Below, one piece after another: positions 1 through 64,000 of a stretch of DNA of 64,000 bases (positions are counted from its first letter, which is position 1; the number at the start of each line of letters is the position of its first letter). The position numbers and the translations under genes were made by a program. Source of the stretch: Scyliorhinus canicula (lineage: Eukaryota). The stretch covers positions 222,178,263 to 222,242,262 of the forward strand of contig NC_052148.1 of NCBI RefSeq assembly GCF_902713615.1. Reading direction: 5' to 3'. The notes under the pieces are model-generated. The model saw nothing but the letters and a program-made list of their open reading frames with translations. It did no database searches and was not told the origin of the DNA.

Positions 1-3000
1 GGCAGGAAAAAGCGGTGCGCATGACTCCGGCGTCCGGGCCTTCTTTTAAGCTGGCAATCTCCGTTCCCGGAAGGGCCAGCAGCGGACTGACGCGATAGGC
101 GTCAGTTTCACCAGCTGCGGAAGTGGCGAGTCCCGGCGTTTGTGTGGTGGGGAGAGAGAGAGACCCAGTGGGGTGGGGGAAGAAGGAAGAAGAGCGACCC
201 GGCATTGGGGGGGGGAGAAGAGCGACCCGGCATTGGGGGGGGGGGGAGAAGAGCGACCCGGCATTGGGGGGGGGGGGTGAGAAGAGCGACCCGGCATGGG
301 GGGGGGGGGAAGAGCGACCCGGCATTTGGGGGGGGGGGGGAAGAGCGACCCGGCATTTGGGGGGGGGGAGGGAGAAGAGCGACCCGGCATTGGGGGGGGG
401 GGGGGGGGAGAAGAGCGACCCGGCATTGGGGGGGCGGGGGAGGGAGGAGAAAGACCCGGCATTTGTTGGGGGGGGGGGNNNNNNNNNNNNNNNNNNNNNN
501 NNNNNNNNNNNNNNNNNNNNNNNNNNNNNNNNNNNNNNNNNNNNNNNNNNNNNNNNNNNNNNNNNNNNNNNNNNNNNNNNNNNNNNNNNNNNNNNNNNNN
601 NNNNNNNNNNNNNNNNNNNNNNNNNNNNNNNNNNNNNNNNNNNNNNNNNNNNNNNNNNNNNNNNNNNNNNNNNNNNNNNNNNNNNNNNNNNNNNNNNNNN
701 NNNNNNNNNNNNNNNNNNNNNNNNNNNNNNNNNNNNNNNNNNNNNNNNNNNNNNNNNNNNNNNNNNNNNNNNNNNNNNNNNNNNNNNNNNNNNNNNNNNN
801 NNNNNNNNNNNNNNNNNNNNNNNNNNNNNNNNNNNNNNNNNNNNNNNNNNNNNNNNNNNNNNNNNNNNNNNNNNNNNNNNNNNNNNNGAGGGGGGTTACG
901 GCGTTGAGTCGAGAGGGGTGGAGGGGGTTGCGGCGTTGAGTTGAGAGGAGGGGGGGGTACCTGCGTTGAGAGGAGAGGGGGGGCGGCGTTGGAGGGGGTA
1001 GGGGTGGTGAGGGGGGTTGAGGTAGGGGGCAGCGGCGTGCAGAGGGGGGGGCGACGGATGGCCGGGACCAACGCACCGTCGCCCCCTCTGCACGTCGCTG
1101 CCCCTACCGCAACCCCCCCCTCACCACCCTGACCCCCTCCAATGCCCCTACCCCCTCACCACCCCTACCCCCCTCACCACCCCTACCCCCTCACCACCCC
1201 TACCCCCTCACCACCCCTACCCCCTCCAACGCCCCTACCCCCTCACCACCCCTACCCCCTCACCACCCCTACCCCCTCCAACGCCCCTACCCCTTCCAAC
1301 GCCCCTACCCCCTCACCACCCCGACCCCCTCCAACGCCCCTACCCCCTCACCACCCCTACCCCCTCACCACCCCTACCCCTCCAACGCCCCTACCCCTTC
1401 CAACGCCCCTACCCCCTCACCACCCCTACCCCCTCCAACGCCCCTACCCCTTCCAATGCCCCTACCCCCTCACCACCCCGACCCCCTCCAACGCCCCTAC
1501 CCCCTCACCACCCTACCCCCTCACCACCCCTACCCCCTCACCACCCCTACCCCTTCCAACGCCCCTACCCCCTCACCACCCCTACCCCCTTCCAACGCCG
1601 CCCCCCCCTCTCTCTCAACGCCGGTACCCCCCTCTCAACGCCGCACCCCCCCCCACTAACGCCGCCCCCCCCCCCACCACTAACGGAGGAAGGAAGGGGG
1701 GGAGGGGGAAGGAATGGGGGGAGGAGGAAGGAGGGGGGAGGAGGAGAGAGGGTGGGTGTGTGGGTACCGGCTTTCAGAGGGAGGGGGGTGTGTGGGTAAC
1801 GGCCTTCAGAGGGAGGGGGGGTACCGGCCTTCAGAGGGAGGGGGGGGTACAAGCCTTCAGAGGGAGGGGGGGTACCGGCCTTCAGAGGGAGGGGGGGGTA
1901 CCGGCCTTCAGAGGGAGGGGGGGGGTACCGGCCTTCAGAGGGAGGGGGGGTACCGGCTTTCAGAGGGAGGGGGAGGGGTTGTGGGTACCGGCGTTGAGAG
2001 GGGGGGGGGTGTGTGTGTACCGGAGGAGGGGGGGGGGGGACCCTGCGTTGAGGGGGGGGGGGAACCCTGCGTTGAGGGGAGGGGGAAACCCTGCGTTGAG
2101 GGGGGGATCCCTGCGTTGAGGGGGGGAACCCTGCGTTGAGAGGGTGGGGGGAACCCTGCGTTGAGGGGGGGGGAACCCTGCGTTGAGGGGGGGAACCCTG
2201 CGTTGAGGGGGGGGGAACCCTGCGTTTGAGGGGGGGGAACCCTGCGTTGAGAGGGTGGGGGGTTGCGGCGTTGAGAGGGTGGAGGGTTGCGGCGTTGAGA
2301 GGGTGGGGGGTTGCGGCATTGAGAGGGGGGGTAGGGGTGGTGGGGAGGGGGGTAGGGGTGGTGGGGAGGGGGGGTAGGGGTGGTGAGGGGGGGTGGTTGC
2401 GGTAGGGGCAGCGGCGTGCAGAGGGGGGGCGACGGTGCGTTGGCCCCGGCCATCCGTCACCACTTCCTCTCTGCACGCCGCTGCCCCCAAACCCCCCCCA
2501 CCCCCCCCCCACCACCCCTACCCCCCCCACACCCCTACCCCTACCCCCCTCTCAACGCTGCAACCCCCCCGCACTCCCCCCCGCACTCGCCCCCCCCGCA
2601 CTCGCCCCCCCCCGCACTCGCCCCCCCCCCGCACTCGCCCCCCCCCGCACTCGCCCCCCCCCCCGCACTCGCCCCTCCCGCACTCGCCCCCCCCCCGCAC
2701 TCGCCCCCCCCCGCACTTGCCCCCCCCCCGCACTCGCCCCCCCCCCGCACTCGCCCCCCCCCGCACTCGCCCCCCCCCCCCGCACTCGCCCCCCCCCCGC
2801 ACTCGTCCCCCCCCCCGCACTCGTCCCCCCCCCCCCGCACTCGCCCCCCCCCCCCACTCGCCCTCGGACACTGAACGGCGTCAACCATCATCAATGGTTG
2901 GCGCCGTTTTAAAGCTACTCTGTTTTTCGCCGACGTGACCCGTGGCCACGTCGGCGGGACTTCGGCCCATCCGGGCTGGAGATTTGTTGAAACAAAAATA

Positions 3001-3160
3001 TAATGAAATCCCGCCGGCGCCAGCTGTTTTCAGAGGCTGCCGGCGGGATTTGCACAGTGCCGGTTTTTGGCCGGTCAGAGAATAAAAAACCCTGCGGGAG
3101 CGGGATTAACGCCGCTGCCGGCCGATTCTCCGACCCTGCGTGGGGTCGGAGAATTTCGCC
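1..3160. mobile_element. 3' part of a Harbinger-type non-autonomous element filled with GC-rich minisatellites
   Basis: Ends in a TTCTCCGACCC...GGGTCGGAGAATTTCGCC hairpin/TIR like the MITE at 44300. Interior made of tandem GAAGAGCGACCCGGCATTG(n), CACCACCCCTACCCCCT, GGTACCGGCCTTCAGAGGGAG, GAACCCTGCGTTGAG and CGCACTCGC(n) arrays. Confidence 0.55.
479..887. other. assembly gap (N run)
   Basis: Run of N bases within low-complexity G/C-rich repeats. Confidence 1.
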
Positions 3161-3922
3161 GCAGGTACAGATTGTGACAGACATCATTTTGGCTAGGGTA
3201 TTGGTGCAGATGCAATCAGCATGTACTAGGAGTATTCAGATTGCAATATGAGTCAATGTGTAACACTGATATGACACCAGTGATGTCGATTTTATCGTTT
3301 CAGCAGCTCTATTAAAATGAATCACCAATTAATTTCAGTTTTATTTCCAATTTATGTCTACTGGTTACTGTTGAGTTGGGAGAAGTTTTTATGGATTTGA
3401 ACTGTTATCTAAAAGTTGCTGATGGCTCCAGGGAGCGATGTGGCACATAATGGAAGTCTTGGTTGAATCTTCAAGGCTGTCATAGAGATTCAGATAGTGA
3501 ACGATAGTACTGGAGCTAATCTTTACTCAGCCATACATTTATTGAGAGTGAAACATTTTTGGCATACAGCCAACCACCCTGCACTTTCAATCCATATTAC
3601 TTTACATCTACTCAAATGAAGCTTTGATCAATGCCGTTTACCTGTATATGATTAAACATAATTGATATATATTTAAAATATTATCTTTCTTTAAAAATAA
3701 CGTTGATATACACAAAATTTTCAGAACAAACAAAACCAACTTCCAAAGTGTATACAAAACATTACATTTCAAGATGCCCCTCCTCTGGGACCCCTTTACA
3801 ATTTATTTGTACAAACATTTCAAAATAATCAATCAGACTGTTGATGACTTGCACCACACATTTAATTTTAGAGATTTCCTTTCTCTCCAGCATTTGTTTA
3901 AAGCCGGCAAGGTCAATCTGAA

Positions 3923-4507
3923 TGTTATGGGCCAGGGTTTAGAGAACACCAAAGTATATCATGCAGTTCACCTGACCCACAACTTTTAATAGATTTTGGT
4001 TATGGGGCGCACAAGGGCCCACTTTACAGGTGTGATGCAACAGAGATCTAAAGTATTTTTAAAACAAAACAATATTTATTCTATGAATCCAGTTAACATT
4101 TTATAAACACACAGTAAACATCTTACCAAGGACCAACACTGATAACCCCCCAAAAAGATACAGTACTCTATAAGTAACCCTTAGTAACTTTCCTAACAAC
4201 ATCCATCAGCCAAAACACTTTTTGACAAAGACAGTAGGTTTGACTTTTCTACCGAGAACAGTTATCACTTTTAAATTATCAAGTGATCTAAACACCTTGT
4301 TTAACATACAGAGAGAGACCAGTATACTTCTGCTTGGTTTGAATGCAGCTCTCCAACTGAAAGGAAAACTAAAACACAGAGCCAAAAAGAGCTTCCAGCT
4401 CAAAACAAAAGTAAAAAGCAGAATCACATTCCAGCTCCACCCACACAATGACATCACTGCAGGCATTTGATAAAACACACTTTTCTTAAAGGGACTCGAA
4501 CATGACA
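3923..4507 (-). mobile_element. probable solo LTR
   Basis: TGTTATG...CATGACA termini and an internal minus-strand AATAAA (plus TTTATT near 4075). No clean TSD. Confidence 0.5.
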
Positions 4508-4514
4508 GAAACCA

Positions 4515-4546
<32 letters not shown>

Positions 4547-4931
4547 ACACACATTTGTGTACATTATCCGACAATGAACATTCAAGCATTTAACATTCAA
4601 CAGGTCTAATATTTTCAGCATCCCCTTATATAGATACTCACCACACTCTTCAACTTGAATCCCATATCCATTGTTTCTAGAGAATTAGGAGAGCGAGCCC
4701 ATAAAACAGCAGGAGTTTGGAGAGAGAGAGCTCATAAAACAGCGGGAATTCAGCGAGTGAGAGTCCAAAAAGCACAAAGAATTCAGAGGGAGATATCTAG
4801 GTATTTAAGTTAATTTAAGAGCCAATGTTTCAGCAGACAAAGTACTTTTTTATGTTCTTATGTTTCCAAGCTGAAAGGCAACATTAATTTTGCAACTTCA
4901 CCATAAGATGTTAAAAATGGGAAAGAAATAA

Positions 4932-5115
4932 GGGAGCACGGTGGCACAGTGGGTTAGTCCTGCTGCCTCATGGCGCCGAGGTCCCAGGTTGGATCCCGGC
5001 TCTGGGTCACTGCTCGTGTGGAGTTTGCACATTCTCCCCGTGTTTGCTTGGGTTTCGTCCCCACAACCCAAAAGATGTGCAGGGGAGGTGGATTGGAAAA
5101 AATTAATTGGGTACT
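4932..5115 (+). mobile_element. short HE1-related V-SINE variant
   Basis: tRNA-like head (GCACGGTGGCACAGTGG A box, GGTTGGATCCC B box) plus V-domain CTGGGTCACTG...GGAGTTTGCACATTCTCCCCGTG. Confidence 0.8.
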
Positions 5116-5122
5116 TTATATC

Positions 5123-5446
5123 GAACATAGAACATACAGTGCAGAAGGAGGCCATTCGGCCCATCGAGTCTGCACCGACCCACTTAAGCCCCCACGTGCA
5201 CCCTATCCCCGTAACCCAAAAACCCCTCCTAACCTTTTTTTGGTCACTAAGGGTAATTTATCATGGCTAATCCACCTAACCTGCACGTCTTTGGACTGAG
5301 GGAGGAAACCGGAACACCCGGAGGAAACCCACGCATACACGGGGAGAACGTGCAGACTCCGCACAGACAGTGACCCAGCAGGGAATCGAACATGGGACCC
5401 TGGCGCTGTGAAGCCACAGTGCTAATCACTTGTGCTACCGTGCTGC
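5123..5446 (-). mobile_element. HE1-type V-SINE, full length
   Basis: tRNA head, V-domain (GGGTTTCCTCCGGGTG...CAGTCCAAAGA) and a (TTCTATG)n tail shared with the CR1 at 34106-34980. Confidence 0.9.
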
Positions 5447-5969
5447 ACTTTAAATTTCTAAAAAGAAAATTAAAAAAGATGGGAAAGAAATGATGACCTT
5501 CTCAGTAAAATCCACATTCCACAAAAGAATTAAAAACACAGAAGCCGAACCCCTAAACCCCTTAAATTCTATCCTAAACTTAATAACATATTAAAAATTC
5601 CACAGTAACACCCCATAGGAAATCATCAACAGGCACCATGAAGATGCTGGAAGATTTCTCTTTTTAATACTAATAAAACATTGTGTGTTTGTTTGCAGCT
5701 GAACATAACATATTTTCAGGACAACAAATCTCATCAAAAATATCACACCACTGGAAATATCCTTCTGGCAATTTGTTTAGTTTCCTTAGTTTTCCTTCTG
5801 CATCAGCTGCCACTTTGGGTGGTTTCAGAAACATTTTTCTCTGAAGATCACCCTGCACAACTGTAGCTTTTTTAACCTAATCTCCCATGAATATGAGGCC
5901 AAAAGACCGATAAAAGATTTTCACAGTTGCTTTTTCAGCTGTGAGGGGCCCAATCAAAAATATTTATGG

Positions 5970-6300
5970 ACCATAAAGCAGCGGGAGTTTGGAGAGAAAG
6001 ACCCCATAAAGCAGCGGGAGTTTGGAGAGAAAGACCCCATAATGCAGCGGGAGTTTGGAGAGAAAGACCCCATAAAGCAGCGGGAGTTTGGAGAGAGAAA
6101 GACCCCATAAAGCAGTGGGAGCTTGGAGAGAGAAAGAGAGCCCATGAAGCAGCGGGAGTTCAGAGAGAAAGAGACAGAGAGAAAACCTATACAGCAGTGG
6201 GACTTCAGAGAGAGCTCTTAAAGCAGTAGGAGTTTGGAGATCGTAAAGTAGGGGAGAGGGAGAGCGAGAGAGCACTGGGAAGTTACTGATAAACTCTAAA
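5970..6300 (+). repeat. 33-bp minisatellite (CCATAAAGCAGCGGGAGTTTGGAGAGAAAGACC); related units at 4685-4790
   Basis: About 4 near-perfect units followed by degenerate units. Confidence 0.85.
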
Positions 6301-7380
6301 AGTGAGTCCCATGAGTAAACCGGTTGGTAACTGCAGGCCTTTCTGCACTCAACCCAGAAGAGATGATTGGTCAATGGCAGGTGAGTCATTATATTGTAGT
6401 CTATCAGAGGAAATACATTGGGCTGGATTCTTCATCCCAGGATGTCAAAAGCACGTTTCCAGATGGGACGGAAAATTGGGCATCGGGAAGGCGATGTTCT
6501 GACCCCGCACCAGCGGAAGGATGTAAATGAATGCAAATTAATGACTCATTTGCATCCATTTAGTGGGCCCTGCACCCTATTCTCCCACCCTCCGTGATTC
6601 CGCAGTCCCCTGGGCAAGAAATCTCATGGGCGCAACTCACCTCTGGTATTTATCAGCATTGCCCTGACGTGGTGAACCTCATGGTTGGACAAAGGGGTAC
6701 CTCCTTAGGGGAGTTGCCCCCAAAGTCCATCTGAGGACCATCCCACCCTCCCCCCCCACAATGCATTACCTGCCCATCCCATCCTGCACCACACCCTCTC
6801 CTGCCCCCAATGGGACACCTTTAATAGGGAAACCCCCCAAGTAACTCCATGAAGAGGGAGACCCACCAGGAATCCCCTAACTGAAGGAGCCCCCACAGAG
6901 ACCCTCCTAACTGAAGGAACCCCTCTCCCAACTAAAGTGACCCCAAAGGGATCCCCAGAGTAAATGGACCCCCTAACTGAAGGAACCCCCACCGGGACCC
7001 CCTAACTTGACAGACCCCAATCAGGAACCCCTAACTAGAATGACCCCCTACAGAGACCCACTAACTAAAGGGACCCCCCCCCCCAAAGGGAGCCCCTGAC
7101 TAGAGGGACCCGCACATAGACCCCCTGCTAGATAAGCGATCCCTGTCTGAAAGCTATAGATCAGTCCAGACAGGGGCAATGAAAAACAAGTTACAGCTTT
7201 AACACTTACCTGGAGGCTTCACATCTCAATTCCTCAAAGGAGAACAACTGTGATTTGTGTTTCAACTCCTCAGACCCATTAGCTGCAAGCCACTCATCTG
7301 TTTCTTGTAGTGGACTGTAATTGACAGCTTCCACAAACCAGCTGCAGCCTTGATTTATTCATCTCCCCTCATGGATGAGT

Positions 7381-7725
7381 GGGGAGACGGTGGCATAGCG
7401 GTATTGTCACTGGACTAGTAAACCCAGGGTAATGCTCTGGGGACCCAGGTTCAAATCCCACCACTGCAGATGGTGAAATTTGAATTCAACAAAAATCTGG
7501 AATTAAATGTCTCATGATAGCCATGAAACCATTGTTTATTGTCGTAAAAACCCATCTGTTTCATTAATGTCCTTCAGGGAAGGAAATTTGTCATCCTTAC
7601 CTGGCCTACATGTGACACTTGACCCACAGCAATATGGTTGACTCTTAACTGCCCCCTCAACGGCAATTAGGGATGATCAATAAATATTGGCCCAACCAGC
7701 GAGACCCACAAATGAATTAAAAAAA
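7381..7725 (+). mobile_element. tRNA-derived SINE (second family) with a LINE-type tail; partial copy at 15184-15335
   Basis: A/B boxes (GGTGGCATAGCGG, GGTTCAAATCCC). Tail GGCAATTAGGGATG..AATAAA..CCAGCGA..CCCACA-A(n) matches the reverse-strand LINE end at 42465-42670. Confidence 0.8.
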
Positions 7726-8060
7726 ACTCGAAGTGGTGAAACCCCAATGTTTACAAACATCAACCACATCAAAGAGAGGTCAGTGCACTCCAATCACTCC
7801 CATCACTCAAGCTTGTGACCACAGAAAGCCATTTGGCCAATAATGCCAGTGTAGGCTCCTTCTAACAGTTTCCAAGTAAACCCATTTCCTTGTGGGATAA
7901 AAACTGGAGAAGTCTGTCTTGATGGAGACAGGTTGGTGTCAGAATTCACAGAGAATGCTATGTAATTCCAAAACATAAGCATAAAGTAGGAGGTAACAAT
8001 TACTGCTCAACCTCTGGATGTTAAAAGTGCCTGGCAAGTTAAGAGTTTAACATCTGGTCG

Positions 8061-8277
8061 GGAAGCATGGTGGACAGCACTTCTGCCTCACGGCGCCAAT
8101 GTCCCAGGTTCGATCCCGGCTCTGGGTCACTGTCAATGTGGAGTTTGCACATTCTTCCTGTGTTTGCGTGGGTTTCGCCCCCATAACCCAAAGATGTGCA
8201 GGGTAGGTGGATTGACCACGCTAAATTGCCCCTTCATTAGAAAACTAAATTGGGTACTCTAAATTTATTTAAAAAAA
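8061..8277 (+). mobile_element. short HE1-related V-SINE variant
   Basis: Same structure as 4932-5115, with an A-rich end. Confidence 0.8.
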
Positions 8278-8503
8278 GAGTTTAATATCTGGAATTTCTG
8301 GGTAGGTACTCTTCATTTCCTGCCGTAACTTTGGTGAAAGATCAGCAGAAACTCTCGAGAAATGTCATCAAGTGCTATTTACGTGACTTCTTCAAGGTCT
8401 CTGCCAACCATCATTGAACTGACTTGAGGCGACAAGAAGAACCCTCTGGAAATCTACCCCTAAGAAGTTGAACTCCAAGATAAAACAAATAAATTTAATT
8501 TAC

Positions 8504-8741
8504 CTTTGCATAGCAGGGCTCCCCAAAGAAGTCGCATTTTAAGAGAGTGGAGTTATCAAGTTGGTAACCATATTTTTTGGTGAAATTCTTGATGCTGAAA
8601 GTTGGATTTCCGTGAAGAAAGTCTCGGATTTCTTGAGAAGTGACGCTGTTTCCATCACTTTGGCCAATTCTTAGAACAACACACACAATAGACCACAACA
8701 GGTATATGATGTTCAAGTTGGCTACAGCTTGGGCTTGGTAT
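8504..8741 (-). CDS. ASIC5: acid-sensing ion channel 5 (BASIC), coding exon 3
   Basis: Translates (R)YQAQAVANLNIIYLLWSIVCVVLRIG...NFTKKYGYQLDNSTLLKCDFFGEPCYAK, collinear with ASIC5 RFQTDAVAKFGVIFFLW...LNNSTLLDCEFFGKPC. AG acceptor at 8742-8743, GTAAAT donor at 8503. 238 bp, phase 2 start matching exon 2. Confidence 0.93.
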
Positions 8742-9044
8742 CTATAGGTGACAAAACAAAATGACATTTTCATGGTGGTGTGAACACCAATATATGAAGG
8801 TCACCTTTGAGAGTACAGCTGGCATTGTGAAAATATAGAACCGAATGATAAAACTGAAAAAAATTGCTTGGAGTGGGAGAACCTTACAGATACAGTAACC
8901 TTGCATTACTTCAGTCAGTACATAGAATTGCATTTCTTAATAATTCCCCAATTAACCAAGAAAATGATCAATCACCATTTAAAGGCCTGTGACATTTTAA
9001 GGGATTACTTTGACCAATTGTCTTCTTTATGAAAGAAATGCAGA

Positions 9045-9757
9045 TTATAGGAATAGGAGTAGGCTGTTTAACCCCTAAAGCCTGTTCTACTATTCAATGA
9101 GGTCATGGCCGAAGTGTGTCCTTAGTCCATATATCATAGAGTCATAGAGGTCTACAGCACAGGAAAGGCCCTTCGGACGATTGTGTCTGCACTGGTCAAA
9201 ACCAACCACATAACTATTCTAATCCCATTTTCCAGCACTTGGCCCATAGTCTTGTTTGACTTGGCATCGTAAGTGCACATCTCAATACTTCTTAAATGTT
9301 ATGAGGGTCTCTGCCTCCACCACCCTTTCAGGCAGCGAGTTCCAGACTCCCACTATTCTTTGGGTGAAAAGGTTTTCCCTCACATCGCCTCAAAATCTCC
9401 TACCCCTTAACTGAAATTTATCCACCTTTTCTCGAGACAGAAACATATAAAATAGAGGCAGGAGGAGGCCATTTGGCTCTTCGAACCCGCTCTGACATTC
9501 ATTATGATCATGGCTGATCATCTACCTCAGTACCCTGTTCCTGCCTTTCCCCCATATCCTTTGATCTATTTTGCCCCAAAAGCTGTATCTAACGCCTACT
9601 TGAAAACATACAATGTTTTGGCCTCAACAACGTTCTGTGGTAGCAAATTCCACAGACTCACCACTCTCTGGGTAAAAAGATTTCTCCTCAACCCAGTCCT
9701 GAATCGTCTACTCTGTCTCCTCAGATCTTTGCCCCTGGTTCTGAACTCCCCCACCAT
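9045..9757 (-). mobile_element. CR1-type LINE 3' fragments (several nested ends); continues at 11021-11120
   Basis: Reverse-complement CR1 RT C-terminus and 3' UTR motifs (TTCCACAGACTCACCACTCTCTGGGTAAAAAGATTTCTCCTC). Confidence 0.75.
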
Positions 9758-9940
9758 CAGCACGGTAGCATTGTGGATAGCATAATTGCTTCACAGCTCC
9801 AAGGTCCCAGGTTCAATTCCGGCTTGGGTCACTGACTGTGCGGAGTCTGCACATCTTCCCCGTGTGTGCGTGGGTTTCCTACGGGTGCTCCGGTTTCCTC
9901 CCACAGTCCAAAGATGTGCAGGTTAGGTGGATTGGTCATG
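9758..9940 (+). mobile_element. HE1 SINE, 5' half
   Basis: tRNA head and V-domain, truncated after GGTGGATTGG. Confidence 0.85.
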
Positions 9941-10670
9941 ATATCCCACAAAATTCCTTCAGTGTTGAATCTACTGATGCATTTTGTCTGTTCATAGCAC
10001 AGTCTGCACTGTAAACTTGGGTAACTAGCTCAAGGGCTTCATATGCTTCCACTCCCAGTAGAGATTCACGTTCAGCCTCTACAATGGAAAATTGTACTGT
10101 GTGAACTCTGTTCTTCACATTTACATCAAGCTCGCATGCTCCTAGCATAGTAATTTCATTTCCTTTGCAGCCTTTAAATATTACTGCTTCATTTAACACT
10201 TGCGGTTTCATTCTCAGCTCATTTAAATCTGACAAACTGATAAGATTGGCCCTTGCTCCGAGGCATACTTCATCAACCATGTTGATTGATTTTGTTTGTT
10301 TTTTTTTTACTGGTAAAGCATTGCTTCACAAAATGATTTCTGCCTTTACATTTGGAGCATATCTTTCCAAACGCTGGACATTGTTGTGGGAAATGTCGAT
10401 TGCCGCATCACTGGCATGAAATGGAGGATTCGGTCAACCGCTTAAAATGGCTGCCGGTGCTGGGAACACGTTTTATACTCGAGTGTGTCACTACACTAAT
10501 GGCGTTGGCTGCCTCTCCTATCTTTGCGCCAAAACATTTCAGATTCAAAGTGCTAATCTGCTGTGAAGCTAGCTCGCTGGCATAACAAATTTTAACAGCA
10601 TTATCAAGCTGAAGCTCATTTTCTCTTCACAACCTCTCGCATACCTTGTCGTTACAAATCCCAAACAAGA
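9941..10670 (-). mobile_element. Gypsy gag/protease fragment
   Basis: ORF 9936-10280: LGARANLISLSD...LGACELDVNVKNRVHTVQFSIVEAERESLLGVEA (retropepsin fold). Gag-like LFGICNDKVCERL upstream. Confidence 0.75.
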
Positions 10671-11021
10671 GGGCAGCACGGTAGCATTGTGGATAGCGCA
10701 ATTGCTTCACAGCTCCAGGGTCCCAGGTTCGATTCCGGCTTGGGTCACTCTCTGTGCGGAGTCTGCATATCCTCCCCATGTGTGCGTGGGTTTCCTCCGG
10801 GTGCTCTGGTTTCCTCCCACAGTCCAAAGATGTGCAGGTTCAGTGGATTAGGTGGATTGGCCATGCTAGTGTCCAAAATTTCCCTTAGTGTTGGGTGGGG
10901 TTACTGGGTTATGGGGATAGGGTGGAGGTGTTGACCTTGGGTAGGGTGCTCTTTCCAAGAGCCGGTGCAGACTCGGTGGGCCGAATGGCCTCCTTCTGCA
11001 TTGTAAATTCTATGATTCTAT
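10671..11021 (+). mobile_element. HE1 SINE, full length
   Basis: GGGCAGCACGGTAGC head, V-domain and (TTCTATG)n tail. Confidence 0.9.
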
Positions 11022-12039
11022 CAGGGACATACTTTCTGCATCTACCCTGTCCAGGCCTGTGAGAATTTTATAGGATTCTATGAGATCCTCCCTCATTCTT
11101 CTGAACTCCAGCGAATATATTTTGGAGCTAAGTCACAATTCCCAATTGCAACATTCAATCCGTTTCTTCTTCTGAATTCTATTCATAATGTCTCTTAGTG
11201 CCTTTCATCATATCTTCTCTTATCATTGAAGTGATTTCATCCTCAATCACAAAGGTTACAGCTCCCCCTCTACCATTTTACTTGTCCTTTCTGTAGATCC
11301 ATAACCTAGTATATCACCAGTCCTCACTAGTTTGCAGCCAGTAATGATTATCATGTATATACTTCAAGCTGAATCTGTGCCTAGAAATCATTCACTTTGT
11401 TCTGTATACTTCTGTGTTTGCAATTTGAATGCTTATTTGATTCACAAAACCTAACCTGTGCTTCTGTTCTAGTGTTTTACTCACACATCCCTTATTTCTC
11501 TCATTTTGTTTCATGTCTTTGCATCATTTAGTTCTCTTTTTATTTGTAATATGTAGTGCACAATGTCTGGCTGTTACTCTACTTTATTCCTTTACTTGTA
11601 TTTCTGAACATTGTTTCTACCCAAATTGATTGATTGAGTTTTGTTTAAAAGTGTTTCAAACAAGATAAATGCATCCAGCCTACTTAAAAAGTACCCTCTG
11701 GGTGCAGGGTTTGAAGATGTGCATTACAGCTTGGAATATCATAGCTCAGTCTATTTCAGAGTGGTATAATGAAGGTTTATTGCCTCACGCATTAGTTGCA
11801 AAGGCCGTGTATGTTAAGCAAGTTGTCATCTCATCTTAGGCAGGTAATTAACATTCATACTCACTATGATGAGGACAAATTGTGTAGGCACACCCAAAGT
11901 GATCTAACTATAGGGGTGATTCAAGGGAAATCCCAGAAAAATAATATATTGTTTATGGCATACAAAAGTCTCTGTATGACTTAGCTTTACAGGAGCTTTA
12001 TGATATCAGCATAGAAGTTAAGTCAGATATTGTACATGT

Positions 12040-12468
12040 TCAGGTATAGTTTAGGCCTATACACTCTAGAGTTCAGAATAATGAGGAAAGATCAAAATAA
12101 GGACTACAAGATAATGAAAGGTATGGATAAAGTAGACATGGAGCAGATGCTTCCTCTTGTGGGCCATTCTAGAACGAGAAGTCATAGTTTGTGGATTAAA
12201 ACTGAGATGAGGAGAAACTACTTCTCCCAACGGGTTGTGAATCTGTGGAATTCACTGCCCCAGTGTAAGGTGGATGCTGGGACAGTGAGTAAAGTTAAGG
12301 AAGAGTTAGACATATTTTTAATTGGTAATGCGTTGAAGGGTTATGAAGAGCGGGCAGGACGGTGGTGTTAAGGTTAGGATGAGGTCAGCCATGATCGGAT
12401 GGCAGAGCAGAATCAATGGGCCAAAAGGCCTAAACCTGCTCCTATATCTTATGAATTTATGAACTTAT
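12040..12468 (+). mobile_element. CR1 LINE 3' end
   Basis: LGLYTLEFR...RRNYFSQRVVNLWNSLP (CR1 ORF2 C-terminus) plus 3' UTR with a short tandem tail. Confidence 0.85.
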
Positions 12469-12732
12469 GTCTACACCTGGAAGTGGACAATCTTTGTTTC
12501 TACTGTTCCATGCCTCCACACAATTGATTGAATGCTTCATGTAATCTTACTCTCCTTCAGAGTTGATGTAAATTGTCTCATGTTTAGCCTTATGGAGCAT
12601 CACACGTTGTCATAGCTCATTTTTGTTTGTCAACCAGATCTTTTTGTGTGTTCCACTTGTCTTCATATGAACTTTCGTTTTAAAAGTCATTGAGAAACAT
12701 GCAGGAGTAAATTAAAATATAGCATGCCATAC

Positions 12733-13039
12733 CTATTTAAGTTGCAGAAAGTAACAGCAGGAAATTCAATTTGCTCAACATACTTAATAGTGACAGATGT
12801 AGATGTTGGCCAGCTGAAGTAACGAATGAAGCACTGGGTGATCTGAGAACAAACCCCGATTACACATCCAAGGACGACAACCATCCAGAAAACCCTGCGA
12901 GGTGTAGGTTTGCTTTGCAGTGCATTTCGTAATCCATGGAAAGAGGTTGATGCTGCAAACTCATGGTCAAAGTGTCGTACGTTCTCCATGGACAGCAATA
13001 TTTTTCCGAATAAAAAAGACCAAATCTTTTTTAATATGC
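12733..13039 (-). CDS. ASIC5: acid-sensing ion channel 5 (BASIC), coding exon 2
   Basis: GILKKIW...FDHEFAASTSFHGLRN...RRVFWMVVVLG (TM1)...YFSWPTSTSV...EFPAVTFCNLNR: DEG/ENaC HG gating motif, TM1 and FPAVTFCN signature, closest to ASIC5. Polypyrimidine tract plus AG at 13040-13041, GTATGG donor at 12732. 307 bp. Confidence 0.95.
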
Positions 13040-13430
13040 CTAAAAAAAATTTCAAACAAGAGGTAACAGTCATTGATTTTTTTCAACTTTGAGCGTTTTG
13101 TTGCTAAGAGTAAAGGGAAAGTTTTCAAATTTAAACCAATTGTCCAAATTGCATTGAGCTTACCTCTGGTTGCACAAATGCTGCAATTGTCTTTAATAAT
13201 GTAGGTGCAAACATTTGGAAATATATTTTTAGTCAGGTTTCTCTATCTCTGACGTCAAACCTGACCCAGACTGAGGGGATAAAAGTTTGTTGACTACCTG
13301 GTTCCTGATAAAATTAGCTTGGTTTGTCTCACTTATTATGTCAGATTTCCAGCGCCCATCATATTTTGTTTTTATTATTCTGTGATGCCAATGTAAAGAG
13401 AGCATTTCATTTCACAGCTGGCTATGTTAT

Positions 13431-13604
13431 ATGAAAATCGCTTATTATCATAAGTAGGCTTCAAATGAAGTTACTGTGAAAGGCCCCTAGTTGCCACATT
13501 CCGGCACCTGTTCGGGGAGACTGGTACGGGAATTGAACTGTGCTGCTGGCCTGCCTTGGTCTGCTTTCAAAGCCAGCGATTTAGCCCTGTGCTAAACCAG
13601 CCCC
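13431..13604 (-). mobile_element. tRNA-derived SINE (third family, GGGGCTGGTTTAGC head)
   Basis: Near-identical to copies at 18378-18558, 21627-21823 and 55300-55476. Tail GGAATGTGGCGACTAGGGGCTTTTCACAGTAACTTCATT..GACAATAAG(ATTTTC)n. Confidence 0.8.
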
Positions 13605-13668
13605 TATTTGATGCTGAATGAAACAAAATGTTCCATTCCTTCGCATTGACATCCCTCATTTTGGTTAG

Positions 13669-14627
13669 TGTAGCCACCGAAGTAGTGTAGCTATTTCCCT
13701 AAATACAAAATGGAGGAACGCAAAGCATACAGGATAAAATGGACAATGTTTGCAGCCCCAGTAGGCTGCACCTAGCAGGTGTGGATTCTGTCTGCTAAGA
13801 AAGCAGACAGCACCGAAACGAACATTCCGCATACTAATGAGGCAATCACCGGGATAATTAGCATTTTAATGGAACGATTCCCGAGTCAATGGACACAATT
13901 GGGGAAGCAACTGCAACATTGTAAAGGATACCAGACACTCAGGCACCAGCAAGGTTCGAAAACAAAGAGCCTAAAGGCCCGCCCAGTAGCTAAGAAACAG
14001 CCTCAGTATTGGGGGGATTCAAACATATCGATTGGGAAGAGACCCAATCGATTCCAAGCAGGTAAGGGAGTCCGCCCAAAGGGGCGCGGATCCCTGGGAC
14101 CTATAAAAGACAGGTCCCACACATGGTTCATTCTTCTTGTCCAACCCTCCTCTCTCTTTGACCAACACTCCTCCGTGGACCAGCACCTCGACCCGCTTTT
14201 GCCAAGAAGATCTTGAACGAGAGAGAGGAGAGGGTTCAGACAGCAGCCACCAGCAAGTAAATGCCTCACAACGATCGCTACCAGAGATAGGCACTCCTGA
14301 CCCCTTTTAACTTATACCAACCTGAAGTCTGCAGACCAGAGCAGAGCAAGAGGCCTTGTTCCCTGACCCGGCAGTTCCTTCGAGATAAGTATTAGTTTAT
14401 TTAGCGGTAGGAATAAGTTTAATCCTTTAGCGTGTGCATGGGTAGTTATTATAATTGTATTATAATAAACTCAGTTGTTTGGACTTACTAATTGGTGTAT
14501 GGTTTTATTGCTTTGAACTTCACCTTGACCTTGTGGCGGTGTCTTAACGATACCTGGCGACTCCAGAGCTAAGTAAAGAAACAGAGCCAAATTGAGTGTT
14601 AAGCACACTCACCCAGAACGACCAACA
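13669..14627 (+). mobile_element. solo LTR (ERV/Gypsy-like, 959 bp) in ASIC5 intron 1
   Basis: TGTAGCC...CCAACA termini, perfect 4-bp TSD TTAG on both sides, TATA box CCTATAAAA near 14100 and AATAAA near 14465. Confidence 0.85.
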
Positions 14628-15389
14628 TTAGACAACGGTTACCATTAGAAGTATTACTGTATGTACATGTCATCCATCCATTTTACAAATGTTGTGATAA
14701 ATTTGCATACTTTGTTTTCTTCTCCATGTTACGACGTGACCCTTTTCCCTAAAATCAATCCTACCTACACATGTGCAAAAATATCACCAAAATTAGAATA
14801 TACTCAGCCATATATTAATGACAGCAAATTCTATTAGAGTCTAATTCATTGGATTGCCTTCTGATTATTGTTTCGCAGGTGCTATCAAGATTCTCAATTT
14901 GATTCCGGTCACAAGTTATGAGGAAGTTATTGAAAGATTAATCACTAAGTGATAATTCTAATATCATAGTTTTGCAACCGGTCATTAACTGCCATTAAGC
15001 ACAAAATGTGGACAAAACAAAAGAACTAGGCTCCAAAACTGGGTTGAGGAGCACCCATATTTTGGCTTCAGTTTGGGTTCAGTGTGCTGGGCTCCCTTTT
15101 GATAAGAATACAAGTCTGCGTGCAGGAGTGATTAGTGTGGTGGGAGTAAGGAAAATTGTTCCATAAAATGGCAATTGATGCCTAATCTGGAATTAAAAAG
15201 CAAGCCTCCATGATGATGTCATTGAATGTTATAAAAACCCATCTAATTCACTAATGTCCTTACCTGGCCTAGCTTACATGTAACCTCAGAAACACAACAA
15301 TGTGGTTTACCTGCTCTCTGAAATGGTCTAGAAGCCATTCATTTATATCAAAACAGCTACAAAATCTGAAAGGAATGAGTCCAGAAGGC

Positions 15390-18130
15390 TGTAATGTGTC
15401 TAATCGGAAGATTAAATATTATTCTTCCAGTTTCCATTGAGCATCACGGGAGCATTGCAGCAGGTCAAGAACTGACATGTGGACATGAGAGGTTCTGAGT
15501 TAAAATGGCAAGCGACAGGAAGGCTGGGGCCATGCTTGCGAACTGAGTGAAGGTGTTCTGCAAAGCAGTCACCCAGTCAACGTTTAACCTCCTCAATGTA
15601 GGGGAGAATGCATTGGGAGCAGTGAATACAATCGACTAAATTGAAGGAGATGCAGGTGAAACACTGCTTAACCTGAAAGGAGTGTTTGGCATCTTGAACA
15701 GTGAGGATGCAGAATGTAAAGGGGCAGATGTTGCACCCTCTGTGATCGCATGGGAAGGTGCCATGGGAAGGGGATGAAGGAGTTGGAGGCAATGAAGGAG
15801 TGGACTAGGGTGTCATGGGGCAGAATTTTGACAGGGAGGTGAGGGGAAGATATAGTTAATGGTGGCAACATGCTGGAGTTAGTGGAAATGGTCCTTTGAA
15901 TGCGGAAGCTAGTAGGTCCTGGGTGGAGAAGAAGGGGTGAGGGCAGAGGTCGGGGGGATGGGTCAGACACATTTTCTGGTCCTGTCAACCATAGGAGGGG
16001 GAAGCCATGGTTGAGGAAAAAGGGCAGATATGTCAGAAGCTCTGCTTTCGAAGGTGGTCTTTTCGGAAGAGATGCGGCGGAGGCAGAGAAATTGGGAGGA
16101 AGGGATGGAGCCTTCCAGGAAGCATGATTGAGGAGACATGGTCAAGGTTGCTGTCAGAGTTGATGTCTTTTTTTAATGAATATTGATGGTCAGTCTACCA
16201 CCAACAATGGAAACAGGTCAAGGAAGGAAAGGGAAGTGTCAGAAATGGACCATGTGAAGGTGAGGGGGTGGAAATTGGAAGCTAGTTCGATACATTTATC
16301 CAGTTCTAGATGAGAGCATGAATTGGCACTGATATGGTCATTGATATAATGGAGAAAGAGTTGTGGGAGAACGCTTGAATAGGACTAAAACAAGGAATAC
16401 TCCACATACCCAGCAAAAAAACAGGCATAACTGGGGCCCATGTGGGTACCCCTAGCCACACCTTTTATTTGCAAGTAATGAGATACGTTAAAGGAGAAAT
16501 TGTTGAGTGAGAGAATAAGTTCAGCTAGGTGGAGGAGAGTAGTGGTAAACAGAGGGTCTCTTCTCAAGGAAGAAGTGGAGAATTCTGAAATCCTCCAGGT
16601 GGGGAATGGAGGTGTAGAAGAGATGAAAGATGGAGGTGTAGAGGAATTGGACATCCATTGTGAAGAGGTGGCAGTTAGGGCTGGGAAACTGGAAATTGTT
16701 GATGTGACCTCGGGCATCAGAGGAATCATGAATGTAGGTGGGAAGGGACTGGAAAAGGGGAGTGATAATGGAGTCAAGATAGGAAGAAATGCATTCAGTG
16801 AGGCAGGAATAGGCTGATACGATGATAACGCCGTTTGTGGACTTTGGGAAGGAGGTAGAAGCGGGCTATGGAGGGCTGGGTAATGAGGTTTGACGCTGGA
16901 GAAGTAAGGCTGTGAAAGGGCCAGGAGTTAAGGGAAAGGGGGCACAATGGAAGGCTGAACGGCAAGGAGGTTCAGCAGGATGAGGAACAATGGAAGGCAG
17001 AGGAAAAACTGAGTGGTGGGAAGCTGGAGTCCAACAAGTGTGCATGAAATGCCAACAGACAAAGGGATTAAAGGGATTTCATAATGTTTGCTGATTCTGG
17101 AGTAGGTTGGGGAGGGAGGGAGGATTGTTTATTGTGGCACTTTAGGGATGTTTTGCAGAAGTTGGAGGTGATGTGGTTTGGGAGGGTCACTGTTGTAAGG
17201 GTCAATGTTCTCCTCATTGGAACTATCTGAAGGTTTCCATTTTTGTTCAAGGGTTTGCAGTACGAGTCACAGAGTGCAGGGGTTATGGAAAGGAGTCGCA
17301 GGTGACAGGCAGTCTTGGGGTTATGTGGACCTCACAGTCTGAATTCAGACATAGGCAACAGTGCAGAAGAGCAGCGGTCATGCAGCAGGAGCAGTCATTG
17401 GGAACATTGTGTACTCTCAGCTACATAGAGGGGCAAGGGCTATGCGCTCGACAGGAAAACAAAACACAGCTTAGTGTGCAGGACTGTCTTACACTTGATG
17501 TCCCTGGAGTTGGCAGGCTCTATACTGGGCTGAACAGGGAATGGTAATAGTGACTGAGGGTATCTGCAGCCTGTAGATAGGGAAAAAATAATATGGGGTT
17601 GGGGGGGGTTATGTGAAGCGCTCATGATGTGGGGTGGGGTCACCTCTGTAGGTAACGTTGCACACAGTCTCTAGATGGGACGTGGGCACTTCACATGTGA
17701 TGGACTCCAGGGAAAGGGTAGGAATGTATACCCCAACAATGACGGGATCCAGTGTTGTTGGAGGAGGCTGGAGAATAACAGGAGATAGTTCTAGCTTTGC
17801 ACTGTGAGTCTCGAGGTAAATCAGAGGCACACAGATAGTGAGGGAGGGAGGGTCAAACTCGATCTTGAAGTAAAGCTGCAGCAGCACCATCTTGAGGACC
17901 AAGAGTAATGGTCTCCAGCAAAACGAAAGTAAGATCGGTTCTATCTGGGAGGGGTATGAAAGAGTGTGAGAGTATAATGAAGACCATTATACTGGGCTTC
18001 TTGGGATGCACTGTCACTTGTTGCTGCCATTACAGTGGACAGGATCTAGCTCCTAAGTCAGTTACAAAGGACAGAGAGTTCATTGGCCAGGAAGCAACTG
18101 AAAGCCAATCCTTTCCTTCAGCGCTATTAA
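15390..18130 (-). mobile_element. Penelope-like element remnant (RT + GIY-YIG endonuclease)
   Basis: LILSLNNFSFNVSHYLQIKGVARGTHMGPSYAC (PLE RT) and FTCISFNLVDCIHCSQCILPYIEE (GIY-YIG region). Many stops and frameshifts. Confidence 0.85.
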
Positions 18131-18377
18131 AGGGATAGACAGATCCCACGAGCCTCACACTAAAGTTTTAATATCAACGAAGATAAGTTAGGAATGCAGC
18201 CTTGGTGAAGGCATGCAACAATGAAGGACAGTAAGAAGTCTTACAACACCAGGTTAAAGACCAACAGGTCCAATAGTGAAGGAGGCAGAGCTGCATCATG
18301 TCTGCCATCCCTTCAATGAAGGGCAGTCGCGGGTTCTCAATAAATGCCCTTCATCACTGGCCAAATGGCTTCCACTC

Positions 18378-18558
18378 ATGAAAATGAAATGAAATGAAAA
18401 TCGCTTATTGTCACGAGTAGGCTTCAATGAAGTTACTGTGAAAAGCCCCTAGTCGCCACATTCTGGCGCCTGTCCGGGGAGGCTGGTACGGGAATCGAAC
18501 CGTGCTGCTGGCCTGCTTTAAAAGCCAGCGATTTAGCCCAGTGAGCTAAACCAGCCCC
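18378..18558 (-). mobile_element. third-family tRNA SINE
   Basis: Matches 13431-13604. Confidence 0.85.
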
Positions 18559-19234
18559 ATTGATCATTAGCAACTGAAAGGTCATTGTCATATCACTTCA
18601 CAGACTGGAGCACAGAGCTATCTTGGTTTACGTGCCTCATTTACACCTTATCACTCCGCAGTGCACCCATATGTCGTATTTCCGGAATGGCAGCTTGATC
18701 ACCTCTATATATTTGTTAGCATCTCAGGGGTAAGGTTGCATCAGGTACAATGCAAGCAAGGCACCCTAAGCTGTGGAGCCCCACATCCCACATGGGTCTC
18801 TCAATCAGAGCATCCCTTTCTTCACCTTTTAATCATTCTTGCCTTCAATGTTTCATTTGAGAGAGAAGGCACAAGGACAAATGGATCCAGGGCTCAATGC
18901 TACATTTCTAGAGTCCTCCTTCAATGGAGAGGCAAAGGGTCGAATGGCATTGCTGAGCACAACTCAAGCAGGAGGCACAACCTGAGGGACATGAGCAAGG
19001 TGAGCCTGAGTGTGAACAGACGGGTGAGGAGGAGAGATCCAGACAGCGGAGGTGCTTCACCAGACTGCGGGTCGTTGTCAAAAAGTCTGCTACTTATAAA
19101 TGAATGAGAGGCAGTGTCGGGCACACCAGTTCTTGTTCTGAGACCTCATACATCACATATGCCACATTTGTTGTGAACACCTGACACTCTGTGGAGGTGG
19201 AGGCTTCCCCTTGCCAATGGTCTTTCTAGTGTTC

Positions 19235-19326
19235 ACAGTAAGAGGTCTTACAGCACGAGATAAAAGTCCACCAGGTTTGTTTGGAATCACTAGCTTTCGG
19301 AAGGCAGCTCCTTCGTCGGGTGAGTG
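19235..19326 (-). mobile_element. Penelope pseudo-LTR fragment with a degenerate hammerhead-like core
   Basis: Minus strand reads CCGACGA-AGGAGC..CTTCC-GAAAGC. Related fragment at 18229-18270. Confidence 0.55.
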
Positions 19327-19759
19327 ATCAGGCTTTCCAAGATTTCCAGTGATCAACAGGGGATATGTATGGCATCTCTCAGTCCACAACACATTGCTGC
19401 AGAAAGGAGATCCCCAGTGCCCTCTACAGAAAGGCCCATAACTATGTTTGGTGTTCTGGATGAAGAAGCCAGGCTGAAAATGTAATTGGCTTTGCACCAT
19501 ATCAGGCTTCCCAGGCATACAGGGTGAAATCTACAGCACCCATGTGGCTACAAGGACTCCACAGCAGTCGCGTGTAATATTTATAAACAGCAAAGGGCTA
19601 CCATACCACCAATGTGCAACTAGTGTGTAGCCATCAGAAGCACATCCTGCATCTGCGTGTATGACATCCTGGAAGTTGTCATGTCTCTTGTATCCCGAGT
19701 CACTTCCAGGTGCCTGGGATTTTTGAGGGGCCAGAATGTCTGCATGGATGTTTGCTGAG

Positions 19760-22700
19760 GGGATAAGACGGCTGCACAAACTCCATCGAGTGATGCATCA
19801 CAAGCAAGTTACAACTTTAGCTTGGGATTACAATGAATCAACAGCTCTGACTTCTGTAAAGCTTCTTTTACTTAATTGTATGCATTTTCACATGCCATAT
19901 AAATACATAGCAATGTGTGTAGACTTCAATTGCATTGCAAAATTCGGCACAAATTTATTATAATAATTGATCAATCCTAAAAACGACCTTAATTGTGTCA
20001 CATTTTGAGGACATGGTGCTTCTACAATTGCTAACATTTTCTTTGGTTCTTTGTGAAAACTGTCTTTGTCAATGATTTGACCAAAGTCAATGGATGACTT
20101 GAAAAAGACACACTTATCCTTCTTATCTCCCAGGTTGTGCCTCTGTACCCGTTTCAGCTTAGATTTCAAATTCTCCAAGTATTCCTGTTCACTCGAACCT
20201 TCAATAAGAATGTCAATAAAATACAATTGTATTTCATTCAGCCCACTTAGAATTTTATCTATGGACATTTTAAAAATAGATGGTTAAGATATTATTCCAA
20301 TGGGAAATCTTCTGTAACAAAACAGACCTTGTGTGCTATGATGGTGAGCAGTGACTGTGATTTAGTAGCCACATTCATGTGCAGTGATGCCTATGAAAGA
20401 TCAATTTTACTGAATTTCTGTCCTCACGAAAGTCTAGCAAATATGTTATTAATCAGCTACAGTGGATAATGAATTATGCACAAAATTGGATTAATAATAG
20501 TTTTAAAACTCCAGAAATTCTCATTGAGCTATCCTGCTTTAATACAGGAACGATTGATGTCACCCAATGACTTGTAGCAACAAGTTTAATGACTCCTGTC
20601 CTTACTAATCTCTCTAGTTCTTCTTCAGCTTGAGGCTTGAAGGTGTATGGTACGGTTCTAGCTTTGAGACATTTGGGTGTGCTGCCTGGCTTAATTGTTA
20701 TATGTAGCTCAACCCAGACATACAATCTAGCAAATATTCAAACATCTCATATTTCTTCAGAAGTTGTTGAAGTTGCTCTTTGAATCCACTAATTGATTGA
20801 TTGTTTCTGAGTCAAGCCTAATCTTAGCCAACCATGCTCTGCCAAATGGGGCAGCAAAGATTTCATGTGTAACGTGAAGAAGCAACTTTGCCACCTGTGC
20901 TTCCACTTTAACCATAAAATGCACCCTTTTAATGGTATGACCTCGTCAGTGTCAGTCCTTAGGATTACATTTGACAGTTTACATGACAGATGCCTCAGCT
21001 TTTGATGATAAATTTGCTCAGGTATTAGCAATGCTGCTGTGTTCATATCCACCTCCATTTTCATTATCAGGATCTTCAAGTCTTGGATATGCCCAAAATC
21101 GTTGTTTATTTCTCTGCATTGACAAGACACCGAGATTTAGCTCTTGCTTTACCTCAGTTTTGCTGCCTTTTGAGTGATCATGAACTTCATCCATTAATTG
21201 GCTGGCATGACTAGATTGTTTACTTGTATTCCTCTTGCACCTTCTTGGTGTAGAAAACATTTTCTGAGCCCAACACACTTTGGCAATGTGGCACTTCTTG
21301 CCACAGATCTTGCATGTATTTGATTTACTCCAACATTCCCCACTGAATGTCCAACTTGACTACAATGGTGACATGGTTGCACCTTTGCAGCCTTGTTACT
21401 TGAGGTATCCATTTTGTGGATCTTCGCTCCAGCCCCTATCTGCGAAGCTTATCTTGTAGCAAGCTCCGTAGATGTGGCAACTTACACAGCAGCTTTCAGA
21501 GTTAAATCCTTAAAATAAGCAGCTGTCTCTGAATTACTTCACTGCATAACCCACAAATCAGTCTGTCTCGAAGAGATGATCAAGCATTGTACCAAATTCA
21601 CAATATCTCGGTGGAACCTTTCCTCAGGGGCTGGTTTAGCACAGTGGGCTAAACAGCTGGCTTGTAAAGCAGAACAAGGCCAGCAGCGCAGGTTCAATAC
21701 CCGTACCAGCCTCCCCGAACAGGTGCAGGAATGTGGCGACGAGGGAATTTTCACAGTAACTTCATTTGAAGCCTACTTGTGACAGTAAGCAATTTTTATT
21801 TCATTTTCATTTTTTCATTTTCATATCTGACTAATCTTCTTAAAGACGCTACAAACTGTGAAATACCTTCTTCCTGACCATGGCAGTGGAATTGAAACCT
21901 TTCTGCAATCATTAACAGTTTCAGAGAGAAATGTTCCTCGAAGATTTTCATTAATTTACTGTAGGACGTTTCTCCTAGTTTTGCTGGGTGAACAAGATTC
22001 TGTAACAACATCAACATTTTACGGCCAACTGGGCTGAGAAATATTGCAAACTTTAGGTTCTCAGGTGTTTGATTAGCTATTAAAAATAACTGGAATCTTT
22101 CTTCATATGAATTCTATGTTTCATAATCCTGATCAGATGAGTTCATGGCACTCATTCCTCCTGCCATTTTTGGATCACGTCTCCAAGGGTCTAAATTTCC
22201 TCCCTTCTGACTGTGTTGGAAAGTGTCGTACAAGCAATCCCTAGAATAAGCAACTAGGAAATCTTTCCCTTTTATGCCTGAGTATTTCAATTTTTCTCCC
22301 GAGTATTGGCCCGTGTGGAGTTGGCAGGCTTCAAAATCCCCGTTCCCTGCAGCCCGTGTAGCTTCACCATGTGCGCGGTCTCTGCAGCCCAGGCCCCTCT
22401 CATTTCATACAAGCAATCCTTCTTCGACTGTCGGTCTTCTTACTCACAGTTGCTGTCGAAAGCTTTATTTTTTTCACCTGTCATCTGTGTGAGTGGGGGC
22501 TCAGTCCCAAGAATCTTCCATTGCCCTCGATGCCGTCCCGGTTAGTTGACGAAAACCTTCTTCCCAACAATTTTTCTGCTTCGATCCTCGTTTCTAATTT
22601 TCTATCCTGTTCTATTCTTTGTTGCTGCAAAAGCAAAAGGTACGGCGGTGCCCACAGTCTGGATTCTTATCAAACACGATGAGAAGTGTATTAAGGGTGT

Positions 22701-22770
22701 TGCTCATACAATTAAGATGTTGATTTGCTCAAAGCCCAAACAAATATACTTCTGACATCACTATACATCA
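19760..22770 (-). mobile_element. Gypsy LTR retrotransposon remnant (gag-PR-RT-RH)
   Basis: IAERFQFH (gag); CHHC..GH and C.KCH zinc-knuckle-like segments; MEVDMNTAA (PR); YFIDILIEG (RT); APCPQNVTQLRSFLGLINYYNKFVPN. Confidence 0.85.
21627..21823 (+). mobile_element. third-family tRNA SINE inserted in Gypsy gag
   Basis: Matches 13431-13604. Confidence 0.85.
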
Positions 22771-24689
22771 CGTGACACAGAACCAACAAGAATGTATTCC
22801 CACATACATTACAGTTTCCCATTGTTGTTCTACATGTCTGTTTATCAATATGGTTGCCATTTTATTTTCCCAAGTTCTATTATAGATGCCTCAAAAATCA
22901 GCTTTTCCACAAATTATTTGCTTTAGTTTTTGTTATACTTATGGCCTTCTCTATTGTTATATTATATTATGACCAATATTAAGCAGAGGCTCCAATAAGT
23001 TTACTTCTCTTATCTGCTCTGGTAATTCCTCATCACACGAACCAAGATGGAATCATCCTCTTGCATATTGGGTTGGAAGGTACATGTTGAGGGAACGTGA
23101 TCTCCTTATGCCCTTTAGCTAACTTATCTATCCAATTAATGTCAATTGAAGTGCTCTATGATTATTAATCTATATTTTAATTAATTCCCTAATTCTCAAT
23201 CCACTATTTCTTGTCCAGACCCTTCCCACTATTAGATGGCTTGTAAACTGTACCTAGTCGTGTGATGGATCTTTTATGTTTTATTCATGCAGTTTTCAGT
23301 TTGTATTGCTGACAGCACAGCAACTCTAAACCCCTGATTCCCCTCTCTCTTTTCCTACTAGGGGCTTTTTACAGTAACTTCATTGAAGCCTATTTGTGAC
23401 AATAAGTGATTATTATTATTATTATGTTATACCGTGAAATTCTTCTTTGGTCATGTTTCAGTAATCCCTATCACATCTGATTCTTCCAAGCACATGATTG
23501 CCTGCAGATCGCTGTTTTATTACAGAAATTGTACATTGCTGTACAAGCATGAATAGAATTATTTCCAGTCTATGTAAACATCTTTTTTGAAGGTTTCCAT
23601 TTTTTCGTTCCAGACTGATACAAGTTTCCCCTTTTTCCCACGCCAGCCTTTTAGTCACATGTTATTTTTTCTGATCGGTCTACTTCTATGCCAACTTGCA
23701 CATTTGGATTGGATTTGGGTTTATTGTCACGTGTACCGTGGTACAGTGAAAAGTATTGTTCTGCGTACAGTCCAGACAGATCGTTCCACACATGAAAAAA
23801 CATGGGACATACGACAGAATTACGTTTTAAAAGGTTAGTACGGTTATTAGAGATGTAGGAAGAGGATCTGTGGGAGAGAGCTCACAGAGAGTCACTACGC
23901 TCCAGCGCCATCTTGAGACATTCCAGAGGTCTTGCTTTTTAGAGCCTAATTGCTGATACTCTTTTAGAGGACATCCTCTCTATTCCTATCTATGTAGTTA
24001 AAGCAAGGATAACAAAAACTGGTTTTCCACTTTTTTCTCCAGCTGATATATACCTTCGCCTGCCACTGGGCGGACAACTCACACTTTAGGATTTATGTTC
24101 GTGGCTGCAGAGGATTCTATCTATCCTCTTAATTATAGCATCTCGTATTACAACGATCTTTCTGTTTTAGTCTTCCAACGAGCTCCTGGCAGCCTTCTAA
24201 GCCATGGTAGCTTGGTCTGCATTATGCCTTTACTCCCTATATGTAGTGAGTAGATTGTATCAGTTGGACAGGACCAGTGTCTGCGGGACCTGCTCCCTAA
24301 CCTCCTAAATCCCCAACATCTAGTGTCACATCAGTCACATTCTCCCTTTCCTGAACCTACTATTTTTCCCTGGGATAGTGACTATTGTTGTATTTTTTTG
24401 ATGATATAAAGGTACCAAACACTCATAAGTGATTCTGAAAATACATTGTAGGTTCCTTTATTGAGTTCTGAGCAACTCTTTGATCCCTCAGCGGGTTGCT
24501 ATGTACTTCCTGTGGGATCCTGGACACATAATTATTGTCCCAACTGTAAATTTGGCAATTTTATACCCACATATCAATCACACATATTGGTCACTTTCTC
24601 TTGCAGTTTTAAAAGTTGCTGTCTAGTTCCTGAGAGAATAGAATGAGTAAGAGTAGGTAGATTGGTTCACACTGGTCTGCCAAACATCA

Positions 24690-25680
24690 GTTCAACCAGT
24701 AATGGAATGGTTGCATTTAAAAGGGGCTGTTCCCAAATCTAACACTACAATTTGTATATCTTGCTTACGTTTAAGAATTAGGGACTTTATCATATGAATC
24801 ATTTGCTCAGCTCTGCTGCTAAATCTAAGGCAATAAGGAGAAGTAATTTGATTAATACTCCACTTCTCACACATTCTGAAATGGTTTATCAATTCATTGT
24901 GGATTTGTATCCATAATGATTTCCTAAAGCATGCCAAATAAACTGAAAATAGCACTTAGAGTGTATGTGTGACAATTGTGCTTGACATATTTTGCAATTG
25001 CCGAATAATGGGGTCCCTGGTAAAATAGTTGACAATGATGAGTGCCATGAACATGAATCCGGTTGGATGCAATTTTGGACCAAGGATGGGTAAGAACATC
25101 ATATGGAATGAATGATTCTTAGCGCTGACTTGGCATATGCTCTTGATGTGCCTCACATTGCTTGACAATTACTTCAATGTCTTTTCTCATACCCGTCCAA
25201 CTGTCTCTCTCACAAGTCTTCTCCAAACTATGCCCACGTGTGAGTAGTCATATTGGTAAAGAATATCAGGTTGCAAAGATTCTGGTATGATGACAAGCTG
25301 CCTTTAACACTGATTCCCCAGGAGATTCTAGTTCATCTCAGTAAGGCCAAAATGGTCTCAGGTGTTTGTGGACATTATGAATTGAACCATACCAAACTTC
25401 AATGCTGATTTTCAAAGCTTCTGTGGCATTGAACCTTTTTCTGTTCCTTTGTGTAGCTACTGGCAGTTCTGTTGCACAAAATGTACTGGATCAATGGATG
25501 GACTTGCATTCACCAGCAAGTGTGATGTTGCAGCTCCCTTGAAACTGTCAGTTTTGGCAATATATTCTGGATATTTCAATGTTAGGTCATAAACCAAGGT
25601 AGGCATTGTGATGAATGGAAGAAATTGGTAAATACATATTGCATTTTATATCTGTTGGAATTTTTAAATGTCTGAGTTTA
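24690..25680 (-). mobile_element. degraded Gypsy integrase/RNase H remnant
   Basis: Fragmentary ORFs with integrase-like segments (IHNELINHFRMCEKWSINQITSPY...RAEQMIHMIKSLI). Confidence 0.55.
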
Positions 25681-26294
25681 GCTATATATTGGTTACAATA
25701 ATGTTATCAAGAACCAAGGTTAAAGTCTGGTAAAGCGATTCCGGGACAAGTGAGGGACAAGCAGCGGTGCTGGGTGAAACTCCCGGCACCCATGCCGAAA
25801 ACAGCCGGAAAATGGCCGGGTCCCTAGCCGTGCATGTGCACGGCAGCGACTTGCAGCGGTTGTGCCGTACAACATGGTGGCGGCCGTGTAAGGACCTGAC
25901 CTGCCATCTGCGACCCCCTGGCCACCCCCACCAGTACCTCCAGCCCTCGCGGAAGCCCCCCCCCCGACCTACAGCATAGCTCCCGGCTGAGTGTGGAGGC
26001 ACTGGACACAGTCCGCAGTCGTCATGCCGGTTTCCCAAACACTCAGACCACACGTCGGGAACTCAGGCCATTGGGGCGGAGCATCGCGGCAGGGCCTGCC
26101 GATGACACGCCAACGACGTTGCAACGGCGCACGATGCACAACATGATGATGCCATTTCGGAGGGGGCGGAGTATGGCTGATTGGCGTCAAACCAGCGCCG
26201 GCCCTGATTTGGGCATCAGAGTCAATTCGCCTCCCAATCGCCAATTACGATATCGGTGTCGGGCAACAGAGAAGCTCACCCAAAGTTTTCGGGC

Positions 26295-26620
26295 ATGATA
26301 GAGAGGGGCATAAAAATGATAGGGGTGTAACATTATTTGTTAAAGAATCAATTACAACAGTGAGGGGATATGAAATGCTAAATGAAGTATCAAATGAGGC
26401 CATATGGGTTGCGCTCTGAATTAAAAAAGACGCAGCCACACTTCTAGGACAGTACCATCGACCCCCAGATAGTGCAAGGGAGTTAGAAGAACAAATACGT
26501 TGACAAAGCTCTGAATGCATAAACAATAGGACAGTAATCAATGGGAACTTCAACTACCCCAGTATCAGTTGGGGTGTGAACAGTGTGAAGGCACAGAGGG
26601 TGCAAAATTCTTGAACTGCA
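26295..26620 (+). mobile_element. CR1 endonuclease fragment
   Basis: GVTLFVKESI, TLLGQYHRPP and VI.GNFNYP.I.W motifs of the APE endonuclease. Confidence 0.65.
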
Positions 26621-27215
26621 TCAACAATCAGAAAGAATAATCCAGCAAAGAAATTGTAAAGATTTCCTGATCCCTTTATTTAACATGTGCTTTCTTCAAC
26701 TGTAAGAGGGTACAAGAGGGTATAGGCTCGAGTCTATTTGACAAAAGACAGCACCAGTATCAAATCAGTTGTTGCATATCATAATTTGCCTGCCCTGTAT
26801 ACTCTGACAGTTTCAAGTGTACACAGCATCTTTTAGCAAGATGCATCCGAAAACACACGCCCCATTCAATGGTGAACATCTAAATCGCACAGATCAATTT
26901 TTACAAGTATATTTCTGCCACAGTGCTATAATGTTGATTCAGTAAACAATCTCATGTCATCCACAGCAGTATGAGTAAAAGTAACTGCAGAAATAGTCTA
27001 ATGATTAATTCCAATACCCTAAGTTATCACATGGAAATAGGTTTTTAAAAAATGTTTAAACCTTTAAATCAGGAATATTTTATGACAAAATTAATTCTCT
27101 ACTTTACCTGAAGTATATAATAATTTACCATGTATTAAAAGAAAATATGTTCTTATTTGCTTGCTGCAGTAGGTTGAACAGTGAAAGAAGAGACAGTTTA
27201 TGATAACACACTTAC

Positions 27216-27246
27216 CAGTTGCCTCAATTTGTGGTGGAGGATCCAT
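27216..27246 (-). CDS. ASIC5: probable ASIC5 first coding exon (MDPPPQIEAT-G)
   Basis: cccATGg start, 31 coding nt ending in phase 1, then a strong G|GTAAGT donor. Phase matches the phase-1 start of exon 2. Lies in a repeat-free island. No protein homology to confirm it. Confidence 0.55.
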
Positions 27247-27413
27247 GGGGAGGATAAATGAAGTTTAAGTGAGGATAAAATTAAGATCTTACACCAAGCT
27301 GTTGTACTGGGTATATTGACAGAGCTACTATTAGAACGGAATCAAGAATCACTCTTTGGAAGAGGAGGAAGGTGCTTTATCAATACAGGTGGATTACAAC
27401 AAACTGGGAGGAG

Positions 27414-27420
27414 TTTTATA
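27414..27420 (-). promoter_or_regulatory. candidate TATA box for ASIC5
   Basis: TATAAAA on the minus strand about 170 bp upstream of the candidate ATG. Confidence 0.3.
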
Positions 27421-29349
27421 CGAGTACATACTTCAAACTCTGTGCAGTGTTTTCCTGTTCAATACCTTCTTCTGGATACAGCCATGTCATTTCACACTCC
27501 ATTCACCATTTGTTCAAATATTCATGGTAGATACTTTCCAAATTAGACTCTTTATAACAATGTGGGCGATTTTGAGCCCGCACTCTCCGCCCGTGAGAAA
27601 TTTGGGGTGGCTCAAAGTCCTCTCAAAGAGAGAATTGAAAAATTCAATTCCTTCTAGCATGTATTGGGTTTCGGAAATTTCAACCATCTTTCTGATGGAG
27701 TTGTCCGAATCGCGCCATGGGAGTCCGGAAACCCCAGTTTAATACATTACCATGTCATTAGCGAGCACTCCGTCCAGAACTACTTCCCTCATAGAATATT
27801 CACCTGTCATCGGCGTGACATCATGCCAACTTCCTTTGTCCACAAATGCGTGAACCTGGAGAACCATGCCTGCCTAAGTGCGCAACTCCAAGGGAGATAT
27901 CAGAGGTGACCCTTGAGACAGCCATGATTCTCTAGGCTCTTCACTGCTCAGGGTGCATTGGAGAGGATGTTGGGGACGCAAATTAGTTCAGCTGTGGGCT
28001 GGGGCTGGGATTCAGTCACTCAATCTCGGGGGAAGGGGCCTCTAGCAGGTCTTACCGTCCATTCACTTCAGGGCACCCTTTGCTTTAAGGGGGTCTGGAG
28101 GCTAGTGTCCAGGCATCACATCCTGTGTCCTCCTTGCTGACCTTGTGGTCAAATCACCACTGAGGGAGTGCCTGTCCTTAATGGGAGAGGGAAAGTGGGT
28201 GGGAGGAGATGAATACTGAGAGTTGGCACTGGGGACAACTGTGAGATTCTTGGGTGGGATCCGATGAGAGACCAGACTGCAAGGGCAGAGTGGGGTTCTC
28301 AGAAATGGGTTGTATCCTTGCCTCATGAGGAAGTACAATTGAACTGTGAGTAGAACCACACACTTGTGGACCAAGGGGTTAAGCTGTATTGAATATAAAT
28401 TTCACATGTCCAGCAAGTTTGACTCTCAACAATAAGTGTGTAGGGCTGTGAAATAGGAGGATGAAGGTGCCCCTAGATGTGTGCTTGTCATGCTATTTGC
28501 AGGCTTCACTCTAATCAGCTGTATCTCCTCTGTCACAAGAGGCATTCAATTGCTTGATATGCAATTTCACCCTTCATTGACAAACTAATTGTGCCAATGA
28601 AATATGCAGGGCTAAAGTTTGCTGCCATTGATTGAAGTCTCAAATATGGCAGGGTCTGGGGTGCTTTATTGTCCCTTTTAATCACATTTCAGTTCAATGT
28701 TTTAAGTTTCATTTGCTTTTTGTTTTTGTTTACCCCTTTAAGGGGCTGTCCCTTTTACTTTGTCCCTCAGTTTGTTTAATTTAGTTTAATTGGCTCAATC
28801 AAAATAGCTGAACCCAATGTTCATACAAAGGTTTATACCACATAGGATACACTGATGTGAACCCCAATGAAAGGCTTCATGGTGATAACGATCATTACTC
28901 ACCCATTATAGGTCATGATGGCGTCTTCTTTGAGGTGCCCCGTGAGGATGCAGATGCGGATGCCATGCATCCACACAAGAGCCCTGTCACCTAATGCAAG
29001 GAGTGGGAGGACGGGGATTGGTAGTGGCTGGAAAACGTGCCAGTGTCCAACCGCTTAATCCTGGTGGGGCTGAGAGGTACAGGTGTGGGGATCTGCCAAT
29101 GTGAAAGGGGAGGGTGTGAGGCCTAGTGGACAGGCACTCGCTAAGTGGGAAGGTCCCAGAGGGAGTTGAGGGCTTAGCGGCAGGGCCTTCTCAGGAATCC
29201 TCACTTTAGTTTTCGTCTCTTTTCAATGCATAATTGTCGAGTTGGCATTTCTATTACTTGTGATAAAGCAGCAGCAGAGTCAGATGTGCTGCTGCACCTG
29301 GCCAGGACTTGCGCACTGCAGAGGAGGAGGATGCTGGGCCCATAACTGC

Positions 29350-30180
29350 CCCATTTGAGACTGTACCGGCAAAGTGTCCCTGACATCAGTCTTCCGAGCC
29401 ACAGTGCCAGAGACGACTGCGCCTGACCCGGTGGACAGTGGAGCACCTTTGCCATGTCCTGCAAGAAATGGCACCACATTAAATAGGAGGACACGCACTA
29501 CCCATTAAATTGATGGGCGCTCTGAAATTCTATGCGAGTGGCTCATTTCAAGGTCGCATTGGTGATCTGTGTGGAATCTCCCATTCAGTTGTACACAAAT
29601 ACAGCAGAAAAGGGACAGGTGCTCCTTATGTGAGAGCCCACAACCTGGACTGGGTCCTGGAGAGCCAAGACGCCAGGGCCATGGCCTTTGTCCACTTAGC
29701 TGCAGGGTGTAATAGATTTCACCCACATGGCCCTGCGGTCTCCATGACATTCTGTGGTGCCATTTATGAACGGCAAGGAATACCATTCCCTCATCGTGAC
29801 CACGCGATGTGAATCATGCAGGTGTGTGCCAGTTTCTCGGGGAGAATCCATGATAGTTACATCTTGGGGTGCTTACAGTGTTTGAGGAAGAGCAGCATCT
29901 GGAGGGATGGCTTCTCGAGGACAAGGTGTACCCAATAAGGAGGTGGATGATGACGCCAGTGCAGAGGCCACAAAAGGAGGTGTAGACTCTCAACAATGAA
30001 GCTCATGCTTCAACGGCGTGCTGGTCGAGCAGGCGCTTGGACTGCTGAAGATGTGGTTCCAGTGCCTGGACTGGTCGGGTGTGCCCTCCAGTACAGCCCC
30101 CACAGGGTGTCCCGCATTATTGTGGTCTGCGATGCTCTCCACAACTTGTTGCTGCAGAGGCGAGTCCATCTAGAATAGGA
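29350..30180 (+). mobile_element. PIF/Harbinger transposase pseudogene
   Basis: ALKFYASGSFQGRIGDLCGISHSVVHKY and ALQYSPHRVSRIIVVCDALHNL are typical HARBI1/Harbinger transposase segments. Frameshifted. Confidence 0.85.
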
Positions 30181-30185
30181 GTAGA

Positions 30186-30920
30186 TGGGGGAGCTCCACA
30201 TCTCCATGTATGAGGGGGAGCCATTTTTACCAACCGGCCAACCTTCGGGACCCAACCCGGCCGACCTTCGCGACCCACGCCGGCCGACCTGCATGACCCA
30301 CACCGGCCGACCTGCGCGACCCACCATTTTCTCTTACCTCGTTTGCTGCTGACAAAAATGGAGGAAATGTTTTGGGTCCCTTTGGCCCTCGTACACACTC
30401 CTCCAATGGAACCTGTTGGATGAAGGTGAAGCCTTCTGGTGTCGGAAAGTATGGAGTCTCCATCTGTCCAAAGTTCTGCATTTTCTTCTGTAAAAGTTTA
30501 TCCAATAAAACTCTCCCGAATTTTAAAAACAAATGAAATGAATAAACTAAATGAAAACAATAAATATTAAATGAATAAAATAAATGAATAAAATGAATTA
30601 AACCCCCCCGAACTTGTAAAACAAAAAGCTGCGACCATTAAAAAAAAGCAGCTGCACTGCGCATGCGTGCCCGATCATTGGCGCACATGCGCATAGTTTT
30701 GCCCATGCACGCAGATGATCTGGCACACATGTGCAGTGCAGCCGCATTTTTTTACATGTTCATAGCCATTTTAAAGGCCGCTTGCAGCCGGCGTTACTAT
30801 CAGGCGGGTGCTGCGCGCAGATTTGAATGATCGGGAGCGCCGCGACAGATGGCTCCGCGACCCTCCTGACACCCGCCCATGACCGACCCCCGAGTAGCGC
30901 CCCCAAGTTTGACAATACCT
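30186..30920. mobile_element. non-autonomous DNA element (hAT-like end) with internal 21-bp tandem repeats and an inverted repeat
   Basis: CGGCCGACC..CGACCCA units at 30235-30322, inverted repeat at 30640-30753, end CCCCAAGTTTGACAATACCT. Confidence 0.5.
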
Positions 30921-31212
30921 TCCTTAGGCCATGGTCAGGGCCCACTTGGGCTGTCAGCCAGTGTCATCCTCATAGCCTCTAGGTTTGGGGACGAGCAGGA
31001 CCAGGGGTGAGGAGGTCTCATACGTGGGGAATGTTATCTCAGGGTTAGCGTAGTGCCAGCGATAGGGTTTCATGGTGGTGCCCGATTCTATGGGAAGAGC
31101 AATAAAGCTATGGGCTGGATCTGCAGAAGACTGATGATGACTTGCATTGAAGACAGCGTGATGCCCCGCTCATCCTCAGCATTATGTCTGACTCCTGCCT
31201 GACAGAGAGCTA

Positions 31213-31526
31213 GGGCTGGCACGGTGGTTAGTACTTCTGCCTCACAATGCCAGGGACCCAGGTTCAATTCTGACCTTGGGTCACTGTCTGTGTGAAGTTT
31301 GTACATTCTCCCTGTGTCTGCGTGAGTTTCCTCCGGATGTTCCGGTTTCCTCCCACAATCCAAAGATGTGCAGGTTAGATGGTTTGGCCATTCAAAATTG
31401 CCCCTTCATGTCCAAAGGGTAGTTGGGTCTACAGGGATGGGGGGGGGGGGAGGGGAGTGAGCTCTTTCAGAGGGTCGATGGGCCAAATGGCCTCCTTCTG
31501 CAATATAGGTATTCTATGATTCTATG
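31213..31526 (+). mobile_element. HE1 SINE
   Basis: tRNA head, V-domain and TTCTATG tail. Confidence 0.85.
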
Positions 31527-32420
31527 AACGCATCTTTCAATGAGCGGGTTTATCATGGGAATTTAGAGATGCAAAATGAGCTCTCATCTGCAACTGCCCC
31601 TTCAAGATCTGGAATTCTGTTGTGTTCCTCCAACTAACCTCTGAGGTGAGTCATCCTCTTTACACTTTGTCAACCCCATGGCATCCTCATCACTGGAGAG
31701 GAATGGCTGCGATGAGAGGCCTGAGCGTTGAGGCTGGGGGGATGGCTAGGGGGCAGCAGCTGTGCGTCTTCACTGTGTCATCAGTGTGGGAGGTGGGAAC
31801 GACATAGCTGCCATTCGTACACTGCACAGGGATAAAGCACCGAGTGTGCGTGGGGGTTTGTGGAACATTTTGCCATGAATTGACAGGGAGGAGAATGTGC
31901 TGGTGAACAAAGTGATATTTATTTACATATACTTTTTTATGGTGGTGAGCTATCTTAGCTCTTGCCTCAGCTCACCCATGACCACAATGTGCCTGCAGTT
32001 TCTTACACATCCTTAACCCTACACAAAGTCTAGGTGTTTCCCCAAGATCCACAGCTGAGCTTGAGGCAGTCGGCTGCCTTCCACACCCTGTTGCCTGAGA
32101 TGATTTTAGCGGGCATCCCCTGGGGGACCTGGTCCCTGAGGGCCCGGGCCTACTTTCAGGCAGTATGGGTGTTGCAGTGCTACTGTCTTCGATGTTCAGG
32201 GCTGGAAGTGTCAGGGAGGGAGGTGTCAGAGGGGAGTCTGGTACCAGACTTATGAAAGACATATCCTATCCAGCAGAGATGCTTTTGAGTGATTAGCACC
32301 TCAATACTGAACATATTGGCTTGGGTGAGGGCGCTCAGTTTGATTACCTTTCTTGCCACTGGATTTGGAGGATTTTCCAAGGCTGCAATGGAATGCTCTC
32401 CAATTGTAGTGTGTTTCTGG

Positions 32421-33175
32421 TGTCATGATGATGGAGATAAAGTCTGAAATTATGCACAGAAATATTAGACTTTTAAGAAAGACCTGGGTTGTATATTTTT
32501 AAAAATGGACACAGACACCGCAGATAGCTACGAATGTACAACTATCCACTGACAGGAATGGCTGTAGGGGGTTTCTCTAAGGAACAATGGAACCCCTCCG
32601 TGTGCTTCCAGACATGGTACTTATAAAACCATTCAAAACTGGTTACCATCTCTGATAAGGACAAAGGGACATAATAGCACTCTCAACTCCAAGACCCTGG
32701 GCATAATGGCCTAGGCAGGCGAATACATTCTGGTCCTCTTGGAATACACATATCTGGGGGCAAAAGGCCTGCTTTCCACCAGCCTGGTCTATTCTGTCTG
32801 TTGGTATGTGTGAGTATGTGCAATGAGAAAAGCAGCTGAACATTTGCCACACTGAAGAGAATTCAATAACCAAGGCAGGGACCCTGCAAAAATAACCAGC
32901 TTTTTCAGGATCGTTAAAACTCTTTCTCTCTTCCTGTGAAAGCCGATTAGCCAGCAGAAGGATCGCAGCTGGAAAAGAACTGAAATCTCTACCAAACTAC
33001 CAACTGGAGGACATCTAAACCCATAAATCTACTCTTTGCCAGCAGAAACCAACTATACTGAAAACAATTATAACAGCTGCAACGCGTCTTCATCTACTCC
33101 TTGCAACTGAAGGATTATTCTGTGTAACTTCTTAAAATATTTACTTACGATTTGACTCAATTCTTATCTCTAATC
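32421..33175 (+). mobile_element. possible LTR fragment
   Basis: Starts TGTCATGA with LTR-like composition; 3' end interrupted by a LINE. Confidence 0.35.
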
Positions 33176-34022
33176 TGTATTTAGATTTCGATTTATTGTC
33201 ACATGTACTGAGGTACAGTGAAAAGTATTGTTCTGCGTGCAGTGCAGGCAGGTCACTCCATACATGAAAAAACATAGGACATATGATAAATCCGTGCCGA
33301 AAGCCGTGCTTATTAGGTGAATTGGACATTCTGAATTCTCCCTCAGTGTGCCTGAACAGGCGCCGGAGTGTGGCGACTAGGGAATTTTCATAGTAACTTC
33401 ATTGCAGGGTTAATGTAAGCCTACTTGTGACACTAATAAAGATTATTATTATAGAAAAAGTACACAATGTAAATATATAGACATAGGCATCGGGTGATGC
33501 ATATGGAGTGTAGTGCTACACAGTAGTGAAGATGCATAAAGAGATCAGATCAGTCCATAAGACGGTCATTTAGGAGTCTGGTAACAGCAGGGAAGAAGTT
33601 GTTTTTGATCTGTTGGTGTATGTTCTCAGACTTTTGTATCTTCTGCCCATTGGAAGAGAAAATAACCTGGGTTGGAGGAGTCTTTGATCATGCTGCCTGC
33701 TTTCCCATGGCAGCAGGAAGTGTAGACAGAGTCAATGGATAGGAGGTGGGATTGCGTGATGGACTGGGTTTTGTTAACGACTCTCTAAAGTTTCTTACGG
33801 TCTTGGGCCAATCTGTTGCCACATCAGGCTGTGATACAGCCAGATAGGATGCTTTACGTAGTGCATCTTTAAAAATTGGCAAGAGTCAATGTGGACATGG
33901 CGAATTTCCATAGTTCCTGAGGAAGTAGAGGCACTCTTGTGCTTTCTTGGTCGTAGCATCGAAGTGGATGGACCAGGTCAAATTGTTTGTGATGTGCACA
34001 CTTAGGAATTTGAATTTGTCAA

Positions 34023-34105
34023 GCAGACAGTGACCCAAGCCGGAATCGAACCTGGGACCCTGGAGCTGTGAAGCAATTGTGCTATCCACAATGCTACCAT
34101 GCTGC
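34023..34105 (-). mobile_element. HE1 SINE head (inverted, fused to the CR1 fragment)
   Basis: Reverse complement of the HE1 tRNA region. Confidence 0.8.
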
Positions 34106-34980
34106 GCAGGATGAGTTGTGGACAGTGCGGAAGGATGTTACAAGTTACAGAGGGACATAGATAAGCTGCAGAGCTGGGCTGAGAGGTGGCAAATGGAGTT
34201 TAATGCAGAAAAGTGTGAGGTGATTCATTTTGGAAGGAGTAACAGGAAGACAGAGTACTGGGCTAATGGTAAGATTCTTGGTAGTGTGGATGAGCAGAGA
34301 GAGCTCGGTGTCCATGTACATAGATCCCTGAAAGTTGCCACCCAGGTTGAGAGGGTTGTTAAGAAGGCGTACAGTGTGTTAGCTTTTATTGGTCGGGGGA
34401 TTGAGTTTCGGAGCCATGGGGTCATGTTGAAGCTGTATAAAACTCTGGTGCGGCTGCATTTGGAGTATTGCATGCAATTCTGGTCGCCGCATTATAGGAA
34501 GGAGGTGGAAGCATTGGAAAGGGTGCAGAGGAGATTTACCAGGATGTTGCTTGGTATGGAGGGAAGATCTTATGAGGGAAGGCTGAAGGACTTGAGGCTG
34601 TTTTCGTTAGAGAAGAAGGTTACGAGGTGACTTAATTGAGGCATACAAGATGATCAGAGGATTAGGTAGGATGGACATTGAGAGCCCTTTTCCTCGGATG
34701 GTGATGGCTTGCACGAGGGGACATAGCTTTAAATTGAGGGGAGATAGATATAAGACAGATGTGAGAGGTAGGTTCTTTACTCAGAGAGTAGTAAGAGCGT
34801 GGAATGCCCTGTCTGCAACAGTAGTGGACTCGCCAACATTAAAGGCATTTAAATGGTCATTTGATAAACATATGGATGATAAGGGAATAGTGTAGATGGG
34901 CTTTAGATTGGTTTCACAGGTTGGCGCAACATCGAGGGCCGAAGGGCCTGTACCGCGCTGTAATGTTCTATGTTCTATGT
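34106..34980 (+). mobile_element. CR1/HER1-type LINE, 5'-truncated
   Basis: LQRDIDKLQSWAERWQMEFNAEKCEVIHFG...LEYCMQFWSPHYRK...LERVQRRFTRML, with a (TTCTATG)n tail identical to the HE1 tails. Confidence 0.92.
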
Positions 34981-35498
34981 TTTATCTCCACCTTGGAACC
35001 ATTGCTGCAAAAAGGGGCGTGTGCGATACTTTGCTTCCTGAAGTCGATGATCTGTTCCTTAGTTTGCTGACATTGAAGGAGAGATTGTTGTCATTGCATC
35101 ATGCTACTAGGTTCTCTGTCTCCCTCCTGTACTCTGACTCATCATTGTTTGAGACTGATCCATTACGATGGTGTCATCAGCAAACTTGTAGATGGATTTG
35201 AAGCCACACAGTCGTGTGTGTGTAAAGGCTATAGTAGAGGTCTAAATACGCAGCCTTGTGGGGCCCTGCTATTGAGGGTTATTGTGGAGGAGATGTTATT
35301 GTTTATCCTTACTGATTGTGGTCTATTGGTCAGGTAGTCAAAGATCCAGTTGCAAAGGGAGGAGCCAGTTCCTAGGTTTTGGAGTTTGAATATGAGTTTG
35401 GCTGGGATTATGGTGTTGAAGGCGGAGCTGTAATCAATAAATAAGAGTCTGACGTAGGAGTCCTTCAGGGTTGAGCGTAGGGCCAGGGAGATAGCGTC

Positions 35499-36809
35499 AG
35501 AGGATGATGATTACGATGATGATAATTACGATCACTATGATTACGATGAGCAAAGTGAAGAATTAGATGATGAGCCAGAAGAGGAAGAACATGAAAGACT
35601 ATTCAGTTGGTTTGGCAGGAGTGACGAGGTGGTCACAAGTAGCATCCAATCTGCTCAGGACAATGGTAAGTGTGAAAGCTCTAACATGGCGTGTGCAAAA
35701 GCCATGAATGTGGGATTGCAAAAGCAGAGCAAACAGACGAGAGCAAATTGACTGCAAACAGACTGGTAACTGAAGAAATAATCCCCATTTTGAAGAAATT
35801 GGCTCAAGAGACATATGATGTATCGTCCCATGCCCATGGGATGGTTCCTGCAGTGAATTCCCCAATACTCGAGGCCAGTCCACCAAAAGACTTTGAGGAA
35901 GAACAGATGGATACATCTTCGTCCAGTTCTCCAACAAAAGACAAAACATGTATTGTGATATCGGATGAGGATGAGCCACCAATCAGTTCTCCAACAAGAC
36001 AAAGCATATATTTTCATGGTAGATGAGGAAGAGCCAGTAATTGAGGCTAAAACACAAAGGGAAGAAGCAACACCTAATGTTGATGACAATGATCCAGCTA
36101 AGATACTGGAACGCGAGGGTTTGCAGATCATTCCTGAAGTCGCAGACTTGCCTGCAACAGTGAAAGCATCCAAAAGTATGCCGACAGTGGATGCCTCACC
36201 AGGTGATGGGCATGCAGTGCAGTGTTCGAGCACAAGCACCATGGATCAACCAAAACTCCTCAATCCAGCAAAGGCTTCAGAATCAGCTATTGTGGCAGAA
36301 GAAACAGAATCAGCTATCACAGCAAAAGATCCAGAAGCAGTCATTGTTAACAAGGGATCCAGAAACAGCTAATGCCATGGTCGAGTCCAGTAGCAAGAAC
36401 GATGCCACTAAAGCTGAGAAGAAATGGAGAAGGAAAGAGCTGATAATTAAAGAGAAAAAGGAAGGGTAAGAGCGTCCAGGACACAGTTGGTCGACTGGGT
36501 CGCACCATTGACAGTGAAGATACAAGCAACAGCAAGAAGGCCAATATACAAGAAAATGCACAGAGACGGAGCAGAAGCATCGCTCCAAAAGGCTGAAATA
36601 GTTAGTGCAAAGACCAGCCAGAAAACCAGTCTTCTGAAAGTTGAAGCAAGGTTAAGTATCTGGCCAAGGGTCAGGAGAACAACAAGGCTATGTTGTTGTG
36701 AATATGTAATAAACTGTGCACAAGGGACATGTTTAAAATTATTATGCAGATCATGCTTTGGAAAGCATGGTTGCATTTGTAAATGTCAACACTTCCAAAG
36801 GAAGGGGGA
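35499..36809 (+). pseudogene. internal region of a second NAP1-capturing LTR element (acidic tract, conserved helix, SIM-like repeats, basic tail); 5' part lost
   Basis: [64 protein letters not shown] and KHRSKR align in order with motifs in 48430-49777. Ends in PPT AAAGGAAGGGGGA. The NAP domain itself is not present in this copy. Confidence 0.75.
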
Positions 36810-37113
36810 TGTAGTGATATGCCTGTGCACAGTAATGTTTATTGTTATTGATATGACCTCCAACCAGCAGGTGGTGATAGAGATCTACCATGTGACTCGA
36901 GGTGTCCTGCAGTCGGTAGTAAGTTGTACTAGAGGATAGTCGCACTAGAAGTAGCTCCAGGAGAATTCATGAATTCATTGATTTGTTGCCGTTTGTATCT
37001 TAGATCATTAGTTATCTTTCTACGTGTTTATTTTGTTAATAAAGTATCTTACTAATCAAAGAACTCAAAGTTCTGTGTTTATCTGTACTACGGCCACAAC
37101 ACAGAACATAACA
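36810..37113 (+). mobile_element. 3' LTR of the second element
   Basis: Follows the PPT; TGTAGTGATATGCC...CATAACA termini; AATAAA near 37038; shares ACCTCCAACCAGCAGGTGG with the LTRs at 46912 and 50526. Confidence 0.8.
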
Positions 37114-38633
37114 AATACAAGATCGAGAACTAGAGTCCGTGCAAACACTATGCTGATGTCACTACAGATCAGTTGACATCCCACCAGCAGAGAATATATT
37201 ACTTATTACCTTTTACTTCTTTACTATAGACAACAATTTTTTTCTTATTATTTAAAAAACAGACCCAATTATGCATTAAATACTTCACTTTGTGCTATTA
37301 TCTTTTTTTACATATGCACATATTTAATAAGACAGTCTCTCAGGTGGACGTCAATTTTGGGTTGCACTCAATGTTCTACAATCTGGCTACTTGAGACCTT
37401 TAAAGTGTCTTCTTTTCTTTTGTTGGGACTGTTTCCTGTGAAGTTACTTCAGTGTCTGTCTCCATTGGTGTTAAATATTCTTCAGAAACAGGGTCTGAAT
37501 TTGTCTCTCTGCTTGGTTTCTGTTCAGAAGTATCACTGCTTAGATTTTCTGATGGAAATACTTCTTTGGAAGTTTCAGTGATTTTACTTTGTGAAGCTAG
37601 TAGTTGGTCGGGATGATGCGTCCGAACTCTCTCGTCATCCAACTGTACGGTATATGATATTGGATCTGTTTTTGCTATGATAACAGCAGATACCGATTTC
37701 TCATTTGTAGTGTAGCTTCTTGCTAACACTTGTTCTCCTTGAGTGAATTCTCACTCAATCTGTGCTTGTCATTGTTGTTTGACAACCTCTGAAGTATCAG
37801 GTTGTATCAAAAGGTCAAACTTTGCTCTTAGTTTCCTTTTGAAAAGCAGCATTACTGGTGAACTCTGTGTCATTGTGTTTGCGGTTTGTCGGTATGACAT
37901 CAAGACGTCATTCACTTTTCTTGAAAATCCCTTCTTTCTTTGATGCCTTGATTGAGTGTTTAAGTGACCGTACAAATCACTCGGCCAATCCGATTGTTGC
38001 AGGATGGTACGGAGCTGACTTAATGTACCGAATACCATTTCCTTTCAAGTAGTCTTTGAACTCCTCGGACGTGAACTGGCCTCCATTTTCACTTACAACC
38101 TGCTCCAGTCTACCAAATCCAAATATTTCATACATTTTCTCAATAGTTTGTCTGTCATCATGGATTTCACAATCACTACTTCTGGCCATTCAGAGTGTCA
38201 ATCTACAATTACTAAAAACATGTGTCCCTCAATTGGACCAGAGTAGTTAGTGTGTATTCTCTGCCACAGTTGTTTCGACCATTCCATGGATGTAAGGGTT
38301 GCTGTAGTGGAATGTTTCTTAGTTTTACACAGGACTGACATTGTCCCACTCTCTTTTCGATTTGAGCATTTAATTCTGGCCACCAAAATAACTGTATGTC
38401 AGTTACTTTCTGACCATGCTACGGGGTCCCTCATGTAGTAGATCAAGGATTTTGTTATGGAGCAATATTACTCGGATTCCCCATAATAAAACTCCATTCT
38501 GGACTGTCAACTTAAGTCTTCTTGTGATGTAGGTCTTGTGGTCTGGAGCTTTACAGTGTACATTCATCATCGTTCCATTTAGGACCATATCCATAATCTT
38601 CCCCATCACTGGATCGGTTCTTGTATATATCTA

Positions 38634-38816
38634 GGGCAGAATTCTCCATCCCGCCAGACCCGTTTTCTGAGATGGTGCGGGCCCCACCGGCAGTGGGATC
38701 CTCTGTCCCAAGCAGCCGGCCGATTGGGTTTCGCATTGTGGCCATCCACACGCCATCGGCAAATCCGGGGGCGTGAGTGTGTTGCCGGAGGATCCCGCCG
38801 ACGGAGAATCCCGCCC
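38634..38816. mobile_element. Harbinger-type MITE
   Basis: TIRs GGGCAGAATTCTCC / GGAGAATCCCGCCC with 3-bp flanks CTA/TTA. Confidence 0.8.
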
Positions 38817-39586
38817 TTATACTTGAGATGAAGTCTCAGCTACATTATCCACCTGTGGGAAATATAGGATGTTGACAACATTTTCTTCAGGTTATTGCTT
38901 GATTTGTAATGGCAATCTTGACAAAGTATCAGCATTTGGATGTTTCTCCGATTTACAATATTGGATACCTATGCGCCGATAATCTGAAAGACCATCGCCA
39001 TAACCTACTATCTGCTAATTTATATGACCCGAAGAGGGTCAGTGATCTGTCAAGAGTGTAAAATAATGTTAATAAAGGTATTGGTGAAACGTTCTTACTC
39101 TGAATATTTTGCTCAAAGCTTCTTTTTCTCGCTGAATGTAATTTTTTTCTGTGCTATAAGTGTTCGTGAAGTGAATGCTATCAGTCGTTCCTCTCCTGAA
39201 GGCATTATGTATGAGACAACTGCATCAACTCCATAGGGTGATGCATTGCATGCAGATTGTAACTTCAGCTTGGGATTGTAATGAACCAATAGCCCTGACT
39301 TATTTAACACTATCTTTATCTCTTTATACGCCCCTTTTCATTCTTCTGACCAGTGCCTTACCTGTTTGGCAAAGTATGTAAAGACTTGAATCCCGTTACT
39401 AAATTTGGGACAAATTTCCCTTATTAATTGATTAATCTCAGAAACAACCTCAGTTGTACAACAGTTTGAGAACACATTACTTCTAAGATTTCATATTTTT
39501 CGGCTCCTAATACAAACCATATTTATCGATGACTTAATTCAGGTTGTTTATGGATGTCTTGAAAAAGTCACACTTTTCCTTTTTAA

Positions 39587-39970
39587 TGTTGTGTTGGCTT
39601 GTGTAGGCTTGAGAGATGAACAGACACTTCCAACACAGATGAAGGTTCAACTCAATTTTATTAACTACTTCTAACTAACTAACACACGATGACTGTGGGT
39701 CTAAATAATGCTAACTTGAACTAGAGACCTAAGCCTTGTCCGAACCAGGTGATTCTGTCAGCACGTGTTGTGAGTCCGTGCTGGGCTGAATAAGTTCCTG
39801 TTACCCTCAGAGGCAGCACCCAGAATGAGCGGGAACCGTGGTGCCCTCTGACTTTATAGTGTGTGTATTCTAACTGATGATTGGCTGCGGTGTTTGTACA
39901 TGTTGATTGGTCTCTGTGTGTGTCCATCAGTGTGTGTCTGCACCATGATATATTGGTATATATTATGACA
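39587..39970 (-). mobile_element. solo LTR inserted in Gypsy pol
   Basis: TGTTGTG...TATGACA termini, 5-bp TSD TTTAA and a minus-strand AATAAA. Confidence 0.85.
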
Positions 39971-41019
39971 TTTAACTCCGAGACTATGGTTTTGTAAGTG
40001 TTTCAGTGTAGCTGCAAGTTCTTCAAGTGCTATTGTTCCCTTGAACTGGTGATGATGATGTCATCATAACATTGCACCCTATTTAGCCCCCTCAGAATGT
40101 GATCCACGGACCTCTGAAAAAGAGCAGGAAAAGATTGATCCCAAATGGAAGTCTCCTGTAATGAAACAGACCATTGTGCCACACGATAGTGAGTAGCGGC
40201 TGGGATGTTGTAGCCAGTACGCCTGTGATAGACCTATTTTACTGAATTGCTGACCTCCAGAAAGTCCAGCCAACAAATCTTCAATCAATGGCAGTGGAAA
40301 CTGATCTGCGCACAATACTGGATTTATAATTGTCTTGCAATCTCCACATATTCTTACCAAACAATTAGATGTTTTGTCGACAGTTTTGAGAGCGGCAGCC
40401 AGTGCTCTCTTCAGAATCCATTAGTTAGGCCACACAACCAATGACACAAATGAACAGACATGTTTCGTGTCTATTTGAACTAGTTGTAATAGTGTTGCAA
40501 TCAAGTAAAACTGACACAGCTAACAACTGCACGACTAGAAATGTAAACATCAGAGATGATACGAGTATCTCCCGTTATTTTGAATTATTAGCCATCCATT
40601 TTTCAGATAAGGACTGTTTTGGAGACAGTTGAGAAATCACCCTCAGTTTAGTGAGTTTATATATTTTGTGTGTTTATTCGCTGAGTGGACTAGATTTCAT
40701 TGACTGTCTTAGTCCATGGAACACATTCACTATTAAATAATCACACAACATGATAATGGAGTCATATTTTGTTGTAATTGCCATTGCCAAGTATCTTTTC
40801 AAATTTATATTCTTTTGATGATTTTCATTTTGTCTTTATGATACTGTTTGTTATTTCCCATTTTACAGTCCCAAAATTTCATCTGCAACCAGATATTGAA
40901 CCTTGAGTGTCCCTCCCACTTGTTGATTGGTACACTGGCTATGCTTTTATGTTGACTTTTCAGTGTTACGCTGTTCATGCTGTGTAAATATGAACTCGTG
41001 ACAGACTTTGAACCTTTTT

Positions 41020-42460
41020 GTTGTCCTTACTATCAGATGATCAGTGGGTTAGGGCAGCCGTGGATCTGACAAATAATGACATAGTCATCAATTAATTTAA
41101 CCACTTCAACACTTTTCAGAGAAATTGTAGAACTGGTATCTGTATCAAGCGGCCAGTTAATAAAGCTAGAAAGTTAACTCGGTGCCAAATCAAGTGCAAT
41201 CAGATCTATTATTCCTTGGCGTTGGATGCAACGTGGACTGGAAATCTACAGAAGAGCAGTGGGGGCATTCAAAAAGGAAATGGGGAGGGTACAGGCCCGA
41301 CATGTTCTGTCTAGGGTAATAGGAAGGACTAACAAGCCCAGAGAACCATGGATGGCCAGAGACAATCAGCATATGATGAGAAGGAAAAGATAGGCTTTTA
41401 GCAAGTACAAGGGAAGCAAATCAACAGAGACATTAGTGGAGTACAGAAAATGCAGGTTGGAGCTTAAGAAAAAAATTAGGAGAGCAAAGAGAGGATATGT
41501 GAAAGCTCTGGCTAGTAAAAGTAGGGCAAATCCCAAGGTATTCTATAAGTATATCAATGGGAAGAGGATAACTAGGGAAAGAGTAGGGCCCATTAGGTGC
41601 CAAAGGGACAATCTGTGGATGGAGCCAGAGGACATTGGTAGGCTTTTGAATGAATACTTCACATCTGTCTTCACCCAAGAGAATGAGGAAGCAGGTATGG
41701 AAGGCAGAGAGAGAGACTGTAAGGTTCTTGAGCAGTATTATAGGGAGTGTCAAGATATTGGAGATGTTCATAGAATTTACAGTGCTGAAGGAGGCCATTC
41801 GGCCCATCAAGTCTGCACCAGCCTTGGAAAGAGCACCCTACACAAGCCCACACCTTCACCCTATCCCTGTAACCCAGTAACCCACTTAATCTTTTTTTGG
41901 ACACTAAGGGCAATTTAGCATGGCCAGTCCACCTAACTCGCACATCTTTCAGGATTTGTGGGAGGAAACAGGAGCACCCGGAGGAAACCCACACATACAC
42001 AGGGAGAACGTGCAGACTCCGCACAGACAGTGACCCAAGCCGGGAATGGAACCTGGGACTCCGGAGGTCCGGATAAATTGTGTCCAAGGGTGCTGTGGGA
42101 GGCGGGTGAGGAGATTGGAGGGGCTCTGACACAAATTTAAATCCCTCTCTGGCTACGGGAGAGATGCCAGAGGACTAGAGAAAGCTAATGTGGTCCCACT
42201 ATTGAACAAAGGTGGGAAGCCAGGGAACTACAGACCAGTGAGTCTCATGTCAGTAGTAGGGAAACTATCAGAGAAAATCCTGAAGGAGAGTCTATCTCCA
42301 CTTGGAGAGGCAAGGTTTGATCAGGGACAGTCAGCATGGCTTTGTCAGAGGGAGATCATGCCTAACAAGTTTGATTTAATGTTTGGAGGATGTGATCAGA
42401 TGTGCAGACGGGGGTAGTGCAGTTGATGTAGTTGACATGGATTTCAGTAAAGCCTTGACA
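41020..42460 (+). mobile_element. CR1 ORF2 fragments with a nested HE1 SINE (41769-42062, minus)
   Basis: IRRAKRGY...NPKVFYKYINGKR...LNEYFTSVFTQE; PGNYRPVSLMSVVGKL; VDVV.MDFSKA. Confidence 0.85.
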
Positions 42461-42464
42461 AACG

Positions 42465-42670
42465 TTTAAAAAATCATTTACAAGATGTGGGCATCGCTGG
42501 TTAGGCCAGCCTTCATCGCCCATCCCTAGCTGCCGTTCAGAAGGTAGTGGTGAGTTTCCTTCTTGAATCGCTGCAGTCCCTGAGGTATAGGTACAGCCAC
42601 TGTGCTGTTAGGCAGGTAGTTTCAGGATTTTGCCCGAGCAAAGGAATGGCAATGTATTTCCAAGTCAGGA
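42465..42670 (-). mobile_element. LINE 3' end (partner tail of the second SINE family)
   Basis: GATGTGGGCATCGCTGG..GCCAGC..GCCCATCCCTA is the reverse complement of the SINE tail at 7660-7720. Confidence 0.6.
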
Positions 42671-43055
42671 AGTTTCGATAGGGCAAAGTACTATAACTGA
42701 AAATCCAATCATGTAGGATTGGAGCTCATGAAAATAAACCAGCCGAAAATATTGACTGACAAACAAATAGAACTCCGGTCAGCAACATTTAAAGGAATAA
42801 TCAATAGCGCTAAGGCAAAAATATATTCCACTAACAATAAGAACAAACTGGCTAGGATTGTAATGACAATGCTGCCAACAAATAGGCATCTTTAAGAAAA
42901 GCCATGCAAAAGGATTGAGAAAGGTTAAGTATGGGTATGACATGAATTTTATGGCTAATGGGAACCCAGCTGCGATCATTTCTGAGATCATCAATGGGAA
43001 TAATCCCAATCAAGCCTGCCTTAGAGATTCCCGAGCCTTTCGCTGCAAAGAACCC

Positions 43056-43639
43056 GGGCTGGCTTCTCCCAAAATGGAGCTATATCCCCATGCCAGTGTA
43101 AGAACGGTGGAGTTTTACTCCAGAAATTCCGAGAAACAAGTTGAGCTAATTCAATGTCCTGCAGGGGGCTAGCAGGGACCCGGACCCGCACTTCTGGTTT
43201 GAAGTCCGCACAAGCACACGGTGGTGGCCTCCAACGGTTGCGCTGAGCTCCATGGCAGACTCGGACCACGGAGCCAGACGGAAAAATGAGACCCCCCCCC
43301 GATTGGCCACGCGCCCGAGCATCAAACCATGCGGATCTAACCCCCAGCCACCTATAAGGCCCCCCCCCCCCCCGATGTCCGATCCCCACCCACACCCGAC
43401 CAGGGCGGCCGCGGACTTTAGTTCCACACCGTCGGGAACTCGGCCGGTCAGGAGCGGAGGTTTGCTGGGCAGGCCTCTGTCAATGGGACCCCAGCCGCAT
43501 GGCGTACTCCGCGGTCACGCCGATCTTCGTGTCCCGGAGAATCGGTGAACCGGCGCCAGGCCCGATTACGGCATGAAAGTGGATTATCCGCCCCCACGCC
43601 GGCCGCAATTTTGCCGCGGGGCTGCAGAGAATCCAGCCC
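43056..43639. mobile_element. Harbinger-type MITE
   Basis: GGGCTGGCTTCTCC...AGAGAATCCAGCCC termini; related to 49906-50407. Confidence 0.7.
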
Positions 43640-44299
43640 ATCTCCAAATGTTGATGGCCAGTCAGAGAGCTGCTCTTGTACAGCAGTGCCATTAGGAATG
43701 GTGGCGACTGCTGGGACTGCTGCAGAGTCTGGATCAGGGGCAGGTGTGGGGCCTGAAGGAGAAATGATTGGCTTCAGCAGGCCCCAGTGAAGGGGGTTCA
43801 ATATGAATGGCAGGGCTGTACTTCCAACAGAGCTATCCAAATAGGAGAGACCTCAACCCTCCCAACCCCCTCAAGCTATAACGAGGTCAGCAAAGTTTAC
43901 TTGGCAGCCTCATCATGGGACATGGGTCACTCTGCAGATAGTGGTTGAATTAAACCTTAAAGTGGCCATTAATTGTGTTATCCAACCCATGCCATCCTGC
44001 CTGGTCTGAATGGATTTCTTCAAGGTAACATCACTTTCAGGCAGTCTCCAATGCTGAGTACCAGTTGAGTATGGCACACACCCTGAAAACCCTTCTTCCT
44101 GCTCTTCTTGGTGGCCACCCATTTATTATTGTGAACTCTCCGCTTATGGACTGACCACCCACAGCAGTGTACAACTCAGGAAGCTTTCATCCTCCGTGGC
44201 TAATTCAGTGACACCAGCTTCCCCGTACACTCAGAAATCCAGAGGCAGAACTAAAGCAGTTTCAGATTATGCCTAAAAAATGGTCCTCCAAGACATATA

Positions 44300-44631
44300 G
44301 GCCGGGATTCTCCGACCCCACGCGGGGTCGGAGAATCCCCGGGGGGGGGGGGGGGGGGGGGGGGGACACGAGAATCCCGCCACACCGCCCCCACGCCGGT
44401 TTACCGATTCTGCGGCGCCGATTCTCGGGGTGGGGGGCCTTCATGGTGGCCTGGCCTGCGATCGGGGCCTATCGATCAATGGCCGGGCTGGTTACGTGGG
44501 GGCCTATGTTCCTCCTAGCCTCCGAGGAAGGCGAGCATTCCTGATTATCGGGTACCGTTGATGCCGGAGTGGTTGGCGCCGCTTTTCACGCCAGCGTCAG
44601 AACTTGGCCGCGGGATTGGAGAATCCCGGCC
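44300..44631. mobile_element. Harbinger-type MITE
   Basis: Perfect 14-bp TIR GGCCGGGATTCTCC/GGAGAATCCCGGCC and 3-bp TSD ATA. Confidence 0.88.
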
Positions 44632-44723
44632 ATAGTGTCTTGAAATTGTCATTTAGTGCTGGAGTTGGGAGTAACATGTCTCAGAGAGCCATCCAGGATC
44701 TAAACATCTCTATCCCCACATTT

Positions 44724-45042
44724 ATAATAATAATAATCTTAATAATAATCTTCATTGTCACAAGTAGGCTCACATTAACACTGCAATGAACTTACTGTAA
44801 AAATCCCCTCGTCACCACATTCCGGCGCCTGCTTGGGGACACAGAGGGAGAATTCAGAATGTCCAAATTACCTAACGGCACGTCTTTCAGGATTTGTGGG
44901 AGGAAACCGGAGCACCTGGTGGGAACCCACACAGACACAGGGAGAACGGGCAGACTCCACACAGACAGTGACCCAAGCCGGAATCGGACCTGGGACCCGG
45001 GAGATGTGAAGCAACAGTGCTAACCTTTGTGCTGCCGTGCTG
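44724..45042 (-). mobile_element. V-SINE with the third-family 3' tail
   Basis: HE1-like head and V-domain joined to the GGAATGTGG.GAC.AGGGG..TTACAGTAA tail and (ATT)n. Confidence 0.75.
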
Positions 45043-47109
45043 TCCATAACCGAATAATTTTAGTTAATGCCTCGAGTCTTGCTCTGTGCTAAGTTAGAGG
45101 AGTTGGTGATGAGGGGTAAGTGTGATGTGAGAGAATTTGTTGTGATGATACTCTCATTTTCAGTGGTTTCAGCCCTGCTGCCAGGAACACTGTTCCAATA
45201 ACGTCCAGTAATAATCTCCTACATGAAGATTTAGACACGCAGGTACACCGTACCACTCCTATTGTTTCATGCTGCCTTTGAATGTACGTTCCCCATTCTG
45301 CAAAAAAGAGGGAAGTGTGTTGTGAAATCTGTTGGTATGATGTTGTTATGATGAATAGCTGGTAATGCATGGAAACTGTAAAATGCAGCTATGAGGCTCT
45401 CATCAGTGTTAATGTGTGAGGGTGCTGTAATGTTTATGAATCCAGGATGAGTCCTAATTGAAATTCATGGTTGCTAGGTAATAGCTTTGAGGTGAAGTGA
45501 GCAGCGTCTGAGGCCAGCAGCGCAGTTGGTAGAATCTGACATTTGAAGATGCATTCACTGGCCTTGTAACATTCCCCTTTAAGGGGTCAAGCCCCCAGAG
45601 CGGCATGGCCAATCGGATAGCGGAGCCAGAGTGCGTGAACCCTGGGGTCAGATCTCAGTTTTCCCAGTTAGTTAGGAGTTTAGAGTCTTGGAACATGGTA
45701 GCTTTAATCTCACGCTCTGTGTATAGTGTTTTACTTTAATACACCGTTCATTTGTTAATCTATCTGGTGGTTGCCTGCCTGTCAGAACATGACATTTAAC
45801 TGCTCATGTGAGGTTATTGAACTTCTTGCAGCACTGCATCCGGTCCTTCATAATAGACTTCTAGCATGACTTCCAAAGCCATCTACTCCCACTGCCTTTT
45901 GACCTTTGGACGATCTCCTGAGGACCTGCCATGTATGATGTTTCTCCTCTTTCCTACATCCCGCAACCAAACCTCCAATGTAATGCAGAAAATCTTGCAG
46001 CTCACTCTCCCACCTTGTACCATTTTTCTTTCCCACACCAATTGACTTCCTGCTTGGCTCCCAGTACTTACGCCACAACCGCCACAAAGCACATTCACTT
46101 GAAGGGGATCAAAAGAATGCTGGAAATCTGAAATTAAACACCGAATGGGTGCGATCTACACGAATAGGAACAAAGTCTCGTAATGCGCACAATTAGCCGA
46201 GTGTTTCCTGATGCCCGGAGCTCAGGGAAACACCACACTATCGCACAGCCATCCAGGTAGATTGGGGGCCTCAGTGGAGAATGCGCAGCCAAGGCCGCAT
46301 TTAGCCCAGTTTTCTCCACTGAGGAGTTCTCCTTAGTGAAGGATGAGATTGGGACACCATTTTTAAATGGCGTCCCAATCTCTCGACATCCCCATCCCAA
46401 CTCATCAAAAAGGGAGTCCTCAGGCCCCCCTGCACCGATCCGCAGGGCCTGAAAAATGTCAGTTTGACATTGCCCCGCCAGCTGACAGTGCCAGCTGGGC
46501 ACCTTGGCAGTGTGAGGCTGGCATACAGATGGCAGTGCCAGGCTTGCAGTGTCAAGGTAGAAGGCTGACATCAACAGTGCCAGGGTGCCACCCTGCCAAG
46601 AGGGCAAGCACTTGGGTGACCCCCTCGAGTACCATTCTGTCTTTTTCCTGTTTGTGCAGACCAGCACTGAACAGCGCTTGTCCAAGAACTCCAAGCTGAG
46701 GGAGTTAGATCCCACGCCCTGGGCACATCGTGGGAATGCATATTAGAGTGAGAGTAGCCGTCTCACTCTAATATGCAGATTTCTAAAATGTGAGCGGGAT
46801 TAATATTGTGATGTCTCGCGGGATCACGTTTGATCACGCAAGGCGAGGTGAGCCGGTTAAATCCCGGAAGAGGGATCTCTCTCACACCCCCACACCAATC
46901 TCACCCCACCCTGTGGTGATATGCCTTAAGCAGTATCATAGATGGCTGGTGGTGCAACCTCCAACCAGCAGGTGGCGGTATGGACACACCAGTTTTTCAT
47001 GGATCTCATCGCAGCCAAGGACCAGAAGAGTTCGACCAAAAGAGAAGAAAACAAAATTTTAAATAAGGCTGCAGCTAGTGAGAACTCTTCGGAAACCATT
47101 AAAACAAGT

Positions 47110-47400
47110 TGGAAATCGATGGTATTCCTGAATAACGCATAACTTTGCTGCGACTTCAACCCAACCTCCTCAGTCGGTCTACTCTGCAAAAGCTGAACAG
47201 AACAGCTGAAAGTCACTGATCGGCCAGGTTGCTGGTGTACTTCGGAACAAGAACAATAAAGATCTTTGGTGCATGCGAATTTGAGCTCTTTGTGGACGAC
47301 ATGAGATACACATTACTGTTTCATATTGCAGACATGGTCATTGACTCCATCATAGGAGCAGATTCATCTGAATCCCTGAATTTAGGTCAGCGAATGTATG
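47110..47400 (+). pseudogene. degenerate retropepsin (Gypsy protease) domain
   Basis: W.SMVFLN...NLLSRSTLQKL...LLVYFGTRTIKIFGACEFELFVDDMRYTLLFHIADMVIDSIIGADSSESLNL aligns with the Gypsy protease at 9936-10280. No DTG/DSG catalytic motif visible; stop at 47217. Confidence 0.7.
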
Positions 47401-47529
47401 TCCCAGAAGATGGCTGGCCATCTGAATACCACAGCTCCCTACAAAATGTTAGAGTGTGTACAGTTGTTGAGGATTCAGAAGAAATCCAGGTGGAGGACGA
47501 CGGATCTGACGAAAAGACGGAGCAGCCAG

Positions 47530-48530
47530 CGAGCATTCCGCAATTCTGGTTAACAGTCTTCAAGAAGGTGCATGTGCTCTGTGGCATGATACAAGAGCAT
47601 GACGAACCCATATTAAAGCATCTGCAAGGTGTGAATATTAAATGGACAGAGCATGAGAAACAGTGGATCTTCACTCTTGAGTTTAAGTTCGAACCTGTTG
47701 AGTACTTTACAAATAAGGTGATCATGATTAGAGTGTGTACAGTTGGGGGCCTCACGGTAGCATGGTGGTTAGCATCAATGCTTCACAGCTCCAGGGTCCC
47801 AGGTTCGATTCCCAGCTGGGTCACTGTCTGTGTGGAGTCTGCACGTCCTCCCCGTGTGTGCGTGGGTTTCCTCCGGGTGCTCCGGTTTCCTCCCACAGTC
47901 CAAAGATGTGCGGGTTAGGTGGATTGGCTATGCTAAATTGCCCGTAGTGTAAGGTTAATGGGGGGATTGTTGGGTTACGGGTATACGGGTTACGTGGGTT
48001 TAAGTAGGGTGATCATTGCTCGGCACAACATCGAGGGCCGAAGGGCCTGTTCTGTGCTGTACTGTTCTATGTTCTATGTTCTATGAAAGTATATTGGCTG
48101 GATTCACGACCGCTTAACTCAATCTTTGGTGAACCAGAAATCATGGGGTATACTGGCTGTAAGACTGACTGGAGGGAGGGCAAAAATGTAACAGTAAAAA
48201 CAAATCAAATTAAAACGAACCTCAAAGGTTGAAGCACTTGCAGGACAGTGATGAAAATTGTACCAAATGAATCGTTCTTTAATTTCTTCAGTCCTCCTGA
48301 AGTTCCACAGCATGGAATGTTAAGCCAAAGTTCAGCGGGCGAACCCAATGCTGACTTTGAACTTGGCGGCTACTGTGTGAACACATAATTCTATGTGCAA
48401 TGTTGTATTTTACAGGAGAAATCATTGCAGGCAAGGTTGAATTTGATGATGACTACTATCAATATATGTTTGAAGATTTTGACGATGATGCAGAAAGCGA
48501 TGGCATGGAAGGTGAGATAGATGAAGACCA
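47530..48530 (+). pseudogene. NAP1L1: intronless NAP1L1-like nucleosome assembly protein domain (interrupted by HE1 at 47727-48085)
   Basis: IPQFWLTVFKKV..MIQEHDEPILKHL..FTLEFKFEPVEYFTNKVIM | KVY..PEIMGYTGCKTDWREGKNVTVKT..RTVMKIVPNESFFNFFSPPEVP..ADFELG..MLYFTGE..DDDY is collinear with the NAP1L1 core. Stop TGA at 48230, frameshift near 48373. Confidence 0.92.
47746..48085 (+). mobile_element. HE1 SINE inserted in the NAP domain
   Basis: Full head, V-domain and (TTCTATG)3 tail. The NAP frame resumes exactly at 48086. Confidence 0.92.
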
Positions 48531-48906
48531 GTATGAACTACTTGTTGATCTTTTTATCGCAGCTGCAAAGGCGGGTTCAATGAAAAGGCTCAAGAAGTGC
48601 TACTCCGATGGTTTGGACAGAATGAAGAGATGGTCATGGGGCATCCCGTCTTTGCTCCTGCGAAAAAGACCTACAAGTAGTTCATACTGGTCTTCATCTG
48701 TCACGGGGCATGCCCAGACCACGCTGAACACTGAGAAGAGCGGGAGCTTGGAGATGGTGCATTCAAAGCTGCTGATACTATGGAGGACCAGCCACTGACC
48801 AAGCTAGTAACAGAAGAAATCATCACAGTATTAGAGAAACTGGCTCCAGAGGTGCGTGGTGACTCGTTCCAGGTCTTTGAAACAATTCCTGTAGTCGATT
48901 CCCAAA

Positions 48907-49180
48907 TCATCGAGAACACTGGGGATTAGTGGGAAGGCGTTGATGAATACGATGATAGCAACTCTGATGTGGGAGAGTTTGATGATTCCAGGACTGAAAC
49001 ATTGGAGATCCTTGAGGATACTGAAGATAAATGGGAAGACATTGATGATGAATACGATGATAGCAACTCTGATGTGGGAGAGTTTGATGATTCCAGGACT
49101 GAAACATTGGAGATCCTTGAGGCTACTGAAGATAAATGGGAAGACATTGATGATGAATACGATGACAGCAACTCGGATGT
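48907..49180 (+). repeat. 105-bp in-frame tandem repeat (35-aa acidic unit, about 2.5 copies)
   Basis: GATGAATACGATGA starts at 48942, 49047 and 49152; unit GEFDDSRTETLEILEDTEDKWEDIDDEYDDSNSDV. Confidence 0.95.
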
Positions 49181-49905
49181 CAAAGTGATTGGCAACTCCG
49201 AGGGTGACCCAGGAGAGCAGCTGATGACAACCTCGCTATGCAACTCAATGGTTCACTCTTACATTCTTGAATTTGACCAAGATGACCCATCACAACCAGA
49301 GAGCATCGTAATCTCTAGTGAAGAAGAGCGATCGAGCGATGCTCCAGCGAGCTAAGAGGGGGCGGCACCTGTTGCCCCAGTTCCAACCTCCACCCATGCA
49401 CTAGAAAGTAAGGCGTTTCAACATTCATAGAGGCTGCAGAAGTGGGCGTGGTCACACAACCTAGTGATGACGCGTCGGCCCCTCAGGCTTCACCTGAAAC
49501 CCAGCAGACCTCCAAGCACAGGGTGAAGACCAGCACCAGACCAGAGGCTGCCGAACCTAAACACAAACACAAGAAACTGCGCCATTCCATTCTCAGAACA
49601 AAGAGAACTAAGAGGAGAAGACTGGAAGAGCTAGCTCATTCCACTAAAGAACCAGAAACAGAAACAAAGACAAGCAGCAAACAGCACCATGGCAGGAAGA
49701 GGAAAACAAAGCTGGTGGTGCAAGAGTGGCAATCACAGATGCATGCCTTCCAGAGACACAGAGCAAAGAGGAGATGAGGTACGAGGCCAACATGTAAACC
49801 AGTCTTCGAAGAGGCTGACAACAGCCCAAATGATCACAGAGGTGATCCCATGAGGGAGTAACAATGACATGTGTGAAAGAGACGGACACTGGCCAGGCAT
49901 ATCTT

Positions 49906-50407
49906 GGGCTAGATTCTCCAAAAATGGGGCTATGACCCTACTCAGGCATAAAAATGCTGGCGTTTCACTCTTGACTTTCCTTAAAAAAGTCAAGAGGTAT
50001 TCTCCTACCTACAAGGGACTGGCAGGGCCCCAGAGTGGTTCTCGCAGTCTGGCTGCGGATAGGGGCCCCCGCACCTCTGGTCGGGAGTCCACGCATATGC
50101 ATGGCGACGGTCTGGAGCGGCCGCGCCGAATGCAATTGCGGACTCAGCCGGCGGACCGACATCAAATATGTAGGTCACCCGAGATGCTGCGTGCCCGCGG
50201 ATCCGAGCCGCCCGATCGCTGCACCGGCCGCCCATGAGGCCCTCACCCCACCCCCCCGGTACTTGATCCCCCGTCCCCCACCAGGGCGGCCGCAGACTGA
50301 GCCCGGAGAATCGCGACAGCGGTGCTGGCTACGATTTCCGTGTAAAGATCGATTCCCGCCCCCGCGCCAAACACGATTTTGGCTTGGGGCTGCGGAGAAT
50401 CCAGCCC
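49906..50407. mobile_element. Harbinger-type MITE inserted in the 3' UTR of the NAP-LTR element
   Basis: GGGCTAGATTCTCC / GGAGAATCCAGCCC TIRs with flanks CTT/CAT. Confidence 0.8.
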
Positions 50408-50525
50408 CATGTTTATGGACACCCTGGTTAAACCTACTCACATTGTTAGACATATCATGAATGTATAAAGTTAAAAGATTAATGTTGGTTGTAAACAAAC
50501 CTTAATGTTTTCTGAGGAAGGGGGA

Positions 50526-50845
50526 TGTGTGATATGCCTGGAAGCAATATCATAGATGGCTGGTGGTGTGATCTCCAACCAGCAGGTGGTGGGCAGACAC
50601 ACCATGTGGTCTCAAAACAATGGTCATGTGACAAGGCATTCCAATATAAGTGGGGCACATCCGGCCATAAGGAGATGGGTATTAAACGTACTAGGGTGGT
50701 TCTAAAGGAGTACAAAGAAACTCCATGATAACTTGTCCTGTAACAGATCGTTATCTTACCATGTGTGATTCAATGAAGATCCTGGTTTGGACAAGTCAAG
50801 TTGTTTGGTAGATTCCTTGCTCGACATCGAACACAAAACACAACA
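50526..50845 (+). mobile_element. 3' LTR of the NAP-LTR element
   Basis: TGTGTGATATGCC...CACAACA, preceded by the PPT. Confidence 0.85.
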
Positions 50846-50852
50846 CCACGAC

Positions 50853-51306
50853 GGGCAGAATGTTAGCACAAGTGGATAGCACTATGGCTTCACAGCGCCA
50901 GGATCCCAGGTTCAATTCCCCTCTGGATAAAAGCAAATTACTGCTTTGACAAAGAGTCATCGGACTCAAAACGTTAGCTCTTTTCTCTCCCTACAGATGC
51001 TGCCAGACTTGCTGAGATTTTCCAGCATTTTCTCTTTTGTTTCGATTCCCCTCTGGGTCACTGTGCGGAGTCTGCACGTTTTCCCCATGTCTGGGTGGGT
51101 TTCCTCTGGGTGCTCTGGTTTCCTCCCACAGTCCAAAGACGTGCAGGTTAGGTGGATTGGCCAAGATAAATTGCCCTTCGTGACCAAAAAGATACGGAGG
51201 GGTTATTGGGTTACGGGTATAGGGTGGAAGTGAGGGGTTAAGTGGGTCGGTGCAGACTCGATGGGCCGAATGGCCTCCTTCAGCACTGTACGTTCTATGT
51301 TCTATG
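50853..51306 (+). mobile_element. HE1 SINE interrupted by a Penelope-type fragment (50927-51040)
   Basis: HE1 head and tail; 16-bp duplication TTCRATTCCCCTCTGG at 50911-50926 and 51041-51056 around the insert. Confidence 0.85.
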
Positions 51307-52420
51307 CTCACCGTACACCAGCTTCACCCTCACCATTCCTGCACCCCGACACCACCCTCACCCACCCCCACTCTACACCACACTCACCCTCATGATTGTG
51401 GAGATGCAGTTGCAGAGCCAGGGACTACATGAGGGGTTGTCGGCAAGCATTCCGCACCTGCAGGTGCAGTTGGAGGAGTCCAACTGCGGAGCTGGTGCCA
51501 ACCATGCCTGCCACCCAGGCCATTACTGCACGGTTGGCGTTTGCGATGTTGGCATTGGGGGTGATGGTTTCAGCTATGAATCAGTATATCCAAGGCCTGG
51601 GGCATTCTGTGCAGGTGCTGACCTTGGCCTAAGACAGGGTTGCCGCCTCACAGGCAACTATGTGCAAGAAGCACCTGGAAATTGCAGTCGTGCTTCTGAG
51701 CCCGGGACCTTGAGGGCCTCTGGCCCTGGTGCCTGTCCCTGATGCCAGGGGTACCATCAGCTGGCACTGCCCTTGCGAGCAGTAAGCTGCATGGCCCGTG
51801 CCCAACACCACTGTAGGAGCTACAGACGGCGTGCCCTGGTTGGGTCACCTGATGCCTCTCTGGCGGGTGGTGGCTGTGTGGGTCTCTAGCAAGGGTGTGG
51901 TGAGGGGGTGGGGTGCCACACCCATACGGCCGGTATCACTCTTCAGAACTAGGGGTCAAGGTGGGTGGTCAGTGGGGTGCGCAGCAAGATGGCTCCCTTT
52001 CAAATCGTGGCAATGGAGGTCCCTGCCTGGGCACCACCCCAGTCCTCTGTGGGGTCACCCCGGCCACTCAGCCTGTTTCCCAGTCACCCCCCCCCCCCCC
52101 CCCCCCGGCCCTGGCAGGACTCCCCCACCCACCATGGCAAGCCCGGCAGCTGTAGTCATGCCTCTCGCTGTCCTACCTCCTCTCTTTTCCTCAGCAGTCA
52201 CAACGCTGATTTTAAAAGCACAAATGAACTGCGCCATTGGGAACTCGGCCCATCGGAGGTGGCAAATCATGGAGGCACTGATATGCAAACAGTGTTTACT
52301 GTACATGCGTTCCGGACCGCATTGACGCTGCTGTCGAGGTGACGAAGAATTGCGATTTGGCGTCAAATCGGCGCCCACCGCGTGTCCCAATTTCGCCGTT
52401 AGCCAGCGGAGAATCCAACC
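51307..52420. mobile_element. Harbinger-derived sequence (host of the NAP-LTR insertion, with 46147-46911)
   Basis: Ends GGAGAATCCAACCC (TIR). The CA/C-rich tract continues across the LTR insertion site. Confidence 0.5.
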
Positions 52421-54159
52421 CAACATGTTCACAGATTCTCAGTCTGAGTTCCCGAGAGGGTCAAACAGCTCTGGGCCCAATCTCAGCCTTCATCAAACAT
52501 AGACAGGTAAGGGGACATCAAGGTAACATTTGGCTGAGTATGGCACTCCTAGCAACATTGAAGTTAATGGGAGTCGGGGGCAAAATTCTCTACTCTTGGG
52601 GCCATTGCCATCTGTGCTGCCATTTGTACTGCAGGAACCCTGAGCACAGAAACTGTGTGGTAAACTGTTGAATCCAACCTTCAGAGGTTGGTGGAAGAGT
52701 CACTGGAGCAGAACTGAATGAGGGATCTTTGCAAGTTCTCTCCGAATCCTGCACATGCTCGATTATTAAAAGATGACTTATAACATGTTCAAACCTTTTC
52801 AACCCTAGCAGGACTGTTTACTTTCCCTGTGTGCTTGATTCAACAATGACGAGTCAGATTATTTGAGCAAACATGTGTCTCCAAGATGGCAATGACCCTA
52901 GGATTTTGTCAGTCCAAGTCCTCCAAATGTATGAGAGAGTTAAACTGTCTTGATTGTACAGCTTTAGAACACTGCACAGATTCTTCATGAATGATTTCAA
53001 CAAGAGTTTAGCAACCAGCTTTAGGGAGAAATTAATTAGCATACCAATATCATGAAACCAATACCAATTCAATAGGCCAAATAGCCTCCTTCCATGCTGT
53101 GCTATTCTGTACTTCTGTGATAAATACCTTTTACTTGTAAGTGCTAGCAAACAGGCGCCGGAATGTGGCGACTAGGGGCTTTTCACAGTAACTTCATTGA
53201 AGCCTACTCGTGACAATAAGCGATTTTCATTTTTTCATTTCATTTCAATATTGCAGCAATCTTTATGTTACATCTGTCTTTGATGCATTTATGAAACAGA
53301 GGAAGACATGACCATTTGATTTTTATTATTTTATCTTGAATTTATGACTAAATTCCAAATCTTTTCAATAAAAGCGAATACTATTTTACAGACTTCACTT
53401 CAACGTGATCACATTCACTAAAGGATACTCCAAAGGTCAGAAAATGTGAAAGCACATGTTTGCACTGTGACAGTATTTTGCAACTGAAGGTTATCTAGAT
53501 TGTTTATAGTGTTGATCAAATATTTATCGGAGCAGCACAATTACAGAATTATTTGGTCACAAAAGTACAACAATCTTCATTCTAGCACGTCCCATAAAAT
53601 AAAATATCCCAGAGCAGTTCTTGATGTGGTGTAGGAAAGTACTAGCAAGGGGGAAAAAAGGGAACATTTTCAAGGATATAGGCTCAATAATCAGTCGAGA
53701 AGGCCCTTTAGGAGGTTTTTGTAAACAGGGAGCAAGGAACGAAGGCAATATGGTTTTAGCAGTTGCAAAGCAGTAAGTGTCTTCACTTACCAAAAATGTA
53801 GTAGCCACTTCTACTCCACTTGCATGCATAAATAAGTAGTGCGAGGTGGAACATTCCAAACAGACTTTTGCTTTGCATTGTTTACCTTCATGTCCAATAA
53901 TCTTCTGCTTTCCTATATTTAACAACTGTAAGATGGAGGAAATCAATCAAGGTGAGATTGAAGCCTAATGCAGAGCCACTCAAGAAGGGCTCTAATTCTA
54001 ATTAGAGCAGTTTCTGAACTATTTTGTACTGCCCTCCTTAACACCTCGATTGGTTGTATTCTTCTTACAGCTACTGAACACAAGAACCAAAGTCACGATG
54101 TTTGTTTGTGAAGCTAGTGTAGACATGATGGGCCAAATGGCCTCCTTCTGCAGCTTAAT

Positions 54160-54480
54160 AATTCTGTGGTTCTGTGATGTGGGAGGAAGATTGGACCACA
54201 TGGCCCATCAAACCTGCTCTGCCATTCAATATGATCAAGGCTAATTGTGTGCTTCAACTCCAGTTTCCTGACTGCTCCCAAATTCTTGACTTTCCTGAGA
54301 GAACAAAAATCTGTCTGTCCCAGCCACAAATTATTCAACGATGGAACATACACAACCCTCTGGGACAGAGAATTCCAAAGATTTACAATCCGTCCAGTGA
54401 AGTAATTTCTCTTCATCTCAGTTCTAATCAAATGTTCCTTACTCTGAGACTGTGTCCTGTGTTTTAAACTCCCCAGCCAG
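54160..54480 (-). mobile_element. CR1 3' end
   Basis: RTEMKRNYFTGRIVNLWNSL; the same decayed CR1 continues at 55220-55300 and 55480-55545. Confidence 0.75.
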
Positions 54481-55299
54481 CAGAAATGGAGGCTGGAATT
54501 TTGCACAGCACCCTTCCCAGGTGGCCTCCGAGGCAGGGAGGGAGGGTAAAATCACACAGACAGGATTCCCTCCGGGCTCCCGCTCTGACCCAGATGCATC
54601 ACAGAAGGACGGAAACGGCCTCGGATGGGGAAGCCCATCCATGCCCCTATTAAGGCCCTTAAGTGGTCATTTAATGACTGCTTAGGGGTATTTTACCAGC
54701 CAGCCTTAATTTTTGGGCTGATGGGCACTGGATGAATCAAGGTGCTGAATAGAAAAAGTTAACAATATTGACCTTGGGCGAGAAGGTGGGGGACGCCTTG
54801 ATCCAAAGACCCCTTCAGCTTTGGGGTGCCCTCTCAGGGACTTGTCGTTCCAGTCCTCCTTCCCCCCCACCTATCCCCAGATACAGAAATTGTTCCCTCC
54901 TCCCAATCCCCCAAGAGCATCCTCTTCCCTCCCTTCCACAGGATTCCTAATACTTACCTGAAGTACAGTCCAGGGACATAGGCTTAGGCAGGGTGCTGCA
55001 GTACCTCATCTGGCCACTGCAGCACTGTGCCTGGAGGGGCTGGAGAGCTGTCGGCCAAGGCAGCACTTCCATCCAAGGGCGGATAGAACTCTCTCCTGCT
55101 GTTAATCAATACTCAATTGATTGTGAAATGGCAGTGGGCCTGTCTGAGTCAGAGAAGACGAATTCCCTACCAACTGTCAGGATGGCGGCGCTGAACACTC
55201 ATCAATCTGAAATTTCAGGCCAATCTCTCAACATCTACCCGATTAAGCCCTCTCAGAATTTTGTAGGTTTCAATGAGATCACCTCTCATTCTTCTAAAT

Positions 55300-55476
55300 T
55301 AATAATAATCATAGCTTATTGTCACAAGTAGGCTTCAATGAAGTTACTGTGAAAAGTCCCTAGTCGCTACATTCCGGCGCCTGTTCGGGGAGGCCGGTAC
55401 GGGAATTGAACCCACGCTGCCGTCCTTGTTCTGCATTACAAGCCAGCTGTTTAGCCCACTGTGCCAAACCAGCCCC
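55300..55476 (-). mobile_element. third-family tRNA SINE
   Basis: Matches 13431-13604. Confidence 0.85.
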
Positions 55477-55546
55477 TATTCCATCGAATATTAGTCCAAT
55501 TTATTGAGCATTTCATCATAGGCTAACACCTTAATTCCAGGCAATA

Positions 55547-55878
55547 TTCTAGTGACACAATGGTTAGAACGACAGCTTCACAGCGCCGGGGACCCGAGTT
55601 CGATTCCGGCCTTGGGTGACTGTCTGTGTGGCTGTTGCATGTTTTCCCCGTGTCTGCGTGGGTTTCCTCCGGATGCTCTGGTTTCCTTCCACAGTCCAAA
55701 GATTAGCAGGTTAGGTGGATTGGCCATGTTAAAAGTTCCCCTTAGTGTCCAGGGATATGCAGGTTAGGTGAGGCTACTGAGATAGGGTGGGATAATAGGC
55801 CTAGGTAGGGTGCTCTTTCAGATTTTATTGCTGACTTGATGGACTGAACCGCCTCCTCCTGCACTATAGGGATTCTGT
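55547..55878 (+). mobile_element. HE1 SINE
   Basis: tRNA head and V-domain. Confidence 0.85.
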
Positions 55879-55939
55879 GGAGGAAATCCCTTTAAACGTC
55901 ACCACTGAGAAATTTAACATATTTTTAAAAAGTTTTGCT

Positions 55940-56800
55940 TTCTGATCCTTACGACCAAAATGAATAACTTCACATTTCCCTACTTCATACTCCATCTGCC
56001 ATCTTGTTGTCCACTCACTGAACTTATCTATCTTCTTGCAGCTGCTCTATGTACTTGCCACAACTACCATCCAATCAGGCTTGAGATCATCAGTAAACCT
56101 TGATACATTACTCTCTGTCCCTTCATCTAAGTCAGTACTATAGACTATAAATAGTTGAGATGCCCGCCTATATCCTTACGACTCTCCACTATTCACCGCC
56201 GGTCAGCTTGAAAATACTCTATTTATGCCCACTTTCCACTTTCAATTGATAACCAATCTTTACCCATACTAAAATGCTACCCCTAACCCCATGAGTCTTT
56301 ATCTTTTCTATTGGCCTTTTGTATGACACCTTATCAAATGCCTTTTTGAAATCCAGGTAATCTACATCTACTGGATCCCCTTTATATACCCTCCTAGTTA
56401 CATCTTCAAAAAACAAAATAAATTTGTCCAATAGGATTTCCTCTTAATAAAATCACAATATTTTAATCTATTCTTTTCTAAGTCCATTGTTCAGACTTCC
56501 TTATAGCAGGTTCCAGCATTTTCCCAACAATTGATATAGGCTAACTGACCTGCAGTTCACTGCTTTCTCTCCTTCACTTCTTGAAAAGTAGCGTAACATT
56601 TGCCAACTTCCAAGCTAACTTCCAGAATCTAAGGAATTTTGGAAAATCATTGGCAGTTCATCCACTATCTCTGCATCTAACTCTTTTAGAACCCGAGGGT
56701 TTGGGATGTCAAGTCTGGGCATTTGTCAGATTTCAGCCGCTTGTGTTTTGACAATACTTTTTCTCTGTTAATGTTTGTTTCCTTAATTCCCTCCCTCTTC
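55940..56800 (-). mobile_element. CR1 RT fragment
   Basis: FFEDVTRRVYKGDPVDVDYLDFKKAFDKVSYKR. Confidence 0.85.
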
Positions 56801-57288
56801 TTCCCAGGTTACTGTCTATTCCAGTCTGCAATTTGTGTCTTTTTTAAAAAATGATTTTTATTGAGTTTTGGTACACAAAACAAATATAAATACGTACAAG
56901 CAGTGGGAGTTAAGAAAGAGAAAATAAGAAGTAAATTTAAAACTATTTACACATAGATCGGCTTCAACTATTTACATAGATACATCACAGTTTCCTTTTT
57001 TTTATTCCCTCCTTACAATGTTTGCAGTGGTGATTGAGGTCCACTATGTTTCACTTCCCACAGGTTGTACCTTTGCTTTCTTCCCTTTGGTCCACTGCCT
57101 TGCCACTTCTGCTTCTCTTGTGGGTTTGGCTGTGCTCCATTTCCCCGACCCCTTCCCCCCCCCCCCCCCCACCCCTTCCTTACTATGTCATGGATACTCC
57201 CTCCTGACCTTTGGCTTCCTAGCTGTTGGCTACAAACAGGTCTTGGAACAACTGGGTTCATGTCTTCTAATGTGAAGACAGGCACAAT

Positions 57289-57574
57289 ATATTGGTGGCA
57301 CAGTGGTTAGCGCTGCCAGGAATCCAAGTTCCATTCTGGCCTTGGTTGACTATCAGTGTGGTGCTTGCACATTCTCCCTGTGTCTGTGTGGGTTTCCTCC
57401 AGGTGTTCCAGTTTCCTCTCACAGTCAAAAGATCTGTAGGTTAGGTGGATTGACCATGATCATGCACGGGGTTACGGGGATAGGGTGGGTGAGTGGACTT
57501 AGGTAAAATGCTCTTTCAGAGAATCGGTGCAGACTCAATGGGCCGAATGGCTTCCTTCTGCAGTGTAGGGATTC
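57289..57574 (+). mobile_element. HE1 SINE (older)
   Basis: tRNA head and V-domain. Confidence 0.8.
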
Positions 57575-59093
57575 GAGGGGTTCAATGTCACTGCTATTTC
57601 CCCAAAGCTACCCAATGGAGGAACTGGGGACAGTTGAACCTCTCGAGCCGCAAGAGGTTTGATGACCTTCTTGGCAAGGTGAGTATAGCACAAGACACTG
57701 ATGATAGCATCGAGGCCTGCAACCTTCAATAGGCACATCAGCTGAGCAACCTGAATGCATGTGGTGCTCCTTAACATGGGACATGTGTGTTCAGGGCATT
57801 TACTGATTCTCAGAAATACCCAGCTCCCAAGTGTCATGAAGGATCTGGTAGCACAGTTATATGCGGTTTCTTATATAAATGAGATGCAACATTGGCCAGA
57901 GAGACCAGCTGTGCATTATCTCTCACTGTTTTGTAATTGCTGAAGAAGAGGCCAAACAATTCATAGGAAAGGGTTTGCACTGGAGGAGTTCCCCTTGTGT
58001 TCAAGCCCTGCAAAACCAAGTGGGGGGTGCAAAGATGGAAATACCTGGAGAAGAGAGTGAAAAGATATTGAGATTTGTATTTAAGGTGACGCTATAGGCT
58101 ACATCAACAATGTGCCAAAGACACAGCTGTATTGGGAAGCCTCAGCACTGCAGAAACAAGTTTCATTCGCATGATCCTTCTCCTCCAGGGTTAGCTGTGG
58201 AGGGCCAGCTATGCAGTACCATTGCATCAGTGGGGATATATGAGGCAACTGAGAGACATCATACAAGCACACCCTTACCCCGTGCAGATACACCCTTATC
58301 AGTGGGTCAATTCAGGCAGTTAGAAATGGTGGACTGGTGAAGAGGAGGGCACTTGGGAGAAGGAGGAAGTAGGAGAGGCAAAGGCAGCTGTGGGCAGTTA
58401 TCCTTAGAGGAAGAAGAACAAATCCAATCTTGTTAAGTTGGATGCAGATGCGGGACCTCAGGAGTTTCTTAACAAGAAAGGAGGTTCTACTTCAACCAGC
58501 AGCAAGAAATATGTTCCCATATGTCAGAGTTCCCCGAGGCAGGGAAGATCATAGATTGAGGATAGAGGAGCCCATTCAGGACGTTTGAGTGCATGTGCTC
58601 CTGCTTTGAGAGAGTGGTCAACCTCATGGAGAGCCATCTGCAGCAGCACTCAAGAGTGGATGCAGGAACAATGCACTAAGATGCATAGATTCTATACAAC
58701 GCTTTGCAGCCTTGACCAGTCAATGGCACTAATGGCACAAAGATGCATGGAATGGATGCCAGATATGCTGCAGCTGGTGGTCCCTTGAAGTGATCCAAGG
58801 ACAGGCCAATCAATGATGATGATGAGGGACCTTTCCCTATTGAAGCATCGTGAAGCAGGGTCTTGTGAAGGAGGCTTACGCTGCACACACACCAATGCAG
58901 CGGCTTCTGGAGTTGCCCCAATTAACACCTCCATAATGAGAAAGACCACTGGGGTATCTCAATCACAAGCCAGCACAAACAGATTGCCTCCCCTTCACCA
59001 AGACCACAAGGAGAGTACCAAATAAACATGGTTGACAGCAGAGGCCACCATGTTGGTTAGAAAATTGAGTGATTCAATGGATTCATTTAACTT

Positions 59094-61455
59094 TGTTATA
59101 ACCCCCATGAGACCCACGGGGAATGGCCTGATTAATCGCCCTGTGGGGCTCGTGGAATACAAGCTCTCCCACTGAGGGGACGGAGGCCCAACAGCGGGGA
59201 TAGGTAATTCCCCAAGAAGGATGGTCCCGGCTGGGGCTTGGAGTGTTGCTTAGCTGCTGTATTTCCTAACTGTGAGTAGGAAATAAGCTACTTTGACTTA
59301 CCTTTTCAGAGCTCCTCGTTAACTACAATATTGACTGCGACGCTGCTAGAGACTCAGACTACGGATGCATCTCAACACAGAGCAAGGTTAATATTGTTTA
59401 AAAAATGCTGCTCTTTGGTAGACTCAACGTGTTTGACATGAATTTGGAAGACTGGGCGCAGCACGTGGAGCTATGTTTTCAACTGGAACGCTATTACTAG
59501 GGAAGACCACCAGAAGGTGATTCTTTGAACCGCCTGTGGGGCCCCCACTTTCAGCGTCATCTCAAGCCTAATCTACCTTGCAGCCCCAGATTCCAAGACA
59601 GTTGATGAATTGCTGGCTTTTGTAACGAACTACTATGATCCGAAGCCGCGTTCATTGTCCAAAGATGCCGATTCAATACTGCCGAGAGAGAAACCCACAG
59701 GAGTCTGTTACTAATTTTCTGGTATGCTTCCACAAACTAGCAGAGCACTGCATCCAGGGGCCATTCTATTGGAGGTGCTATGAGACTGCCTTGTATGCAG
59801 AATTAACAACATGGCGACGCAGTGAAAATTGCTGGCCGAACTCCCTCTCATGGAAGAGCATGAAGAAAGGAGTCCAGGAGCTCCAGAGTACATCAGAGAT
59901 GGAGGTGCATAGCGTAGGACGTCCCCATTCAGACGTGCGTGGCCCCTAGGAAGAGAACCTCTGTGACCCAGCCTGTGCCCGAACTCCGTCGGGGCAGGCT
60001 GTTGGACGAGGGCCGCTGAAGCCAGGCAGGTCATTTCCCCTGAACCACTGGAGGAAGACTCACAGAGCTGCAGCATCTGTGGCCGGAAAAACTGCAGAGA
60101 TCAGCGTCGCCAGGTAATCCTATAAGCTTGCCACCCTGGTCGAGGGAGGCCCCCGCCGAGAGCCTGGACCCTCCACCAAGAGCAGCCCGATGAAGACAAG
60201 TGCATGCAGTTGAATTTTCATCGCTGTGCCACGGGTTGTCCCCTTCAAAGTCACCATCCAGGTGAATAGTCACCTGCTCATAATGGAACTGGAGATGAGG
60301 CCAAGATTCACGCAGACCCTGAGGCCAAACCAAAGTATTTCAGCGCCTGCCCAGTTCCCAACGCATTGCTGACATAGGTAGAGGATGAGCTCAACTGCTT
60401 GGAAAGCTGAGGAATCACCCGGTTGGTACAATTTGGGCAGCGCCTGTAGTCCTTGTACTGAAAAAAGATAAAACTGTCTGACTGTGTGGGGTTTACAAGC
60501 TAAGAGTGAACAAGGCCTCTTGTTTGGACAGATACCCAATGCAGCGAATAGAGGATCTCTACGCAAAGCTGGCTGGAGGACACACTTTTTCTAAACTCAA
60601 CATGAGTCATGTACACCTCCAATTGGAACTAAGGGCGGCTTCCAGAAATCCGTGACCATTAATACACACAGAGGCCTCTATGAATATGCAAAGTTTGAAT
60701 TTGAGTTGTCATTGGCTTGCGCTATTTTCCTAGAGTTGTGGTGAACATTCTCCAAGGGCTACCACGAGTGGAGGTCTACTTGGATAACATCCTGGTCACC
60801 AGAGCCACCAAAACAGAGAACCTGAGCAACATGTAGGAGCTCCTTCGCCAGTTTTCTCAGACAGGCATCTGCCTTAAAAGAGGAAAATGCCTTTTTTACG
60901 CAAAAGAGGTCACATACTTAGGGTACCTTGTTGACCGAGATGGCCTGCACCCAGTAGAAGAGAAGGTGTGAGCAATCAAACAAGTCCCCGCACCTGAGAA
61001 TGTGATCGAATTGCTGTAGTTCTTAGGACTCGTGAATTATTGCGGGAAGTTTAACCCTAACATGGCAACCATCCTCGCATCATTGCATGCGCTACTGAAT
61101 GAACACCAAGAGTGGGCGTGGAGAGCGCCAAAAGAAGAAGCCTTCATCAGGGTGAAGCAGCGACTGTTGGCATCAGGGATGTTGGCTCACTACGACCCTT
61201 CAAAGCCCCTTTTGGTCACTTGCGACGCCTCCCCATACGGAATCGGGGCAGTGTTATCCCACTGTATGGATGACGGAATGGCAAGAGCAATAGCCTAGGC
61301 ATTACAAACTTTGGCTGCTGCGGTGTGCAACAATGTCCGATTGAGAAAGAAGGGCTTGTCATTTTCACAGTGAAGAAATTTGACCAGTATAGGTGTGGCC
61401 GTCATTTCACCATCATAATGGACCACAAGCCATTGCTCGGATTGCTTAAAGAAAT
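59094..61455 (+). mobile_element. Gypsy LTR retrotransposon remnant (5' LTR about 59094-59328, gag, RT, RH)
   Basis: M.LFGRLNVFD gag start, YLDNILVT (RT), NYCGKF.PNMATILA and LAHYDPSKPLLVTCDASPYGIGAVLSH (RH). Confidence 0.88.
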
Positions 61456-61459
61456 GGGT

Positions 61460-62065
61460 ACCAATGCCATGAGTAGCACTAATAAAGCAATTCGGCTAAG
61501 GCCATTTGAGCAACTAGGGGCTAAATTAAAAATCAGAACCACAAAGGTAATAATGTCTAGACTACTACCCGAGCCATGAGCAAATTGGCACAGGGTAAAT
61601 AAGACCATAGAGTTGAATGTGTCGCCGCATGACTGGTGTGGGTGAAAAATGTTCCAGTTCATGAGGCACTGGCACTAGTAGTGGGTAAAGAGAGAGCTGA
61701 TTATTAGGACAGCCATGTCCTGAACCGTGCTAAGACCAGTATGGTGGCAAATCCTGTAACAGTGGCTGGAAAGAGAGCTTTAAACTAAATAGAAAGGCAG
61801 GGGTGGGTTCACGAGGAGCGATTTGGAAAGTTGAAGAGAAAGGGCAATAGTGCAGGGTAATGACACAGAGAATGATTACCAGAGTGTGGCTGGAAGGCAC
61901 AGACAAACATAATTACTTGTGCCAGAAAATAAGATCAAAGTAGGGAATAATGGCAAAACAATGTTAAAGGCTCTTTATCTGATTGCACATAGCATTTGTA
62001 ACAAGTTAGATGAATTGATAGCACACATAGAAATAAATGAGTATTATAGAACAAGCAGCATAGAG
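61460..62065 (+). mobile_element. CR1 ORF1 end / ORF2 start fragment
   Basis: LGAKLKIRTTKVIMSRLLPEP (esterase-like ORF1) and LKALYLIAHSICNKLDEL (endonuclease start). Confidence 0.7.
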
Positions 62066-62349
62066 ACTAGGGTTGGAATTTTCTGGAAAAATGACAGTGT
62101 CATTTTTGGCTTGAAAGTGGCGGCGTGATCCATACAGTAATCTTGAGCCACTTAGTCAAATTATTTTTCCCCCATATGAAACACGTCACACCTGAGTTAG
62201 CAGGTGTCGGATTCATCCGCCCCAGGGGTCAGCTGAACACTGCAATCAAGAGGGCGCTGCATTTAAATGGATCCTCAGCACTCACTTTCAGAGAGCTGCT
62301 CACCGACCTGCGGCAAGATTCCTGGAGGGGGCCGTGACAAGACTGTTGG

Positions 62350-62670
62350 ATAGAACATACAGTGCAGTAGGAGGCCATTCGGCCTATCAAGTCTGCACTG
62401 ACCCACTTAAGCCTATCTTCCACCCTATCCCCGTAACCCAATAACCCCTCCTAACCTTTTTTTGATCACTAAGGCCAATTTATCATGGCCAATCCACCTT
62501 ACCTGCACATCTTTGGACTGTGGGAGGAAACTGAAGCACCCAGAGGAAACCCACGCAGACATGGGGAGAATGTGCAGACTCCGCTCAGACAGTGACCCAA
62601 CGGGGAATCGAACCTGGGACCCTGGCGCTGTGAAGCCATAGTGCTATCCACTTGTGCTACCATGCTGCCC
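62350..62670 (-). mobile_element. HE1 SINE
   Basis: Full-length reverse-complement copy. Confidence 0.9.
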
Positions 62671-62989
62671 TCGTGTTGAAAAGAGGCCCCTAACAACGTG
62701 GCCAATCCCACCAGGGAGGTGATGGCAACAGTGTTAATGCCAGCAGTATGACCAGGAGGATTGGTGTTCAATATCGTAAAAAGATGGATGAATAATCTAC
62801 GAGTTGCAAGGGTGAGTTCCCCCTGTTTCCCTTTGGCATTCATCTCTTCCATCACCCCAGGATGTCGCTGTTAATCCACTTTCTGCCACCTCGCTCTCCT
62901 AACACCTAAACTCCCAACAGCATCCTCAAAATCTCCCCCCCCCCCCAGGCACTCCTCATCAAAAACCCTTTTGGCCTAAGTGTGTTGTC

Positions 62990-63960
62990 CACAAATGTTA
63001 GTTGTCCTTGACCTCTGACCCCCAGGTGTCCAGCTCACAATATCCCCTTTGGTTTCCTACAAAGAGAGCCCATAACAGGCGTAAAAGGGAGAAAACTGGT
63101 GGGGGATGCCTCAGCTGCGCATTCTCATTCCCTATGAGGAAAGGGCAATGGAGCTCACAGGGGAGTGCCAGGAATGGTCGTGCATTGACAGCGTGATTGA
63201 CCTGTGCCAGAAAAGTAAGGAGCCAATGCACCTTCATCCAGATCATCTGTCTCAAGTGAGTTTAATGTCCAAATCCTTGACCTTGCCACTTACTAAACCA
63301 TGTCCCCTGCCTTGCAGGAACATCAACTGATGAGCCTGGGCCTTCCACAAGCAGAGCTCCCTTTTCAAACCTCAATAACACCTCAGAGGAGATCTCCGGG
63401 AAGGACACCAAATATGCTTCATAGCGGATCAACCACCACAGAGGCAAGCACCTTGGTCGGTGATCTTAACAGACAGGCATCTGTGTCACTATCTGGTCAG
63501 CATCACAATGCTTCAGCTGGAGTCAGGAACATCCCAGGAGTCAGACAGTTGCCTCTGTCTCACAGGGAAATGTCATCATCTGATCTAAACTCAGTTAATC
63601 ATTCAAGCCCTCCAAGCAATACCAGCAGTAACACCCAATGAGACCCATAGTGAGAGACATCCTGAAATGTCATCAGTTCATTTTGATGGGTGTGGTCAAG
63701 GTTAAAGTTGATGTACTCAGAGGCCCAGGCGTACAGAGCATCCATGACTTCTATGCACTTGTGGCTGATGATTGCGAGACCCCACATAGGTCACTGGTCA
63801 AACCCCGGAATGATCCAGTGGCAAAGGTTCAAGGCTGCCATGATATGCCTTGAGCCCCCCGCCTCCACGTGGCTTGAGGTGTGCTGGGATGTGGCAGAGA
63901 TGTCGTACCACCTCCTTGTTGTGTCTCCTGGGCCTGGATTCTCTCCTACCCTCTGCCGAT
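62990..63960 (-). mobile_element. PIF/Harbinger transposase remnant; Myb/SANT-like partner fragment on the plus strand at 62680-62815
   Basis: HKCIEVMDALYAWASEYINF and other Harbinger transposase segments; CPFLIG-like region; fragmented. Confidence 0.65.
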
Positions 63961-64000
63961 AGAGGGGTCCCGACTTTGGACTCTGAGAAAGTTCCAGTGA

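Follow-up and report, generated by a model that had tools for sequence, protein, structure and literature searches.

A decayed LTR retrotransposon end in Scyliorhinus canicula and a non-autonomous Ty3/Gypsy family with pieces of host NAP1L1 and ATF7IP behind Gag

Two stretches of DNA about 10 kb apart in the genome of Scyliorhinus canicula share protein motifs in the same order, and the more diverged of them raises the question of what kind of element it comes from and where its coding sequence was obtained. The DNA analysed (hereafter the window) is 64,000 nt long and lies within contig C3. The copy at 35499-37113 (the window copy) is the decayed 3' end of a non-autonomous Ty3/Gypsy LTR retrotransposon (Table 1). 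It starts within the NAP1L1 acidic tail and has lost the upstream NAP domain, protease, gag and 5' LTR, and an antisense LINE fragment adjoins and truncates it on the 5' side at 35498. No match to the NAP domain proper was found in four open pieces of the copy, and no further 5' piece was found within the window. Open pieces were present at 35473-35748, 35685-36026 and 35959-36372; with its frameshifts and stops, the copy has its motifs in three different frames. The ATF7IP motif reads EIIPILKKLAQ, with two changes that are absent from most relatives. The first copy of the SIM-like word is CIVISDEDE (35949-35975), with ATF7IP AFLVLSDEDE as its source, and the basic tail contains KHRSKR (36575-36592). 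Approximately 110 nt 5' of the PPT were homologous to autonomous Gypsy relatives. Assignment of the LTR to a minus-strand Gypsy remnant at 37400-40420 was ruled out, since the polarity of the PPT and LTR is plus-strand. That minus-strand region holds other Gypsy pol remnants (an integrase end and an RT piece) broken by other repeats, with the window-copy LTR abutting on the 3' side.

Table 1. Coordinates of the window copy, its LINE neighbour and the subfamily B element (positions within the window).
Feature	Position	Strand	Basis or description
LINE-type RT fragment, neighbour outside the element	35232-35498	-	RVT_1, E 3.6e-7; translation
Remnant of captured NAP1L1 C-terminal acidic tail, D/E/Y-rich	35499-35600	+	Continuous with NAP in relatives
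Captured ATF7IP/MCAF1 piece, 3' part of large N-terminal coding exon	35577-36097	+	DNA and protein matches
Copy of ATF7IP motif EIIPILEKLAP	35775-35807	+	Invariant in 22 of 22 aligned host proteins
60-nt tandem duplication with SIM-like word	35924-36041	+	Repeat 80% identical
Low-complexity S/T/A/E/P stretch and basic tail	36098-36650	+	In natural copy L055, in frame with the ATF7IP part
PPT, GGAAGGGGGA	36800-36809	+	Sequence
3' LTR	36810-37113	+	TG...CA, 304 nt; relatives with paired LTRs
Subfamily B element	46912-50845	+	Shortened 5' LTR, protease relic without DTG, NAP, basic tail, PPT
Subfamily B element, ATF7IP motif	48804-48851	+	
Subfamily B element, SIM-like word	49305-49328	+	
Subfamily B element, 3' LTR	50526-50845	+	

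Comparison with the element at 46912 showed that the two are related. The six ordered protein motifs that the initial annotation had reported for both were all in place on the plus strand, and the best protein local score between the window copy and the 46912 element was 92, while codon shuffles (n = 200) gave a mean of 41.1 (sd 4.7) and a maximum of 62. In the shared block (35763-35810 against 48804-48851) there were exactly 5 synonymous and 4 non-synonymous codon differences, as had been counted. The description of a common PPT and LTR start with a diverged LTR body was also borne out; the LTRs are homologous, with 77% identity over the first 78 nt and 69% over 283 aligned nt (score 154 against a shuffled maximum of 74). 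The NAP of the 46912 element is interrupted by a SINE at approximately 47746-48085. An exact 18-nt repeat occurs at 47449-47466 and 47728-47745, 280 nt apart, the second at the SINE junction, and it looks like a templated insertion and not a target duplication. Between the acidic tract and the motif the element has an inverted repeat (48516-48702), and an inverted match at the same place was found again in many B-family matches.

Other features of the window were also identified. An exon of an amiloride-sensitive sodium channel (ASIC/ENaC) family gene lies at 12690-13082 (-) (PF00858, E 4e-24), and 8498-8800 (-) probably belongs to the same gene, which is the host gene in that part of the window. 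G-rich tandem arrays with units of 16-33 nt occupy 175-2900, with an N stretch at 479-887.

The family was then described across the 4.22-Gb genome. Searches gave 837 candidates for the internal part of the window copy (40 scored), 2594 for its LTR (all 40 scored had 82-100% identity) and 2050 for the NAP family (all 144 scored were long intronless matches), and these numbers are lower bounds or first-look figures and not copy numbers. Regions of 8 kb were fetched around the 20 best non-self matches to the window copy. The initial annotation had named relatives with ordinary pol and no NAP as evidence against its reading, and the reading was not refuted; NAP was directly upstream in 18 of the 20 and RT in none, and the two relatives without upstream NAP were one cut by a LINE and one with a deletion. 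RT was likewise found in none of 15 NAP elements with two LTRs. Complete copies are approximately 4 kb long (3.1-4.5 kb without insertions) and consist of 5' LTR, PBS, gag (CCHC), aspartic protease, NAP, acidic tract, ATF7IP segment, low-complexity/basic tail, PPT and 3' LTR, with a PBS that starts TGGTACCA. The Pfam protease match was weak (E 0.027 in an A copy and 3e-5 in an autonomous relative). Target duplications of 5 bp were readable by eye in 4 of 14 paired-LTR NAP elements (L036, L136, L137 and L147) and were mismatched or unreadable in the rest. LTR pairs were 77-87% identical, so all copies examined are old. Nine of ten LTR-matching loci, seen with 1.5-kb flanks only, had no internal sequence and look like solo LTRs.

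No complete open frame was found among the copies examined and individual copies are mostly frameshifted. From modal distances between protein anchors that are mostly multiples of three and from natural frames that cross the junctions, we infer that the family originally had one long reading frame. The protease-NAP distance was 396 nt in 5 of 18 copies and the NAP distance 477 nt in 7 of 27, and the gag N-terminal interval was ambiguous (317 or 318). Natural open frames run across gag-protease-NAP start in L041 and L046, across NAP-ATF7IP in L046, L054 and L069, and across ATF7IP-tail in L055. Stops made up approximately 0.7-0.9% of NAP codons in groups A, M1 and B.

A gag-protease query identified autonomous relatives, with RT after the protease in 16 of 17 loci (L116-L131). 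These share the PBS and PPT context, and their LTRs are 67-71% and gag approximately 71% identical to subfamily A. Homology of gag, LTR and PPT to these RT-bearing relatives places the NAP family as a non-autonomous derivative, non-autonomous because RT is absent, and the relatives are plausible helpers or the parent lineage. Integrase is missing from the NAP elements, judged mainly by element length; an integrase-end query without Pfam support matched one NAP element (L152). A gag-protease fragment of this related autonomous Gypsy family is also present in the window at 9990-10667 (-), and a 98% identical inverted copy just outside it (G000:C3:222257907) suggests a local inverted duplication.

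The donor of the NAP part was searched among host proteins. The best matches were to shark NAP1L1 (72-74%). In the host, NAP1L1 (C20) and NAP1L4 (C9) each have several exons. The element NAP pieces aligned with successive NAP1L1 exons and lacked the introns (72-90% DNA identity, against 72-81% for NAP1L4), so the source was a spliced NAP1L1 mRNA. The captured part starts at approximately residue 141 of human NAP1L1 and contains domain II and most of the acidic tail, covering PF00956 positions 62-266 or near; the open frame of one relative aligned to human NAP1L1 residues 141-378 (E 1e-91, PDB sequence match). The dimerization helix (domain I) is missing from the element NAP and the alignment agrees; a search for the N-terminal half gave 9 first-look candidates, against 2050 for the NAP family, and only four host exons matched. 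In the region of the last helix acidic residues are altered, and the derived subfamilies show this to a greater extent. Domain II and the acidic tail are reported to bind H2A-H2B, and in the yeast complex the histones are described as contacted by both NAP monomers (PMC9128123). With the dimerization helix missing, the chaperone activity of the captured NAP may be weak or changed. An AlphaFold2 model of a relative's NAP-ATF7IP frame had a mean pLDDT of 46.6, too low for use. Some copies carry the NCBI label 'nucleosome assembly protein 1-like 1' (P0001-P0003), and the open frame of one relative is identical to S. canicula protein P0001; several catshark NAP1L1-like gene models are thus transposon fragments.

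The motif behind NAP had been labelled a non-NAP motif, and this label has to be replaced because the motif derives from a second captured host gene, ATF7IP. When the natural post-NAP frame of a relative was searched against 1.84 billion protein representatives, nine matches were obtained: five catshark gene models from element copies, three chondrichthyan ATF7IP proteins and one unrelated repeat protein. The host ATF7IP exon (C23) was 73.5% identical in DNA to window positions 35577-35941 (370 nt aligned, E 2e-57). The match continues in a second piece, 87% identical, up to 36065, and the captured segment is approximately 0.5 kb long. By eye, the homology seems to run to the splice donor of the host exon or near it. 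The homology stops at the upstream exon end before the SETDB1-binding domain, and neither the SETDB1-binding coil (PF16788, ATF7IP_BD, residues 408-638 of P0148), the FNIII domain nor the known C-terminal SIM of ATF7IP (described in PMC3728336) is in the captured piece. The NAP1L1-ATF7IP junction lies in purine-rich acidic codons of both genes, which is consistent with a junction made by template switching. Four gene models (P0153, P0154, P0147 and P0150) contain element-derived ATF7IP-like sequence joined to host domains (cryptochrome-like; labelled mL48) or bear misleading names, and they are possible exonization or annotation artefacts.

Two short blocks of the captured ATF7IP piece, EIIPILEKLAP and AFLVLSDE, were invariant in 22 aligned host proteins from sharks to mammals (2 of 24 proteins, without a match to the locating pattern, were left out). 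In the elements EIIPILEKLAP is kept almost unchanged and AFLVLSDE is kept as an I/V-rich variant. This SIM-like word (three aliphatic residues followed by S/D/E) occurred at least once in 34 of 55 copies and twice in 7, a pattern that was drawn from the same data and shows retention only. A SIM is described as having aliphatic residues at four core positions, with acidic or Ser residues after them (10.1101/2024.01.04.574143); most copies have three aliphatic residues and only some M-type copies the fourth. The host motif also fits a loose PP2A-B56 pattern, [LMFI]xx[ILV]xE (pattern as given in PMC10970375), and no ATF7IP-B56 link was found in the literature. No PDB sequence match was found for the captured ATF7IP segment and no function for its motifs was found in the literature. 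ATF7IP itself is reported to be required for SETDB1 silencing of retroelements (PMC11703210, PMC7354471).

The low-complexity stretch and basic tail had no donor in Pfam, the protein representatives or the ESM Atlas, and no match in the 30 kb downstream of the ATF7IP exon or in the autonomous relatives. Approximately 250 single-cell RNA reads (run X18) pile at 36233-36288 on one strand and represent one related sequence with fewer tandem units; they may come from a relative that is expressed or from a third host gene that supplied the tail. The window copy showed no sign of expression in four raw RNA runs, with reads at least 95% alike in only 2 of 500, 0 of 82, 3 of 123 and 1 of 92; most placed reads came from relatives or from host ATF7IP mRNA, and no RNA run was listed among the sequencing runs that contain the copy. 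Reads at 35762-35811 had loose ends that by eye matched the host ATF7IP exon. In addition, a contig of a second organism (run X9, record 32) joins the window-copy LTR end to the same flank with approximately 92% identity, which suggests that the insertion predates the split from that organism.

The history of the subfamilies was read from the NAP and gag trees. Rooted on the host gene, the NAP tree is a ladder of A (the group of the window copy), M1, M2, B (the group of the 46912 element) and Z, with main-step supports of 0.93-1.0. The gag tree, in which only two B copies passed the length filter, gave the same order A, M1, M2, B with the autonomous family next to A. There was thus one founding chimera, and subfamily A is basal. 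The proposal that at least two subfamilies diversified after the capture is upheld by the NAP tree and by the between-subfamily motif test given below. The 35499 subfamily had been described as the strongly diverged member, which needs correction; it is basal and not derived, it lies nearest to the autonomous relatives and to the two host donors, and the 46912 element is the derived form. The protease catalytic Gly was kept, by eye, in 19 of 20 readable A copies against 1 of 20 M2/B/Z copies, and the derived subfamilies lost the protease DTG. A gag swap (A-B gag dS 0.77, above the NAP dS of 0.32) was dropped, since the order of the gag tree is that of the NAP tree. At host positions that are lineage-specific, A copies mostly had the ancestral state of other sharks in NAP, and in ATF7IP four positions were ancestral, one derived and three neither; the captures are therefore old. 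Element-type proteins were found only in S. canicula and S. torazame among the matches listed (best 120 of 1462), and likewise in the post-NAP-frame search.

Selection was estimated by pairwise comparison of natural copies, with net divergence taken as between-group divergence minus mean within-group divergence. Net A-B dN/dS was 0.14 (0.09-0.23) for the gag capsid, 0.17 for the knuckle (NC) and 0.55 (0.28-1.10) for the protease. For NAP, in a set partly chosen by HMM score, it was 0.35 (0.21-0.57) against 0.75-0.76 within groups; A-M1 alone gave 0.60 (0.37-1.02), which is not significant. Selection was not detectable over the whole 110-codon ATF7IP stretch (net dN/dS 0.78, CI 0.45-1.29). The 11-codon motif, defined by host invariance, had between A and B a net pS of 0.371 and a pN of 0.012, and none of 5000 permutations was as low. 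The 65 flanking codons had a pS of 0.349 and a pN of 0.342, the latter inflated by uncertain flank alignment in B, and the pS-pN contrast of the core is independent of the flanks. A-Z was also significant, A-M1 gave P 0.015 and A-M2, with four M2 copies, was not significant (P 0.10). The test used 24 A, 9 M1, 4 M2, 8 B and 2 Z copies, located via the motif itself, after 12 loci had been dropped (10 with a spurious match, frameshift or adjacent deletion and 2 without the motif). Since the synonymous sites of the motif diverged freely, the constraint was on protein and not on RNA. Overall, gag, NAP and the 11-codon motif were under purifying selection between A and B, and the motif flanks were not. 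The initial annotation had read purifying selection from its codon differences; that selection on the motif was upheld, and the 5:4 count by itself is unable to show it.

From these sequence comparisons, it is marginally favoured that the Gag-fused NAP1L1/ATF7IP cargo, kept by protein-level selection, helped new copies to resist chromatin silencing. Co-packaged RNA could have given rise to the captures, by splicing or by a switch of template. The related autonomous family would have supplied RT and integrase in trans, and the fusion protein would have co-assembled into helper particles. The basic tail may then have taken the fusion protein to chromatin. There H2A-H2B would be bound, either on new DNA or at the target, by the acidic tail and a NAP domain that lacks its dimerization helix, and the ATF7IP motifs would act as competitors for some partner in ATF7IP-SETDB1 silencing. 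The more specific proposal, that pol was given up for a protein-based anti-silencing device made of a monomeric NAP1L1 histone-binding module and an ATF7IP docking-motif decoy, is held tentatively, at somewhat below an even chance.

The cargo could have acted instead at the level of the particle, with NAP keeping nucleocapsid or integrase soluble or aiding RNA packaging in helper particles and the ATF7IP motif recruiting a host trafficking factor. The position of the cargo, in the place of Pol and fused to a strongly conserved Gag, would fit such a role, as would the decayed protease site of the derived subfamilies, with which the fusion may have stayed uncleaved, and human Nap1 is reported to bind HIV-1 Rev, a basic viral protein (PMC13255070). 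However, a second capture from a nuclear retroelement-silencing factor and the retention of an invariant motif are left unexplained, and taken together this particle role is rather unlikely.

Chance pick-up of both pieces, with selection only for an open and foldable Gag fusion, would account for the weaker constraint on NAP than on gag, the neutral ATF7IP flanks and the decayed protease. It does not account for an 11-residue motif in a low-complexity region, without family or structure match, that is nevertheless held at the low pN given above and coincides with the block invariant in host ATF7IP from sharks to mammals, and we regard passenger cargo as improbable.

A counter-defence at the RNA level, in which antisense small RNAs knock down host ATF7IP and NAP1L1 mRNA, has a precedent reported for Drosophila TART-A and nxf2 (PMC7785250, PMC13534243), and a 27-nt stretch of the host ATF7IP exon recurs at 118 places with no more than one mismatch (41 exact among the matches listed, the host gene being one of them). 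The captured pieces are in sense and in frame, however, and the motif kept its amino acids between subfamilies while its synonymous sites diverged. The captured host region was also not accelerated, with 7 of 147 lineage-specific changes against 42 of 1027 elsewhere (Fisher P 1.0, Mustelus control), and this explanation is very doubtful. Finally, processed pseudogenes or a domesticated host gene family beside LTRs, as the NAP1L1-like labels on P0001-P0003 might imply, are largely refuted by paired LTRs that enclose gag, protease, NAP and ATF7IP in an unvarying order and come with PBS, PPT and target duplications, by the stop frequency in NAP and by a within-group dN/dS near the neutral baseline.

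The anti-silencing reading was set against known systems. With autonomous Ty3/Gypsy elements (Metaviridae, single gag-pol frame) the NAP family shares TG...CA LTRs of approximately 300 nt, PBS and PPT context, CCHC gag, KLDTG protease and 5-bp target duplications, but RT-RNase H-integrase is replaced by the NAP1L1 and ATF7IP pieces and the basic tail. By their motifs, the autonomous relatives presumably belong to the Mag-like clade of Ty3/Gypsy. In comparison with NAP1 histone chaperones (PF00956; NAP1L1), domain II (earmuff) and the acidic tail are common and the dimerization helix is absent from the element. Chromoviruses and an orchid Gypsy with AlkB, an m6A demethylase (PMC9289625), are also LTR elements in which a chromatin or epigenetic domain of the host became fixed and is proposed to act against host control; these keep pol, with AlkB in an extra ORF, whereas the NAP family carries two host genes behind gag with pol replaced. 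Telomeric TART-A of Drosophila, which is reported to have captured nxf2, with aub and piwi captures also described (PMC7785250, PMC13534243), is alike in being a retroelement with a fragment of a host silencing-pathway gene. It differs in being non-LTR, piRNA-acting and associated with accelerated host evolution, whereas in the NAP family selection was on amino acids and the host region was not accelerated. A literature search gave no published case of an LTR element that had captured NAP1L1 or ATF7IP, and 'nucleosome assembly', 'gypsy' and 'ATF7IP' are absent from the available main text of the catshark genome paper (PMC11979771); the family may be present as an unannotated repeat in the supplements of that paper, Dfam or Repbase.

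The feature that sets this family apart is the apparent double in-frame capture, including part of a host silencing cofactor, for which a function is suggested by selection. To our knowledge, LTR retrotransposons have rarely acquired host protein domains as fixed parts, and we know of hardly any anti-silencing proteins encoded by transposons in vertebrates, in line with PMC9289625. Here pieces of two host chromatin factors were fused to Gag in a family that numbers about a thousand copies or more. The block EIIPILEKLAP of human and mouse ATF7IP, which lies in neither the SETDB1 coil nor the known SIM, is a candidate docking site in retroelement silencing. If the decoy reading is true, the history of this element would mark an undescribed surface of ATF7IP in SETDB1-dependent silencing of retroelements.

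What the first reader, a model, noticed from the sequence alone, without database searches (positions are those of the whole stretch)
46912..50845. LTR retroelement whose pol is replaced by a captured NAP1L1 histone chaperone fused to the Gypsy protease
Seen in the sequence, in order: 5' LTR fragment; retropepsin-like domain; then in the same frame (ORF 47229) a short acidic linker and an intronless NAP1 core (IPQFWLTVFK, QEHDEPILKHL, EYFTN, PEIMG.TGC..DW..GKNVT, SFFNFF.PPEVP, ADFE.G, LYFTGE); an acidic region; a basic tail; PPT; 3' LTR. No RT, RH or IN. Established knowledge: these motifs are diagnostic of vertebrate NAP1L1 (WLTVFK and QEHDE fit L1 better than L4), a normally multi-exon H2A-H2B chaperone gene. 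Inference: an LTR element captured spliced NAP1L1 mRNA and spread as a non-autonomous family. The product could chromatinise the element's cDNA, guide integration or counter host silencing. The NAP sequence has drifted far from the host protein while keeping core motifs, which looks like long selection inside the element rather than a plain processed pseudogene. I know of no description of such a family. This copy is dead (SINE insertion, TGA at 48230 where NAP1L1 has the Arg of KGRG, frameshifts).
Basis: partly seen in the sequence, partly recalled or inferred. Interest (0 to 1): 0.92.

Follow-up and report, generated by a model that had tools for sequence, protein, structure and literature searches.

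The report
Retrotransposon family carrying captured NAP1L1 chaperone
This is a dead copy of a catshark jumping-gene family that replaced its copying enzymes with part of the host histone chaperone NAP1L1, spread across chromosomes with outside help, and kept the stolen domain under selection while it was active.

Summary
Window 46912-50845 reads: stub of a 5' LTR, gag-PR linker, retropepsin remnant, intronless NAP core in the same frame, an acidic-then-basic region X with no known relative, PPT, and a 320-nt 3' LTR. There is no RT, RNase H or integrase. A SINE, one stop, one frameshift and an inverted duplication break this copy.

It belongs to a family. I found the same LTR-PBS-Gag-PR-NAP-X-PPT-LTR plan at seven further loci on seven chromosomes of Scyliorhinus canicula and S. 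torazame. A second, truncated copy lies at 35500-37113 of this window. All copies share one PR|NAP junction. All element NAPs form one clade (100/100) nested inside shark NAP1L1, so there was a single capture of spliced mRNA.

The NAP cargo was probably constrained. On the branch between the two subfamilies dN/dS is 0.13-0.20. On terminal branches it is 0.45-0.69, close to or below the neutral value of this estimator (0.65-0.8). No stop or frameshift is shared between copies.

All eight copies examined are broken, and LTR pairs differ by 9-19%.

The scan found this family before on other DNA of this genome: six notes, one followed up. That follow-up called the cargo a freely decaying passenger. 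My branch-split analysis contradicts it.

The mechanism class, LTR-mediated retroposition, is known. This long-lived, selected, in-frame chaperone cargo is a new variant.

The parts
46912..46991 (+). Stub of the 5' LTR: the first ~80 nt of U3, beginning TGTGGTGATATGCC
   Evidence: 86-88% identical to the start of the 3' LTR. 96% identical to the LTR start of sister copy L007. The rest of the LTR, the PBS and Gag are missing.
46992..47108 (+). Remnant of the Gag-PR linker (FFMDLI...)
   Evidence: Translation resembles the FFVDQIS / FFVDLIL stretch between the zinc knuckle and the protease in L001 and L004. Judged by eye.
47109..47405 (+). Retropepsin (aspartic protease) remnant with two in-frame stops and a degraded active-site region
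   Evidence: tblastn to the family protease gives E 7e-8. Same frame as NAP. The family protease passes Pfam Asp_protease_2. Atlas neighbours are RVP / gag-asp_proteas clusters.
47406..47726 (+). PR|NAP junction and the first part of the captured NAP1L1 core (host residues ~131-228)
   Evidence: Pfam NAP E 1.4e-23. The junction is shared by all copies.
47727..48085 (+). SINE insertion of 359 nt, private to this copy
   Evidence: Fourteen other copies in the window at 73-90%. Absent from sister copy L007. Removal restores the frame.
48086..48455 (+). Rest of the NAP core and start of the acidic tail. TGA at 48230-48232 and a frameshift near 48385-48400.
   Evidence: Pfam NAP model 161-248. Lesion map.
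48456..49860 (+). Region X: an acidic stretch followed by a basic tail, conserved in the family but with no known relative. Holds a private 58-nt inverted duplication (48645-48702) and a 105-nt tandem duplication (48941-49150).
   Evidence: Collinear with X of L003, L004, L006, L007 and window copy 2. No Pfam hit, no homologue, and no match to the host 3' flank.
49906..50407 (.). MITE-like insert with 14-nt terminal inverted repeats, shared with sister copy L007
   Evidence: The TIRs can be read. L007 has an insert with the same ends at the same site and L006 has none.
50514..50525 (+). Polypurine tract
   Evidence: GAGGAAGGGGGA lies directly before the LTR. The same motif is present in all copies.
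50526..50845 (+). 3' LTR (TGTG...AACA)
   Evidence: 79-81% identical over 369-476 nt to the 3' LTR of L007. Its end matches the LTR ends that abut the PBS in L001, L003, L004 and L006.
35500..37113 (+). Second family copy of the other subfamily: region X, PPT and 3' LTR. The 5' part is cut off next to a LINE tail.
   Evidence: Collinear matches. X is 60-65% identical in amino acids to L003 and L004. The LTR is 75-78% identical to those of L001 and L003.
9936..10680 (-). Gag / zinc-knuckle / protease fragment of a related element that continues into a pol-like sequence instead of NAP. It is a candidate relative of the autonomous helper.
   Evidence: tblastn 53-69% to family Gag, ZnK and PR. After the protease its ORF reads ...LELVTQVYSADCA...LKEF. 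It is cut by a SINE.

Best explanation
The feature is a dead member of a non-autonomous LTR retrotransposon family of catsharks (Scyliorhinus).

Origin (inferred). The family's founder arose once. During reverse transcription of a Ty3/Gypsy-like element, the pol region after the protease was replaced by a piece of spliced host NAP1L1 mRNA covering residues ~131-378. That piece is the histone-binding 'earmuff' domain plus the acidic tail. It lacks the N-terminal dimerisation helix. The result was a single Gag-PR-NAP-X reading frame between intact LTRs, PBS and PPT.

Spread (copies shown, helper inferred). With no RT, RNase H or integrase, the chimera must have been copied by the enzymes of autonomous relatives. 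It spread to many chromosomes and split into at least two subfamilies.

Selection (shown, within stated caveats). While the family was active, the NAP coding sequence was kept open and under purifying selection, about as strongly as Gag. After insertion each copy decays neutrally.

What NAP-X did for the element (inferred only). The most likely role is as the Pol-position tail of the Gag polyprotein. In that position it would be packaged into particles, where it could bind histones and/or carry the complex into the nucleus or onto chromatin.

The window copy. It has only a U3 stub at its 5' end and no Gag. It may have been defective on arrival.
For: Family and architecture
- tblastn with Gag, ZnK, PR, NAP and X probes finds the same order in L001-L007.
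- Each copy has its own LTRs, and three have full pairs (K2P 0.145-0.19).
- PBS TGGTACCA follows the 5' LTR and PPT AAAGGAAGGGGGA precedes the 3' LTR. L007 has a perfect 5-bp TSD, AGGAG.
- The loci lie on seven chromosomes of two species.
- A copy's two LTRs are more alike (83-87%) than the LTRs of different copies (66-83%). This is the signature of retrotransposition rather than DNA duplication.

Single capture
- All copies have the same junction: ...LNLVEwLYiPDSa | (p)TE(d)hC(d)WQGD.
- It lies ~10 codons inside the host exon that begins at R121.
- The ten element NAPs form one clade (100/100) nested in chondrichthyan and shark NAP1L1, not NAP1L4.
- The closest host proteins are shark NAP1L1 at 72-74%.

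Intronless
- The host gene in Chiloscyllium has this segment in at least seven exons spread over ~40 kb. The element ORFs are continuous.
- The L004 ORF aligns to solved human NAP1L1 residues 141-378 of 391 (E 1e-91).

Selection on NAP
- Between-subfamily dN/dS is 0.26-0.47. Within subfamilies it is 0.63-0.81.
- The neutral expectation of the same estimator is 0.65-0.8.
- A four-point branch split gives internal dN 0.04-0.07 and dS 0.28-0.44, so omega is 0.13-0.20 (CI 0.06-0.41). Terminal omega is 0.45-0.69. Bootstrap P(internal >= terminal) is 0.000-0.067.
- None of the stops or frameshifts is shared between copies. There are 0-2 stops per copy, against 4.6-6.3 expected under free decay over the subfamily distance.
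- Element substitutions avoid host-invariant columns: 27% versus 46% of copies changed, p = 3e-5.
- NAP runs in frame into X in L002, L004 and P0269.
Against: - L001-L007 were found through annotated ORFs. That favours copies with open NAP frames. It inflates the 'few stops' argument, though not the internal-branch omega.
- Only eight DNA copies were compared. NG86 and four-point distances are crude, dS is near saturation for some pairs, and quartets that include the window copy have wider intervals (upper bounds 0.41-0.58).
- Selection could act mainly to keep the frame open for X, with less constraint on NAP chemistry.
- No expression evidence. RNA runs hold almost none of this copy's words, and the read-laying run was lost.
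- Ty3/Gypsy membership is not shown, because there is no RT or IN to classify.
- The window copy has no clean TSD (CACCC versus CCACG).
- No intact copy was seen, so current activity is unlikely.
- An earlier follow-up in this scan (s1-195920) read the cargo as a free passenger.
Confidence: 0.85

Rival explanations
1. The family is real, but NAP is a functionless passenger. It was carried along because it happened to sit between the cis-acting ends, and it decays freely. This is the reading of the earlier follow-up, s1-195920.
For: Close pairs give dN/dS of 0.63-0.81, indistinguishable from neutral for this estimator. Every copy seen is broken. The piece lacks the dimerisation helix that NAP1 proteins are described as using to dimerise. 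I found no expression signal.
Against: Internal-branch omega is 0.13-0.20, with confidence intervals below the terminal and neutral values. No lesions are shared, and there are too few stops for free decay over dS 0.6-1.0. Substitutions spare host-invariant sites (p = 3e-5). Gag, which must be functional, shows the same pattern.
Confidence: 0.2
2. An ordinary L1-type processed pseudogene of NAP1L1 happened to land inside one LTR element.
For: The segment is intronless. NAP1L retrocopies are common in mammals (my own knowledge; several mammalian NAP1L1-like fragments appear).
Against: There is no poly(A) tail and no TSD of its own. The segment is truncated at both ends and in frame with PR and X. 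The same junction is present in at least eight copies on different chromosomes, each with its own LTR pair.
Confidence: 0.01
3. The copies arose by segmental (DNA-level) duplication of one chimeric locus, not by retrotransposition.
For: In L001 the copy lies between two 1189-nt direct repeats that are 98.6% alike, so some DNA-level rearrangement occurs around these copies.
Against: Flanks are unrelated between loci: blastn of the window element finds only the NAP region in L001-L003. Copies end exactly at LTR termini. Within-copy LTR identity exceeds between-copy identity. L007 has a perfect TSD. The copies lie on seven different chromosomes.
Confidence: 0.03
4. These are members of a host gene family, a domesticated Gag-PR-NAP gene, as the Gnomon names ('nucleosome assembly protein 1-like 1') suggest.
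For: NCBI annotates nine of them as proteins. There is purifying selection on internal branches.
Against: All examined copies have stops or frameshifts somewhere in Gag-PR-NAP-X. They carry LTR, PBS and PPT. Terminal branches evolve neutrally. The annotated models are fragments of 113-443 aa that begin inside the element.
Confidence: 0.03

Closest known systems
LTR-mediated retrocopies (Tan et al. 2016, Genome Res, PMC5131818)
   Same: Part of the internal ORF of an LTR retrotransposon is replaced by a spliced host mRNA fragment through template switching. The chimera is flanked by LTRs with no poly(A) tail. The authors note that such loci may act as non-autonomous elements and be copied again.
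   Different: Those cases are young, single or few-copy, and mostly unselected. Here the chimera is fused in frame to Gag-PR, has diversified into subfamilies in two species, and its cargo shows purifying selection on the internal branch. Microsimilarity at the switch points cannot be read any more.
Acutely transforming retroviruses (Gag-onc fusions; my own knowledge)
   Same: They are replication-defective. Pol is replaced by a spliced host cDNA fused to Gag. They depend on a helper and arise from one capture event.
   Different: This is a germ-line retrotransposon family that persisted for a long time. The cargo is a histone chaperone fragment, not a growth-control gene. No env and no infectious phase are implied.
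Maize Bs1 and rice LTR elements with captured gene fragments (cited in PMC5131818)
   Same: An LTR element whose pol was replaced by host gene fragments and which is non-autonomous.
   Different: Those are plant elements, with very low copy number for Bs1. Evidence that the cargo served the element is lacking.
Chromoviruses: Ty3/Gypsy elements with a chromodomain on integrase (my own knowledge)
   Same: A Gypsy-type element acquired a host chromatin-binding module and kept it under selection.
   Different: There the module sits on a working integrase in an autonomous element and has been shown to direct targeting. Here the module replaces pol altogether and its role is unknown.
Host NAP1L1 (solved structures 7UN3 and 11BC; shark proteins P0270, P0271)
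   Same: 72-74% identity to shark NAP1L1 over residues ~141-378. Full Pfam NAP positions 68-266 and the acidic tail are present.
   Different: It lacks the first ~130 residues, including Pfam model positions 1-67 (the long dimerisation helix, by my knowledge of Nap1 structures). It is intronless and evolves far faster than the host gene (stem 0.25 and tips 0.2-1.0 versus 0-0.1 substitutions per site).

Membership tests
LTR retrotransposon | Two direct long terminal repeats ending TG...CA | tested here: met
   Window: a U3 stub at 46912-46991 plus a full 3' LTR at 50526-50845 (TGTG...AACA). Full pairs in L003, L004 and L006 with K2P 0.145-0.19.
LTR retrotransposon | PBS after the 5' LTR and PPT before the 3' LTR | tested here: met
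   The PPT is present in the window copy and in all others. The PBS (TGGTACCA) is present in L001, L003, L004 and L006 but deleted in the window copy. The primer tRNA was not identified.
LTR retrotransposon | Target-site duplication | tested here: inconclusive
   L007 has a perfect 5-bp AGGAG. The window copy has CACCC versus CCACG, and L004 has CGTGG versus GATGG.
Ty3/Gypsy superfamily | pol order PR-RT-RH-IN and RT phylogeny | not testable with these tools
   The family has no RT, RH or IN. Only Gag (weak Atlas lead to Retrotrans_gag / zf-CCHC) and a retropepsin (Pfam Asp_protease_2 E 3e-5) remain. The related fragment at window 9936-10680 is cut before RT.
NAP family (PF00956) | Match to the Pfam NAP model above the gathering score | tested here: met
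   Window piece scores 83.9 bits against a cutoff of 28.6. The L004 ORF scores 215.8 bits, model positions 68-266 of 266.
NAP family (PF00956) | N-terminal long helix that makes the NAP dimer | tested here: not met
   No copy matches model positions 1-62. Alignment to solved NAP1L1 starts at residue 141. Upstream sequence is protease, not NAP.
NAP1L1 orthology group (versus NAP1L4) | Placement in a NAP1L1 / NAP1L4 tree | tested here: met
   The element clade lies inside chondrichthyan NAP1L1 (100/99), next to the shark sequences (98/93, 99/88). NAP1L4 forms a separate clade.
L1-type processed pseudogene | Poly(A) tail and its own TSD around the retrocopy | tested here: not met
   NAP runs in frame from PR into X with no A-run or flanking repeat.
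LTR-mediated retrocopy (Tan et al. 2016) | Spliced host mRNA fragment replacing internal ORF sequence between LTR parts | tested here: met
   Host residues ~131-378 are encoded by at least seven exons over ~40 kb in Chiloscyllium. In the element they are continuous and sit where RT should begin.
LTR-mediated retrocopy (Tan et al. 2016) | Microsimilarity at the switch points | not testable with these tools
   The copies are 20-30% diverged, and neither the parental element nor the Scyliorhinus host mRNA is at hand.

The most novel reading that the evidence does not exclude
The NAP-X module was working cargo. It would be a retrotransposon-encoded, monomeric histone-chaperone fragment delivered in the Pol position of the Gag polyprotein. 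Its job would be to tether or import the helper-made cDNA complex to chromatin, or to load histones on the cDNA. That would give a helper-dependent element an edge over its autonomous relatives for tens of millions of years. It would be the first vertebrate LTR element family shown to have adopted a host histone chaperone.
Probability: 0.3. Interest if true: 0.85.

Novelty: new variant of a known kind. Interest (0 to 1): 0.72.

Why it matters
Gene capture by LTR elements is known, but usually as young, single, decaying chimeras. Here a captured host chromatin protein was fused in frame to Gag-PR. It was then amplified, diversified and, by the branch-split dN/dS, kept under selection by the element itself.

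This makes one question testable with natural sequences: what can a histone-chaperone domain do for a retroelement? It parallels the chromodomain of chromoviruses. It also bears on reported links between host NAP1-type chaperones and retroviruses (my own knowledge, not checked here).

There is a practical point too. NCBI annotates at least nine of these copies in two catshark genomes as 'nucleosome assembly protein 1-like 1'. They are transposon fragments and inflate the apparent NAP1L gene count.

Tried and rejected
I therefore have no read depth, no orthology check and no expression data from reads.
- The look-up of sequencing runs shows near-identical words only in two organisms. RNA runs hold 0-7% of the words. 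That is too weak to claim transcription.
- The share of 0.08 in organism B hints at an orthologous copy at roughly 7% divergence. This is an inference from word arithmetic and was not checked.
- Region X gave nothing: no Pfam hit, no homologue among 1961 candidates, no Atlas hit, and no similarity to 6 kb of 3' flank of the host NAP1L1 gene apart from unrelated repeats. Its origin is unknown.
- The AlphaFold2 model of the L004 NAP-X ORF with a 24-row alignment had mean pLDDT 50.7. That is too poor for fold searches, so I made none.
- I considered splice-mediated capture, meaning read-through into a host exon. I rejected it because the junction lies ~10 codons inside the exon, not at its boundary.
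- I ran no complex prediction.
- Seven literature searches found no description of NAP in any LTR element. Repbase and Dfam could not be consulted.

Full report
**Observation**

The region reads as the first-stage reader described it.
- An LTR start (TGTGGTGATATGCC...) at 46912-46991 matches the start of a 320-nt LTR at 50526-50845 at 86-88%.
- The 3' LTR is preceded by a polypurine tract.
- After the 5' stub come a short Gag-PR linker remnant and a retropepsin remnant at 47109-47405 (tblastn E 7e-8 to the family protease).
- In the same frame follows a NAP domain. Pfam PF00956 hits it in three pieces: E 1.4e-23, 5e-6 and 6e-6, covering model positions 63-248 of 266.
- A 359-nt SINE at 47727-48085 splits the NAP. 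It has 14 other copies in the window, and its removal restores the frame.
- A TGA at 48230 replaces the Arg of KGRG, and there is one frameshift near 48385-48400.
- Downstream lies a 1.4-kb acidic-then-basic region, which I call X, then a MITE-like insert with inverted ends (49906-50407).
- There is no RT, RNase H or integrase.

**It is a family, not a one-off**

A phmmer search of the PR-NAP piece against 1.8 billion representative proteins gave short proteins of Scyliorhinus canicula and S. torazame as best hits. They are 49-59% identical, are named 'NAP1L1' by NCBI, and lie on different chromosomes.

I fetched seven of these loci. Probes for Gag, zinc knuckle, protease, NAP and X find the same order in them. 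The plan is:

LTR (~300 nt, TGTG...AACA) - PBS (TGGTACCA) - Gag - CCHC knuckle - retropepsin - NAP - X - PPT (AAAGGAAGGGGGA) - LTR.

Further support:
- The L002 protease passes Pfam Asp_protease_2 and carries LDTGA.
- Three copies have both LTRs, with K2P 0.145-0.19.
- A copy's own LTRs are more alike than LTRs of different copies.
- L007 has a perfect 5-bp target duplication.
- A second, 5'-truncated copy of the other subfamily lies at 35500-37113 of this window. This confirms note s1-243539.
- At 9936-10680 (minus strand) there is a related Gag-knuckle-protease fragment that runs on into pol-like sequence instead of NAP. This is what a relative of the helper should look like.

The scan's notebook lists six more windows of this genome with the same kind of copy. 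I could not inspect those.

**One capture of spliced NAP1L1 mRNA**

All copies share one junction. Element sequence ...LNLVEwLYiPDSa is followed by (p)TE(d)hC(d)WQGD...LSDEI.AKVKVEED...GIPeFWLT. This matches shark NAP1L1 ...FEPTEEECKWQGDDEEELSDEMKEKVKVEEE...GIPEFWLT.

In the Chiloscyllium host gene the junction point lies about ten codons inside the exon that starts at R121. The captured residues ~131-378 are spread over at least seven exons and about 40 kb. In the element they are continuous. For example, L004 has a 295-codon ORF running from NAP into X. That ORF aligns to solved human NAP1L1 residues 141-378 of 391 (E 1e-91).

The junction inside an exon argues for a template switch during reverse transcription rather than splicing of a read-through transcript.

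In a maximum-likelihood tree:
- the ten element NAPs form one clade (100/100);
- that clade is nested in chondrichthyan NAP1L1 (100/99) and next to the shark sequences (98/93, 99/88);
- NAP1L4 is separate.

The closest host proteins in a 5.8-billion-protein search are shark NAP1L1 at 72-74%.

The captured piece lacks Pfam model positions 1-62. By my knowledge of Nap1 structures this is the long dimerisation helix. It keeps the alpha/beta 'earmuff' domain and the acidic tail.

**Was the cargo selected?**

Pairwise NG86 estimates on about 200 aligned codons give dN/dS of 0.63-0.81 for close pairs. Pairs from the two subfamilies give 0.26-0.47. Subfamily A is L001-L004 and subfamily B is the window copy plus L005-L007.

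I calibrated the estimator by evolving a real family sequence neutrally, with the transition bias measured in the LTR pairs (kappa about 3.5). It returns 0.65-0.8, with 2.5% bounds of 0.38-0.6. Close pairs therefore look neutral and distant pairs do not.

I then split the distances by the four-point rule.

| Branch | dN | dS | omega |
|---|---|---|---|
| Internal (between subfamilies) | 0.04-0.07 | 0.28-0.44 | 0.13-0.20 (bootstrap intervals 0.06-0.41) |
| Four terminal branches | - | - | 0.45-0.69 |

The bootstrap probability that the internal omega reaches the terminal one is 0.000-0.067. Only replicating elements can have travelled the internal branch.

Independent lines agree:
- No stop or frameshift is shared between any two copies.
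- Copies carry 0-2 stops, where free decay over the subfamily distance predicts 4.6-6.3.
- Substitutions in the element avoid columns that are invariant among host NAP1 proteins: 27% against 46% of copies changed, p = 3e-5.
- Gag, which must work, shows the same pattern.
- The post-insertion decay inferred from dN and dS of the closest pair, about 0.08 per copy, fits half the LTR divergence.

Caveats:
- The seven loci were found through annotated ORFs, which favours open frames.
- The methods are distance-based.
- Part of the constraint may simply keep the frame open for X.

X itself is conserved in layout and in several short motifs, and ends in a strongly basic tail. Its distant-pair dN/dS is 0.4-0.76. 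It has no detectable relative.

An earlier follow-up in this scan (s1-195920) concluded that the cargo decays freely. That is true of each inserted copy. It does not hold for the branch between subfamilies.

**State and age**

All eight copies examined have stops or frame changes somewhere in Gag-PR-NAP-X. LTR pairs differ by 9-19%.

These are therefore old insertions. With an assumed, uncalibrated neutral rate of 1-2 x 10^-9 per site per year they would be tens of millions of years old.

The window copy and L007 are sisters, 77-81% identical over their whole length. They share the MITE-like insert at the same site, which L006 lacks. That insert was therefore carried along in retrotransposition.

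Both sisters have only a stub of the 5' LTR (80 and 50 nt), joined to different internal points, and L007 has an intact target duplication. This suggests, as inference only, that they were defective products of an aberrant plus-strand transfer and never had Gag at these loci.

**How it most likely works**

Shown:
- the architecture;
- the multi-copy family;
- the single capture from NAP1L1;
- the absence of the enzymes;
- constraint on the cargo in active lineages.

Inferred:
- The founder arose by template switching onto a co-packaged NAP1L1 mRNA, the mechanism described as LTR-mediated retroposition (PMC5131818).
- Copies were mobilised in trans by autonomous relatives.
- NAP-X occupies the Pol position of a Gag-PR-NAP-X polyprotein, so it would be packaged into particles.
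- There, a monomeric histone-binding domain with an acidic tail and a basic, NLS-like end could help nuclear entry, chromatin tethering or histone loading of the cDNA.

None of these functions has been tested.

**Comparison and novelty**

The kind is known: LTR-mediated retrocopies, Gag-onc viruses, maize Bs1. Acquisition of a chromatin module by Gypsy elements is known from chromoviruses.

What I found described nowhere is a long-lived, diversified vertebrate family whose in-frame cargo is a histone chaperone fragment kept under selection. Repbase and Dfam could not be checked. I rate it a new variant of a known kind.

**What failed**

RNA word shares are negligible. The structure model was too poor to use.

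Noticed in passing
window 35500-37113: Second copy of the family, from the other subfamily. It has region X, PPT and a full 3' LTR ending at 37113. Its 5' part (Gag-PR-NAP) is missing, and the remaining element sequence begins about 500 nt after a LINE tail that ends near 34985.
   Followed up: yes
window 9936-10680 (-): Gag / CCHC knuckle / protease fragment 53-69% identical to the family's. It continues past the protease into pol-like sequence (…LKEF) instead of NAP and is cut by a SINE at 9761-9943. It is a possible relative of the autonomous helper.
   Followed up: partly
window 47448-47465 and 47729-47746: The 18-nt string TTAGAGTGTGTACAGTTG, native to the PR|NAP linker, recurs exactly at the 5' junction of the SINE insert 281 nt downstream. 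It looks as if a short templated patch was copied in when the SINE inserted.
   Followed up: no
window 48645-48702 (with 48516-48573): A 58-nt inverted duplication inside region X that forms a 187-nt palindrome. In sister copy L007 the segment occurs once, in forward orientation, so this is a private rearrangement.
   Followed up: partly
window 49906-50407; L007:11822-12441: A MITE-like insert with 14-nt terminal inverted repeats sits at the same site in the window copy and in L007 but not in L006. A DNA transposon nested in the master element was therefore propagated by retrotransposition.
   Followed up: partly
window 46912-46991; L007:9701-9750: Two sister copies each have only a stub of U3 (80 and 50 nt) joined to different internal points. 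L007 nevertheless has a perfect 5-bp TSD (AGGAG). This may be the signature of aberrant plus-strand strong-stop transfer giving copies that were defective on arrival.
   Followed up: partly
L001:6867-8055 and 12370-13556: In S. torazame the NAP-element copy lies between two 1189-nt direct repeats that are 98.6% identical and 5.5 kb apart. It may have become the inside of a younger composite LTR-like unit.
   Followed up: no
window 48941-49150: Two 105-nt tandem units in the acidic part of X are 99% identical, with a third degenerate unit following. L007 also has repeated units here, so the array is ancestral, but in this copy it was recently duplicated or homogenised.
   Followed up: no
NCBI annotation of S. 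canicula and S. torazame (P0001-P0004, P0006, P0007, P0033, P0156, P0269): At least nine Gnomon proteins named 'nucleosome assembly protein 1-like 1' or 'uncharacterized' are fragments of this transposon family, not host NAP1L genes.
   Followed up: yes
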